From assembly GCA_035576205.1 (NCBI GenBank), contig DATLWR010000084.1:1-45379 (forward strand): DNA of 45,379 bases, in the 5' to 3' direction. Position numbers and translations under genes: made by a program. Source of the stretch: Mariprofundaceae bacterium (GTDB taxonomy: Bacteria > Pseudomonadota > Zetaproteobacteria > Mariprofundales > Mariprofundaceae). This document shows, in pieces, positions 1 to 45,379 of this stretch. Positions within the stretch are counted from its first letter, which is position 1; each line of letters starts with the position of its first letter. Under the pieces are notes generated by a model that was not told the origin of the DNA, made no database searches, and was given only the letters and a program-made list of their open reading frames with translations.

Positions 1-359
1 CATAGTTGTCCAGGTATAATTCGGACATTTGATGGCGGGTCATCGTATCGATATCGGATATGGTCCTGAGCATAGGGAAGTAATTCATTCTGTCCGGGAT
101 ATATTCACTAATGTGGATGTTTCTCATGGGAATCATGATCATAGCAAACCGGGATTGATACTGTCTTCCCGCCATGTGGCATTGGATCGGGCATGGATGC
201 GATCAACCCCGATTCCGCTTGCATCCGGAGCCTATTTTCGGTAGAAAGCGCGCCGCCCGGAAGGGTGCTCCCGAAGGGGGCTATCTCGCACACCGTCTGA
301 TCCATTGTGCCCGGATATCCGGGAGTCCGGCGGTGGAGGAAAAAACAATCGGAGGACTT

Positions 360-1154
360 ATGTCTCAATTTACCATGAAGCAACTGCTCGAAGCCGGCGT
401 GCACTTCGGTCATCAGACCCGCCGCTGGAACCCGAAAATGGCGCCGTACATCTTTGGCGACCGTAACGGCATCCACATCATCGACCTGCAGAAGACCCTG
501 AAGCTGGCCAACGAGGCCTATTCGTTCATGCGCGAGCTGGCGGCTGCCGGCGGCAAGGTGCTGTTCGTCGGTACCAAGCGCCAGGCCCGTGACGCCGTCA
601 AGGAAGAGGCGCTGCGCGCCGGTCACTTCTACGTGAATCATCGCTGGCTGGGCGGTACGCTCACCAACTTCACCACCGTGCAGCAGTCGGTGCGCAAGAT
701 GAAGGATCTGATCCGCCAGAAGGAAGAGGGCGTATTGGAGCTCTTGACCAAGAAGGAAGCTCTGAACACGGAGCGTCAGCTGGAGAAGCTGGAGCGCTCG
801 CTCGGCGGTATCAAGGATATGGTCCGCCTGCCGGACTGCCTGTTCGTCATCGACGTGCGCAAGGAAGATCTGGCCGTGAAGGAAGCCAACAAGCTGGGTA
901 TCCCGGTGGTTGCCGTGGTCGACACCAACTGCAGCCCGGAAGGCATTGACTACATCATTCCGGGTAACGATGACGCCATCCGTGCGGTTCGCATGTTCTG
1001 CAGCAAGATTGCCGATGCGTTGCTGGAGGGTTCCGAGGCCTGGACGCTGGAGAACGCCGAAGAGGGCGAGGATGTGGTCGAGGCCATGGGCTCTTCCGGG
1101 ATGGAAGCCGCTGCGGGCGAAGAGGGCGAGGCCGATCAGGCCGAGGCTGCCTGA
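360..1154 (+). CDS. rpsB: 30S ribosomal protein S2
   Basis: ORF 174..1154. The conserved S2 N-terminus [27 protein letters not shown] starts at ATG 360, preceded by GGAGGA at 350-355. Acidic C-terminal tail. Followed by tsf as in the canonical operon. Confidence 0.95.
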
Positions 1155-1198
1155 GAGTCCCCACAACAACACGCAACGCAAAGGAATTGGAGGATTGA

Positions 1199-2089
1199 AT
1201 GAGCCAGGTTACGGCTGCTGATGTAAAAAAACTGCGCGAGATTTCCGGTGCCGGCATGATGGACTGCAAGAAGGCGCTGGCGGAAACCAATGGCGACATG
1301 GATGCTGCTGTTGACTACCTGCGCAAGAAGGGCCTCGCTGCCGCTTCGAAGAAGGCTGGCCGCGTGGCTGCCGAGGGGCTGGTTGTGGCCGTCTCCAAGG
1401 GCAATGCCGGCGTGCTGCTGGAAGTGAATGCCGAGACCGACTTTGTCAGCAAGAACGACCAGTTTGTCTCGTTCGTGAATGCGCTCGCCAATATCATCCT
1501 TGACAAGGCACCGGCCGACGTCGAGGCGCTGAAGGCGCTGCCGTTCGATGCCGAGTACAACGTCGAGCAGGCCCTGTCGCAGCGTATCGCCACCATCGGC
1601 GAGAACATGAACATCCGTCGCTTCGAGCGCTTCGCGGTCGACGGCGGCGTGGTGGCTTCCTACGTGCACGGCAACGGCAAGATCGGCGTATTGCTGGGTG
1701 TGAAGGGTAACAACGTGGCTGATGTGGCCCGCAACATCTCCATGCATGTCGCCGCCGCCAACCCGCAGGCGATCCGTCGCGAAGACGTGCCGGCCGAGAT
1801 GGTCGAGCGTGAGAAGGCGGTGCTTTCCGAGCGTGCTGCCGCCAGCGGCAAGCCGGCCAACATCATCGAGAAGATCGTCGAGGGACAGCTGAACAAGTTC
1901 TACGCCGACATCTGTCTGCTGGAACAGGATTTTGTCATGGACACCGACCTGAAGGTTTCCAAGGCGCTGGCTCAGGCCGATGCGAATGCCACAATTACCG
2001 CCATGGCCCGCTACCAGCTGGGTGAGGGTATCGAGAAGGAAGAGTCGGATTTTGCCGCCGAAGTGGCTGCACAAGTCCAGGGAGCCTGA
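1199..2089 (+). CDS. tsf: Translation elongation factor Ts
   Basis: 296 aa. The N-terminal UBA-like segment [42 protein letters not shown] is typical of EF-Ts. ATG preceded by GGAGGA. Immediately downstream of rpsB. Confidence 0.95.
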
Positions 2090-2097
2090 TCGCAGTC

Positions 2098-2838
2098 ATG
2101 GGGGAAACAGCCGGAAACAGCAGCAAACATCCCTACAAGCGGGTGCTGCTCAAGCTTTCCGGCGAAGTGTTGATGGGAGATGCCGGTTACGGCATCGACC
2201 CGTCGACGATCAACCGGTTGGCCGAAGAGCTGATCAGGGTCCGCAATTCCGGTGTCGAGCTGGCTGTGGTAATCGGCGGCGGCAACATCTTCCGCGGCAT
2301 GATGGGTACCGCCTCGGGCATGGACCGGGCCAGTGCTGATTATATGGGCATGCTGGCGACCGTGATGAACGCCATAGCCCTGCAGGATGCGATCGAACGC
2401 AACGGCGGCTATGCCCGGGTCATTTCCGCACTGCATGTCAAGGAAGTCGCCGAACCCTATATCCGCCGCCGTGCGCTGCGGCATCTGGAAAAGGGGCGCA
2501 TCCTTGTGTTCGCCGCCGGTACCGGCAATCCCTATTTCACGACCGACACTGCCGCCAGCCTGCGCGCCATGGAGATCCAGGCCGATGCCGTGCTGAAGGG
2601 CACCAAGGTCGATGGCGTCTATACCGCCGATCCGGCGCGTGATCCGAACGCCAAACGCTACGATACGCTGACCTTTACCGAAGCCCTGACCAAGCGTCTG
2701 GGTGTCATGGATGCGACGGCGATGTCGCTGTGCCGGGACAACCGCATGCCGATTATCGTTTTCAATGTCACCAAGCCGGGTGAGATGTTCAGGGCCGTTT
2801 CCGGAGAGCCGGTCGGTACCATAGTCCGGGAGGATTGA
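2098..2838 (+). CDS. pyrH: UMP kinase
   Basis: 246 aa. Motifs [21 protein letters not shown] and [13 protein letters not shown]. Conserved tsf-pyrH-frr order. Confidence 0.95.
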
Positions 2839-2841
2839 GCC

Positions 2842-3387
2842 ATGCCTGCCAACGTTGAATCGCGAATGGAAAAAAGCATTGCGGCGCTGAAAAGCGAGCT
2901 GGCGACGATCCGCACCGGCCGCGCCAATGCGGCACTGCTCGATCATGTGCGGGTGAACTATTACGGTTCCGAGGTGCCGGTGAACCAGGTCGGCAATATC
3001 TCGGTGCCTGAACCGCGTATCCTGATGATCACGCCATGGGAAAAGTCGGCACTGAAGGATATCGAGAAGGCGATCATGACCGCCGATCTTGGTCTGAATC
3101 CTTCCAACGACGGCAGCGTGGTCCGCGTGATCCTGCCGGAGCTGACCGAGGAGCGCCGCAAGGATCTGGTCAAGCAGGTGCGCGCCGTCAGCGAAAAGGC
3201 CAAGGTGTCGGTGCGTAATATCCGCCGCGACGCCAACGAGGAAGTGAAGGCCAAGGTGAAGAACGAGGGCCTTCCCGAGGACGAGAGCAAGCGCCTGCAG
3301 GATCGCATCCAGAAGGTCACCGACAAATTCATCGCTGAGATCGACGAGATCACCGAGCACAAAGAGAAAGAAATCCTGACCGTCTGA
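2842..3387 (+). CDS. frr: Ribosome recycling factor
   Basis: 181 aa. RRF-like sequence (LDHVRVNYYGSEVPVNQVGNISVPEPR, IRRDANEE). Follows pyrH. Confidence 0.95.
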   Translation: MPANVESRMEKSIAALKSELATIRTGRANAALLDHVRVNYYGSEVPVNQVGNISVPEPRILMITPWEKSALKDIEKAIMTADLGLNPSNDGSVVRVILPELTEERRKDLVKQVRAVSEKAKVSVRNIRRDANEEVKAKVKNEGLPEDESKRLQDRIQKVTDKFIAEIDEITEHKEKEILTV

Positions 3388-4139
3388 TGAGCTCGCCGCA
3401 GCAGCCGCCAGCGCACCTGGCCATTCCCCGGCATGTTGGCATCATCATGGATGGCAACGGCCGCTGGGCCAAGCAGCGGGGATTACCGCGGCTTGAAGGA
3501 CACCGCCGAGGTGCCGACCGGGCGCGCGACGTCGTCAGCTGGGCCGCCGATCTCGGGATCCGCGAGCTTTCGCTCTATGCCTTTTCAACCGAAAACTGGG
3601 AGCGCCCGCAGGACGAAGTGTCAGCACTGATGAGCCTCTTGGCCACCTTGCTGCCCCGACAGCTGCCGGAAATGCAGCGGCAGGGCGTGCGCCTGAAGGT
3701 GCTGGGCGATATCTCGCCCCTGCCGGGCATGGCGCGCCGGGCGGTCGAGAAGTGCTGCGCCGAAACGGCCGGCAATTCACGCATTGACCTGATTCTCTGC
3801 CTCAATTACGGCGGCCAGCAGGAGATCGTGGCCGGGGTACGCAAGTTTGTGGCCTGGCTGGGCGAGCAGATCGATCCGCAAGCCGCGCTCGACGGACTCG
3901 ATCCCAAGCTGTTTCGCTCCATGCTCTGGCGTTCCGATATGGCGCCGGTGGATTTGCTGATCCGCACCGGTGGCGAACAGCGCATTTCCAATTTCCATCT
4001 CTGGGATGCGGCCTACGCCGAACTCTATTTCAGCGATGTATTCTGGCCGGATTACAGCCGGGACGATCTGGCGAAGGCCGTCGAGGCCTATGGCCAGCGC
4101 GAACGGCGTTTTGGCCTAACCAGCGAGCAGGTGCGCTGA
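3387..4139 (+). CDS. uppS: Di-trans,poly-cis-undecaprenyl-diphosphate synthase
   Basis: 250 aa. cis-prenyltransferase motifs HVGIIMDGNGRWA and RTGGEQRISNFHLWDAAYAELYF. The ATG overlaps the frr stop by 1 nt (TGATG). Confidence 0.9.
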   Translation: MSSPQQPPAHLAIPRHVGIIMDGNGRWAKQRGLPRLEGHRRGADRARDVVSWAADLGIRELSLYAFSTENWERPQDEVSALMSLLATLLPRQLPEMQRQGVRLKVLGDISPLPGMARRAVEKCCAETAGNSRIDLILCLNYGGQQEIVAGVRKFVAWLGEQIDPQAALDGLDPKLFRSMLWRSDMAPVDLLIRTGGEQRISNFHLWDAAYAELYFSDVFWPDYSRDDLAKAVEAYGQRERRFGLTSEQVR

Positions 4140-4912
4140 TGGGTGAGCTGGGCAAGCGCATCGTCACTGCCGTAATCCTGCTGGCGCTGGTGGTCGGCTG
4201 GTTCGTATGGCTGCCGACGCCATGGTTTGAATGGGTGCTGGCTGCGATCGGCGTGCTGGCCACCTGGGAGCTTCTCCGGCTGATGAAGCTGCCGTTACCG
4301 CTGGCCTACCTAGCGGTATCCATGCCGATCTGGTGGTACCTGGCCACCGGCATCTCGCTGTCCGTGACCCTGCTCATGCTGGTGATCTGGTTCGGCATCT
4401 ATGCCTGGGCATCGCGCGCCGGAGCCATTCCGTTCGAGCGGTTTGCCGGCCTTGTCTGGATGGCGGGCTGGCTGGTCATGACCGTGTGGGTGGTTGGCAA
4501 TTCGCACGGCACCGAAAGCGGGCGGGCACTGCTGGTGGCGGTCTGTTTCGGTGTCTGGTCTTCCGATATCGCCGCCTATTTTGCCGGCAGGCTCTGGGGG
4601 CGCCACAAGCTTTGCCCGGCGATCAGTCCCGGCAAATCCCTTGAGGGGCTGGCTGCCGGTTTGCTGGTCGGCGTGGCCGTAATGGCGGGACTGTTGTTGC
4701 AGGCTGGTTATGCACCCGTCGTGGCGGCGGCATTGTCGGTGACGGCGGTTGTGGCGGGGGTGCTCGGCGATCTCTCCGAATCGGCGCTGAAACGCATGCA
4801 GGGTGCCAAGGACAGTGGTTCTTTGCTACCGGGTCACGGCGGCATTCTCGACCGTATCGATGCGATCATCATGGCGTTGCCCGCTGCGTGGATCGCCTGG
4901 AGCATGTTGTGA
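4139..4912 (+). CDS. cdsA: Phosphatidate cytidylyltransferase (CDP-diglyceride synthase)
   Basis: 257 aa polytopic membrane protein with the CTP-transferase signature SESALKRMQGAKDSGSLLPGHGGILDRIDA. The ATG overlaps the uppS stop by 1 nt. Confidence 0.85.
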   Translation: MGELGKRIVTAVILLALVVGWFVWLPTPWFEWVLAAIGVLATWELLRLMKLPLPLAYLAVSMPIWWYLATGISLSVTLLMLVIWFGIYAWASRAGAIPFERFAGLVWMAGWLVMTVWVVGNSHGTESGRALLVAVCFGVWSSDIAAYFAGRLWGRHKLCPAISPGKSLEGLAAGLLVGVAVMAGLLLQAGYAPVVAAALSVTAVVAGVLGDLSESALKRMQGAKDSGSLLPGHGGILDRIDAIIMALPAAWIAWSML

Positions 4913-6057
4913 AGCAGGTCGTCATTCTCGGCGCTACCGGTTCGATAGGAATCAATACTGCCGACGTGATGCTGCAGCATCCCGAAAGGTTTGCGGCGCA
5001 TACACTGGTCGGTCACCGCAATGCGGACAAGATGGCCGAACTGGCGGAACAGCTACGGCCGCAGTGGGTGGTGATGACCGATCCGGCTGCGGCCGAACAG
5101 CTGCAGGGGAGACTGCCTGCGGGCTGCAGGCTCGAGACCGGTATGCAGGCGGCCGAAGAACTGGTGGCGCGTCCCGAAGTGGATATCGTCATGGCTGCGA
5201 TGGTCGGCTCCGCCGGGTTGCCGGCGACACTTGCGGCCGTACGGGCCGGCAAGCGCGTGGCCTTGGCCAACAAGGAGTGCCTGGTGACCGCCGGCCGTAT
5301 CTTCATGCGCGAAGCGGCCAGGCACGGTGCCAGGGTGTTGCCGGTCGACTCGGAACATGCGGCTGTGCATCAGGCCCTGATGGGGCACGATCAGAAAAGC
5401 GTCAGGAAAGTGATCCTGACCGCTTCCGGCGGACCGTTCCGCGACCGTGATCCGGCGACATTGAAGGACGTGACGCCGGAGCAGGCGATTGCACATCCGA
5501 ACTGGGCCATGGGGGCCAAGATCAGCGTCGATTCGGCGACGATGATGAACAAGGCGCTGGAGCTGATCGAGGCGCGTTGGCTGTTCGACATGCCGGTGGA
5601 AAAACTCTCGGCGATCATCCATCCGCAGAGCATCGTGCATGCATTGGTCGAGTATCTTGACGGCTCCGTGCTGGCACAGCTGGCGATGCCGGACATGCGC
5701 ATGCCGATCGCCTATGCGATGCAGGGCGATTCGCGGCTCACCTCGGGTATTCCCTGGCTGGACCTGGCTGCGACGGGCAGTCTGCATTTCCAGGCCGTGG
5801 ATGAGCGGCGTTTCCCCTCCATGCGGCTGGTCCGCGATGTTTTGGCCGGCCGAGATTCGCTGGCCATTGCTTTCAATGCAGCCAACGAGGTAGCCAATCA
5901 GGCGTTCCGCGATCGCCGCATCGGTTTCATGGCGATCGTCGAGACGGTCGAAACGGTGCTCGGCAAGGTGGAAAATGTTCCTGTCGACACCCTGGAGGCC
6001 GTGTGGTCGCATGACCGCCTTGCCAGATCCCTGGCGACCGAGGTAATCAACCGTTGA
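4909..6057 (+). CDS. dxr: 1-deoxy-D-xylulose 5-phosphate reductoisomerase
   Basis: ORF 4888..6057. Motifs ILGATGSIG (NADPH binding), LANKE, DSEH and HPNWAMG. I prefer GTG 4909 (VKQVVILGATGSIG), which overlaps the cdsA stop as GTGA. ATG 4888 is the alternative start. Confidence 0.9.
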   Translation: MKQVVILGATGSIGINTADVMLQHPERFAAHTLVGHRNADKMAELAEQLRPQWVVMTDPAAAEQLQGRLPAGCRLETGMQAAEELVARPEVDIVMAAMVGSAGLPATLAAVRAGKRVALANKECLVTAGRIFMREAARHGARVLPVDSEHAAVHQALMGHDQKSVRKVILTASGGPFRDRDPATLKDVTPEQAIAHPNWAMGAKISVDSATMMNKALELIEARWLFDMPVEKLSAIIHPQSIVHALVEYLDGSVLAQLAMPDMRMPIAYAMQGDSRLTSGIPWLDLAATGSLHFQAVDERRFPSMRLVRDVLAGRDSLAIAFNAANEVANQAFRDRRIGFMAIVETVETVLGKVENVPVDTLEAVWSHDRLARSLATEVINR

Positions 6058-7415
6058 TTGAAGTTCTGCATACCACTCTGGCATTTGTCGTTGCGATCGC
6101 GCTGCTCGTTGCCGTTCATGAATTTGGCCACTTTCTGGTGGCGCGCAAACTGGGCATCAAGGTCGAAAAATTTTCCATAGGCTTCGGGCCGGCGCTGTTT
6201 TCCTGGCGCAGCCGTGATGGTGAGGTGCTGTATGTCATCGCCGCCATCCCGCTCGGCGGCTACGTGAAAATGTTTGGCGAGAATCCGGATGAAGAGGGCG
6301 GTGAAGCGAGAACGACGCTGAGCGAAGCGGAACGTGCGCGCGCTTTCGATGTGCAACCGGTCTGGAAGCGTGCCGCAGTCGCGGTGGCCGGTCCGGGCTT
6401 TAATTTCCTGTTTGCCATCGTGGCCTATGCCATGGTCGGCTGGATCGGCCAGAACGTGATTCCGCCGGTGATCGGCAATGTGGCTCCGGCATCGCTTGCC
6501 GAGCGCGCAGGCATGGAGTCGGGCGATCGTATCCTGAAGGTGGATGGCAGTGCCATGCATTCGTGGTCGCAGATCGAGGAGGCATTGAAGGGAGTCACCG
6601 GCCGCGATGCGAATTTCGATCTGCTGCGTGAAGGCAACGAATTCCAGGTCACGGTACACGTGCCGACGCCGGCGAAGGATCCCTGGCTGATTAATGTCGC
6701 CGACGACCTGCTCGGTATGTCGCCCGGGCTGAAGATCGTAATCGCCAAGGTGGTGCCGGGTTCTCCGGCCGAAAAGAGCGGTATCCGAAGCGGTGACGTA
6801 ATCCGGCTGCTCAACGGGCGCACCTATTCCGACGTCGGTCAGCTGATCGAGGAGATCCGGGCCCAGGGAGCGCAGATGCTGAATGTCGGCATCGACAGGG
6901 ACGGGACGTTGCTGGATATCCGTGTGCAGCCCGAAGCCGATGCCCAGGGCAATGTACGTATCGGCGTCATGCTGGCCGCCCAGGCAATGCTGGGTGAGGA
7001 GGTTTACCGCATGGGGCCGCTGACTGGTGCGTTCTACGGCTTCGAGCGTACCTGGGAGATGACGGCGCTGACCGTGCAGGTGGTCGGGAAAATGCTGACA
7101 GCCGCCATCTCTCCCGATAACCTCGGGGGACCCATCGCGATTGCGCAGATGGCGGGAAAGACCGCTGAACTCGGGCTGGTATCGTTTCTGACGTTCCTGG
7201 CTCTCATTTCCGTCAATCTTGCAGTGTTGAATCTGTTCCCGGTGCCGGTGCTGGACGGCGGGCATCTGCTTTATCTGGGACTGGAGAAACTTCGCGGCAG
7301 GCCGTTGTCGCCAAAGGTGATGGGTTTTACGCAAATCGTTGGCGTGGCGCTGATCGTCGCGCTGATGGTTTTCGCATTTTATAACGATCTATCTCGTTTA
7401 GATTGGTCACGTTAG
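6054..7415 (+). CDS. rseP: RIP zinc metalloprotease RseP (site-2 protease)
   Basis: 453 aa. HEFGH zinc motif in TM1, central PDZ-like segments, C-terminal NLFPVPVLDGGHL motif. TTG start overlaps the dxr stop (TTGA). Conserved position upstream of bamA. Confidence 0.9.
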   Translation: MIEVLHTTLAFVVAIALLVAVHEFGHFLVARKLGIKVEKFSIGFGPALFSWRSRDGEVLYVIAAIPLGGYVKMFGENPDEEGGEARTTLSEAERARAFDVQPVWKRAAVAVAGPGFNFLFAIVAYAMVGWIGQNVIPPVIGNVAPASLAERAGMESGDRILKVDGSAMHSWSQIEEALKGVTGRDANFDLLREGNEFQVTVHVPTPAKDPWLINVADDLLGMSPGLKIVIAKVVPGSPAEKSGIRSGDVIRLLNGRTYSDVGQLIEEIRAQGAQMLNVGIDRDGTLLDIRVQPEADAQGNVRIGVMLAAQAMLGEEVYRMGPLTGAFYGFERTWEMTALTVQVVGKMLTAAISPDNLGGPIAIAQMAGKTAELGLVSFLTFLALISVNLAVLNLFPVPVLDGGHLLYLGLEKLRGRPLSPKVMGFTQIVGVALIVALMVFAFYNDLSRLDWSR

Positions 7416-7429
7416 TTCAGGGGATAGGG

Positions 7430-9763
7430 ATGCTCCGGTTCGGAATGAAAAAATCGTGGCGCGGCATGTTTGTGCTGGCGATATTGGTGATGCTCGGGGC
7501 TCAGTCTGCGGGTGCTGAAGATCTTCAGCGGGTCATTGCCATCGATGTGACCGGCAACCGCCATATCGAAAAAGAGACGATTCTCGACCGCGTGCGAAGC
7601 AAGATCGGCCAGCCGGTCGATCGCGCAACGATCAGCCGCGATGTCAAAAGACTTTATGATTCCGGTTTCTTTTCCGACGTGCAGGTCATCGGCCACAGGG
7701 GGGCGGACGGTGTGCGGCTCGAATACGCCGTACAGGAATATCCGCTGATCGGCAACGTGGAGCTCGTCGGCAACCATGAGGTGACATCCAAAGATCTCAA
7801 GGTGCGCCTGAAGCTGAAATCCGGCCAGGTATTCAGTCCCCTGAACGAGCGTTCCGATATCAACACCATCCGCAAGGGATATGTGAAGAAGGGCTATTAT
7901 CAGGTGGATGTGGATGTCGAACAGAAACCGCGTGGCGAGGGGATCGTCGATGTGGTGCTGCACGTCCATGAGGGCAAGGTGACCCGCATCAAGCGCATCC
8001 GCTTCATCGGCAACAAGGTATTCACAGACGACGACCTGCATGAGGTGATCGGCTCCCGGCAGTCGGATGCGATGACCTGGCTGACCGATCGTGATCTGTT
8101 CGATAAGAACCGCATGGATGCCGACAGTCAGATGCTGCTGCAGTATTATATGAACCGGGGCTATGTCGATGCCAAGGTGGAGTCCACGCTGGTCAGCCTG
8201 AGCGAGGACAAGTCGGGGTTTGACCTGACCTTTTCGCTGCAGGAGGGGGTACAATACCGTATCGGCAAGATCGAGCTGCAGGGTGACGTCGTGCCGGACG
8301 AGGCGACGCTCCGCAAGCTCGTGACGCTGGAGAGCGGCGATATCTATTCGCTGAGCGCAATGCAGAAAACAATCGAGGCACTGACCGAACGTGTGGGCGA
8401 CGAAGGTTATGCCTTTGCGACCGTCACACCGCTGTTTCACCGTGACATCGAATCCCGCATCGTCGATATCAGCTTCGATATCGAGAAGGGGCGCGAAGTC
8501 TATGTCGAGCGCATCGAGGTGGCCGGCAATGCCAAGACCGATGATTCGGTCGTGCGCCGGGAGATGCGCCAGGACGAGGGCGCGAGGTATTCGGCCAGCA
8601 AGGTCAGGCGCTCGAAAGAGCGGCTCAAGCGCATCGAATATTTCGACGACGTACGTGTGTCGTTGCCCAAGGGTTCGAACTCGCAGATGACCAAGATGCG
8701 GGTGGAGATCAACGAGAAAAAGAGCGGTTCGCTGCAGTTCGGTGTGGGTTATTCGCAGGTCGAGAAGCTTTTCTTTACGGCCAAGATCGATGAGAAGAAC
8801 CTGTTGGGCAAGGGTTACCGGGCTTCGCTGGATGGTACCTTCGGCGCCAAGACCCAGAACTACAATGTCGGCTTCACCGATCCGTACTTCATGGGTGAGG
8901 ATGTCAGCGCTTCGGTCGGTCTCTACAAGAGCCAGACCAACACCACGCAGGTTCAGCAGAATTACAACCAGGCCAATATCGGTGGCAATGTCGGCTTCGG
9001 GATCCCGCTGACGGAGCAGCTGACCTACAGCATCGGTTACAATTTCAATCGCACGACGTTGAGCAATATCCCAGCCACCGCCTCGATCGTCACCCAATCG
9101 CAGTCCGGCACGCATATGACGGGCGAAATCAGCAATTCGCTGACCTACGATTCGCGGGATCGGGTCGTCGCCCCGCATAACGGCCATATCGAACAGTTGA
9201 CTGCTTCCTATGCCGGTCTTGGCGGTAACGACCATTTCTATACGGCCAATGCCTCCTCATCGGTCTATTTCCCGTTCGGAAAGGACGAGGATTTCGTGCT
9301 CAGTCCGTCGCTGAATGTGGGTACGATCCGTCCGCAGAAGGGCTACCAGGTTCCACTTTACCGGCGTTTTTCGCTGGGTGGTGTCGGCAGCGTCCGGGGA
9401 TTCGACAGTTATGGCATTTCCGTGCGCGACCCGGTGACCAAGGAAGCGCTCGGTGGCGACAACATGGCCACGGCAAGGGTCAATCTATTCTTCCCCATTC
9501 CGTACATGCAGACGGCTGGCTTCCGCGGTGTGGCATTTGCCGATGCCGGTACGACATGGGGTAATGTTTCGGCAACCGTTGGCGCTACAACTCTGAACGT
9601 GACGGAACCATTTTCTTTTGCCAAGATTCGCGCTTCGCTGGGTTTCGGCATCGAATGGACATCGCCGGTTGGTCCGGTCGCCCTGGTGTGGGGGTTCCCG
9701 GTGCGAAGCCAGCCAGGGGATGTGAAGAGACAGTTTGAGTTCGCTCTGGGCGGACAATTTTAG
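7430..9763 (+). CDS. bamA: Outer membrane protein assembly factor BamA
   Basis: ORF 7403..9763 opens with TTG. ATG 7430 gives the signal peptide MLRFGMKKSWRGMFVLAILVMLGAQSAGA. POTRA-like repeats (IDVTGNRHIEKETI, IRFIGNKVFTDDDL, IELQGD, IEVAGNAKTDD). C-terminal barrel ends in ...FEFALGGQF with a terminal aromatic residue. Confidence 0.9.
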   Translation: MLRFGMKKSWRGMFVLAILVMLGAQSAGAEDLQRVIAIDVTGNRHIEKETILDRVRSKIGQPVDRATISRDVKRLYDSGFFSDVQVIGHRGADGVRLEYAVQEYPLIGNVELVGNHEVTSKDLKVRLKLKSGQVFSPLNERSDINTIRKGYVKKGYYQVDVDVEQKPRGEGIVDVVLHVHEGKVTRIKRIRFIGNKVFTDDDLHEVIGSRQSDAMTWLTDRDLFDKNRMDADSQMLLQYYMNRGYVDAKVESTLVSLSEDKSGFDLTFSLQEGVQYRIGKIELQGDVVPDEATLRKLVTLESGDIYSLSAMQKTIEALTERVGDEGYAFATVTPLFHRDIESRIVDISFDIEKGREVYVERIEVAGNAKTDDSVVRREMRQDEGARYSASKVRRSKERLKRIEYFDDVRVSLPKGSNSQMTKMRVEINEKKSGSLQFGVGYSQVEKLFFTAKIDEKNLLGKGYRASLDGTFGAKTQNYNVGFTDPYFMGEDVSASVGLYKSQTNTTQVQQNYNQANIGGNVGFGIPLTEQLTYSIGYNFNRTTLSNIPATASIVTQSQSGTHMTGEISNSLTYDSRDRVVAPHNGHIEQLTASYAGLGGNDHFYTANASSSVYFPFGKDEDFVLSPSLNVGTIRPQKGYQVPLYRRFSLGGVGSVRGFDSYGISVRDPVTKEALGGDNMATARVNLFFPIPYMQTAGFRGVAFADAGTTWGNVSATVGATTLNVTEPFSFAKIRASLGFGIEWTSPVGPVALVWGFPVRSQPGDVKRQFEFALGGQF

Positions 9764-9777
9764 GGGGATTCTGGAGA

Positions 9778-10302
9778 ATGATGATGCAGAGATATACAGG
9801 TGCAGTTCGCGGCATGGTGATTGCTGCCGCAATGATCGGTTATGCTGGGGTTGCTTGTGCCGGAGATATGAAAATCGGCTATGTCGATGTGAAGAGCGCC
9901 GTGGAGAACACGGCCGCTTATCAGGCGGGTCTGAAGAAGCTCGAGGCACTGAAGAACCAGAAACAGAAAGAACTCGATGCCATGAGCGCCAAGATCGACC
10001 AGGCGGAAAAGGACATCCTCGGCCAGTCAATGGCGATGTCCCCGGATCGCCTGGCTGCCAAGCAGCAGGATCTGAACGAGATGCGGAAGAACTACAACCG
10101 CACGCGGGATGACGCCAACGAAGAGCTGGCCACCGAAAAGAACCGTCTGGACATGAGTGTCGGCGCAAAGCTGCAGACCGTGCTGCAGGAGTTCGGCAAG
10201 GAGGGCGGCTTCGACATGATCCTGCCTCGCCCGGTAATGCTTTACGCCGATCCGAAATTCGATGTGACGGCAGAAATCACCAAGCGGCTGGACAAGAAAT
10301 AA
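9778..10302 (+). CDS. skp: Periplasmic chaperone Skp (OmpH family)
   Basis: 174 aa. Signal peptide followed by a K/E/Q-rich coiled-coil-like body. MKIGYVDV start of the mature region is typical of OmpH. Lies between bamA and lpxD. Confidence 0.8.
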   Translation: MMMQRYTGAVRGMVIAAAMIGYAGVACAGDMKIGYVDVKSAVENTAAYQAGLKKLEALKNQKQKELDAMSAKIDQAEKDILGQSMAMSPDRLAAKQQDLNEMRKNYNRTRDDANEELATEKNRLDMSVGAKLQTVLQEFGKEGGFDMILPRPVMLYADPKFDVTAEITKRLDKK

Positions 10303-10306
10303 TCCC

Positions 10307-11314
10307 ATGGCCGGCGATCTCTTGACCCTTCAGGAGGTCGCCGCATTGGTGGGCGGCGATCTTGAGGGGAATGCCGATCCCAAGCTTGCGATCGTTGGTG
10401 TGAATGCGCTGCTGGAAGCGGATGCACAGCAGGTTTCTTTTCTCGCCAACCCTAAATACAAGACCGATATGGCCAACAGCAAGGCTGCCGCTGTGCTGCT
10501 CGGCAGGAAGGAAGAGGCGGTTCCTGCTTCCAGAGCCGTGATCCGGGTCGATGATCCCTATCTTTCATTTGCATTGCTGCAGCGGCATTTTCATCCGGCG
10601 CCTGTGGCGACCGGTCTGCGCCATGGCACGGCGGCGATTGCCGCGTCGGCGAATCTTGCCGATGACGTTGATGTAGGGCCACAGGCGGTGATTGGCGAGG
10701 GTGTGCGGATCGGGGCAGGTTCGATCGTCGGTGCCGGCTGCGTGATTGGCGACAATGCGGTGATAGGTGCAGCATGCCTGCTTCACCCGCGCAGCGTCGT
10801 GGCTGCCGATTGCGTATTGAAGGACCGGGTCATTTTGCAGGCCGGTGCGGTGATCGGTTCCGACGGATTCGGCTATGCATGGTCGGGACGCGAGCATGTG
10901 AAAATTCCGCAGGTCGGCCGCGTGGTCCTGGAAGAGGACGTGGAGATCGGGGCGAATAGCTGTATCGATCGTGGCGCTATCGGTGATACGGTGATCGGCA
11001 GGGGAGTGAAGCTGGATAACCTGATCCAGATCGGCCACAACGTGCAGATCGGCGCCTACAGTATCATGGCGAGCCAGGTCGGCATTTCCGGCTCGACACA
11101 TGTCGGCCGCGGTTGCCAGATCGGCGGCCAGGCCGGCATCGCCGGCCATCTGCATATCGCCGACGGCTGCAAGCTGGCTGCCCGCACGGGGGTAATGGGC
11201 GACCTGGAAACCGGCGGCACCTATGCCGGCATGCCGGCCATACCGCACCGGCTGTGGCTGCGTGTTTCGGCACTGCTGATAAAGCTGCCGGAATTGATCA
11301 AAGGGCTTCGTTAA
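10307..11314 (+). CDS. lpxD: UDP-3-O-(3-hydroxyacyl)glucosamine N-acyltransferase
   Basis: 335 aa. N-terminal LTLQEVAALVGGDLEGN, long left-handed beta-helix hexapeptide repeats ([LIV]G..) and a C-terminal helical tail. Conserved skp-lpxD-fabZ-lpxA order. Confidence 0.9.
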   Translation: MAGDLLTLQEVAALVGGDLEGNADPKLAIVGVNALLEADAQQVSFLANPKYKTDMANSKAAAVLLGRKEEAVPASRAVIRVDDPYLSFALLQRHFHPAPVATGLRHGTAAIAASANLADDVDVGPQAVIGEGVRIGAGSIVGAGCVIGDNAVIGAACLLHPRSVVAADCVLKDRVILQAGAVIGSDGFGYAWSGREHVKIPQVGRVVLEEDVEIGANSCIDRGAIGDTVIGRGVKLDNLIQIGHNVQIGAYSIMASQVGISGSTHVGRGCQIGGQAGIAGHLHIADGCKLAARTGVMGDLETGGTYAGMPAIPHRLWLRVSALLIKLPELIKGLR

Positions 11315-11341
11315 CCGAAGCGGGGGAGTAAGGAGAGTTCT

Positions 11342-11788
11342 ATGGGCATGTTATCGATCGACGACATCATGGCACGGTTGCCGCACCGGTATCCGTTTCT
11401 GCTGATCGATCGCATTCTCGATTTCGAGCCGGACGTTTCGATCCGTGCATTGAAAAACGTGACGATCAACGAGCCGCAGTTCACCGGTCACTTCCCGGGC
11501 CACCCGGTCATGCCGGGCGTGCTTCTGGTTGAGGCGATGGCCCAGGCGGGCGGTGTGCTGGCTTTCCAGTCGGCCGAGCCGGAACGCGAATACCTGGTCT
11601 ATTTTACCGGCATCGACGAGGTCCGATTCCGCAAGCCCGTCAGGCCCGGAGATCAGGTGATCTTCCAGCTGACCTGCCTGCGTCGCCGCGGCCACATGTG
11701 GAAATTCAAGGGCGAAGCCTATGTCGACGATGTGCTGGTCTGCGAGGGTACGCTGATGGCGACGCTGGTTCCCAAGGATGAAGTATGA
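11342..11788 (+). CDS. fabZ: 3-hydroxyacyl-ACP dehydratase FabZ
   Basis: 148 aa. Hot-dog motifs [13 protein letters not shown] and [22 protein letters not shown]. Confidence 0.92.
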
Positions 11789-12600
11789 GCGTAACCGTTC
11801 ATTCCACAGCCATTGTTGATCCGAAGGCCAGGCTGGGCAGCGGGGTCGTTGTCGGCCCCTATTCGATCATCGGCCCGGATGTGGAGATCGGCGATGGCTG
11901 CGAGCTGATTTCGCATGTCGTGGTAACCGGCCATACCCGGCTGGGTGCCAATAACCGGATATTTCCCTTCGCCAGTATCGGCCACCAGCCGCAGGACCTG
12001 AAATACCATGGCGAACCTTCCGAGGTCATCATCGGAGACAATAACGTCATCCGCGAAAACGTAACCATCAATCCCGGCACCGAAGGCGGCGGCATGCTGA
12101 CCCGGCTCGGCAACGGCAATCTGCTGATGGCCTATGCGCATGTGGCACACGACTGTCTGGTCGGTGACGGCGCGATCCTGGCCAACAACGCCACGCTTGC
12201 CGGCCATGTCGAGGTCCACGACGGCGCCATCATCGGTGGTCTGACTGCCGTGCACCAGTTCGTTCGCGTCGGTAAGTTCTGTATGATCGGCGGCATGTCG
12301 GCGGTGCACAAGGATGTGCCGCCATATTGCATGCTGAAGGGTGGCTACCATGCCGCGGTGCGCGGCCTGAATCTGGTCGGGCTGCGGCGGCGCGGCTTCA
12401 GTGCCGAGTCGATTCGTCGCCTGAAAGAGATCTACCGCCTGCTGCTGCAAGCCGAAGGCAAGCTGGAAAGCCGCCTGCAGGAGGCCGACAAAGTGGCCGC
12501 TGACGATCCGAATGCCCGCCATATGGTCGATTTTGTCCGCAATTCGCGCCGCGGCATCACGTTGCATCGCCGGGATACGATGGAAGCCGAGGACGAATGA
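11785..12600 (+). CDS. lpxA: Acyl-ACP:UDP-N-acetylglucosamine O-acyltransferase
   Basis: 271 aa. VHSTAIVDPKARLG start, hexapeptide repeats, and a C-terminal helical domain with FSAESIRRLKEIYRLL. ATGA overlap with fabZ. Confidence 0.9.
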   Translation: MSVTVHSTAIVDPKARLGSGVVVGPYSIIGPDVEIGDGCELISHVVVTGHTRLGANNRIFPFASIGHQPQDLKYHGEPSEVIIGDNNVIRENVTINPGTEGGGMLTRLGNGNLLMAYAHVAHDCLVGDGAILANNATLAGHVEVHDGAIIGGLTAVHQFVRVGKFCMIGGMSAVHKDVPPYCMLKGGYHAAVRGLNLVGLRRRGFSAESIRRLKEIYRLLLQAEGKLESRLQEADKVAADDPNARHMVDFVRNSRRGITLHRRDTMEAEDE

Positions 12601-13427
12601 GTGCCGGAAAACGTATCGGCCTGATCGCCGGTTACGGGCATTTTCCTCTTGAGCTGGCTGCAGCCCTGAATGCGCAGGGTTTCGAGGTGCATGCCGTGGC
12701 GGCCCGCGAGGAGACCTTTCCCGAAATCGAGCAACTGACCGCTTCGACCTGCTGGCTGCATGTCGGACAGATCGGTGGCATGATCAAGGCCTTCAGGAAT
12801 GCGGGCGTCAGCGAGGTGGTGATGGCCGGCAAGGTCCGCAAGCTGCACCTGTTCCGCAATTTCCGCCCTGACCTGACGGCCCTGAAAGGGCTGATGCGGC
12901 TGAAAGACCGTCGTGATGACTCGATCCTGCTCACCATTACCGATCTGCTTGCCGAAGGCGGGCTGACATTGCTGCCCCAAACCCAATATGCCGGCGACAT
13001 GCTGGCTGCCAGCGGCCCGATTGCTGGTCCTTCGGCAGCCAAATGCCAGGCCGATATCGATTTCGGTTTTTCACAGGCCAAGGGTATTGCCGGCATGGAT
13101 ATCGGCCAGACCGTCGTGGTGCAGGATCAGGCGGTGCTTGCCGTCGAGGCGATCGAAGGTACCGATGAAGCGATACGCCGCGGCGGCGCTCTCGGCAGCG
13201 GCAAGGCGGTTGTCGTCAAGGTGGCCAAGCCCGAGCAGGATCTGCGCTTTGACGTACCGGCAGTCGGCCCGGACACCCTGCAGGTGATGCGGGAGGCAGG
13301 CTGCAAGGTGCTGGCGGTGGAGAGTGGCCTAACCCTCATTATCGAGCGCCAGCGCTTTGCCATGCTGGCAAAGGAATACGGCATCGCGGTGGTCGGCGTT
13401 GACGGATCCGGTTCAGCAACCGACTGA
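12597..13427 (+). CDS. lpxI: UDP-2,3-diacylglucosamine diphosphatase LpxI (DUF1009 family)
   Basis: 276 aa. RIGLIAGYGHFPLE N-terminus and GQTVVVQDQAVLAVEAIEGTDEAIRRGG core, as I recall for LpxI/DUF1009. Sits in the diagnostic lpxA-lpxI-lpxB position. ATGA overlap with lpxA. Confidence 0.8.
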   Translation: MSAGKRIGLIAGYGHFPLELAAALNAQGFEVHAVAAREETFPEIEQLTASTCWLHVGQIGGMIKAFRNAGVSEVVMAGKVRKLHLFRNFRPDLTALKGLMRLKDRRDDSILLTITDLLAEGGLTLLPQTQYAGDMLAASGPIAGPSAAKCQADIDFGFSQAKGIAGMDIGQTVVVQDQAVLAVEAIEGTDEAIRRGGALGSGKAVVVKVAKPEQDLRFDVPAVGPDTLQVMREAGCKVLAVESGLTLIIERQRFAMLAKEYGIAVVGVDGSGSATD

Positions 13428-14562
13428 GCGGCAGCTGCACCGCATCTTTGTCAGTGCCGGCGAGGTTTCCGGTGACATGCATGCAGCCGGTGTCGTGGAA
13501 GCGCTGTTGACCCGCTTTCCCGCCGCAAAGGTCTCCGGCATCGCCGGGCCGGCCATGCAGCGGGCGGGCTGCGAGGTGCTGCAGCCGATGGGCAGCCTGA
13601 ACGTCATGGGGCTTGGCGATGTGCTCAAGGCGTTGCCGCGCATCCGGCGCATCGAGCGTGAGATTCTCGACTGGTGCGAGAAGAACCGGCCCGAGGTTGC
13701 CATCCTGGTCGACTTTCCGGGTTTTCATATGCGGCTCGGCCGCAAGCTTCGCGATATGGGGATTCCGGTCCTGCAATACATCGCCCCGAAGCTCTGGGCC
13801 TGGGGTGCCTGGCGGGCTTCAAAGCTGGCCCGGTCACAGGACCGTCTGGCCTGTATCTTCCCGTTCGAGACCGAATGGTTCGCCGGCAGAGGCATCGCTA
13901 CCGAATATGTCGGTAACCCGAGTGCCTATGCCTGTCGCAGCGGCTGGAGCAATGGCGAGCTGAAGGCGCGGCTGGGATTGCCGGAACAGACTCCGCTATT
14001 GGCGTTGCTGCCTGGCAGCAGGAAAAGCGAGCTTGCCGTGCATGTGCCGCTGCTTGCCGAGGCCTGGCTGAGGGTGAGACAGCAGATGCCGCAAGCGCGT
14101 TGCATGGTGACGCTGGCGCCGGGGGTGCAGCCGGCCGATGTGCAGCCGTTGGTCGATGCCGGGGCGCTACTGCTCGAGCGGAACAGCGAGGGATACGCCT
14201 TGCGCGCCGATGCCGCTATCGCCGTCTCCGGGACAGCCACTCTCGAACTGGCGCTTTGGGATGTGCCGACCGTGCTGGTTTATCGATCCTCTCCTGTATG
14301 GATGTTTCTGGCCCGCAAGCTCGTGCGGCTCAATTGCGCGGGGCTCGCCAATATCCTGCTAGGCGATAGGCCGGTGATGCCGGAGCTGATTCAGGCCGAC
14401 TGCACGGTCGAACGGATGGTTGATGAAGTCATGCCATTGCTACGTGACGAGGCTGCGGCTGCCCAGCAAAAGAGCGCCTTTGCGCGCCTGCGGGAGATGC
14501 TCGGCGGCGGTGACCCCGCCGAATCGGTTGCGGAACTGGCGACCGGACTGGCCTGCCACTAG
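13357..14562 (+). CDS. lpxB: Lipid-A-disaccharide synthase
   Basis: ORF 13357..14562. Conserved IFVSAGEVSGDMHAAG N-terminus, YIAPKLWAWG and ATLELALWDVP motifs. The true start is uncertain. ATG 13357 overlaps lpxI by 71 nt. In-frame TTG 13399 or CTG 13435 would fit the usual short LpxB N-terminus better. Confidence 0.85.
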   Translation: MPCWQRNTASRWSALTDPVQQPTERQLHRIFVSAGEVSGDMHAAGVVEALLTRFPAAKVSGIAGPAMQRAGCEVLQPMGSLNVMGLGDVLKALPRIRRIEREILDWCEKNRPEVAILVDFPGFHMRLGRKLRDMGIPVLQYIAPKLWAWGAWRASKLARSQDRLACIFPFETEWFAGRGIATEYVGNPSAYACRSGWSNGELKARLGLPEQTPLLALLPGSRKSELAVHVPLLAEAWLRVRQQMPQARCMVTLAPGVQPADVQPLVDAGALLLERNSEGYALRADAAIAVSGTATLELALWDVPTVLVYRSSPVWMFLARKLVRLNCAGLANILLGDRPVMPELIQADCTVERMVDEVMPLLRDEAAAAQQKSAFARLREMLGGGDPAESVAELATGLACH

Positions 14563-14584
14563 CCGTAGTTGCTGCAAGCCCTGC

Positions 14585-14612
14585 TTGACCCCATATCGTC
14601 AATATCCATAAT
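14585..14612 (+). promoter_or_regulatory. Candidate sigma70-type promoter for the yceD-rpmF-plsX-fab operon
   Basis: TTGACC (14585-14590), a 16 bp spacer, then CATAAT (14607-14612). Located in the 82 nt lpxB-yceD gap, about 30 nt upstream of the yceD ATG. Pattern match by eye only. Confidence 0.35.
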
Positions 14613-14644
14613 GCGCGCCTCGGCTTCGGCCTGCATGGAGGTGC

Positions 14645-15184
14645 ATGGTGCATCGGCAATGGATTGTGACATTGCGGGACTTGCCGGATGCAGGCAGAGA
14701 GTGGGATGTCAGCGTACCCAGAAGTGTGCTCGGCAATCCGGACGAGGGCTCTGTCGAGCCGTTGCCGGATTTGTGCGAGGATGCCCGCTGGCAGCTGGCA
14801 ATCGTCCGCAAGGGTGATGTCTATCGCCTGACCGGCCACTGGCAGGCGGTGCTGCGCCGTGAGTGCTCCCGCTGCAATGCGGCATTCGACTGGCATGTCG
14901 ATGGTAAGACGGAACGCGATTTCCGTCTGGGCGGCAGGCCGGGAGAATCGGCCGAAGAGGGCAGCGAATGCGAATGGCTCGAGGCTCCCGGAGAGATCGA
15001 CCTGCTCGATATCCTGCGTGAGGATATCTGGCTGGCCTGGAAGCCCGAGGTGGTATGCAGCGAAGGCTGCAAAGGTTTGTGTGCACAATGCGGCCATGAT
15101 CTGAATCAGGGGCCGTGCGGCTGCACAAAGGATGATGCAACGCATCCGTTTGCGATTTTGCGCCAGCTGAAGCCGGGTGCATGA
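14645..15184 (+). CDS. yceD: YceD family (DUF177) protein, large-subunit ribosome maturation factor
   Basis: 179 aa. Paired Cys motifs CSRCNAAF and CKGLCAQCGHDLNQGPCGC. GGAGG RBS at 14636-14640. Canonical position upstream of rpmF-plsX. Confidence 0.8.
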   Translation: MVHRQWIVTLRDLPDAGREWDVSVPRSVLGNPDEGSVEPLPDLCEDARWQLAIVRKGDVYRLTGHWQAVLRRECSRCNAAFDWHVDGKTERDFRLGGRPGESAEEGSECEWLEAPGEIDLLDILREDIWLAWKPEVVCSEGCKGLCAQCGHDLNQGPCGCTKDDATHPFAILRQLKPGA

Positions 15185-15222
15185 ATTTTAGATTTCGCCT
15201 TCAGGTGAAAGGAGTGTAGGAA

Positions 15223-15405
15223 ATGGCAGTTCCAAAGAGAAAGACCAGCAAGTCCAAGCGCAATATGCGTCGTGCACACGACCAGATCGTGCCGGCCGGC
15301 ATGAGCGAGTGCCCGGAATGCGGTGAAATGATGCGTCCGCATCATGCCTGCCCGCATTGCGGTGCTTACAAAGGCCGCCAGGTTGTGGCAGCCAACGAGG
15401 AATAA
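15223..15405 (+). CDS. rpmF: 50S ribosomal protein L32
   Basis: 60 aa. [20 protein letters not shown]-terminus and CPECG...CPHCG zinc ribbon. AGGAG RBS. Confidence 0.95.
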
Positions 15406-15444
15406 TCCGACCCTGTCTGTTTCTTCCATACGGAAACACCCAGA

Positions 15445-16509
15445 TTGTCTGATCTGATACCTGTCAATTCGACGATGGTTGAAGCATCGGCCGCACGCGA
15501 AGTCCGCATTCTTGTGGACGGTCACGGTGGTGACCATGCGCCGGCCGTTGTGCTTGATGCCATGCGCCTGCTGCTTGGCCGTCCGTCGGTAGCTTCCGTG
15601 CGGCTTGGAGTGGTAGGTCTGGTGGCTGAGTTGCAGCCGATGCTGAAGCAGCGGGGGCTCGAGGGCCGCGTCGATCTGGTTCCGGCCAGTGAGGTGATTG
15701 CGATGTGCGATTCGCCGTCGGTTGCCTTGCGCCGCAAGAAGGATTCCTCCATTCATGTCGGCGCCCGCATGGTGCGCGACGGCGAATGGGACGCTTTCGT
15801 CAGTGCCGGCAATACCGGCGCGCTGATGGCGATCTCTAAGCTTATCCTGAAGACTTTGAACGGCATCGATCGCCCGGCTATCGCCTCGATGGTGCCGGCT
15901 TACCGTGGTGGACGGACGCTGTTTCTCGATGTCGGTGCCAATGTCGATTGCACCTCCGATCATCTGATGCAGTTCGCGCTGATGGGCTCCTGCTACATGC
16001 AGGCGGCGGAAGGCGTGGCCGAACCGCGTATCGGCTTGCTGAATATCGGTAGCGAAGAGATCAAGGGTACCGACGTCATCAAGCTGACGGCGGCGGAGCT
16101 GGCCGAGTCGGATCTCAATTTCATCGGCAATGTCGAAGGCACCGATATCTTCTCGGATGAAGTCGATGTCGTGGTCTGCGATGGCTTCGTCGGCAACGTG
16201 GCACTGAAGACCATGGAGGGTACGGCGCGCTTCCTGGCGTACAACATGCGCGAGGAGCTGACTGCCGACATGGTCGCCAAGACCGGTGCGCTGATCGCCC
16301 GCAAGGCGCTGCACCGTTTTAAGGACAAGGTAAACCCTGGCAAGTACAATGGCGCGCCGCTGCTGGGCCTGAACGGCATCGTCGTGAAGAGCCATGGCTC
16401 GGCCGATGCCGAGGGGCTGGCCAATGCTATCGACGTGGCCCGCCGGGAAGTGGCTGCCGACCTGCTCGGCCGTATCAGTGCCTCGTTGCAGGAGTGGATG
16501 GTCGCATGA
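15445..16509 (+). CDS. plsX: Phosphate acyltransferase PlsX
   Basis: 354 aa ORF that opens with TTG 15445. ATG 15475 is the alternative start. Motifs VDGHGGDHAP, GFVGNVALK and GAPLLGLNGIVVKSHGSAD. Confidence 0.9.
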   Translation: MSDLIPVNSTMVEASAAREVRILVDGHGGDHAPAVVLDAMRLLLGRPSVASVRLGVVGLVAELQPMLKQRGLEGRVDLVPASEVIAMCDSPSVALRRKKDSSIHVGARMVRDGEWDAFVSAGNTGALMAISKLILKTLNGIDRPAIASMVPAYRGGRTLFLDVGANVDCTSDHLMQFALMGSCYMQAAEGVAEPRIGLLNIGSEEIKGTDVIKLTAAELAESDLNFIGNVEGTDIFSDEVDVVVCDGFVGNVALKTMEGTARFLAYNMREELTADMVAKTGALIARKALHRFKDKVNPGKYNGAPLLGLNGIVVKSHGSADAEGLANAIDVARREVAADLLGRISASLQEWMVA

Positions 16510-17537
16510 CGAAACTGGCCTCGCATATCGTCGGTCTCGGTGGCTATCTGCCGGAGCGGGTGCTGACCAACACCGAACTCGAAAAGCTGATCGACACGAC
16601 GGACGAGTGGATCCGCACGCGCACCGGTATCGGCCAGCGTCATATCATCGCCGAGAACCAGCACACTTCCGATCTGGCTGTCGAGGCTGCCAAGGCCGCG
16701 CTGTCTGATGCGGGGCTGGCCGTCAACGATATCGATGCACTGATCGTCGCCACCACGACACCTGACATGATTTTCCCCTCCACGGCCAGTGTCGTGCAGT
16801 ACAAGCTGGGTGGCAGGGATTTCCCGGCCTGGGACATCCAGGCGGTTTGCTCCGGCTTTGTTTTCGGTCTCGCCCAGGCCGACGGCCTGATCCGCGCCGG
16901 CATGTATCGCCGTGTGCTGGTGATCGGCGCCGAGGCGATGAGCCGTATCGTCGACTGGAAGGATCGTTCCACCGCAGTGCTGTTCGGTGACGGCGCCGGT
17001 GCTGTCGTCCTGGAAGGACGCGAGGAGGAGGGCGGTGTCATCGGTTCGATCCTGCACACTGACGGCTCCTACCGGCACCTGCTGCTGGCCAATCATGCCC
17101 ACCGGGCAGCCAGCCCCGACGACTTGCTTGAGAACGACTCTCTCGACGAGCAGCCGGACATGCGCATCGATTCGGCGGGTGCTGCCGCCATCGAGATGAA
17201 GGGCAACGAGGTGTTCAAGGTGGCTGTCACCAAGCTCGGCGAGGTCGTCGAGGAGATTCTGACTGCCTACGGGCTGAAGGATTCGGATATCGACTGGCTG
17301 GTACCGCACCAGGCCAACATCCGCATCATCCAGGGGACGGCCAAGAAGCTCGGCATGGATCTGGAGCGCGTGGCGCTGACCGTCTCCAGGCACGGCAACA
17401 CTTCGTCGGCCAGCGTGCCGCTGGCGCTGAACGATCTGTATCGTTCCGGCAAGCTTGAGCGCGGCCAGTTGCTGCTGCTGGAGGCTTTTGCCAGCGGCTT
17501 TGCCTGGGGCGCCAACCTGCTGCGCTGGTCGAAATAG
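16506..17537 (+). CDS. fabH: 3-oxoacyl-ACP synthase III
   Basis: ORF 16494..17537. ATG 16506 overlaps the plsX stop (ATGA). Active-site Cys in AVCSGFVFGL, then VPHQANIRI and GNTSSASVPLAL. Contains an extra segment before MKGNEVFKVAV compared with what I recall of E. coli FabH. Confidence 0.9.
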   Translation: MTKLASHIVGLGGYLPERVLTNTELEKLIDTTDEWIRTRTGIGQRHIIAENQHTSDLAVEAAKAALSDAGLAVNDIDALIVATTTPDMIFPSTASVVQYKLGGRDFPAWDIQAVCSGFVFGLAQADGLIRAGMYRRVLVIGAEAMSRIVDWKDRSTAVLFGDGAGAVVLEGREEEGGVIGSILHTDGSYRHLLLANHAHRAASPDDLLENDSLDEQPDMRIDSAGAAAIEMKGNEVFKVAVTKLGEVVEEILTAYGLKDSDIDWLVPHQANIRIIQGTAKKLGMDLERVALTVSRHGNTSSASVPLALNDLYRSGKLERGQLLLLEAFASGFAWGANLLRWSK

Positions 17538-17545
17538 GGGGATTT

Positions 17546-18493
17546 GTGGGTTCGCAGTTAGCTTTTCTTTTTCCAGGGCAGGGTTCGCAGTCGAAGGGCA
17601 TGCTCGATCCGTTTGCCGGCGAGGCTGTCGTAGCAGCCACCCTGCAGGAGGCTTCCGATGCGCTGGGCTACGATATGGCAGCGCTGATCCGTGATGATGC
17701 CGAAGGCAAGCTCGATCGCACCGAATACACGCAGCCGGCACTGCTGACCGCCTCGATCGCCATGCTGCGCGTCTGGCAGCAGCGCAGCGGTGCTGCGGCA
17801 ACCCAGGTGGCCGGTCATTCGCTGGGTGAGTACTCGGCACTGGTCGCTGCAGGTGCCATTGAGTTTTCCGATGCTGTGAAGCTGGTTGCATTCCGCGGCA
17901 AGGCAATGACCGAAGCTGTGCCGGCTGGAGTAGGCCTGATGGCCGCCATCCTGGGGCTTGATGATGCCGTGGTTGAAGAACTGTGCGGCAACTCTTCGAC
18001 GGCAAGCGAGAAGGTCTGGGCTGCCAACTACAACTGTCCGGGGCAACTGGTCGTCGCCGGCCATGCCGCGGCGGTGGAACGCCTGATGGATGCGGCGAAG
18101 GGCGCCGGAGCCAAACGTGCCCTGCCCCTGGCGGTCAGTGCGCCGTCGCATACACCTTTGATGCAGCCGGCCGCCGAAGCGATGCGCGAGCGTCTGGCCG
18201 GAATCGAAATCAAGTCGCCGGCTTGCCCGGTATGGAGCAATGCCGATGCTTCACCGAAGCAGTCGGCGGCGGAAATTCGCGAGGCTCTGGTCGCTCAGCT
18301 GGTGTCGCCGGTGCGCTGGACGCAGACGGTGCAGAAGCTGGCGGCAGCCGGCATCGCGCAGGCAGTGGAAATCGGACCGAACAAGGTGCTGGCGGGCCTG
18401 GTCAAGCGTATCGAGCGTGACATGACGGTAGCCAATACCAATACGGTCGAGCAGATTGAAGCTGCTGTGCAGGCATTGTCTGCCCAGGCTTGA
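17546..18493 (+). CDS. fabD: Malonyl-CoA:ACP transacylase
   Basis: 315 aa, GTG start. Motifs AFLFPGQGSQ and GHSLGEYSALV (active Ser). Confidence 0.92.
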   Translation: MGSQLAFLFPGQGSQSKGMLDPFAGEAVVAATLQEASDALGYDMAALIRDDAEGKLDRTEYTQPALLTASIAMLRVWQQRSGAAATQVAGHSLGEYSALVAAGAIEFSDAVKLVAFRGKAMTEAVPAGVGLMAAILGLDDAVVEELCGNSSTASEKVWAANYNCPGQLVVAGHAAAVERLMDAAKGAGAKRALPLAVSAPSHTPLMQPAAEAMRERLAGIEIKSPACPVWSNADASPKQSAAEIREALVAQLVSPVRWTQTVQKLAAAGIAQAVEIGPNKVLAGLVKRIERDMTVANTNTVEQIEAAVQALSAQA

Positions 18494-18504
18494 GGGAGGA
18501 GATA

Positions 18505-19245
18505 ATGAGTGAGCGTTCTGTAGCACTGGTCACCGGTGCCAGCCGTGGTATCGGCTATGTTGTGGCCGTGGAGCTGGCAAAGGCCGGATTCGACCTGGCC
18601 ATCTGCGGTACTCGCGAGGAGACCATCCGCAAGGCGGCAGCTGCTATCGAGTCGGAAACCGGCGCCAGGGTTATGGCACGTGCGGTTAACGTGGCCAACA
18701 GGGACGAGATCCAGAATTTTGTCCAGGATACGGCCAAGGAGTTCGGACGGCTGGATGTGCTGGTCAACAATGCCGGCATCACCAGGGACAATCTGGCGAT
18801 GCGCATGAAGGTGGAGGAGTGGCAGGATGTCATCGAGACCAACCTGTCGTCGGTATTCCATGCCTCGCAGGCAGTGCTGAAGCCGATGATGAAGGCCCGG
18901 TCCGGCCGCATTATCAATATCTCTTCGGTTGTCGCTTCCGCTGGCAATCCGGGGCAGTTAAACTACTGCGCCAGCAAGGGGGGAGTTGAGGGGATGACCC
19001 GTTCGCTGGCACGCGAAGTTGGTTCGCGCGGCATCACGGTGAACGCGGTGGCCCCGGGCTTCATTGCAACCGATATGACCGCTGAACTGGGCGAAGAGGC
19101 GCACAAGCGCCTGACCGACCAGATTCCGCTCGGCCGCATGGGCGATGCATCGGATATCGCTGCCGCCGTGGTGTTCCTGGCAGGGCCGGGAGCGGGTTAC
19201 ATCACCGGCCACGTGTTGCACGTGAACGGTGGTATGCATATGTAG
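18505..19245 (+). CDS. fabG: 3-oxoacyl-ACP reductase
   Basis: ORF 18490..19245 opens with TTG. ATG 18505 follows the GGGAGGAG RBS. SDR motifs VALVTGASRGIG, NNAG and YCASKGG. Confidence 0.92.
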   Translation: MSERSVALVTGASRGIGYVVAVELAKAGFDLAICGTREETIRKAAAAIESETGARVMARAVNVANRDEIQNFVQDTAKEFGRLDVLVNNAGITRDNLAMRMKVEEWQDVIETNLSSVFHASQAVLKPMMKARSGRIINISSVVASAGNPGQLNYCASKGGVEGMTRSLAREVGSRGITVNAVAPGFIATDMTAELGEEAHKRLTDQIPLGRMGDASDIAAAVVFLAGPGAGYITGHVLHVNGGMHM

Positions 19246-19346
19246 TTTCTCCCTGTGCCCCGCAGCAAACGGGGGCAGGGCGATAGAGGCTTGTGCGGCG
19301 CCTTTGGCTATGTTAGAAGCCGCAATATTTATTTCGGGAGGACGAA

Positions 19347-19586
19347 ATGTCTGCAGAAATCGAAGCAAAGATCATCAAGATTGTTGCTGACCAGCTGAAC
19401 GTGGATGAGAGCGAAATCAATCCGGATTCTTCCTTCGTGGACGATCTTGGTGCCGATTCTCTGGACACCGTTGAACTGGTAATGGCATTTGAGGAGGAGT
19501 TCGGGATCGAGATTCCGGACGAGGATGCCGAGAAGATTCAGAGCGTACAGAACGCTATCGACTACATCGCTGCCAAAGCTGAATAA
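19347..19586 (+). CDS. acpP: Acyl carrier protein
   Basis: 79 aa. Phosphopantetheine attachment motif [30 protein letters not shown]. Confidence 0.97.
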
Positions 19587-19592
19587 GTCTTT

Positions 19593-20837
19593 ATGACACG
19601 TCGCGTTGTCGTGACCGGTGTCGGGCTGGTAACTCCGCTCGGCACCGGCACGCAAACCACTTGGAACAACCTGATTGCGGGAAAATCCGGTATTCGCCGG
19701 ATTACCCGTTTCGACGCCGAAGGCACGGGTATGCCGTGCCTGATCGCCGGCGAGGTGCCCGACTTCAATGTTGACGATTACGTCAACAAGAAAGATTCGA
19801 AGAAGATGGATACCTTTATCCATTACGGCATTGCCGCATCGCTGATGGCGTTGCAGCAATCCGGTCTCGAAATCACCGAAGCCAATGCCGAGCGCGTTGG
19901 TGTCATCGTCGGTTCCGGTATCGGCGGTTTGCCGATGATCGAGAAGACGATGCGCAGCTATCTCGAGGGCGGACAACGCAAGATTTCGCCGTTCTTCATT
20001 CCGCAAACCATTATCAATATGACCTCCGGCTGGGTCTCCATGATGACCGGTGCCAAGGGGCCGAATGCGGCTACGGTAACAGCATGTGCTACCGGTACGC
20101 ATGCGATCGGCGATGCCTTCGAGATCATCGCGCGCGGCGATGCCGATGCGATGATTGCCGGCGGATCCGAATCCTGCGTCTGCGAACTGGGTATCGGTGG
20201 TTTCTCGGCCAGCCGTGCGCTTTCCACCCGTAATGACGAACCGCAACGTGCCTCGCGTCCCTGGGACAAGGATCGCGATGGTTTCGTGATGGGTGAGGGT
20301 GCCGGTGTGCTGATGCTCGAATCACTGGATTCGGCGAAGGCACGTGGTGCAGAAATTCTCGCCGAGATCGTCGGTTACGGCATGTCGGGTGATGCCTATC
20401 ATATGACCTCTCCGTCGCCGGGCGGTGAGGGTGGTGGTCGCTGCATGAAGATGGCTTTGGCATCTGCAGGGTTGAACCCGGAAGATGTCGATTACGTAAA
20501 CGCCCACGGTACATCCACGCCTGCCGGCGATCTGGCCGAAACGCAGGGTATCAAGGGTGTCTTTGGTGACCATGCCTACAAGATGATGGTTTCGTCCACC
20601 AAATCGATGACCGGTCATCTGTTGGGTGCTGCTGGCGGCATCGAGGCGGCCTTCACCGTCTTGTCTGTCCACCATGGCATCGTGCCGCCGACCATCAACC
20701 TGGAAGAGGCTGGAGAGGGCTGCGATCTCGACTACGTGCCGAACGAGGCGCGCGAGGCCAATATCCGTGCCGCCGTTTCCAATTCGTTCGGTTTTGGTGG
20801 GACCAACGCATCGGTGGCATTCCGCAAGTTCGCCTGA
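19593..20837 (+). CDS. fabF: 3-oxoacyl-ACP synthase II
   Basis: 414 aa. Active-site Cys in TACATGTHAIG, plus NAHGTSTPAGD and SFGFGGTNASV. Confidence 0.95.
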   Translation: MTRRVVVTGVGLVTPLGTGTQTTWNNLIAGKSGIRRITRFDAEGTGMPCLIAGEVPDFNVDDYVNKKDSKKMDTFIHYGIAASLMALQQSGLEITEANAERVGVIVGSGIGGLPMIEKTMRSYLEGGQRKISPFFIPQTIINMTSGWVSMMTGAKGPNAATVTACATGTHAIGDAFEIIARGDADAMIAGGSESCVCELGIGGFSASRALSTRNDEPQRASRPWDKDRDGFVMGEGAGVLMLESLDSAKARGAEILAEIVGYGMSGDAYHMTSPSPGGEGGGRCMKMALASAGLNPEDVDYVNAHGTSTPAGDLAETQGIKGVFGDHAYKMMVSSTKSMTGHLLGAAGGIEAAFTVLSVHHGIVPPTINLEEAGEGCDLDYVPNEAREANIRAAVSNSFGFGGTNASVAFRKFA

Positions 20838-20845
20838 TCGACTCC

Positions 20846-22174
20846 GTGCGGTTTCGTACCGTTCCGAATAGGGGCCGTAAGCTTTCCGCTTACGGCCTTT
20901 TTTCGTCGCATCCGGATCATTTCTCGGCTGTCCTGGAGGCACCGCAAGGTCAGGGGCGTCAGTTTCTGGTTTCCACCGACGGGGAGTGGCAGTACCTCGA
21001 TCCTCTTGCCGATATGGAGGCTGGAGAACGTTTTTTTTTCGCGTGGAAACGGCAGCTTCAGTCTCAGGTTGATGATTCGTTCGCCATCCGCTGCCTGTTC
21101 TACGCTGCTTACGAAGCCGGCGGCCTGATTGAGCGACTGCCGCCACCGAAGACGGTGCCGGAGGGGCCTCTGCTGGCCGTGTTTTATCCTGCTGCGTCAC
21201 TCTGTTTTGATGCGGATCAGGATGAAATCTATCTGGCGGCCGGATCTGATGCGCGGCTGGATGAATTACAGGGCCTGCTTGATCAGGCTGCCGCATCGGC
21301 AGCGGCAGCGGATTTAAATTGTGTGGCGGACGACTGTTGCGGTTCTGACGAGACCGCTTACAAACAGGCCGTCGAGTGCGTGAAGGCCTACATATCGGCC
21401 GGTGATGTTTTCCAGGCCAATATCGCACGATTCTGGGAGATGCCATTTGCTGACTCCAAGTTGCAATGGCTCTATGCCAATCTCCGTCGGGTGAATCCGG
21501 CGCCTTTTGGATGTTTTGCCCGCATCCCATTTTCCGGCGGTCAGCTGACAATCGTATCGGCCTCGCCCGAGCGCTTGTTTCGTATCGATCAGCAGGGACA
21601 AATCGATACGCGTCCGATTGCAGGTACTCGCCGGCGCGGTGAGGGAGACCAGGACTCGTCATTGCGTGCGGAGCTGTTGCTCTCCGAGAAGGAGCGGGCC
21701 GAACACATCATGCTGGTCGACCTGGAGCGTAACGATCTGGGGCGTGTCTGTACGCCGGGGAGCGTGCGGGTCGATGAGTGCATGGTGATCGAGCAATATG
21801 CCACCGTGCAGCACATCGTTTCGAATGTGAGCGGACAGCTGGCTGAAGGCATGGATGTCGTGGATGCTTTCCGGGCCATGTTTCCGGGCGGGACCATTAC
21901 CGGCTGTCCGAAAATTCGCTGCATGCAGATCATTCATGAACTGGAACCGAGGGCGCGTGGCCCATATACGGGAGGCATTGGTTATGTTGCCTGGAATGGT
22001 GCGGCGGATATGAATATTCTGATTCGAACCTTCTGGCATCTGAATGGCAAGCTGCACTGGGCGGCGGGAGCCGGTATCGTGGCGGATTCCGAGCCCGAAC
22101 ACGAGCTTGCCGAAACCGGCTACAAGGCGGAGGGCCTGCTCAGGGCATTTGCTGGCAGCAGGGGGGCGGGGTGA
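20846..22174 (+). CDS. pabB: Chorismate-utilising enzyme, aminodeoxychorismate synthase component I-like
   Basis: 442 aa, GTG start. Chorismate-binding C-terminal domain with GDVFQANIAR, RPIAGTRRRG, EKERAEHIMLVDLERNDLGRV, FPGGTITGCPKIRCMQIIHELE and RGPYTGGIGYV. Too short for a typical TrpE and lacks a recognisable Trp-feedback N-terminal motif. Carries PIAGT rather than the E. coli PabB PIKGT. Confidence 0.7.
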   Translation: MRFRTVPNRGRKLSAYGLFSSHPDHFSAVLEAPQGQGRQFLVSTDGEWQYLDPLADMEAGERFFFAWKRQLQSQVDDSFAIRCLFYAAYEAGGLIERLPPPKTVPEGPLLAVFYPAASLCFDADQDEIYLAAGSDARLDELQGLLDQAAASAAAADLNCVADDCCGSDETAYKQAVECVKAYISAGDVFQANIARFWEMPFADSKLQWLYANLRRVNPAPFGCFARIPFSGGQLTIVSASPERLFRIDQQGQIDTRPIAGTRRRGEGDQDSSLRAELLLSEKERAEHIMLVDLERNDLGRVCTPGSVRVDECMVIEQYATVQHIVSNVSGQLAEGMDVVDAFRAMFPGGTITGCPKIRCMQIIHELEPRARGPYTGGIGYVAWNGAADMNILIRTFWHLNGKLHWAAGAGIVADSEPEHELAETGYKAEGLLRAFAGSRGAG

Positions 22175-22809
22175 AGAAAAGCAAGCTCAAGCGGCGGGGG
22201 CCGGGAAAGCTTCTGCGAGCCCTGAACAGGTTGTTCTGCTGTGGCTGGCACCGGCTGTCACGGCAGGGATTCAGGCTGCCGGACGGGCCGGTCATTCTGG
22301 TCGGGAATCATCTGTGCGGACTCGATCCGTTGCTGATTCAGGCGTCGGTGAATCGACCGCTCTTTTTTCTGATGGCGCGCGAATATTATGCCAAGATGTG
22401 GTATGTACGCTGGATTTTCAACCGGACCGGTGCAGTTCCGGTCAATCCGGGCGGCGCCAATCGGCATGCCCTGAAACTTGCCATCGATGCAGTAAGAAGG
22501 GGTAATGCAATTTGTCTGTTTCCGGAGGGAGAGGCAAACCCCACCATTCCGCTACGCAGGATTCTGCCGGGAGCGGTGATTATCGCCCAGGAAACCGGCG
22601 CACCGATCATTCCGTTCCGTATCTCGGGAGTCTGGCCGTTTGATCATGTGCATATCTGGACACCGTTTCTGCGCCGCAGCCGAGCCCGGGTCGTCATCGG
22701 TCAGCCTATCCAGTTGCCGGAGGCGGAAGCGGGCAAGCCCTCACTCAGGGAGGGGTGCAAGGTGATCGGTGAATCGATCCGGCGCCTGTCGCACGACAGG
22801 CACGGCTGA
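22171..22809 (+). CDS. Lysophospholipid/1-acyl-sn-glycerol-3-phosphate acyltransferase family protein
   Basis: 212 aa. H(X)4D acyltransferase motif in GNHLCGLDP plus FPEGE. GTG start overlaps the pabB-like stop (GTGA). Confidence 0.7.
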   Translation: MKKSKLKRRGPGKLLRALNRLFCCGWHRLSRQGFRLPDGPVILVGNHLCGLDPLLIQASVNRPLFFLMAREYYAKMWYVRWIFNRTGAVPVNPGGANRHALKLAIDAVRRGNAICLFPEGEANPTIPLRRILPGAVIIAQETGAPIIPFRISGVWPFDHVHIWTPFLRRSRARVVIGQPIQLPEAEAGKPSLREGCKVIGESIRRLSHDRHG

Positions 22810-22820
22810 GCTTACTTTTA

Positions 22821-23915
22821 CTATTCGCGGCCCATGCGCATCGCAAAGTCTTCCGGGAACACCGACTGTGCCAGAGCCTCCTCGTAGGTCACCAGATCGT
22901 TCTCGACCAGCTGACGCAGGTGCTGATCGAAGGTCTGGCTGCCGTAGAGCGTGCTGCCTTCCTCCATGGCGCGCGGAATTTCACGCCAGCGGTCCGGGTC
23001 CAGGATGAAGTGCTTGATGACCGAATTCCGGATCATGATTTCCAGCGCCACGATGCGGCCCTTGCCGTTCTTCAGCGGTAACAGCTTCTGGACGATGATG
23101 GCACGCAGGTTTTCGGCCAGTCGTTCGCGGATGGCGTCCTGCTCATCGAGACCGAACGAGGACATGATGCGCTGCATCGTGCCGATGGCAGATGTGGAGT
23201 GCACTGTCGCCATGACCAGATGGCCGGTTTCGGAGGCCTGCAGCGCCAGCTGGATGACCTCTCTGTCGCGCGCCTCACCGGCGACGATAATGTCGGGCGT
23301 TTCGCGCAGCGCATCATTGAGGCCCTGCGCATAGCTCAGCACGTCGCGACCCAGTTCGCGCTGGCATACCGTACCTTTCTGGTTGGTGCTGTAGCGGTAC
23401 TCGATCGGGTCTTCGAGCGTCACCGCATGTATCGGGCGATTCTCGATGACGTAATTGAGCATGGCGGCCAGCGTCGTGCTCTTGCCGGAACCGGTGGCGC
23501 CGGCCATCAGTACCAAGCCGTTGCGGTAGTTGGAGATATCGCGAATGATCGGCGGCAGGTGCAGTTCGTCGAAGCCCGGAATCTTCTGCGGGATCAGGCG
23601 GCAGACGAGCCCGAAATCCGCATTGGTGCGCAGCACGTGCATACGGAAGTGGGCGACGTTTTCCAGCGAATAGTGGAAGTCGAGATTATGAATCTCTTCG
23701 ATCGGCGGCTTTTCCGGTACGAAACGCAGCGCATGCTGGATCATGTCAATCGCCTGATCGCGGGTGATCTCGGGCACCTTGCCCGGCGAAACGGTCACGA
23801 TCGAGCCGTTGATGCGCATGCGCACGCGGTCGCCGGTGCGGATGATCAGGTCGGAAGCCTTGTGCTTGTGCGCCGCCAGCAGCAGGTCGTCGATCAGGTG
23901 CCAGTCTGCTGCCAT
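22821..23915 (-). CDS. PilT-family type IV pilus retraction ATPase, divergent third paralog
   Basis: 364 aa. N-terminal ASDLIIRTGDRVRMRINGSIV, Walker A GATGSGKSTT, and Asp/His-box regions VIAGEARD and ETGHLVMATVHS. Where PilT has the AIRNLIRE helix, this protein has NSVIKHFILD. Its ATG lies 1 nt after the pilU stop. Confidence 0.85.
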   Translation of the reverse strand: MAADWHLIDDLLLAAHKHKASDLIIRTGDRVRMRINGSIVTVSPGKVPEITRDQAIDMIQHALRFVPEKPPIEEIHNLDFHYSLENVAHFRMHVLRTNADFGLVCRLIPQKIPGFDELHLPPIIRDISNYRNGLVLMAGATGSGKSTTLAAMLNYVIENRPIHAVTLEDPIEYRYSTNQKGTVCQRELGRDVLSYAQGLNDALRETPDIIVAGEARDREVIQLALQASETGHLVMATVHSTSAIGTMQRIMSSFGLDEQDAIRERLAENLRAIIVQKLLPLKNGKGRIVALEIMIRNSVIKHFILDPDRWREIPRAMEEGSTLYGSQTFDQHLRQLVENDLVTYEEALAQSVFPEDFAMRMGRE

Positions 23916-23916
23916 G

Positions 23917-25065
23917 TCAGATACTCAGATCGGGGCTGCCGCCCGCCAGGTTGTCGAGATCCGCGCGATCGTTACCGCCTTCCAGCTTGGCCATCTTGAT
24001 CTTCAGACGGACATCGTTGACCGAGTCGGCATGCCGGATGGCTTCATCTTCGGTGATCTTGCCGTTCTTCCACAACTGGATCAGGTCCTGATCGAAGGTC
24101 TGCATGCCGTAGTTCTTGCCGGCCGCCATCGCTTCCTTGATCTCGCCGATCTCCCATTTGGAGATGAGATCGGAGATACGGGGCGTATTGATGAGCACTT
24201 CGATCGACGGCATGCGCTTGTCGTCGACCGTTTTCACCAGGCGCTGCGACAGGATCGCCTTCAGGTTGAGGGATAGATTCAAGCGTACCTGCGGATGTAC
24301 CTCTTCCGGGAAGAAGTTCATCACGCGTTCCAGCGCCTGGTTGGCATTGTTGGCGTGCAGGGTCGCCATGCAGAGGTGGCCGGTTTCGGCAAACTCGATG
24401 GCGTGCTCCATGGTTTCGCGGTCACGGATCTCGCCGATCAGGATGACGTCGGGCGCCTGGCGGAGAGTATTCTTGAGCGCCGCCTTGTATTCGTGGGTGT
24501 CGGTACCGACCTCGCGCTGGGTGACCACGCATTTCTTGTGCGGATGCACGAATTCGATGGGGTCCTCGATGGTGATGATGTGGCCGGCCTGATTGCTGTT
24601 GCGCCAGTCGATCATGGCGGCCAGCGAGGTGGATTTACCGGAGCCGGTGGCACCGACCATGATCACCAGGCCGCGCTTGGTCATCGAGATGTCCTTGAAA
24701 ACCTCGGGCAGCCCCAGTTCATCGAGTGTGGGGACCTGTGTCTTGATCTGGCGGATAACCATGCCGATGTTGCCGCGCTGACGGAAAATGTTGACGCGGA
24801 AGCGGCCGAGGTCGGGATAGGCCAGCGCCAGATTCATTTCGTATTCGGCCGCAAAGGTGGCGCGCTGCTTTTCGCTCATGGCCGAATTGGCCAGCTGTTC
24901 GCACTGCACGCTGTTCAGCGGCGGCTGCTTCAGCGGCATGACCACACCGTTGATACGGTAGGCCGGCGGCATGTCGGCCGTAATATAGACGTCCGAGGCA
25001 TCCTGTTTCACCATGACCATCAGCAGTTGCTTGATGGACAGTCTTTGCGGTTCGTTCGAACTCAT
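23917..25065 (-). CDS. pilU: Type IV pilus ATPase PilU
   Basis: 382 aa. ASDVYITADMPPAYRINGVVMPL, Walker A GATGSGKSTS, ETGHLCMATLHANNA, TPRISDLISKWEIGEIKE, and an extended C-terminus as in PilU. GAGGAG RBS. Confidence 0.85.
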   Translation of the reverse strand: MSSNEPQRLSIKQLLMVMVKQDASDVYITADMPPAYRINGVVMPLKQPPLNSVQCEQLANSAMSEKQRATFAAEYEMNLALAYPDLGRFRVNIFRQRGNIGMVIRQIKTQVPTLDELGLPEVFKDISMTKRGLVIMVGATGSGKSTSLAAMIDWRNSNQAGHIITIEDPIEFVHPHKKCVVTQREVGTDTHEYKAALKNTLRQAPDVILIGEIRDRETMEHAIEFAETGHLCMATLHANNANQALERVMNFFPEEVHPQVRLNLSLNLKAILSQRLVKTVDDKRMPSIEVLINTPRISDLISKWEIGEIKEAMAAGKNYGMQTFDQDLIQLWKNGKITEDEAIRHADSVNDVRLKIKMAKLEGGNDRADLDNLAGGSPDLSI

Positions 25066-25093
25066 CGATTAACTCCTCAATCCGGTCAGGTCG

Positions 25094-26146
25094 TCAGACA
25101 GTGCCACCACCGAACAGTTTCTTGTTGTTGGCCACCTCAAGCGCCGCCTGCTGGGTGATGGCGCGCGATTTGACCAGTTGCTGCAAGTGGGTATCCAGCG
25201 TCTGCATGCCCTCACGCTGGGCGGTCTGCATGACCGATACCATTTGCGGTACCTTGTTTTCGCGGATCAGGTTCCGGATGGCCGGTGATCCGAGCATGAT
25301 CTCGTAGCCGGCAACTCGCCCGGTGCCGTCGGCCTTCTTGATCAGCGTTTGCGAAATCACGGCTCGCAGCGATTCGGACAACATCGCGCGGACCATGTCC
25401 TTTTCCGCTGCCGGAAAGACGTCGATGATACGGTCGATCGTTTTCGGTGCCGAGGAAGTATGCAACGTACCGAACACCATGTGGCCGGTTTCGGCGGCCG
25501 TCAGAGCGAGACGAATGGTTTCGAGGTCGCGCAACTCGCCGACCAGAATGACGTCCGGATCCTCACGCAGGGCGCTGCGCAGCGCGTTGGCGAAAGAGTG
25601 GGTATGCGGCCCCAGTTCGCGCTGCGACACCAGGCTGCTCTTGGAGCGGTGCACGAATTCGATCGGGTCCTCGATGGTCAGTATATGGCCTTTCTCGAGC
25701 TGGTTGCGATGGTCGATCATCGCCGCGAGGGTGGTCGATTTGCCCGAACCGGTCGGGCCAGTCACCAGGCAGATGCCGCGCGGTGTCATGGCAATTTCAC
25801 CGAAAATCTCCGGCGACTTGAGCTGCTCGAAGGTGAAGACTTCGCTCGGGATGACGCGGAATACCGCGCTCATGCCGCGGTTCTGCTGGAAGGCATTAAC
25901 ACGGAAACGGGCGATATCGCCCAGCGAGAAGGAGAAATCGAGCTCCAGATGTTCTTCGAACACCTTGCGCTGGGTGTCGCTCATGATGTCGTAGACCATG
26001 GCCTGTACTTCGCGGCCATCGAGGTTCGGCATCTTGATGCGGGTCATGTCACCGTGAATACGCACCATGGGAGGTTCGCCGGACGAAATGTGCAGGTCCG
26101 AAGCGTTGTTTTTAACGGTAAAGGCCAACAGTTCCGAAACGTCCAT
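25094..26146 (-). CDS. pilT: Twitching motility ATPase PilT
   Basis: 350 aa. ASDLHISSGEPPMVRIHGDM, Walker A GPTGSGKST, ETGHMVFGTLHTSSA, and the PilT signature AIRNLIRE. Confidence 0.92.
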   Translation of the reverse strand: MDVSELLAFTVKNNASDLHISSGEPPMVRIHGDMTRIKMPNLDGREVQAMVYDIMSDTQRKVFEEHLELDFSFSLGDIARFRVNAFQQNRGMSAVFRVIPSEVFTFEQLKSPEIFGEIAMTPRGICLVTGPTGSGKSTTLAAMIDHRNQLEKGHILTIEDPIEFVHRSKSSLVSQRELGPHTHSFANALRSALREDPDVILVGELRDLETIRLALTAAETGHMVFGTLHTSSAPKTIDRIIDVFPAAEKDMVRAMLSESLRAVISQTLIKKADGTGRVAGYEIMLGSPAIRNLIRENKVPQMVSVMQTAQREGMQTLDTHLQQLVKSRAITQQAALEVANNKKLFGGGTV

Positions 26147-26262
26147 GCATCCTCCCGAGTGACGGCGTCAATGTGCATCAGCCTAGGCGCTGATTGGACA
26201 CGTCGCAACAATGGAACAGCCGCCTGTAAGCGTCACCGCCCCCAAATCTTTATCTCAAGAAA

Positions 26263-27288
26263 CTAGGGCAAGTGGATGATTTTCCGCATGTTGTCGGTCA
26301 TCAGAAGCTTGCCGTTGCTGTCGACCAGAAGAGCGGCATACCCTTTCTTTTGCAGGATGGGCAACCCCGCGGCACCCTTGACGAACAAGGCCGTGCTCCA
26401 GCCGTCGGCAAGGGTGGCGGTCGGTGCAATCACTGTGGCGCTCTCGATGCCCGTCGCCGGCCAGCCGGTATCGGGATTGAGGATGTGGTGATAGCGCTGT
26501 CCGTGATAGATGAAGTAGCGCTCGTAGTCACCGGACGAGACGATGCTGACATCGCCTCGCAACTCAAGGGTGGCAATGACACCTCCGGGCTGGCGCGGAT
26601 GGCGTACACCGATGCGCCAGGGTTTGCCGTCGTGATCGCCAAGCAGCCGGATGTCGCCACCAGCATCGATGATGGCGTTGCGGATGCCGCGCGCCTGTAG
26701 CGCTGCGATACCCCGGTCGATGGCATAGCCCTTGGCGATGGCGCCGAAATCGAGAGCACAGCGCTGGTTTTGACGTATCCAGCCGGCAGCCACTTCCTGA
26801 AAGCAGTTCCGTGGCGGTAACAGCTGGCTGATCTCCTTGGCGGATGGCGGCGAGGTCCGTGGCTCCGGTTCGGAAAACCCCCACAACTGGTCCAGTTCAC
26901 CCAGCGAGGGGTTGAAGGCGCCGCCGCTTTCATCCTGGATAGCCATCGAGGTGCGGAGCAGCCTGGAAATTTCCTCCGGCAACGGCATCGGCCGTCCGAC
27001 TTCGGCGGCATTCAGTTTTTTGACGGGATCGGGAAGATCGCCATAGATGGTGAACAGGTTGTCGACACGCTGCATCTCGTCGCTCGCCGCCCGGATGGCT
27101 GCCATGGCCGTTTCCTTGTCGGTACCACTGATGGTGAATTCGACCAGGGTACCCATCATGAAGCGGGTTTCCTTGATTTCACCGGACGAGGTGCAGCCGG
27201 AGAGCAGTAGCAACAGCGAAAGGACAATGCGCAGCAACATGGGCTCGATTGTGCTGGCAGGCAGGCAATTGGCAAGGCGCTTGCGCAT
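26263..27288 (-). CDS. apbE: FAD:protein FMN transferase ApbE (lipoprotein)
   Basis: 341 aa ORF. ApbE motifs [20 protein letters not shown] and SGDYERYF. Lipobox LLLSGC. The internal ATG at 27240 ([16 protein letters not shown]) is a plausible true start. Confidence 0.85.
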
Positions 27289-27333
27289 TTCTGCAAATAC
27301 CCGATAATTCCGCTCGGGTATTTACCGTGTGAG

Positions 27334-27705
27334 GTGATGATTATGACCGTAACCCTGACCGAAGCTGCCGCCAACAAGGTGCTGGGCCTGTTGGCCAACG
27401 AGGACAACGCCGCGCTGAACCTGCGCGTGTTCGTTTCCGGTGGTGGCTGTTCCGGTTTCCAGTATGGATTCACTTTCGATGAGGATGTCAAAGAGACCGA
27501 CACGGTCGTCGAGAGTCATGGTGTCAGGTTGCTGGTTGACCAGATGAGCCTGAACCTGCTGCAGGGGGCCGAGATCGACTACCAGTCGACGTTGCAGGGC
27601 GAGTCTTTCGTGATCCGTAACCCGAATGCCGCCTCGTCCTGTGGCTGCGGCAAGTCATTCACCCCGTCCGGGTCCGGTGGCGGCTGCGCCAATGCCGGCT
27701 ACTGA
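27334..27705 (+). CDS. erpA: Iron-sulfur cluster insertion protein ErpA/IscA family
   Basis: ORF opens with GTG 27334. ATG 27343 ([13 protein letters not shown]), 6 nt after GAGGTG, is the likelier start. Motifs [11 protein letters not shown] and CGCGKSF. Unusual C-terminal tail [14 protein letters not shown]. Confidence 0.85.
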
Positions 27706-27723
27706 AGCCGCTAGTTCCTTCCA

Positions 27724-27749
27724 ACGGAGCCTCCGGGCTCCGTTTTTTT
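27724..27749 (+). terminator. Rho-independent terminator after erpA
   Basis: Stem CGGAGCC (27725-27731) pairs with GGCTCCG (27736-27742), loop TCCG, followed by T7 (27743-27749). Confidence 0.8.
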
Positions 27750-27777
27750 ATCCATCCGTCGCCGCTAGGTTTGCCGA

Positions 27778-28707
27778 ATGAACGCGTTGGAAGTGCATGG
27801 CCTGCGCAAGGTCTACAGTAACGGCAAGGTTGCCCTCGACGGCATCTCGCTGACCATTCCCGAGGGCAGCTTTTCGGCGCTGCTGGGGCCCAACGGTGCG
27901 GGCAAGAGTACGCTGATCAATATCCTGGCCGATATCGTGCTTCCGACCGCCGGCGATGCTGCCATGTTCGGTCACCGGCTGTTCGAGGAACCTGCCTGGT
28001 GCAAACGTCATCTGGGCGTGGTGCCGCAGGAGCTGGCTTTCGACCCTTTTTTTACGGCGCGAGAAATCCTGCGCATCACCTCCGGTATGTTCGGGGTGAG
28101 GCCCGACAAGGCGTGGATCGACGAACTGCTGGAGCGGCTGGAGCTCGCCGAACATGCCGACAAGATGACCCGCCAGCTATCCGGCGGCATGCGCCGGCGG
28201 CTGCTGGTGGCGCAGGCACTGGTACACCGACCGAAACTGGTGATCCTCGACGAGCCGACGGCCGGAGTGGATGTCGAACTGCGCCGGCGGCTGTGGGAAT
28301 TCATCCGCGAGCTGAATCGGGCCGGTACGACGATCCTGCTGACCACCCATTACCTGGAGGAGGCGGAGGAGCTTTGCGAGCACATCGCCATCATCGACCG
28401 CGGCCAGGTGCTGACGGCACGACCGATGCGTGAACTGATGGGTGAGGTGGCCGGCAGCTACCTGTGGCTGAAGTATGCCGAACCGCTGGTGATCGATGGC
28501 GCGGCGCTGGCCCGGCTGGCACCGATGAATCCGCGCATTGCCGACGACGGGCTATGCCTGACGCTTTCCCGCGATACTGAAGGTTCCTCCTTCCATGCCG
28601 CCTATACAGCGGCGGTGGCGCAGTTTGGCGCGCCGCTGGATGCCTGCGTGAAGCAGGAGGATCTCGAGGACGTTTTCCTGCGTCTGACAGGGGAGAACAG
28701 GGCATGA
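27778..28707 (+). CDS. ABC transporter ATP-binding protein (ABC-2/YadG-like)
   Basis: 309 aa. Walker A GPNGAGKST, signature LSGGMRRR, Walker B LVILDEPTAGVD. The C-terminal accessory domain and lengths match the E. coli YadG/YadH pair as I recall it. Confidence 0.9.
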   Translation: MNALEVHGLRKVYSNGKVALDGISLTIPEGSFSALLGPNGAGKSTLINILADIVLPTAGDAAMFGHRLFEEPAWCKRHLGVVPQELAFDPFFTAREILRITSGMFGVRPDKAWIDELLERLELAEHADKMTRQLSGGMRRRLLVAQALVHRPKLVILDEPTAGVDVELRRRLWEFIRELNRAGTTILLTTHYLEEAEELCEHIAIIDRGQVLTARPMRELMGEVAGSYLWLKYAEPLVIDGAALARLAPMNPRIADDGLCLTLSRDTEGSSFHAAYTAAVAQFGAPLDACVKQEDLEDVFLRLTGENRA

Positions 28708-29474
28708 AGCCGGTAAATCCCTACGGCTGCTGGACGCTGTTCGTCCGCGAGGTACGCCGTTTCCTGCGCGTCAATATGCAGACGGTGGTCGCACCGGCGC
28801 TCACCGCGGTGCTTTACGTCATCGTTTTCCGCTATGCCATGGGAGATAGGCAGGTGCCCGGATTGCCGGTCAACTATTTCACCTTCCTGATTCCGGGGCT
28901 GGTAATGATGTCGATGCTGCAAAATGCTTTCGCCAACACCTCCAGCTCGATCATGACCGGCAAGGTGATGAATGTGCACATCTACCTGCTGATGGCGCCG
29001 TTGTCGGCCATCGAGACGGTGGCGGCTTTCCTGCTCGCAGCGGTGGTGCGCGCCGTGATCGTCGGACTGGTACTGCTCCTGGTGCTCTATCCCTTTGCCG
29101 ATCTGCACCTGGCGCATCTGTGGATGATCCTGCTCTACGGTGTCTGCGGCAGCCTGATCATGGGAGCGATGGGGCTTATCGGCGGCATGTGGTCGAAAAA
29201 GTTCGACGACATGGCGCTGTTGAGCAACTTCGTGATTCTGCCTCTGACCTTTCTCTCCGGCGTCTTTTATTCGGTGCAGCAATTGCCGGCACTTTGGCAG
29301 CATATCAACACATTCAATCCGTTCTTCTACCTGATCGACGGCTTCCGTTTCGGTTTCCTGGGGGTGGGCGACACCGACCCGGCGACAGCCGCCGGGATCG
29401 TAATTGCCGCCACCGTCGTTTCGATGCTTCTCTGCTGGCGACTGTGGTATATCGGCTGGAAACTAAAGGAGTAG
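28704..29474 (+). CDS. ABC-2 type transporter permease (YadH-like)
   Basis: 256 aa with about 6 hydrophobic segments. ATGA overlap with the ATPase gene. Confidence 0.88.
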   Translation: MKPVNPYGCWTLFVREVRRFLRVNMQTVVAPALTAVLYVIVFRYAMGDRQVPGLPVNYFTFLIPGLVMMSMLQNAFANTSSSIMTGKVMNVHIYLLMAPLSAIETVAAFLLAAVVRAVIVGLVLLLVLYPFADLHLAHLWMILLYGVCGSLIMGAMGLIGGMWSKKFDDMALLSNFVILPLTFLSGVFYSVQQLPALWQHINTFNPFFYLIDGFRFGFLGVGDTDPATAAGIVIAATVVSMLLCWRLWYIGWKLKE

Positions 29475-29566
29475 GTGCGCATCGGTTGCGGATGAACCGG
29501 AAATGCGGAGTGTTCATTTCACCGGCGTCTGCGTTTACATTTGCCGTCAAAGTTCCGGAGTAGCGT

Positions 29567-30106
29567 GTGAAACAGACAACCGAACCGCCCATTGATCGTA
29601 TTATTCTGATCGGCCTGATGGGGGCGGGCAAAAGCAGCATTGGTCGACGACTTTCGGATGTGCTCGATATGCCACTGGTTGATCTCGACGACTATATTGT
29701 CGAAAAGGCCGGCATGAGTATTCCCGCGATTTTCGAGCGTCTTGGAGAAGCGGAATTCCGCCGTCTGGAGAGCGAGGCATTACGGGAAGTTGTCGGCAGG
29801 CGGGCGGTGATCGCCACCGGCGGAGGCATCGTCATGGCCGAGGAGAACCGGGAACTCTTGAAAAAATATCCACCGGTGATCTGGTTGAAGGCTTCACCCG
29901 AGTTTCTCGCCGCACGCATCGATGGCGACAACAATCGGCCGCTGATCGCTGCCGGTGATACATTGAACAAGCTTAAGATCCTGGCCGAACAGCGTTATCC
30001 ACTTTACGAGGCGTGCGCCAACCTGGTTGTGCCGCGGGAATTTCTGAAGAAAAAAGAGATCGTGCAGATGATTCTGCGCTTTCTTTCCAGCCGGAAGGGT
30101 TCGTGA
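29567..30106 (+). CDS. aroK: Shikimate kinase
   Basis: 179 aa, GTG start. P-loop ILIGLMGAGKSSIGRRL, then DLD and GGGIV motifs. Confidence 0.85.
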   Translation: MKQTTEPPIDRIILIGLMGAGKSSIGRRLSDVLDMPLVDLDDYIVEKAGMSIPAIFERLGEAEFRRLESEALREVVGRRAVIATGGGIVMAEENRELLKKYPPVIWLKASPEFLAARIDGDNNRPLIAAGDTLNKLKILAEQRYPLYEACANLVVPREFLKKKEIVQMILRFLSSRKGS

Positions 30107-30735
30107 AAAAGAGCAAGGCAGGCCGCAAGACATCGGCCTGGTTCCAGCGGCACGCCAACGATGCGCATGTGAAGCAGGCGCAGAAGGAGGGCAAGCGCTC
30201 GCGCGCCGCCTTCAAGTTGACCGAGATTCTCGACAAGCATGGTTTGATGCTGAAGCCCGATTCCGTGGTGGTCGATCTGGGCTGTGCGCCGGGCTCATGG
30301 AGTGCCGAGATCGCCAACCGCGTTGGTCCGGAGGGGCTGGTGGTCGGTATCGATCTCCTGGAGCTGCAGCCGATCCGCGGCGTTCACCTGATCCAGGCAG
30401 ATTTCGATTCGCCCAAGGGGTTAAAGGCGATCGATGCCGTGCTCGGCGAGCGCAAGGCCAATCTGGTGCTCTCCGACATGGCACCGGAGATGAGCGGCAA
30501 CAAGCTGGTCGACCAGGCGCGCATGATGCACCTGAACGACATGACGCTGAACTTTGCCGTCAATCATTTGCGGCAGGGCGGCCATCTGCTGCTGAAATCA
30601 TTTATGGGCGACGGCTTCGATGCCTTCCGCAAGGAGCTTGCCGGCTGGTTCGCCAAGGTGAAGATCGTCAAACCGGCGGCGAGCCGTAAAACCTCCGCCG
30701 AGATGTTCCTGCTTGCGGAAGGGTTCCGCGGCTAG
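30103..30735 (+). CDS. rlmE: 23S rRNA (uridine2552-2'-O)-methyltransferase RlmE/FtsJ
   Basis: ORF 30013..30735. GTG 30103 (VKKSKAGRKTSAWFQRHANDAHVKQAQKEGKRSRAAFKLTEI) overlaps the aroK stop as GTGA and matches the usual RlmE N-terminus. SAM motif VVDLGCAPGSWS, then VLSDMAP. Confidence 0.85.
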   Translation: MKKSKAGRKTSAWFQRHANDAHVKQAQKEGKRSRAAFKLTEILDKHGLMLKPDSVVVDLGCAPGSWSAEIANRVGPEGLVVGIDLLELQPIRGVHLIQADFDSPKGLKAIDAVLGERKANLVLSDMAPEMSGNKLVDQARMMHLNDMTLNFAVNHLRQGGHLLLKSFMGDGFDAFRKELAGWFAKVKIVKPAASRKTSAEMFLLAEGFRG

Positions 30736-31208
30736 TTGTCGGCTGTGCCGCCATTCGTTTTGCGGCGGTTTCTGAAAAATGCCTTTAGTTTCTCACCACA
30801 TTCGTCGGCCAGTACGCCGCCGGTCACCGCCGGCTGGTGGTTGAGCCGCTTGTCGGCGAGCACGGTGTAGAGTGATTCGACAGCCCCCGTCTTCGGATCG
30901 GTGGCACCGTAGACGACGCGTCCGATGCGGGCATGCACGATAGCGCCGGCGCACATGAAGCAGGGTTCCAGCGTCACGTAGAGGGTGCTGCCTGCGAGGC
31001 GGTAGTTGGCGGTTGCCTCACAGGCCATGCGAATCACCTGCATTTCGGCGTGTGCCGAGGCGTCATGCATGGTGATCGGCGCATTGTGGGCGGCGAAGCT
31101 GCGACCGTCAGCGAGCAACAGCACGGCGCCGACCGGGACTTCGCCATTTTCCGCCGCAATTGCAGCTTGTTGCAGCGCTATCTTCATGTATTGGATATCG
31201 TCACTCAT
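30732..31208 (-). CDS. tadA: tRNA adenosine(34) deaminase
   Basis: 158 aa. CDA zinc motifs HAEMQVI and PCFMCAGAI. ATGA overlap with the upstream permease gene. Confidence 0.9.
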   Translation of the reverse strand: MSDDIQYMKIALQQAAIAAENGEVPVGAVLLLADGRSFAAHNAPITMHDASAHAEMQVIRMACEATANYRLAGSTLYVTLEPCFMCAGAIVHARIGRVVYGATDPKTGAVESLYTVLADKRLNHQPAVTGGVLADECGEKLKAFFRNRRKTNGGTADN

Positions 31209-32020
31209 CGCTGCAATTTCGGATCAAAGAGGTCGCGCAAGCCTTCGCCGAGCAGGTTATAGCCGAGCACGGTGATGAGGATCGCGAGTCCCGGATAGAG
31301 GGACAGCCACCAGGCAAGCTGAATGTTGTCCTTGCCGTCGGTGAGGATGTTGCCCCAGGAGGGATTAGGTGGCTGCACGCCGAGGCCCAGGAAGGAGAGG
31401 CCGGATTCCACCAGTACGGCACCCGCGACGCCCAGTACAGCCGAGACAAGGATCGGCCCCATCGCGTTCGGCAGCAGGTAACGGCTGATCAGCCGGAAGG
31501 TGGGGACGCCGAGACCGCGGGCGGCTAACACGAATTCGCGCTCCCTGAGGCTGAGAAATTCGGCACGTACCAGCCTCGCCACACCCATCCAGGAGGTCAG
31601 ACCGATGACGATCATGATGTTCCAGATGGAAGGTGCGAGGAATGCGATCACGGCCAGGATCAGGAAAAAGGTGGGAAAGCAGAGCACCATGTCGGTGACA
31701 CGCATGATGACGGCATCGACCCGGTTGCCATAGAAACCGGCCAAAGCGCCCAGGATGACGCCGATGGCGATGGCGATGCCGACGGCGATGAAGCCGACGG
31801 CCAGCGATACTCGGGCACCAAACAGCATGCGCGAGAAGACATCCCGGCCCAGCGTGTCGGTGCCGCACAGATGCTCCAGCGACGGCGGCAGCAGGATGGC
31901 ATGGACGTCGATAGCGGTGGGGTCATAGGGGGCGATCCAGGGCGCCAGAATCGCCAGCAGCGCCACGCCGGCGACGATGCTAAGCCCGGCCAGGGCGAGC
32001 GGATGTTTCGCAAGACTCAT
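31205..32020 (-). CDS. Peptide/nickel-type ABC transporter permease (DppC/OppC-like)
   Basis: Track ORF is 31205..32695. The credible protein starts at ATG 32020 (MSLAKHPLALAGLSIVAGVALLAILAPWIAPYDP), which overlaps the upstream permease stop (ATGA). BPD-transporter EAA region REREFVLAARGLGVPTFRLISRYLLPN. Confidence 0.85.
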   Translation of the reverse strand: MSLAKHPLALAGLSIVAGVALLAILAPWIAPYDPTAIDVHAILLPPSLEHLCGTDTLGRDVFSRMLFGARVSLAVGFIAVGIAIAIGVILGALAGFYGNRVDAVIMRVTDMVLCFPTFFLILAVIAFLAPSIWNIMIVIGLTSWMGVARLVRAEFLSLREREFVLAARGLGVPTFRLISRYLLPNAMGPILVSAVLGVAGAVLVESGLSFLGLGVQPPNPSWGNILTDGKDNIQLAWWLSLYPGLAILITVLGYNLLGEGLRDLFDPKLQR

Positions 32021-33000
32021 GATTTCCTGCCGTGGCGGATACGCGGATCGGCCCACGCGTAGGCGAGATCGGCGATGAGGTTGCCGAGCAGCGTCAGCAC
32101 GGCGCCGATGACGGTAATGCCCATGACCAGCGGATAATCGCGCGCCATGACCGCTTCGTAGAACAGGAGTCCCATGCCGGGGATGGAGAACAGCTGCTCG
32201 ACGATCACCGAACCGCCGATCAGTCCCGGGATGGAGAGGCCCAGCAGCGTGATGATGGCCAGCATGGCATTCTTCAGTGCCAGCCGGTAGCGGATGGAAG
32301 TTTCCGGCACGCCCATGGCACGGGCGGTGGTGATGTAGTCGGCACGGATCACCTCCAGCATGCCGCTGCGCATGAAGCGGCTCATGCCGGCGAGCCCCCC
32401 GATCGCCGATACGAATACCGGCAGGAGCAGGTGCTGGAGAAGATCGGCCTGCTGATCCCAGAAATCCAGTCTTTGCCAGCCGAAACTGTGCATGCCGGAG
32501 ATCGGCAGCCAGTTGTGGTTGACGCCGAGACCGATCATCAGCAATAGCCCCAGCCAGAAGGAGGGGATTGCGAAGCCGATGAAGACGAGAACGGTCATGA
32601 CGCGGTCGAACAGCGAGTCGCGACGCACGGCGGAGGCGACGCCGATCGGGATGGCGACGGCCAGGGTCAGCAGCAGGGCCAAAATGTTGATCCACAGTGT
32701 GACCGGAATGCGTTCGCGGATCTTGTCGAGCACCGGCCGGTGGTCGGCCGAGAAGGATTCGCCGAAATCGAGTTTTGCCAGGCGCTCAAGCCACTGCCAG
32801 TACTGCACGTAAAGAGGCTTATCGAGACCATAATAGGCTCGCAGTCGCTCGATGTCCGAAGCCTGCACCTTCGGATTGAATTCCTGCCCGATGATCGCCG
32901 GGCTGCCGGGGGCCAGATGCATCATGCCGAATGAAATGATGGTGATGCCAAGCATCAGCGGCAGCATGCCGGCAAGGCGTTTCCCGAGATAGGCGAGCAT
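32017..33000 (-). CDS. Peptide/nickel-type ABC transporter permease (DppB/OppB-like)
   Basis: 327 aa. MLAYLGKRLAGMLPLMLGITIISFGMMHLAPGSP N-terminus is typical of DppB/OppB. EAA region ADYITTARAMGVPETSIRYRLALKNA. AGGA RBS. Confidence 0.85.
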   Translation of the reverse strand: MLAYLGKRLAGMLPLMLGITIISFGMMHLAPGSPAIIGQEFNPKVQASDIERLRAYYGLDKPLYVQYWQWLERLAKLDFGESFSADHRPVLDKIRERIPVTLWINILALLLTLAVAIPIGVASAVRRDSLFDRVMTVLVFIGFAIPSFWLGLLLMIGLGVNHNWLPISGMHSFGWQRLDFWDQQADLLQHLLLPVFVSAIGGLAGMSRFMRSGMLEVIRADYITTARAMGVPETSIRYRLALKNAMLAIITLLGLSIPGLIGGSVIVEQLFSIPGMGLLFYEAVMARDYPLVMGITVIGAVLTLLGNLIADLAYAWADPRIRHGRKS

Positions 33001-33062
33001 GCACGTATCCTAATCGGAAAGTGCGGGATTTCATCAGGGCAATTCTGTCGCCGTTGTGCCGC

Positions 33063-33113
33063 TTGACAAAGCCCGAGCCGCCGCGAAAGTTGCCAATGTC
33101 TTGTCAGACATTG
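33063..33113 (+). promoter_or_regulatory. Candidate promoter -35 element plus operator-like palindrome upstream of the 33133 ORF
   Basis: Perfect TTGACA at 33063-33068, with only a weak -10 candidate around 33085-33091. Perfect 8 bp inverted repeat CAATGTCT-tgtc-AGACATTG at 33094-33113, just upstream of the GAGGGAGGG RBS. Confidence 0.3.
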
Positions 33114-33132
33114 CCGAGGGAGGGAACTCGAC

Positions 33133-33438
33133 GTGAAACCATCATTTTTCCCGATTGTCATTGTTGCCGGGATCGTTGCTGCATCCGCTCCGGCTGCTCC
33201 CATGTTGTTGTCGTCTGGCTGGGTCGCACCGGTCGTGGCGGCAGAGGGGGAGGGTAATATGGAAAAGGTCCACCTGATCCTCAAAAAATTGCGCGACGCG
33301 ATGGCCAGCATGAAGGATCTCGATGAGCTGGAGTCGGCCGGCATGCCGAAGTCGGATGTCGATCGCATGCGCAGTGCCATGCAGAACAAGATCAACCAGA
33401 TGATGACCGATGCCATGAATGATATTCGGGCACTTTGA
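33133..33438 (+). CDS. Hypothetical small exported/membrane-anchored Met-rich protein
   Basis: 101 aa. GTG start about 9 nt after the GAGGGAGGG RBS. Hydrophobic N-terminus (FFPIVIVAGIVAASAPAAPMLL). The predicted helical C-terminal half has 9 Met in the last 59 residues. I recognise no family. Confidence 0.45.
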   Translation: MKPSFFPIVIVAGIVAASAPAAPMLLSSGWVAPVVAAEGEGNMEKVHLILKKLRDAMASMKDLDELESAGMPKSDVDRMRSAMQNKINQMMTDAMNDIRAL

Positions 33439-33484
33439 TTCGGTTTGTGTTTAATTGATTTGTAATTAATCGAGGAGGGGGAAT

Positions 33485-34000
33485 ATGAAAAAAAGGATCG
33501 CATGGCTGTTGATCGCAACGGGAGGCTTGCTGGCGGCTTCCTCGGCGTTTGCCGATGAGACAAGACATCTGAATTTCGCGGCTTTCCAGAAGGTGAAAAA
33601 GGATTTCACATTTGATCCGATCGTGGTCGGCAAGTTCAGCGACTTCATTTCGGCCATGGATGGGGCGCAGGTACTTATCCTGTCGCACACCTCGGATTCG
33701 GTGGACGGTGATGTCATCAATATCCAGCAGGACGTCCTGCGCCAGGATGGCCAGAATCTCGGCGACTACGGCATTAACTGCCAGCTGAGTTTCAAGGACG
33801 AAAGCACGAAGGCCAATACCTCGTATGCCGTGGGCGGCTTGTGCAATATCCTGCGTGTCGGCAATGGCCAGAACATGAAGCTCAAGGCGATTATTCCGCC
33901 TGCCAGCTTGCCGGACACAACGCAGGGCGTGGAAGCCTGGGTCGAGCTCTACGAAGATGACGCGACCGGTATCGCCTTTTACGCCAATGTCAGCCACTAA
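33485..34000 (+). CDS. Hypothetical secreted protein
   Basis: 171 aa. GAGGAGGGGG RBS. Classic signal peptide MKKRIAWLLIATGGLLAASSAFA/DE. Two Cys in the mature part. Its own terminator follows. I recognise no family. Confidence 0.65.
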   Translation: MKKRIAWLLIATGGLLAASSAFADETRHLNFAAFQKVKKDFTFDPIVVGKFSDFISAMDGAQVLILSHTSDSVDGDVINIQQDVLRQDGQNLGDYGINCQLSFKDESTKANTSYAVGGLCNILRVGNGQNMKLKAIIPPASLPDTTQGVEAWVELYEDDATGIAFYANVSH

Positions 34001-34020
34001 TATTTCGCGGTTGGTTGAAG

Positions 34021-34049
34021 ACGGGCGGCTGCGGCCGCCCGTTTTTTTT
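34021..34049 (+). terminator. Rho-independent terminator after the 33485 ORF
   Basis: Stem GGGCGGC (34023-34029) pairs with GCCGCCC (34034-34040), loop TGCG, flanking A/T and C/G pairs, then T8 (34042-34049). Confidence 0.8.
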
Positions 34050-34067
34050 GTGGCCTAAGCTACAGGC

Positions 34068-35228
34068 ATGTCATGCCGGAACATCGCCCGGATCGCAGTC
34101 GTGCTTGGCAGTCTGCCATGGATGTGGCCCGGGAGCGCTGTTGCCGACCCTGTCGAGAAAGTGACGCCTGCGCCGGCGGCGCAGGGGGTACAGGTCGAAG
34201 CCGCTTATTTCGGCGATATCGTGCGAAATCTCGATCCCGGCATCGTTGCGGCCGATCGCAAGACGGTATATCAGGGACTGCTCGATCTGGGCTTCACCGT
34301 TCATACCGGCGATGCAGGCTGGTGGCGCGGCGGTACGTTCCATGTGCATGCCATCAATACGCATGGTGGGCAGCCCAGCGCCAGCCATATCGGCGATGTG
34401 CAGTTTGCGAGCAATATCGAGGCGGCACCCCACACACTGCTCTATGAGGCCTGGTATGAGCAGGCGTTTGCTGATGGAGAAGTCTCTCTGCGGGCCGGAT
34501 TGTATGACCTTAACTCGGAATTCTATGTGTCAGATTATGCATCGCTTTTCCTGAATTCGTCATTTGGCGTGGGGGGCGAAATCTCGGCCAATGTTCCCGC
34601 CTCCATTTTCCCGCGGCCGGGGCTGGGAATCCGCTTGCGTATCCAAGCCAACCAGCAGGTTTATATCGCGGCGGCCAGTTGCGACGGCGATCCGGCCACA
34701 CGAAAGCTGTCGAAGGCGGAAGGGCGCATGGATATCGCCGAGGCGGGGTTCCGCTACGCTGTGGACGCATCCCGGCCGGGTATGTTCAAAGTCGGCGTCT
34801 GGCAGCATACCGCACTTCAGCCGCAGCCGTTCGGTAGCCGTCTGTTCAGTCGCGACTACGGCAGTTATGCCCAGCTCGAGCAGCGGTTGACGAACTGGGA
34901 GGGCGGCCGCTTCGGTGCCTTTCTGCGTTATGGCATCGTTCCCGGCGACCGCAATGCCGTAAGCTCCGATCTTGCGGCTGGCCTGAATCTGGCCGGAATC
35001 ATGACCGGTCGGCCGGATGATACGCTCGGACTCGCCATGACCCGGGTCGACAATCTCTACGCGCCCGGCAGGCGAGGCTTCGAAACCACCTGGGAGCTGA
35101 CCTATCGGCTGGCTGTGGGCAAATATCTGAGCCTGCAGCCAGACTATCAATGGATCCATCATCCGCAGGGGAATCCCGCCAATCATGATATCCGTGTGCT
35201 CCTCGGCCGCTTGATCCTTGAACTTTAG
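34068..35228 (+). CDS. OprB-family (carbohydrate-selective-type) porin
   Basis: 386 aa. N-terminal signal-like segment. The segments YFGDIVRNL, GTFHVHAINTHGG and LYEAWYEQAFADGEVSLRAGLYDLNSEFYVSDYASLFLNSSFG resemble the OprB family as I recall it. Alternating beta-strand pattern towards the C-terminus. No SD-like motif was identified upstream of the ATG. Confidence 0.65.
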   Translation: MSCRNIARIAVVLGSLPWMWPGSAVADPVEKVTPAPAAQGVQVEAAYFGDIVRNLDPGIVAADRKTVYQGLLDLGFTVHTGDAGWWRGGTFHVHAINTHGGQPSASHIGDVQFASNIEAAPHTLLYEAWYEQAFADGEVSLRAGLYDLNSEFYVSDYASLFLNSSFGVGGEISANVPASIFPRPGLGIRLRIQANQQVYIAAASCDGDPATRKLSKAEGRMDIAEAGFRYAVDASRPGMFKVGVWQHTALQPQPFGSRLFSRDYGSYAQLEQRLTNWEGGRFGAFLRYGIVPGDRNAVSSDLAAGLNLAGIMTGRPDDTLGLAMTRVDNLYAPGRRGFETTWELTYRLAVGKYLSLQPDYQWIHHPQGNPANHDIRVLLGRLILEL

Positions 35229-35253
35229 GCGGTAGACAGGAAGGATCGCAGCC

Positions 35254-35550
35254 ATGCATTCCCGGCCCGCCACTCTCCTGCAACGCCTGCGTTTCACCGT
35301 GGGCATGTTGGCCATGGTTGTCGCCATGTGGGCGGCCATCGATATGCATTCCCACGAGACCGGACTGCATGCCCCGGTCGTCTGTAACGTCTGCGCACTG
35401 GAAAAGGCAACCGGTAGCGGTTTTGCTCCAGCCCAGGCTATTGCGGCTGAAGCCGCCATCGCAGCCGGCGACGTCCGCTTGCCGGAACAGCGGATGCATA
35501 CCGTTGCCTGCCGTCACCGTGCGCCCATCCGCGCACCGCCTCTCGTTTAA
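35254..35550 (+). CDS. Hypothetical small membrane protein with CxxC motif (possibly DUF2946-like)
   Basis: 98 aa. AGGAAGGA RBS. One TM segment (FTVGMLAMVVAMWAAI), then HSHETGLHAPVVCNVCALE, and a C-terminal ...RAPPLV. The architecture resembles small DUF2946-type proteins found beside copper/metal outer-membrane uptake genes. This assignment is from memory only. Confidence 0.4.
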   Translation: MHSRPATLLQRLRFTVGMLAMVVAMWAAIDMHSHETGLHAPVVCNVCALEKATGSGFAPAQAIAAEAAIAAGDVRLPEQRMHTVACRHRAPIRAPPLV

Positions 35551-35630
35551 GACTCCAGCCAGTCCCATTCCTTAACTGCTGTCCCGATGCCTGCAGCCAT
35601 GCTGCGGGCTGAACCCATCTGGAGGATTCG

Positions 35631-36983
35631 ATGCGAAAACAGATTCTCGCATGGCTGTTGCCGTGCATGTTGGTGGCTGCGCCGGTGGCGCAGGCTGCAT
35701 CCGTGGAAACCACGGACGAGCTGAAAACGCTGAAGGAGCAGGTCCGTCTGCTGCAGCAAAAGATCGATAAAATGGAAACCCGTTTGCAGGCCAGCGAGAA
35801 GCAACCGGCAGCTGCGGCACCGGCCGAGCCCGTCGTCCAGGCTGCCGAATCGGCGCAGCCGCAGAACACGACGCGTTCGGATGCCAATGTCTTTAACCCG
35901 CAGATCAGCATGGTGCTGAACGGTTCCTACCGCGCCTTCTCGCACAATCCGGCCACCTTTGCCGTACCCGGTTTTGCGCTGGGGGATTCGGCCGGGCTCG
36001 GCGACCGCGGATTCGGCATCAACGAATCGGAACTGAACTTTGCCGCCAATGTGGACAACCTGTTTTACGCCGACTCGACCCTGTCGCTGCCGCGCACCGG
36101 CGGCATCAACGTCGAGGAGGCCTATTTCCAGACGCTGGCGCTGCCGGCCGGGTTGACCGTAAAGGCCGGCCGTTTCTTCTCGGGTATCGGTTACATCAAC
36201 CAGTTCCATCCGCACCACGACGATTTCATCGACCGTTCGCTGGCCAACCGCGTCTTCCTGAACAGCACCTTTGCCGGTGACGGTATCCAGGTACGCTGGC
36301 TTGCCCCGACCGACACCTATTTCGAGCTGGGCAGCGAGTTGCTGCGTGGCGACCGCTATCCCGGCGGCGGTGCCGCCCTGCGGGGAGCCGGCTCGTGGGA
36401 CGTGTTCGCCCATGTCGGCGGCGATGTCGGTTTCAGCAACAGCTGGCGTGCCGGCCTCTCCTGGCTGAGCACGAAACCGCTGGGGCGCAGCAGCTTCGAC
36501 AATACCGGTGCGGTGACCGGCACCTTCGACGGCAACAGCCAGCTGCTCATCGGAGATCTGGTCTGGAAATGGGCTCCGAACGGCAACCCCTACGACACCA
36601 ACTTCAAGTTCCAGACCGAGCTGTTCCAGCAGCAGGAGAAGGGGATGTTCGCCAATGCCGGCAGCCCTGCCGCGAGCTACAGCGGCCGGCACTGGGGCGG
36701 TTATGCCGAGGCCGTTTACCAGTTCACGCACGGCTGGGATATCGGTATCCGCCACTCGGAGGTGTTTGCCAGGAATACGGGTGCGGCCGTGGTGCCGGGC
36801 AGCGTGCTCGATACGCTCGGTTTTCGTCCAAAGCGGACCAGCCTGGTGCTGGGCTATGCCAATAGCGAATTCAGCCGTTTTCGTTTGCAGTTCAGCCGCG
36901 ACCAGAGCCGGCCGGTCACCGACAACCAGGTGGCCCTGCAGTACCTGATGTTGATCGGCGCCCACGGTGCCCACCAGTTTTGA
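35631..36983 (+). CDS. Putative outer-membrane beta-barrel protein with N-terminal coiled coil
   Basis: 450 aa. GGAGGA RBS. Signal peptide MRKQILAWLLPCMLVAAPVAQA/AS. Heptad segment TDELKTLKEQVRLLQQKIDKMETRLQASEKQ. Long alternating beta-strand-like region that ends ...LMLIGAHGAHQF with a terminal Phe, typical of OM barrels. Confidence 0.7.
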   Translation: MRKQILAWLLPCMLVAAPVAQAASVETTDELKTLKEQVRLLQQKIDKMETRLQASEKQPAAAAPAEPVVQAAESAQPQNTTRSDANVFNPQISMVLNGSYRAFSHNPATFAVPGFALGDSAGLGDRGFGINESELNFAANVDNLFYADSTLSLPRTGGINVEEAYFQTLALPAGLTVKAGRFFSGIGYINQFHPHHDDFIDRSLANRVFLNSTFAGDGIQVRWLAPTDTYFELGSELLRGDRYPGGGAALRGAGSWDVFAHVGGDVGFSNSWRAGLSWLSTKPLGRSSFDNTGAVTGTFDGNSQLLIGDLVWKWAPNGNPYDTNFKFQTELFQQQEKGMFANAGSPAASYSGRHWGGYAEAVYQFTHGWDIGIRHSEVFARNTGAAVVPGSVLDTLGFRPKRTSLVLGYANSEFSRFRLQFSRDQSRPVTDNQVALQYLMLIGAHGAHQF

Positions 36984-36999
36984 GTCTCGGGAGTTATCT

Positions 37000-37911
37000 A
37001 TGAAATCATTGCTATCGTTTGGTTTTCTTTTGCTGGCCCTGCTGGCCAATACCGTTCCGGCCGAGGCGGCCCTGCGTGTTTTTGCCTGCGAGCCAGAGTG
37101 GGGTGCCCTGGTGAGTGAGCTGGGTGGTTCGGACGTCGATGTCTATACCGCCACCTCCGCCCTGCAGGATCCACACCATATCCAGGCTCGGCCGAGCCTG
37201 ATCGCCAGAATGCGGCGCAGCGATCTTGTCGTGGCAACAGGCGCCCAGCTGGAGATCGGCTGGCTGCCGGTGCTGCTCAGGCAGAGCGCCAATCCCGCCA
37301 TCCAGCCCAGCCAGCCTGGTTATTTCGAGGCGGCGGGCTTCGTGGCCATGCTGGAGGTTCCGACCTCCGTGGATCGCGTGCAGGGTGATGTGCATCCGGC
37401 GGGTAATCCCCATATCCAGACCGATGCGCGCAATATCCTGCGGGTGGCGGCAGCCCTGAACCAGCGCCTGCAGATGCTGGATCCGACGCATGCGCCGGAT
37501 TACCAGCAGCGCTATACCGATTTCGCCAACCGTTGGCAGGCGGCACTGCAGCGCTGGCAGCAGATGGCCGTGCCACTGCGCGGGGTGAAGCTGATCGCCT
37601 ATCACAAGGGCTGGGCCTACATGCTGAACTGGCTCGGCCTGCAGGAAGTGTCGACTATCGAACCGCTGCCCGGCGTGCCGGCCAGTGCCGCACATCTGAG
37701 CGAACTGCTGGCCAAACAGAAGATGCAGCCGGCCACGATGGTGATCTATGCCGCCTATCAGGATCCGCAGCCGTCGGAGTGGCTGGCGACACGAGCCGGC
37801 ATTCCGGCTGTGAAGCTGCCGTTTACCGTCGGCGGTACCGACCAGGCGGGTGATTTGTTCGGTCTTTACGACGACACCATCCACCGCCTGCTGCAGGCGT
37901 CAGGCCACTGA
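37000..37911 (+). CDS. Zn/Mn-family (ZnuA/TroA-like) metal ABC transporter substrate-binding protein
   Basis: ORF 36967..37911. ATG 37000 follows a GGGAG RBS and gives the signal peptide MKSLLSFGFLLLALLANTVPAEA. Motifs CEPEWGALV, DPHHIQARPS and GDVHPAGNPHIQTD are typical of cluster A-I metal SBPs. I do not see the long His-rich loop of classical ZnuA. Confidence 0.8.
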   Translation: MKSLLSFGFLLLALLANTVPAEAALRVFACEPEWGALVSELGGSDVDVYTATSALQDPHHIQARPSLIARMRRSDLVVATGAQLEIGWLPVLLRQSANPAIQPSQPGYFEAAGFVAMLEVPTSVDRVQGDVHPAGNPHIQTDARNILRVAAALNQRLQMLDPTHAPDYQQRYTDFANRWQAALQRWQQMAVPLRGVKLIAYHKGWAYMLNWLGLQEVSTIEPLPGVPASAAHLSELLAKQKMQPATMVIYAAYQDPQPSEWLATRAGIPAVKLPFTVGGTDQAGDLFGLYDDTIHRLLQASGH

Positions 37912-38684
37912 TGGAACAGGACCTCGGCATCCTCTGGCCCGCCTTTCTGGCGGGCCTTCTGGTGCTCTCCACGCACGTACCGCTGGGTCAGGTCGTGCTG
38001 AAGCGGGGCATCATCTTCATCGATATCGCTGTGGCGCAGATCGCCGGCATGGGGGTCATCGCCGCCGAATATTTCGGCTGGCAGGCCGATGGCTGGACCG
38101 TGCAGATCGCTGCCGGTTTGTCCGCCCTGATCGGAGCACTGCTGTTCAACCTGTGCGAGAAATACTGGCCGGAGATCCTCGAAGCGCTGATCGGTATTGC
38201 TTTTGTTCTGGCCTCCAGCGGCAGTATCCTGCTCCTGGCGGGTAACCCGCATGGTGGCGAGCATCTGAAGGATCTGCTGGTCGGCCAGATTCTCTGGGTT
38301 GGCAGCGATGCATTGAAGCACACGGCACTGCTCTATGCCGGCATCCTGCTTGGCTGGTTCCTGCTGCGGCGCAGGATCGGCCGTATCGGCTTCTACCTGC
38401 TGTTTGCCCTGGCGATTACGGCTTCCGTGCAGCTGGTCGGCGTCTATCTGGTCTTCACCAGCCTGATTGTGCCGGCGCTGGCCGTGCGCAGTTGCCGGGA
38501 GAGTTGGCGGTTGCCACTGGCTTACGGCATCGGCATTGCGGGTTATATGGGCGGCTTGCTGCTGTCGTTTTTCTACGACCTGCCCACCGGCGCGATCACG
38601 GTCTGGAGTCTGGCGGTGGCGGGGAGCCTGGTCATGTTGCTGGTATCCTGGCTGAACCGGCGGAGGCTGACGCAACAGGTCTAG
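37911..38684 (+). CDS. Metal ABC transporter permease (ZnuB-like)
   Basis: 257 aa with about 8 hydrophobic segments. GIIFIDIAVAQIAGMG is typical of the ABC-3 family. The ATG overlaps the SBP stop by 1 nt (TGATG). Confidence 0.8.
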   Translation: MEQDLGILWPAFLAGLLVLSTHVPLGQVVLKRGIIFIDIAVAQIAGMGVIAAEYFGWQADGWTVQIAAGLSALIGALLFNLCEKYWPEILEALIGIAFVLASSGSILLLAGNPHGGEHLKDLLVGQILWVGSDALKHTALLYAGILLGWFLLRRRIGRIGFYLLFALAITASVQLVGVYLVFTSLIVPALAVRSCRESWRLPLAYGIGIAGYMGGLLLSFFYDLPTGAITVWSLAVAGSLVMLLVSWLNRRRLTQQV

Positions 38685-38698
38685 GAGTTATTGCCGGG

Positions 38699-40381
38699 CT
38701 AAGGCGTTTCTGCCGTGACATGGTATTTCTGCTCGCCGGTGGGCACGAACCAGTGTTCGCTGTTCCAGCCGATGCCGGCCGGTGCCGGCTCGATGCCGTG
38801 GATGCGCTTGTGGAACACCGGCAGCGAGTAGGGGGCATAAAGGAAGACGATAGGTACGTCGTTGTAGATCTCCTGCTGCACGATGTCGTACAGCCGCTTG
38901 CGTTCGGCGGTATCGAAAGTGCGGCGGGCATCGACCAGTGCCTTGTCTACCTTCGGATTGCTGTAGGAGAGGAAGTTGAACTCGCGCGGGCCGGTCTGCG
39001 ACGAATGCCAGATGTTGTACTGGTCGGGCTCGGGAGAGAGCGACCAGCCGAGGATGACGGCATCGAAATCACGCTTGTTGATGAAGTTCTCGATGAAGGC
39101 GGACCACTCCACCAGCCGTATCCTGACGTCGATGCCGACTTCCTTGAGTCGCTGCTGCATGATGATGGCGGCATCGGCGCGTTGCTTGTTGCCGTTGTTG
39201 GTTAAAATCGTGAACGACAGCGGCTTGCCGTCCTTGTCGAGGATGCCGTCGCCGTCCGTATCTGACCAACCGTCCTCTTTGAGGAGTTCCTTCGCTATTT
39301 CAGGATTATAGACGCGTGGCTTCAAGTTCTTGTTGACCCACTGCGTGCCCGGTTTGTAGGGGCTGGCGATCACCTCGCCGAGCCCGAGAAGCACGCCGTC
39401 GACCAGCTCCTGGCGATTGATGGCGTAGGCGATGGCTTCCCGTACCCTGGGGTCGGTGAACGGCGCGCGCTTGAGGTTGAAACCGAGATAGGTGTAGACG
39501 AAATCGAGGTATTTGTAGCGTCGGTAGTTGTTTTTCAGCTCCGGCTTCATGTCGAACAGGCGTGTGTATTGCAGCGGAGACAGCCCCATCGAATCCAGCC
39601 GGCCGGCGGAGAGTTCGAGGAACTGGGTGGCCGGGTCGGGAATGATGCGGGTCAGGCGTTCGGCGATCCATACCGGGCCATCGAAATAGTCGCGGTTGGC
39701 GCGCATCAGGATCGATTGCTGCGACTGCCAGTCGGCCAGGAAATAGGGGCCGATGGTCGCTTTCGGATGACGTGACAAATCCGTGTGCATGACGTCCTCA
39801 TGCTCGAAGACGTGCTTGGGCAGAATGGCCAGCGAGGCCCACGAGGAGAGGGCGGGAGAGAATGGCTCGTCATAGTGCACGGTGAAGGTGTAGGTATCCG
39901 GCGCTTCGGCCCGTTTGACCATGGCGTAATCGGCCTTGTAGGCACTCTGCGTATGGTCGTCCTGGATCAGCCGCAGCGTGAACAGGCAATCGGCCGAGGT
40001 GAAGGGTTGGCCATCACTCCATTTCAGGCCGTGCCGGATATGGAAAGTGATACTGAGGTTGTCCTTGGAAACCTCCCAGCTTTCAGCCAGCTGTCCGACC
40101 AGCTTCAGGTTGCGGTCGTATTTCAGCAACGGCAGGTACATCTGGCCGGCAATGGCATGGCTTGCCGCATCGCCGGCAATCATCGGGATCAGATTGCTGG
40201 CATCGCCGATGCTGGCATCAACCAGCCGGTCGCCGAAGGCCGGTACGGCGTTGATCGCAGCGGAATCCTGCGGTGTTTCAGTCTGTTGTTGATTGCCGGT
40301 CGGCGAGGAGCAACTCGCCAGCAGCAGCAACAGGGCAATGAAACTGCGTTTCAGATGGGGCGAATGCGCGCAAGAATCCAC
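38699..40381 (-). CDS. ABC transporter substrate-binding lipoprotein, family 5 (peptide/nickel/opine type)
   Basis: 560 aa, GTG start. Lipobox LLLLASCSS. Family-5 SBP body (GDASNLIPMIAGDAASHAIAGQMYLPLLKYD, LKWSDGQPFTSADCLFT). Overlaps the upstream mltD-like gene by 31 nt. Confidence 0.85.
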   Translation of the reverse strand: MDSCAHSPHLKRSFIALLLLLASCSSPTGNQQQTETPQDSAAINAVPAFGDRLVDASIGDASNLIPMIAGDAASHAIAGQMYLPLLKYDRNLKLVGQLAESWEVSKDNLSITFHIRHGLKWSDGQPFTSADCLFTLRLIQDDHTQSAYKADYAMVKRAEAPDTYTFTVHYDEPFSPALSSWASLAILPKHVFEHEDVMHTDLSRHPKATIGPYFLADWQSQQSILMRANRDYFDGPVWIAERLTRIIPDPATQFLELSAGRLDSMGLSPLQYTRLFDMKPELKNNYRRYKYLDFVYTYLGFNLKRAPFTDPRVREAIAYAINRQELVDGVLLGLGEVIASPYKPGTQWVNKNLKPRVYNPEIAKELLKEDGWSDTDGDGILDKDGKPLSFTILTNNGNKQRADAAIIMQQRLKEVGIDVRIRLVEWSAFIENFINKRDFDAVILGWSLSPEPDQYNIWHSSQTGPREFNFLSYSNPKVDKALVDARRTFDTAERKRLYDIVQQEIYNDVPIVFLYAPYSLPVFHKRIHGIEPAPAGIGWNSEHWFVPTGEQKYHVTAETP

Positions 40382-41643
40382 AGGCGGTCCCCGGGGCGTA
40401 AAGTCGCATCGGTCGACATCTCATTGGAGCGTGCGATGGCCTGTGGCGTGGTGCCGAAGCGTTCGGCGATTTTCCAGAGCGAGTCGCCGCTACGCACCTT
40501 GTACTGGATGCGCCGGCCTTGCGACAGCAGCGGATTCGGTGTGGCGATAGCCTGGGCGAGAGCATTGGCCGGAACCTTCAGGGGCTGGCCGACGTGCAGT
40601 ACCTTCGAAATACCCGGATTCAGGCGTCTCAGATAGGCCACGTCAATGTGGTGGCGTCGGGCGATCGTCCACAGCGAGTCGCCATCCCGTACCGTGGTGC
40701 TGACAAACTGCGGGCCACATGTCTCCTGGGCGGAAATCACCGATGCGGCCTTGTCATCCGGGACATGGATGGTGACCGGTTCATTGAGGTACTGGGCGTG
40801 ATTGAGGCCGGGATTGAAGCGGAAAAACTCCTCGACACCGAGGTCGCTGACGCTGGCCAGCTGCTTCAGGTCAATGGGGGACTCGACCGTGATTGCCCGG
40901 GTTGGCAATGGATCGGGAAAGCAGAGCACACCCATGTGCAACAGTGCCGCCAGTCCGATGATGTCGCGGACATAGTCGCGCGTCACCGCCGGCACGGGCA
41001 TCTGGTCGAGACCGTCGGCCGGCTGCCAGGGCGTTTTCTGCAGGCGCCTGGCTACAGCGTTCGGACCGTAATTGTAGGCAGCAAGCGCCAGCGGCCAGTT
41101 GCCGAAGCGATCGTGCAGCGACTGCAGGTAGCGGACGGCCGCCTCGGAGCTGGACTCCACGTGACGCCGGCCATCGATGTCGGAGGATTTCCGGATCCCC
41201 AGGAAATGGGCGGTTGTCGGCATCAGTTGCCACAGTCCCATGGCGCCGGCATGGGAGAGCGCATACGGGTTGTAACCCGATTCGACGATCGGAACCGCTT
41301 CGAGGGACTGAGGGGCCTGCAATTGCGCCAGTTCGGCCAGCATGCGATAGCGGACATAGCGGGACTTGCCGGAAATATACGGCCAGTATTTCAGGTAGTT
41401 CTGTTTGGCCTGCGCCTGGGCCTTGGCAAGGTCGTCCGGCAACAGACCGTCCAGCAACGGGTCGGGCTGGTTGATTCGCAGGGACTGTTGTTCTGTTCCG
41501 TTCCCGAGGCTGGCTGTTTGCGAGGAGTCCTTCGCGGCAGGCTTGTCGCTTTCGGTTTGTTTCACGACAGGCGCACAGCCGGCTGCAAGCATCAGCGCGC
41601 AGAGATAGGCGGTCATCCGACCTGTCGGGGTGCCGAAAACCAT
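40351..41643 (-). CDS. mltD: Membrane-bound lytic murein transglycosylase D-like lipoprotein with LysM repeats
   Basis: Track ORF opens with TTG 41649. ATG 41643 gives MVFGTPTGRMTAYLCALMLAAGC (lipobox). SLT catalytic region VPIVESGYNPYALSHAGAMGLWQLMPTTA. Two C-terminal LysM repeats (VRDGDSLWTIARRHHIDVAYLRRLNP and VRSGDSLWKIAERFGTTPQAIARSN). Confidence 0.85.
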   Translation of the reverse strand: MVFGTPTGRMTAYLCALMLAAGCAPVVKQTESDKPAAKDSSQTASLGNGTEQQSLRINQPDPLLDGLLPDDLAKAQAQAKQNYLKYWPYISGKSRYVRYRMLAELAQLQAPQSLEAVPIVESGYNPYALSHAGAMGLWQLMPTTAHFLGIRKSSDIDGRRHVESSSEAAVRYLQSLHDRFGNWPLALAAYNYGPNAVARRLQKTPWQPADGLDQMPVPAVTRDYVRDIIGLAALLHMGVLCFPDPLPTRAITVESPIDLKQLASVSDLGVEEFFRFNPGLNHAQYLNEPVTIHVPDDKAASVISAQETCGPQFVSTTVRDGDSLWTIARRHHIDVAYLRRLNPGISKVLHVGQPLKVPANALAQAIATPNPLLSQGRRIQYKVRSGDSLWKIAERFGTTPQAIARSNEMSTDATLRPGDRLWILARIRPI

Positions 41644-41768
41644 GCGCAAATCCTAGCGGGCAGCCCGCGACGGTAAAGAGTTTCCTTGTATTGCATGGAA
41701 ATCTTGCCTTTTTTCTCGCCAGACCTATCGTTCATACGAGTAGATTTTCCCGGGGGGCAATCGACAGG

Positions 41769-43979
41769 ATGTTACTGAAACAGCAGCGGGAGCTGGTCCA
41801 GACAGGGGTCGTCACCGAGGCGCAGCTGTCGGAGGCGCTGGAGTCCCCGGAGGCCAAGAAATCCGGCCTGTTATTTGCCCTGCTGCAAACGCCCGGTGTC
41901 GATGAGAAGGTGCTGCTGCAGACATTGGCCCGGACCTACAAGGTTCCTTACCTCGACCTGAGCAATTTCAAACCCGATCCGAAACTGCTGGATGTTTGTT
42001 CCGAAGCGCTCTGTCTCGAGTACGGTTTTGTGCCGATCGATTCGCATGACGGCAATCTGGTGATCGCGATGGGCGATCCGCTCAACTACACCGCACTGGA
42101 TGCCCTGCGTTTCAAGCTTGGCCGCCAAATCCGCCCGATCTTCGCCCGCCCCGACCTGATCCAGCGCAAGGTCAGGGAATATTACCAGGGGGAGGAGAGC
42201 TTCGATGCCGCCATGAGCGAGCTGGAAGGTGGCGGTGGTGGCTTCGATGTGGAAGCGGTCAGCCATGAACAGGAAACGGCCAACCTGGATGAGTTGCGGA
42301 AAGGGGCCGAGGACTCGCCCATCATCAAGCTGGTCAACGGTGTGGTCGTCAAGGCCCTCAAGAGCGGCAGTTCCGATATCCATATCGAGCCGGGCGAACA
42401 GCACAGTGTCGTCCGTCTGCGCGTCGATGGCCGTCTCAGGCCGTCGCTGAAATTCCCCAGCAATGTCCATTCGCTGGTTGCCTCGCGCATCAAGATCATG
42501 GCGAAGCTCGATATCTCCAATACGCGCACACCGCAGGACGGGCGCGCCAGGGTGCGCATGTGGGACAAGAACTACGACATGCGTATCTCCACGCTGCCGG
42601 CGATGTACGGCGAAAAGGTGGTGATCCGCATCCTCGACAAGAGTGGCCTGTCGCTGAAGCTCGAGGCTCTGGGTTTCGAGAAAACGGCCGATGCACGGGT
42701 CCGTGAATGCATTACCCGGCCGACGGGCGCCGTGCTGGTCACCGGGCCGACTGGCAGCGGCAAGACCACGACGCTCTATTCGTTCCTGCACCATATCAAT
42801 GATCCGGAAACCAACATGATCACCGTGGAGGATCCGGTCGAGTTCCAGATCAAGGGCATCAACCAGGTGCAGATCAATCCCAAGGCCGGTATGACCTTCG
42901 CCGCCGCGCTGCGTTCGATCCTGCGCCAGGATCCGGATGTCGTGATGGTCGGCGAAATTCGCGACGAGGAGACGGCGGAGATCGCCCTGCACGCCGCGCA
43001 GACCGGCCATCTGGTGCTTTCCACACTGCATACCAACGATGCGCCGTCGACGGTGACGCGCCTGCGTGAGATGGGGATCGATTCGACGCTCTTGGCCTCG
43101 TCGCTGAATCTGATCGTCGCCCAGCGGCTGGTGCGCCGTTTGTGTCCGTCCTGCAAGGTGGAGGACGAACTCGATGCGGAGACCATCGAGCGCTTCGATG
43201 TCCCCGAGGGCGTGACGCTCTACAAGCCGAAGGGGTGCGAGCGTTGCATGAATGTCGGCTACCGTGGGCGTATCGGCGTGCATGAGGTACTCTATATCAA
43301 CGACCGTTTGCGGGAGATGGTCGCGCGCAGCGTATCCGACCGCGATCTGCTGCTGGCAGCCCGCGAGGAGGGGATGTTCACGCTGTTCGAGGATGGCTTC
43401 GCCAAGGCACTGAAGGGTCTGACCAGTCTGAAGGAGGTGCTGCGCATGGCGACACCTCCTGAGGATTTTCATTTGCGCGACCGGCTGGACGAGGAGGGGA
43501 ACCTGCTATCGCTCGGTGGTTCCTTGCGTCGCCGTGAGCAGGAGCGGCGACAGGTCAGCCAGTCGACCGGTGAAAGGACCATTCTGGTCGTGGATGATTC
43601 GAGCAGTGTGCGACAAGTGGTGAAGTTCGTGCTGGCTGCGGAGGGCTTCCAGATCCTGCAGGCCGAGGACGGCCAGCAGGCCTGGGACATGATCCAGCGT
43701 ACCAAACCGGATATGGTGATCTCCGATTTCGACATGCCGAACATGTCGGGCCCCGAGCTGATCCAGCGTATCCGGCAGCAGGGGGCGTTCAACGATATGC
43801 CGGTGATGTTGCTGACCTCGCATAAGGAAGAGGAAGCCGAGGTACTTGGACTTGAAACCGGCGCGGATGATTATATCGGAAAACCGGTCGAACCATTGAA
43901 ACTGCAGGCCAGAGTGAAGAAGATGCTGGCAATGTACGATCGGATTCGCGTCGCTTCACAGGGGGATTTGAATGGCTGA
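41769..43979 (+). CDS. PilB/GspE-family secretion ATPase fused to a C-terminal CheY-like receiver domain
   Basis: Track ORF opens with TTG 41691. The first ATG at 41769 gives 736 aa. N-terminal T2SSE_N-like domain (LVQTGVVTEAQLSEAL...YGFVPIDSHDGNLVIAMGDPLN). ATPase core with Walker A GPTGSGKTTT, MVGEIRDEETA and QTGHLVLSTLHTNDA. Tetracysteine CPSC...CERC. A linker, then a receiver domain from 43575 (ILVVDDSS, MVISDFDMPNMSG, LLTS, YIGKP). One continuous frame with no stop or frameshift. Confidence 0.85.
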   Translation: MLLKQQRELVQTGVVTEAQLSEALESPEAKKSGLLFALLQTPGVDEKVLLQTLARTYKVPYLDLSNFKPDPKLLDVCSEALCLEYGFVPIDSHDGNLVIAMGDPLNYTALDALRFKLGRQIRPIFARPDLIQRKVREYYQGEESFDAAMSELEGGGGGFDVEAVSHEQETANLDELRKGAEDSPIIKLVNGVVVKALKSGSSDIHIEPGEQHSVVRLRVDGRLRPSLKFPSNVHSLVASRIKIMAKLDISNTRTPQDGRARVRMWDKNYDMRISTLPAMYGEKVVIRILDKSGLSLKLEALGFEKTADARVRECITRPTGAVLVTGPTGSGKTTTLYSFLHHINDPETNMITVEDPVEFQIKGINQVQINPKAGMTFAAALRSILRQDPDVVMVGEIRDEETAEIALHAAQTGHLVLSTLHTNDAPSTVTRLREMGIDSTLLASSLNLIVAQRLVRRLCPSCKVEDELDAETIERFDVPEGVTLYKPKGCERCMNVGYRGRIGVHEVLYINDRLREMVARSVSDRDLLLAAREEGMFTLFEDGFAKALKGLTSLKEVLRMATPPEDFHLRDRLDEEGNLLSLGGSLRRREQERRQVSQSTGERTILVVDDSSSVRQVVKFVLAAEGFQILQAEDGQQAWDMIQRTKPDMVISDFDMPNMSGPELIQRIRQQGAFNDMPVMLLTSHKEEEAEVLGLETGADDYIGKPVEPLKLQARVKKMLAMYDRIRVASQGDLNG

Positions 43980-44490
43980 AGAAACCCGCAGCGCCAACGA
44001 AAACGCCGCTGTTGCCACGCCGGAAGAGATCAAAGGCGATATTGCGCAGGAACTTGCGGCAAGGCTCGAGGATGTGTTGCTGACGGACATCGGCGGCAAG
44101 GAACTGCTTGTCAGGGTGGCGGAAACACGCGAGGTGATCCGCCCCCTGCCGCTGACGCCGGTGCCAATGGGGCCCGATCATCTGCTTGGATTGGCCAACG
44201 TGCGCGGCCAGATCGTGTGCGTCATCGATCCCGGCAAGATCAGCAGCCTGCCGGACGTGAATCGCGAGATCACGCCACAAACCCGGTTTGTGGTGCTTCG
44301 GCATCCGCGCATGCACGTCGGCATCTGGGTCGATGCGGTCAGGGCTATCTATCAGGTGCGCAGCGATGATCTGCCGCAGCCGGCGGCAAGGGAAAGCGGG
44401 GCGGCACGGACCAAGGATTACAGCAGCGGCACACTCGAGGTGGGAGGGCGCTCCTACGAGGTGCTGGATTGCTCGGTGATTTTCCATTGA
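43972..44490 (+). CDS. cheW: CheW-like chemotaxis coupling protein
   Basis: 172 aa. CheW-domain pattern ELLVRVAETREVIRPLPLTPVPMGPDHLLGLANVRGQIVCVIDPGKI ... FVVLRHPRMHVGIWVDAVRAIYQV. The ATG overlaps the end of the ATPase-REC gene by 8 nt. Confidence 0.8.
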   Translation: MAEETRSANENAAVATPEEIKGDIAQELAARLEDVLLTDIGGKELLVRVAETREVIRPLPLTPVPMGPDHLLGLANVRGQIVCVIDPGKISSLPDVNREITPQTRFVVLRHPRMHVGIWVDAVRAIYQVRSDDLPQPAARESGAARTKDYSSGTLEVGGRSYEVLDCSVIFH

Positions 44491-44580
44491 GCGGCAGCCG
44501 TATGCTGCTTGCATTGCGCAAGAGCAGCGGACAATATTTTGATCGATCGGCAGTGACGGTCGTAAAGGGGAGAAAAGACA

Positions 44581-45379
44581 ATGGCAGAAGCAGCAAAGGG
44601 TAGTGTCCAAAAGAAGAAGAGATCGCTGAGGCAACAATCCAACCGGAACATGCTGCTTTCGGTGCTGCTCTTCGCGGTTCTTGTCTCGACCGTCTTTTTC
44701 GCTTTCCAGCAGACCAAGGCGGGCATGCAATCGCTGAGCGGGCTGTACGGCGACCAGCTGCGGCTCGAACAGTTCAAGGCTTCTCTCCCCAACCTGTTGT
44801 TGCCGTTGAACGATTACACCATGACCGGCAACAGCCAGGATGTTCCGAAACTGAAGAGCGCAGCCGATGAGTTTCAGACGCTGTATACCGGTGTGGACGC
44901 GCTGCCCAGCCTTTCCGCCGACGACAAGAAACTGCTGACGCAGGTGTTCGGCCTGATGCGTGAGGTGATCACGATCTCGGATGATATCGTCAGCGGCAAG
45001 ATTCCCAGCGGGCAGGCCAACAACGTTGCCGTTGTGGCACAGAACCTGGTGTTTGTGGCACAGCAAAAGCTAAGTACCGTGGCCGAGCATCTGAACAGCT
45101 CGCTGAAGAGCGATACCGAGACAAAACGCGAACAGGTCGACCAGCAGTCCTACCTGATTCTCGGCATTATCGTCTTTCTCGTCATTCTGCTGGCCTTCCT
45201 CAGCCGCAGCCTGGTGAAAAACTTGACGCAGACCATTACCGATGTGGCCCGCAATGTGACCCAGACCTCCGCGGAGATCCTGCAGGCCGTGGACCAGCAG
45301 GCGAATGCTGCGGATACCCAGTCGAAGTCGGTGGAGCAGATCGCCATCGAACTGCGTCAGATGTCCGACGCATCGCGGA
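44581..45379 (+). CDS. Methyl-accepting chemotaxis protein-like transducer (5' part, runs off the window)
   Basis: Not in the ORF track because no stop is reached. I translated it by hand from ATG 44581 (AAGGGGAG RBS) and it is open for 266 codons to the window end. TM1 (MLLSVLLFAVLVSTVFFAF), a helical periplasmic region of about 150 aa, TM2 (YLILGIIVFLVILLAFL), then a Q/A/S/E-rich heptad segment (TQTSAEILQAVDQQANAADTQSKSVEQIAIELRQMS) like MCP cytoplasmic helices. The conserved signalling hairpin tip is not in the window. Confidence 0.6.
   Translation, partial: MAEAAKGSVQKKKRSLRQQSNRNMLLSVLLFAVLVSTVFFAFQQTKAGMQSLSGLYGDQLRLEQFKASLPNLLLPLNDYTMTGNSQDVPKLKSAADEFQTLYTGVDALPSLSADDKKLLTQVFGLMREVITISDDIVSGKIPSGQANNVAVVAQNLVFVAQQKLSTVAEHLNSSLKSDTETKREQVDQQSYLILGIIVFLVILLAFLSRSLVKNLTQTITDVARNVTQTSAEILQAVDQQANAADTQSKSVEQIAIELRQMSDASR

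Follow-up and report, generated by a model that had tools for sequence, protein, structure and literature searches.

The pilB-REC gene in its locus

The sequence analysed here (the window) is a 45,379-nucleotide stretch of DNA from an iron-oxidising marine bacterium of the Zetaproteobacteria. The following features are discussed.

22821..26146, minus strand: three tandem genes for type IVa pilus (T4aP) retraction ATPases of the PilT/PilU family (25094-26146, 23917-25065 and 22821-23915)
40351..41649, minus strand: MltD-like lytic transglycosylase with SLT and two LysM domains (Pfam), the divergent neighbour in most zetaproteobacterial loci
41650..41768, no strand: divergent intergenic region of 119 nucleotides that separates pilB-REC from the MltD-like gene and is presumed to contain the operon promoter
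41769..43979, plus strand: pilB-REC, 736 amino acids, stop at 43979
41769..42200, plus strand: N-terminal MshEN/GSPII region of PilB-REC, residues 1-144 (PF05157, gap-free alignment to Myxococcus xanthus PilB 3jc8, and family alignment)
42306..43445, plus strand: PilB/GspE-type ATPase core, residues 180-559 (PF00437, 466 bits; TIGR02538, 634 bits; 3jc8, 476 bits)
43446..43580, plus strand: linker of 45 amino acids, MATPPEDFHLRDRLDEEGNLLSLGG..., from sequence reading
43581..43916, plus strand: receiver (REC) domain, residues 605-716 (PF00072, 104 bits)
43972..44490, plus strand: cheW, 172 amino acids (PF01584, 82.6 bits), overlapping pilB-REC by 8 nucleotides
44581..45379, plus strand: gene for a two-TM, HAMP-less MCP, truncated at the window end so that only its 5' part (266 codons) is included

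An uninterrupted reading frame spans 41691..43979 on the plus strand, its maximal extent opening at TTG 41691, where an earlier note on this DNA had placed the gene. The frame is real, but that start is 78 nucleotides too far upstream of ATG 41769, the conserved and likely start: an MLLKQQ... N-terminus is found in 30 of 30 aligned orthologues, and a database protein 99% identical to PilB-REC also begins at the equivalent position. The three-part fusion of N-domain, ATPase core and receiver proposed in that note is borne out by Pfam matches to MshEN (residues 57-144, 84 bits), T2SSE and Response_reg, all exceeding the curated cut-offs, with the last of them upholding the receiver nature of the C-terminal ~130 amino acids; the PF01584 search of CheW was positive as well. 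Because the same fusion is carried by all 120 best database homologues of PilB-REC, it is not an assembly artefact.

The ATPase core was correctly described as complete. It contains Walker A GPTGSGKTTT (42744-42773), the Asp box, Walker B, the His box and the CPSC...CERC tetracysteine zinc motif, and none of these catalytic motifs varies among 31 orthologues. All phosphorylation residues of the receiver are kept as well, with DD in LVVDDSS, the acceptor Asp653 (codon 43725-43727) within MVISDFDMP, Thr in LLTS and Lys in IGKP; D609, D610, D653, T683, K705 and P706 are invariant across the same number of orthologues. The receiver of E. coli PhoB matches this domain gap-free with 99 bits, as compared with ~78 bits for CheY, and the PhoB alignment takes in GLETGADDYI.KP and the alpha5 Arg. 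By alignment the domain is therefore nearest to OmpR/PhoB-type receivers rather than to CheY or PilG. The first half of the linker, TPPE[DG]F.L.DRLD..G.L.SLG, is conserved in the zetaproteobacterial family and predicted to be ordered, and a helix of residues 582-600 is predicted by AF2 to run from the linker into the receiver. This linker motif is missing from nearly all fusions outside the Zetaproteobacteria. The AF2 monomer of PilB-REC has a pTM of 0.49 and is uninformative on receiver placement in the hexamer.

Every member of the zetaproteobacterial family has the fusion, and in other lineages it is found in no fewer than 77 distinct clusters at 50% identity. Among the 150 best representatives of clusters at this identity, a C-terminal receiver is present in 77 and an N-terminal one in 8, and the proteins are routinely auto-annotated 'PilB'. 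Of the 76 non-redundant fusion clusters, 71 retain the acceptor Asp, 73 the Lys and 75 the Thr/Ser; to judge from these sequences, the receiver of PilB-REC fusions is under selection. Our literature search returned no paper describing or testing a PilB-receiver fusion, and a 2024 review of PilB regulators never mentions one. The earlier view of a fusion with no characterised example thus stands as regards function but not as regards rarity: the design is real, conserved and common in databases. What is new here, as far as sequence can tell, is an uncharacterised variant of chemosensory control of pilus extension, itself already known.

A small chemosensory operon containing pilB-REC

The coupling of cheW to pilB-REC, suggested by their overlap, is upheld; cheW has a GGGGGA ribosome-binding site, and its position is conserved in nine loci. 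The MCP gene begins 90 nucleotides after cheW behind a strong ribosome-binding site. No Pfam match was obtained for the 266 amino acids within the window; however, a 488-amino-acid orthologue in which MCPsignal scores 107.6 bits shares 82% identity with them over its first 265 residues, so that the third gene was rightly read as an MCP. The proposed lack of HAMP is supported by four MCP orthologues, in which no HAMP match appeared even at E<=10; the zetaproteobacterial orthologues are ~485 amino acids in length and HAMP-less. No match to a known family was found for the periplasmic domain of ~145 amino acids.

The window itself displays the first three operon genes, and a CheA had been expected past its end. 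Every orthologous locus that extends far enough downstream, nine loci from eight species, has the order PilB-REC, CheW, MCP, CheA-REC (L001, L002, L003, L006-L009, L016 and L017, with L002 and L003 being the same M. ferrooxydans region twice and L016 coming from Ghiorsea sp.). The CheA orthologue possesses an Hpt with the phospho-His motif DAHTIKGSA and its own C-terminal receiver, and is without a P2 domain. While cheA was thus located, the cheB and cheR also looked for were not nearby: the gene calls within +/-10 kb in L001, L002, L016 and L017 include no CheB, CheR, CheZ or free-standing CheY. The fused receiver is therefore the only non-kinase receiver of the module and its likely output. 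The pairing of CheA with this receiver is drawn solely from operon linkage, because the receiver is PhoB-like and CheA has no P2 docking domain. Six fusion loci outside the Zetaproteobacteria have no Che neighbours, and for this reason the Che wiring looks specific to the zetaproteobacterial family. No sigma-70 consensus was found in 41650..41768.

An MltD-like gene lies upstream in seven zetaproteobacterial loci (the window, L001, L007, L008, L009, L016 and L017), being ~3 kb off rather than adjacent in L008, and is absent from the M. ferrooxydans locus (L002). Nothing was found to tie it functionally to pilB-REC, so that its membership of this system is doubtful and the recurrent neighbourhood may be mere synteny.

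The machine driven by PilB-REC

Residues 9-563 of PilB-REC align to the T4aP PilB of M. xanthus (3jc8) and Geobacter, and the core of the AF2 model can be superposed on 5tsh_F, the PilB of G. metallireducens, with a TM of 0.90. The three PilT/PilU-family genes score 500, 450 and 353 bits with TIGR01420 (cut-off 319), and P. aeruginosa PilT 3jvu matches a PilT/PilU-family ATPase with 470 bits. These genes share the window with pilB-REC, yet are not adjacent to it. They indicate, at the level of gene content, a dynamic type IVa pilus in this genome, and it is because of them that we favour the view that PilB-REC drives a type IVa pilus, a filament identity that we infer. Neither the window nor the +/-10 kb around the gene in any of the zetaproteobacterial loci yielded a pilin, PilC, PilD or PilMNOPQ gene. 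The earlier statement that the machine is unknown and pilus genes are missing was accordingly right about an adjacent pilin or platform but too strong, given the PilT/PilU genes and the full-length match to T4aP PilB.

The same signalling logic could instead serve a type IV filament machine other than the T4aP of the PilT/PilU genes, for example the pseudopilus of type II secretion or an accessory pilus of MSHA-like or another kind. PilB-REC falls just below the NCBIfam cut-off for the PilB equivalog (634 versus 675.65) and also below that for GspE (587 versus 630), and with both scores under the cut-off it could be a diverged paralogue and not the housekeeping PilB. No zetaproteobacterial locus has pilC or pilD beside PilB-REC, V. 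vulnificus GspE is among the best Foldseek E-values, the orthologue in Mariprofundus micogutta is called 'general secretion pathway protein E' in one source, and a distant fusion in Thiohalorhabdus (L005) lies two genes from a gsp type II secretion operon (gspCDEFGHIJ). However, that operon has its own GspE, PilB scores exceed GspE scores in both NCBIfam and PDB comparisons, and the PilB match is full-length including the N-terminal region, whereas GspE matches begin only at about residue 88-98. We consider a different machine unlikely.

PilB-REC could also be mainly a signalling ATPase that, instead of driving a filament, passes the Che signal on to attachment or to the production of exopolysaccharide or stalks. 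Signalling in EPS production has been attributed to M. xanthus PilB, according to the accessible part of that report (PMC5544727). The gene is set apart from pilus structural genes, and L001 contains a second, catalytically degenerate PilB-REC paralogue 4 kb downstream. By contrast, the catalytic motifs are all invariant in the family, and the operon occurs in Ghiorsea sp. as well as Mariprofundus; Ghiorsea is not known to form stalks, and the presence of the operon would then not follow that of stalks. A pan-genome study of Zetaproteobacteria stalks does not include the operon in its set of stalk-linked genes and says nothing of pili or PilB. A signalling role of this kind is very improbable.

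A putative phospho-switch on the pilus motor

The reading that we prefer, with a probability of about 60%, is a type IVa-pilus extension ATPase of the PilB type whose C-terminal receiver serves as the response regulator of a dedicated, minimal chemosensory pathway, which would probably act directly on the pilus motor. The earlier note proposed direct phosphorylation control of the motor; an intact receiver in a Che operon agrees with this, while for the control itself we infer both phosphotransfer from CheA and an effect on the ATPase. The MCP would sense a periplasmic cue and, via CheW, determine how fast the hybrid CheA (Hpt-P3-P4-P5-REC) autophosphorylates; from the Hpt histidine of CheA the phosphoryl group would pass to Asp653. 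The C-terminal receiver of CheA would compete as a sink and so end the signal, with no CheZ, CheX, CheB or CheR nearby. Phosphorylation might then shift the seating or pairing of six receivers around the ATPase ring, a PhoB-like receiver being of a type that dimerises via its alpha4-beta5-alpha5 face when phosphorylated, and hexamer activity or engagement of the PilC/PilM platform would be switched on or off, gating pilus extension.

Alternatively, the receiver might leave catalysis by the motor unregulated and be a phosphate sink, or a tether that brings the ATPase to the chemosensory array or cell pole, with an unlinked response regulator as the output. CheA-REC hybrids and extra receivers are frequently sinks (PilH; PixH), P. 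aeruginosa PilG controls PilB localisation and not demonstrably its activity, and Che components are very few according to the PV-1 genome paper, with a single CheW and three CheY-like proteins, so that the pathway may serve more than one output. However, CheA already has its own receiver as a sink, and all zetaproteobacterial orthologues retain the covalent 1:1 fusion, with a family-specific conserved, predicted-ordered linker, which points to intramolecular coupling. In addition, Xanthomonas DrdR, with two receiver domains and no output domain, directly alters PilB ATPase activity in the portion of its report available. A sink or tether thus seems somewhat less likely still than a different machine.

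The proposed phospho-switch resembles several known systems. In Pil-Chp of Pseudomonas aeruginosa (PilJ-PilI-ChpA, PilG/PilH), an MCP, a CheW-like coupler and a CheA with C-terminal receiver are likewise combined, and a phosphorylated receiver governs the extension ATPase PilB (PMC12632253; PMC11656802), whose localisation is under control of PilG phosphorylation (PMC12632253). However, its receivers are free proteins and a PilG-PilB contact is unreported (PMC11656802), whereas in the Zetaproteobacteria the receiver belongs to PilB itself; the Hpt domains of ChpA are many, against one in the zetaproteobacterial CheA, adaptation is by PilK and ChpB while no adaptation enzymes are linked to the present module, and output is partly through cAMP. 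In Synechocystis Tax1 (PixJ-PixL-PixG/PixH), a Che-like kinase with C-terminal receiver likewise phosphorylates a regulator, PixG, and only in its phosphorylated form does PixG bind the extension ATPase PilB1 (PMC11181946); PixG is a separate protein with a PATAN output, whereas here there is no PATAN and the receiver is covalently on the ATPase C-terminus. The available portion of the report on Xanthomonas campestris DrdR, an orphan tandem-REC regulator, describes binding to PilB and PilT with raised ATPase activity (PMC13507683). Receivers without an output domain thus act on PilB there too, but in trans: DrdR, as that portion has it, is a separate protein outside a Che operon with an unknown kinase and acts also on PilT. 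We count PixG, DrdR and PilG, as precedents in trans for receiver control of PilB, in favour of the phospho-switch.

Control of MshE/PilB by c-di-GMP via MshEN involves the same ATPase family and N-terminal domain, with the signal likewise read by a motor-fused domain (PMC5013675). That control uses the MshEN motifs, whereas both 24-residue c-di-GMP-binding motifs of PilB-REC are degenerate in the 3jc8 and family alignments, with RLG replaced by KQQ in motif 1 and R by G33, G by L35 and Q by T in motif 2, and the fused sensor is the C-terminal receiver. These changes are of the same kind as the R to G and G to L substitutions abolishing binding in XpsE, in the study that defined the motif (PMC5013675). 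In the zetaproteobacterial PilB-REC, a phospho-switch appears to stand in place of the N-terminal MshEN c-di-GMP input of many PilB/MshE ATPases.

In the REC-AAA+ sigma-54 activators (NtrC, NtrC1, DctD), ring assembly or activity is set by phosphorylation-dependent receiver pairing. By analogy, PilB-REC may be viewed as another ring ATPase with a fused receiver, although the activators belong to a different ATPase superfamily branch and have an N-terminal receiver and transcriptional output, in contrast to the C-terminal receiver of PilB-REC.

Reading frame and domains of the PilB-receiver fusion

PilB-REC joins an MshEN N-domain, a PilB/GspE-type ATPase and a C-terminal receiver (REC) in one reading frame, with the features given below.

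Features of pilB-REC (nucleotides of the window; residues of the 736-aa protein)
41691-43979, + strand: maximal ORF, uninterrupted
42744-42773, + strand: Walker A GPTGSGKTTT, read in sequence
43446-43580, + strand: linker, 45 residues
43725-43727, + strand: acceptor Asp (D653) in MVISDFDMP
Residues 57-144: MshEN (PF05157), Pfam 84 bits
Residues 180-559: T2SSE (PF00437), Pfam 466 bits, profile positions 3-370
Residues 605-716: Response_reg (PF00072), Pfam 104 bits

The earlier note had placed the beginning of this feature at 41691; the frame is indeed uninterrupted from there to 43979, but the conserved start lies further in. To judge from the alignment, the biological start is almost certainly the ATG at 41769, which gives the 736-aa protein: 30 of 30 aligned orthologues open with MLLKQQ or MHLK..., and a 99%-identical database protein is likewise called from the Met at this position. 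The three-domain fusion was recovered by Pfam with MshEN, T2SSE and Response_reg all well over their gathering thresholds, and the Walker A motif, the CPSC/CERC cysteines, the 45-residue linker and the acceptor Asp that had been noted all lie at the positions assigned to them. Misassembly or a frameshift as the source of the junction between ATPase and receiver is rejected, since all of the 120 best homologues and nine independent contigs carry the fusion intact. In a database protein from another assembly (P0002, ENA), 99% identical to window 41769-43700, seven residues (RLREMVA) are duplicated in tandem and the frame shifts after about residue 642, inside the REC and away from the junction; the probable cause is faulty assembly or strain variation that inactivates the receiver.

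Residues of the Walker A, Asp box, Walker B and His box show no variation in 31 orthologues, and the tetracysteine CPSC...CERC (C459, C462, C490 and C493) is invariant in the family alignment. The protein is collinear with Myxococcus xanthus PilB (3jc8) at residues 9-563 (476 bits), with Geobacter PilB scoring 461-467 bits, and the core of an AlphaFold2 model made from 31 orthologues (mean pLDDT 80) superimposes on Geobacter metallireducens PilB 5tsh_F with a TM of 0.90 and an rmsd of 2.7 Å at 48% identity. No solved structure covering ATPase and receiver together was returned by a structure search with PilB-REC. The NCBIfam PilB equivalog TIGR02538 is covered over profile positions 4-562 of 564 with a score of 634.1 bits against a cut-off of 675.65, and the GspE equivalog scores 586.8 bits, under its cut-off of 630.25. 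Because PilB-REC falls short of both equivalog cut-offs, it is taken as a member of the family and not thereby as the equivalent of a housekeeping PilB.

In the receiver, D609, D610, D653, T683, K705 and P706 are invariant across the alignment of 31 orthologues. The domain aligns gap-free with the Escherichia coli PhoB receiver at 99 bits, compared with about 78 bits for CheY receivers, indicating a phosphorylatable receiver of OmpR/PhoB flavour rather than a PilG/CheY-like one. The first half of the linker carries a family-conserved motif, TPPE[DG]F.L.DRLD..G.L.SLG, with a predicted pLDDT of about 85, that is essentially confined to the zetaproteobacterial family, and a helix predicted at residues 582-600 runs into the REC.

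Regulation by c-di-GMP through the MshEN domain was considered and rejected on the basis of its binding signature, two tandem RLGxx(L)(V/I)xxG(I/F)(L/V)xxxxLxxxLxxQ motifs. Both N-terminal motifs are degenerate family-wide, with KQQ in place of RLG in motif 1 and G33, L35 and T in place of R, G and Q in motif 2; the R-to-G and G-to-L replacements seen in the zetaproteobacterial family abolish binding in XpsE (PMC5013675). This degeneracy suggests that a phospho-switch may stand in place of the second-messenger input.

The chemosensory operon and its receptor

Exact-sequence look-ups with the window PilB-REC and CheW gave no match, and genomic context was therefore taken from orthologues. Two further genes of the operon begin within the window.

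Genes following pilB-REC
43972-44490, + strand: cheW, PF01584 82.6 bits, overlapping the end of pilB-REC, stop codon included, by 8 nt
44581 (start), + strand: third gene, a two-TM transducer (MCP-like), 90 nt after cheW

The 8-nt overlap described earlier is present, the identity of CheW is settled by its PF01584 score, and a GGGGGA Shine-Dalgarno sequence precedes cheW. No sigma-70-like site was found in a promoter scan of 41500-45379. The closest homologous locus (L001, 83% identity) shares the upstream synteny of SBP_bac_5 and an MltD-like gene, and continues downstream with CheW, a 488-aa MCP and an 848-aa CheA that contains an Hpt domain (DAHTIKGSA), HATPase_c, a CheW-like P5 and a C-terminal REC, without a P2 domain. 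The order PilB-REC, CheW, MCP, CheA-REC is kept in nine loci from eight species, namely L001, two from M. ferrooxydans (L002, L003), one from Ghiorsea (L016), L017 and four more from zetaproteobacterial metagenome-assembled genomes, which are all the loci with enough downstream sequence. The CheA predicted to lie beyond the window is thus found immediately downstream in all nine. Within 10 kb on either side in L001, L002, L016 and L017, no CheB, CheR, CheZ or free CheY was called. In the Ghiorsea sp. locus (L016:14232-16899), cheA is represented by two called genes of 201 and 443 aa with a 730-nt gap between them; a frameshift, faulty assembly or a CheA truly made in two parts may account for this.

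Compared by features with the Tfp class of Wuichet and Zhulin, a class assigned by where the P3-P4-P5 unit of CheA falls phylogenetically, the zetaproteobacterial CheA agrees in its C-terminal REC and its lack of P2 (PMC10782961), and the MCP, with roughly 40 heptads in the approximately 279 residues after TM2, agrees with the 40-heptad receptors typical of that class. By contrast, Tfp systems typically have multiple Hpt domains while the zetaproteobacterial CheA has a single one. The genome of M. ferrooxydans PV-1 is reported to encode a single CheW, three CheY-like receivers and hardly any MCPs (PMC3179512); if that CheW is the one of this operon, the pathway would be the only chemosensory system of this flagellated strain.

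The window fragment of the third gene stops short of the signalling domain, and its recognition as MCP-like now stands on 82% identity to the first 265 residues of the L001 MCP, which carries MCPsignal (107.6 bits) with a canonical hairpin tip. The absence of HAMP remarked on earlier also holds, with no match even at E<=10 in four MCP orthologues. The periplasmic domain of about 145 aa (window 44700-45150) has an invariant core, L.Y..Q...E.F...L.....P.ND (alignment A3); a profile of nine such domains gave zero PDB matches, and Pfam assigned them no family apart from one weak CHASE3 match in one member (E = 0.0026). The M. ferrooxydans orthologue (L002:12702-14147) has a degenerate hairpin tip (LNASIDGSENVPGSFTGEVQRMAG) that lacks 7 residues, and it fails Pfam MCPsignal (E = 0.71), yet it aligns collinearly with its counterparts at 33% identity. 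On this comparison, the surface through which receptor and kinase interact may have diverged in M. ferrooxydans.

A proposed phospho-switch on the pilus motor and its probable client

Given that the fused REC is the sole non-kinase receiver in the conserved module, we infer it to be the output of the pathway, with the CheA-borne REC likely acting as a phosphate sink as in other CheA-REC hybrids (PMC11181946, PMC10782961, PMC11656802). Putative phosphorylation of the fused REC by CheA is supported by operon linkage only. Phosphorylation would alter REC-REC pairing between neighbouring protomers, as proposed from the resemblance of the receiver to PhoB across alpha4-beta5-alpha5, and the altered pairing would act via the conserved, ordered linker on ring activity or on platform docking. 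In the most far-reaching form of this model, every functional step of which is inferred, a complete four-gene zetaproteobacterial Che pathway would have the PilB motor itself as its response regulator, phosphotransfer from CheA to Asp653 would directly gate the hexamer via PhoB-like receiver pairing round the ring, and the c-di-GMP and adaptor inputs used elsewhere would be replaced; we place the probability of this model at about 0.4. If true, it would be the first case in which a Che pathway reaches a secretion-superfamily ATPase without an intermediary, and would allow receiver control of PilB to be studied cleanly in vitro.

Precedents exist in trans. Phosphorylated PixG binds PilB1 in cyanobacteria (PMC11181946), PilB localisation is governed by PilG-P (PMC12632253), and in Xanthomonas DrdR is reported to bind both PilB and PilT and to increase their ATPase activity (PMC13507683). 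The way in which receivers of chemosensory systems influence the extension motor is an open question, with direct contacts described only recently, in cyanobacteria and Xanthomonas; a 2024 review of PilB regulators notes the lack of any reported PilG/PilH-PilB interaction and treats the mechanism of PilB localisation as still a question (PMC11656802). A covalent PilB-REC with kinase, coupler and receptor in four genes would provide a minimal reconstitutable system for testing receiver phosphorylation against ATPase rate, hexamer state and platform binding, and the fusion offers a "Rosetta-stone" argument for receiver-PilB contact as an ancestral or general logic.

As to the machine being driven, the earlier note had found no pilin, PilC platform or secretin gene adjacent. 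This holds for pilin, PilC, PilD and PilMNOPQ, none of which occurs in the otherwise housekeeping 45-kb window, and no platform protein (PilC/GspF), prepilin peptidase or pilin lies within 10 kb on either side in L001, L002, L016 and L017. The window does contain, however, a group of retraction-motor genes.

Pilus-related genes of the window
22821-26146, - strand: three tandem PilT/PilU-family genes (350, 382 and 364 aa), 15.5 kb from pilB-REC

These genes score 500, 450 and 353 bits on TIGR01420 (cut-off 319), and the first is very close to Pseudomonas aeruginosa PilT (470 bits). Dedicated retraction motors imply a dynamic type IVa pilus and hence the need for an extension ATPase; combined with the full-length similarity to PilB, they make a type IVa pilus the most likely client of PilB-REC on sequence grounds. 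For Zetaproteobacteria, previously treated only through flagella and stalks, the operon suggests that attachment or surface motility by means of pili is under regulation. Elsewhere in the window, a 450-aa ORF between the OprB porin and ZnuA genes (35631-36983, + strand) has no Pfam match, nor do short ORFs at 33392-34000, whose counterparts in L001 are unannotated small genes.

Distribution of the fusion

The 120 best database homologues share length and architecture with PilB-REC at 59-85% identity, with one at 99%; those named are from Mariprofundaceae, Mariprofundus, Ghiorsea or "Zetaproteobacteria bacterium", under annotations such as "PilB" or "ATPase, T2SS/T4P/T4SS family". A scan of a genome collection by exact peptide words returned only five zetaproteobacterial loci. 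The whole zetaproteobacterial family falls in one 50%-identity cluster, and no zetaproteobacterial taxon is found among the names of the ten closest unfused clusters.

Rarity of the fusion is rejected by a HMMER search run exhaustively over 1.84 billion cluster representatives at 50% identity. When the best 150 were scored with local HMMs from the zetaproteobacterial REC and ATPase segments, with Pfam confirmation for ten, a C-terminal REC was found on PilB in 77 (one with three RECs) and an N-terminal REC in 8. Of 76 full REC segments from the fusions, 71 retain the acceptor Asp, 73 the Lys and 75 the Thr/Ser, and linkers range from 25 to 334 residues, mostly of low complexity and some with zinc-ribbon-like CxxC pairs. 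The fusion is therefore abundant in databases, and what is new is its recognition and testing, not its rarity. No paper on a PilB-receiver fusion or on the zetaproteobacterial operon was found in a literature search: the words "receiver" and "fused" are absent from the 2024 review (PMC11656802), the MshEN paper mentions co-occurrence of MshEN with REC among other domains and nothing further on the fusion (PMC5013675), and neither the zetaproteobacterial genome paper (PMC3179512) nor the pan-genome paper mentions the gene. The operon is best classed as an uncharacterised form of known chemosensory control of pilus extension.

Linkage to Che genes as a general trait of PilB-REC proteins was unsupported, since six non-zetaproteobacterial loci are without them. 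In one, from an 8.2-Mb genome (L004:9675-18363), the fusion is flanked by a stand-alone Hpt gene on one side and by the gene for a 2,036-aa Ser/Thr-kinase/GAF/PAS protein on the other; in Thiohalorhabdus, the source of one named fusion from outside the Zetaproteobacteria (L005:7120-19450), a complete gspCDEFGHIJ operon is found two genes downstream of it; of the other four, one is near a PilQ-like secretin and three are orphans. These varied contexts indicate a widespread architecture that probably serves several signalling inputs, and chemosensory wiring is a zetaproteobacterial feature in the sample of loci examined.

Sixteen top-match proteins of about 1,000 aa (P0121-P0135, including P0122) have two tandem T2SSE ATPase cores, and in P0122 (1,047 aa) a T2SSF (PilC/GspF platform) domain is fused to both. 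A second MshEN-T2SSE-REC paralogue, found in L001 only among the loci examined, lies about 4 kb downstream of cheA (L001:18531-20996; 821 aa, 28% identical), with a cNMP-binding protein and MazG encoded between them, and a counterpart is probably located just past the window end. This paralogue has lost both His-box histidines (MVISVPCDG) and has an altered Asp box, keeps Walker A, the tetracysteine and all receiver residues, and may, from these residues, be a pseudo-ATPase regulator.
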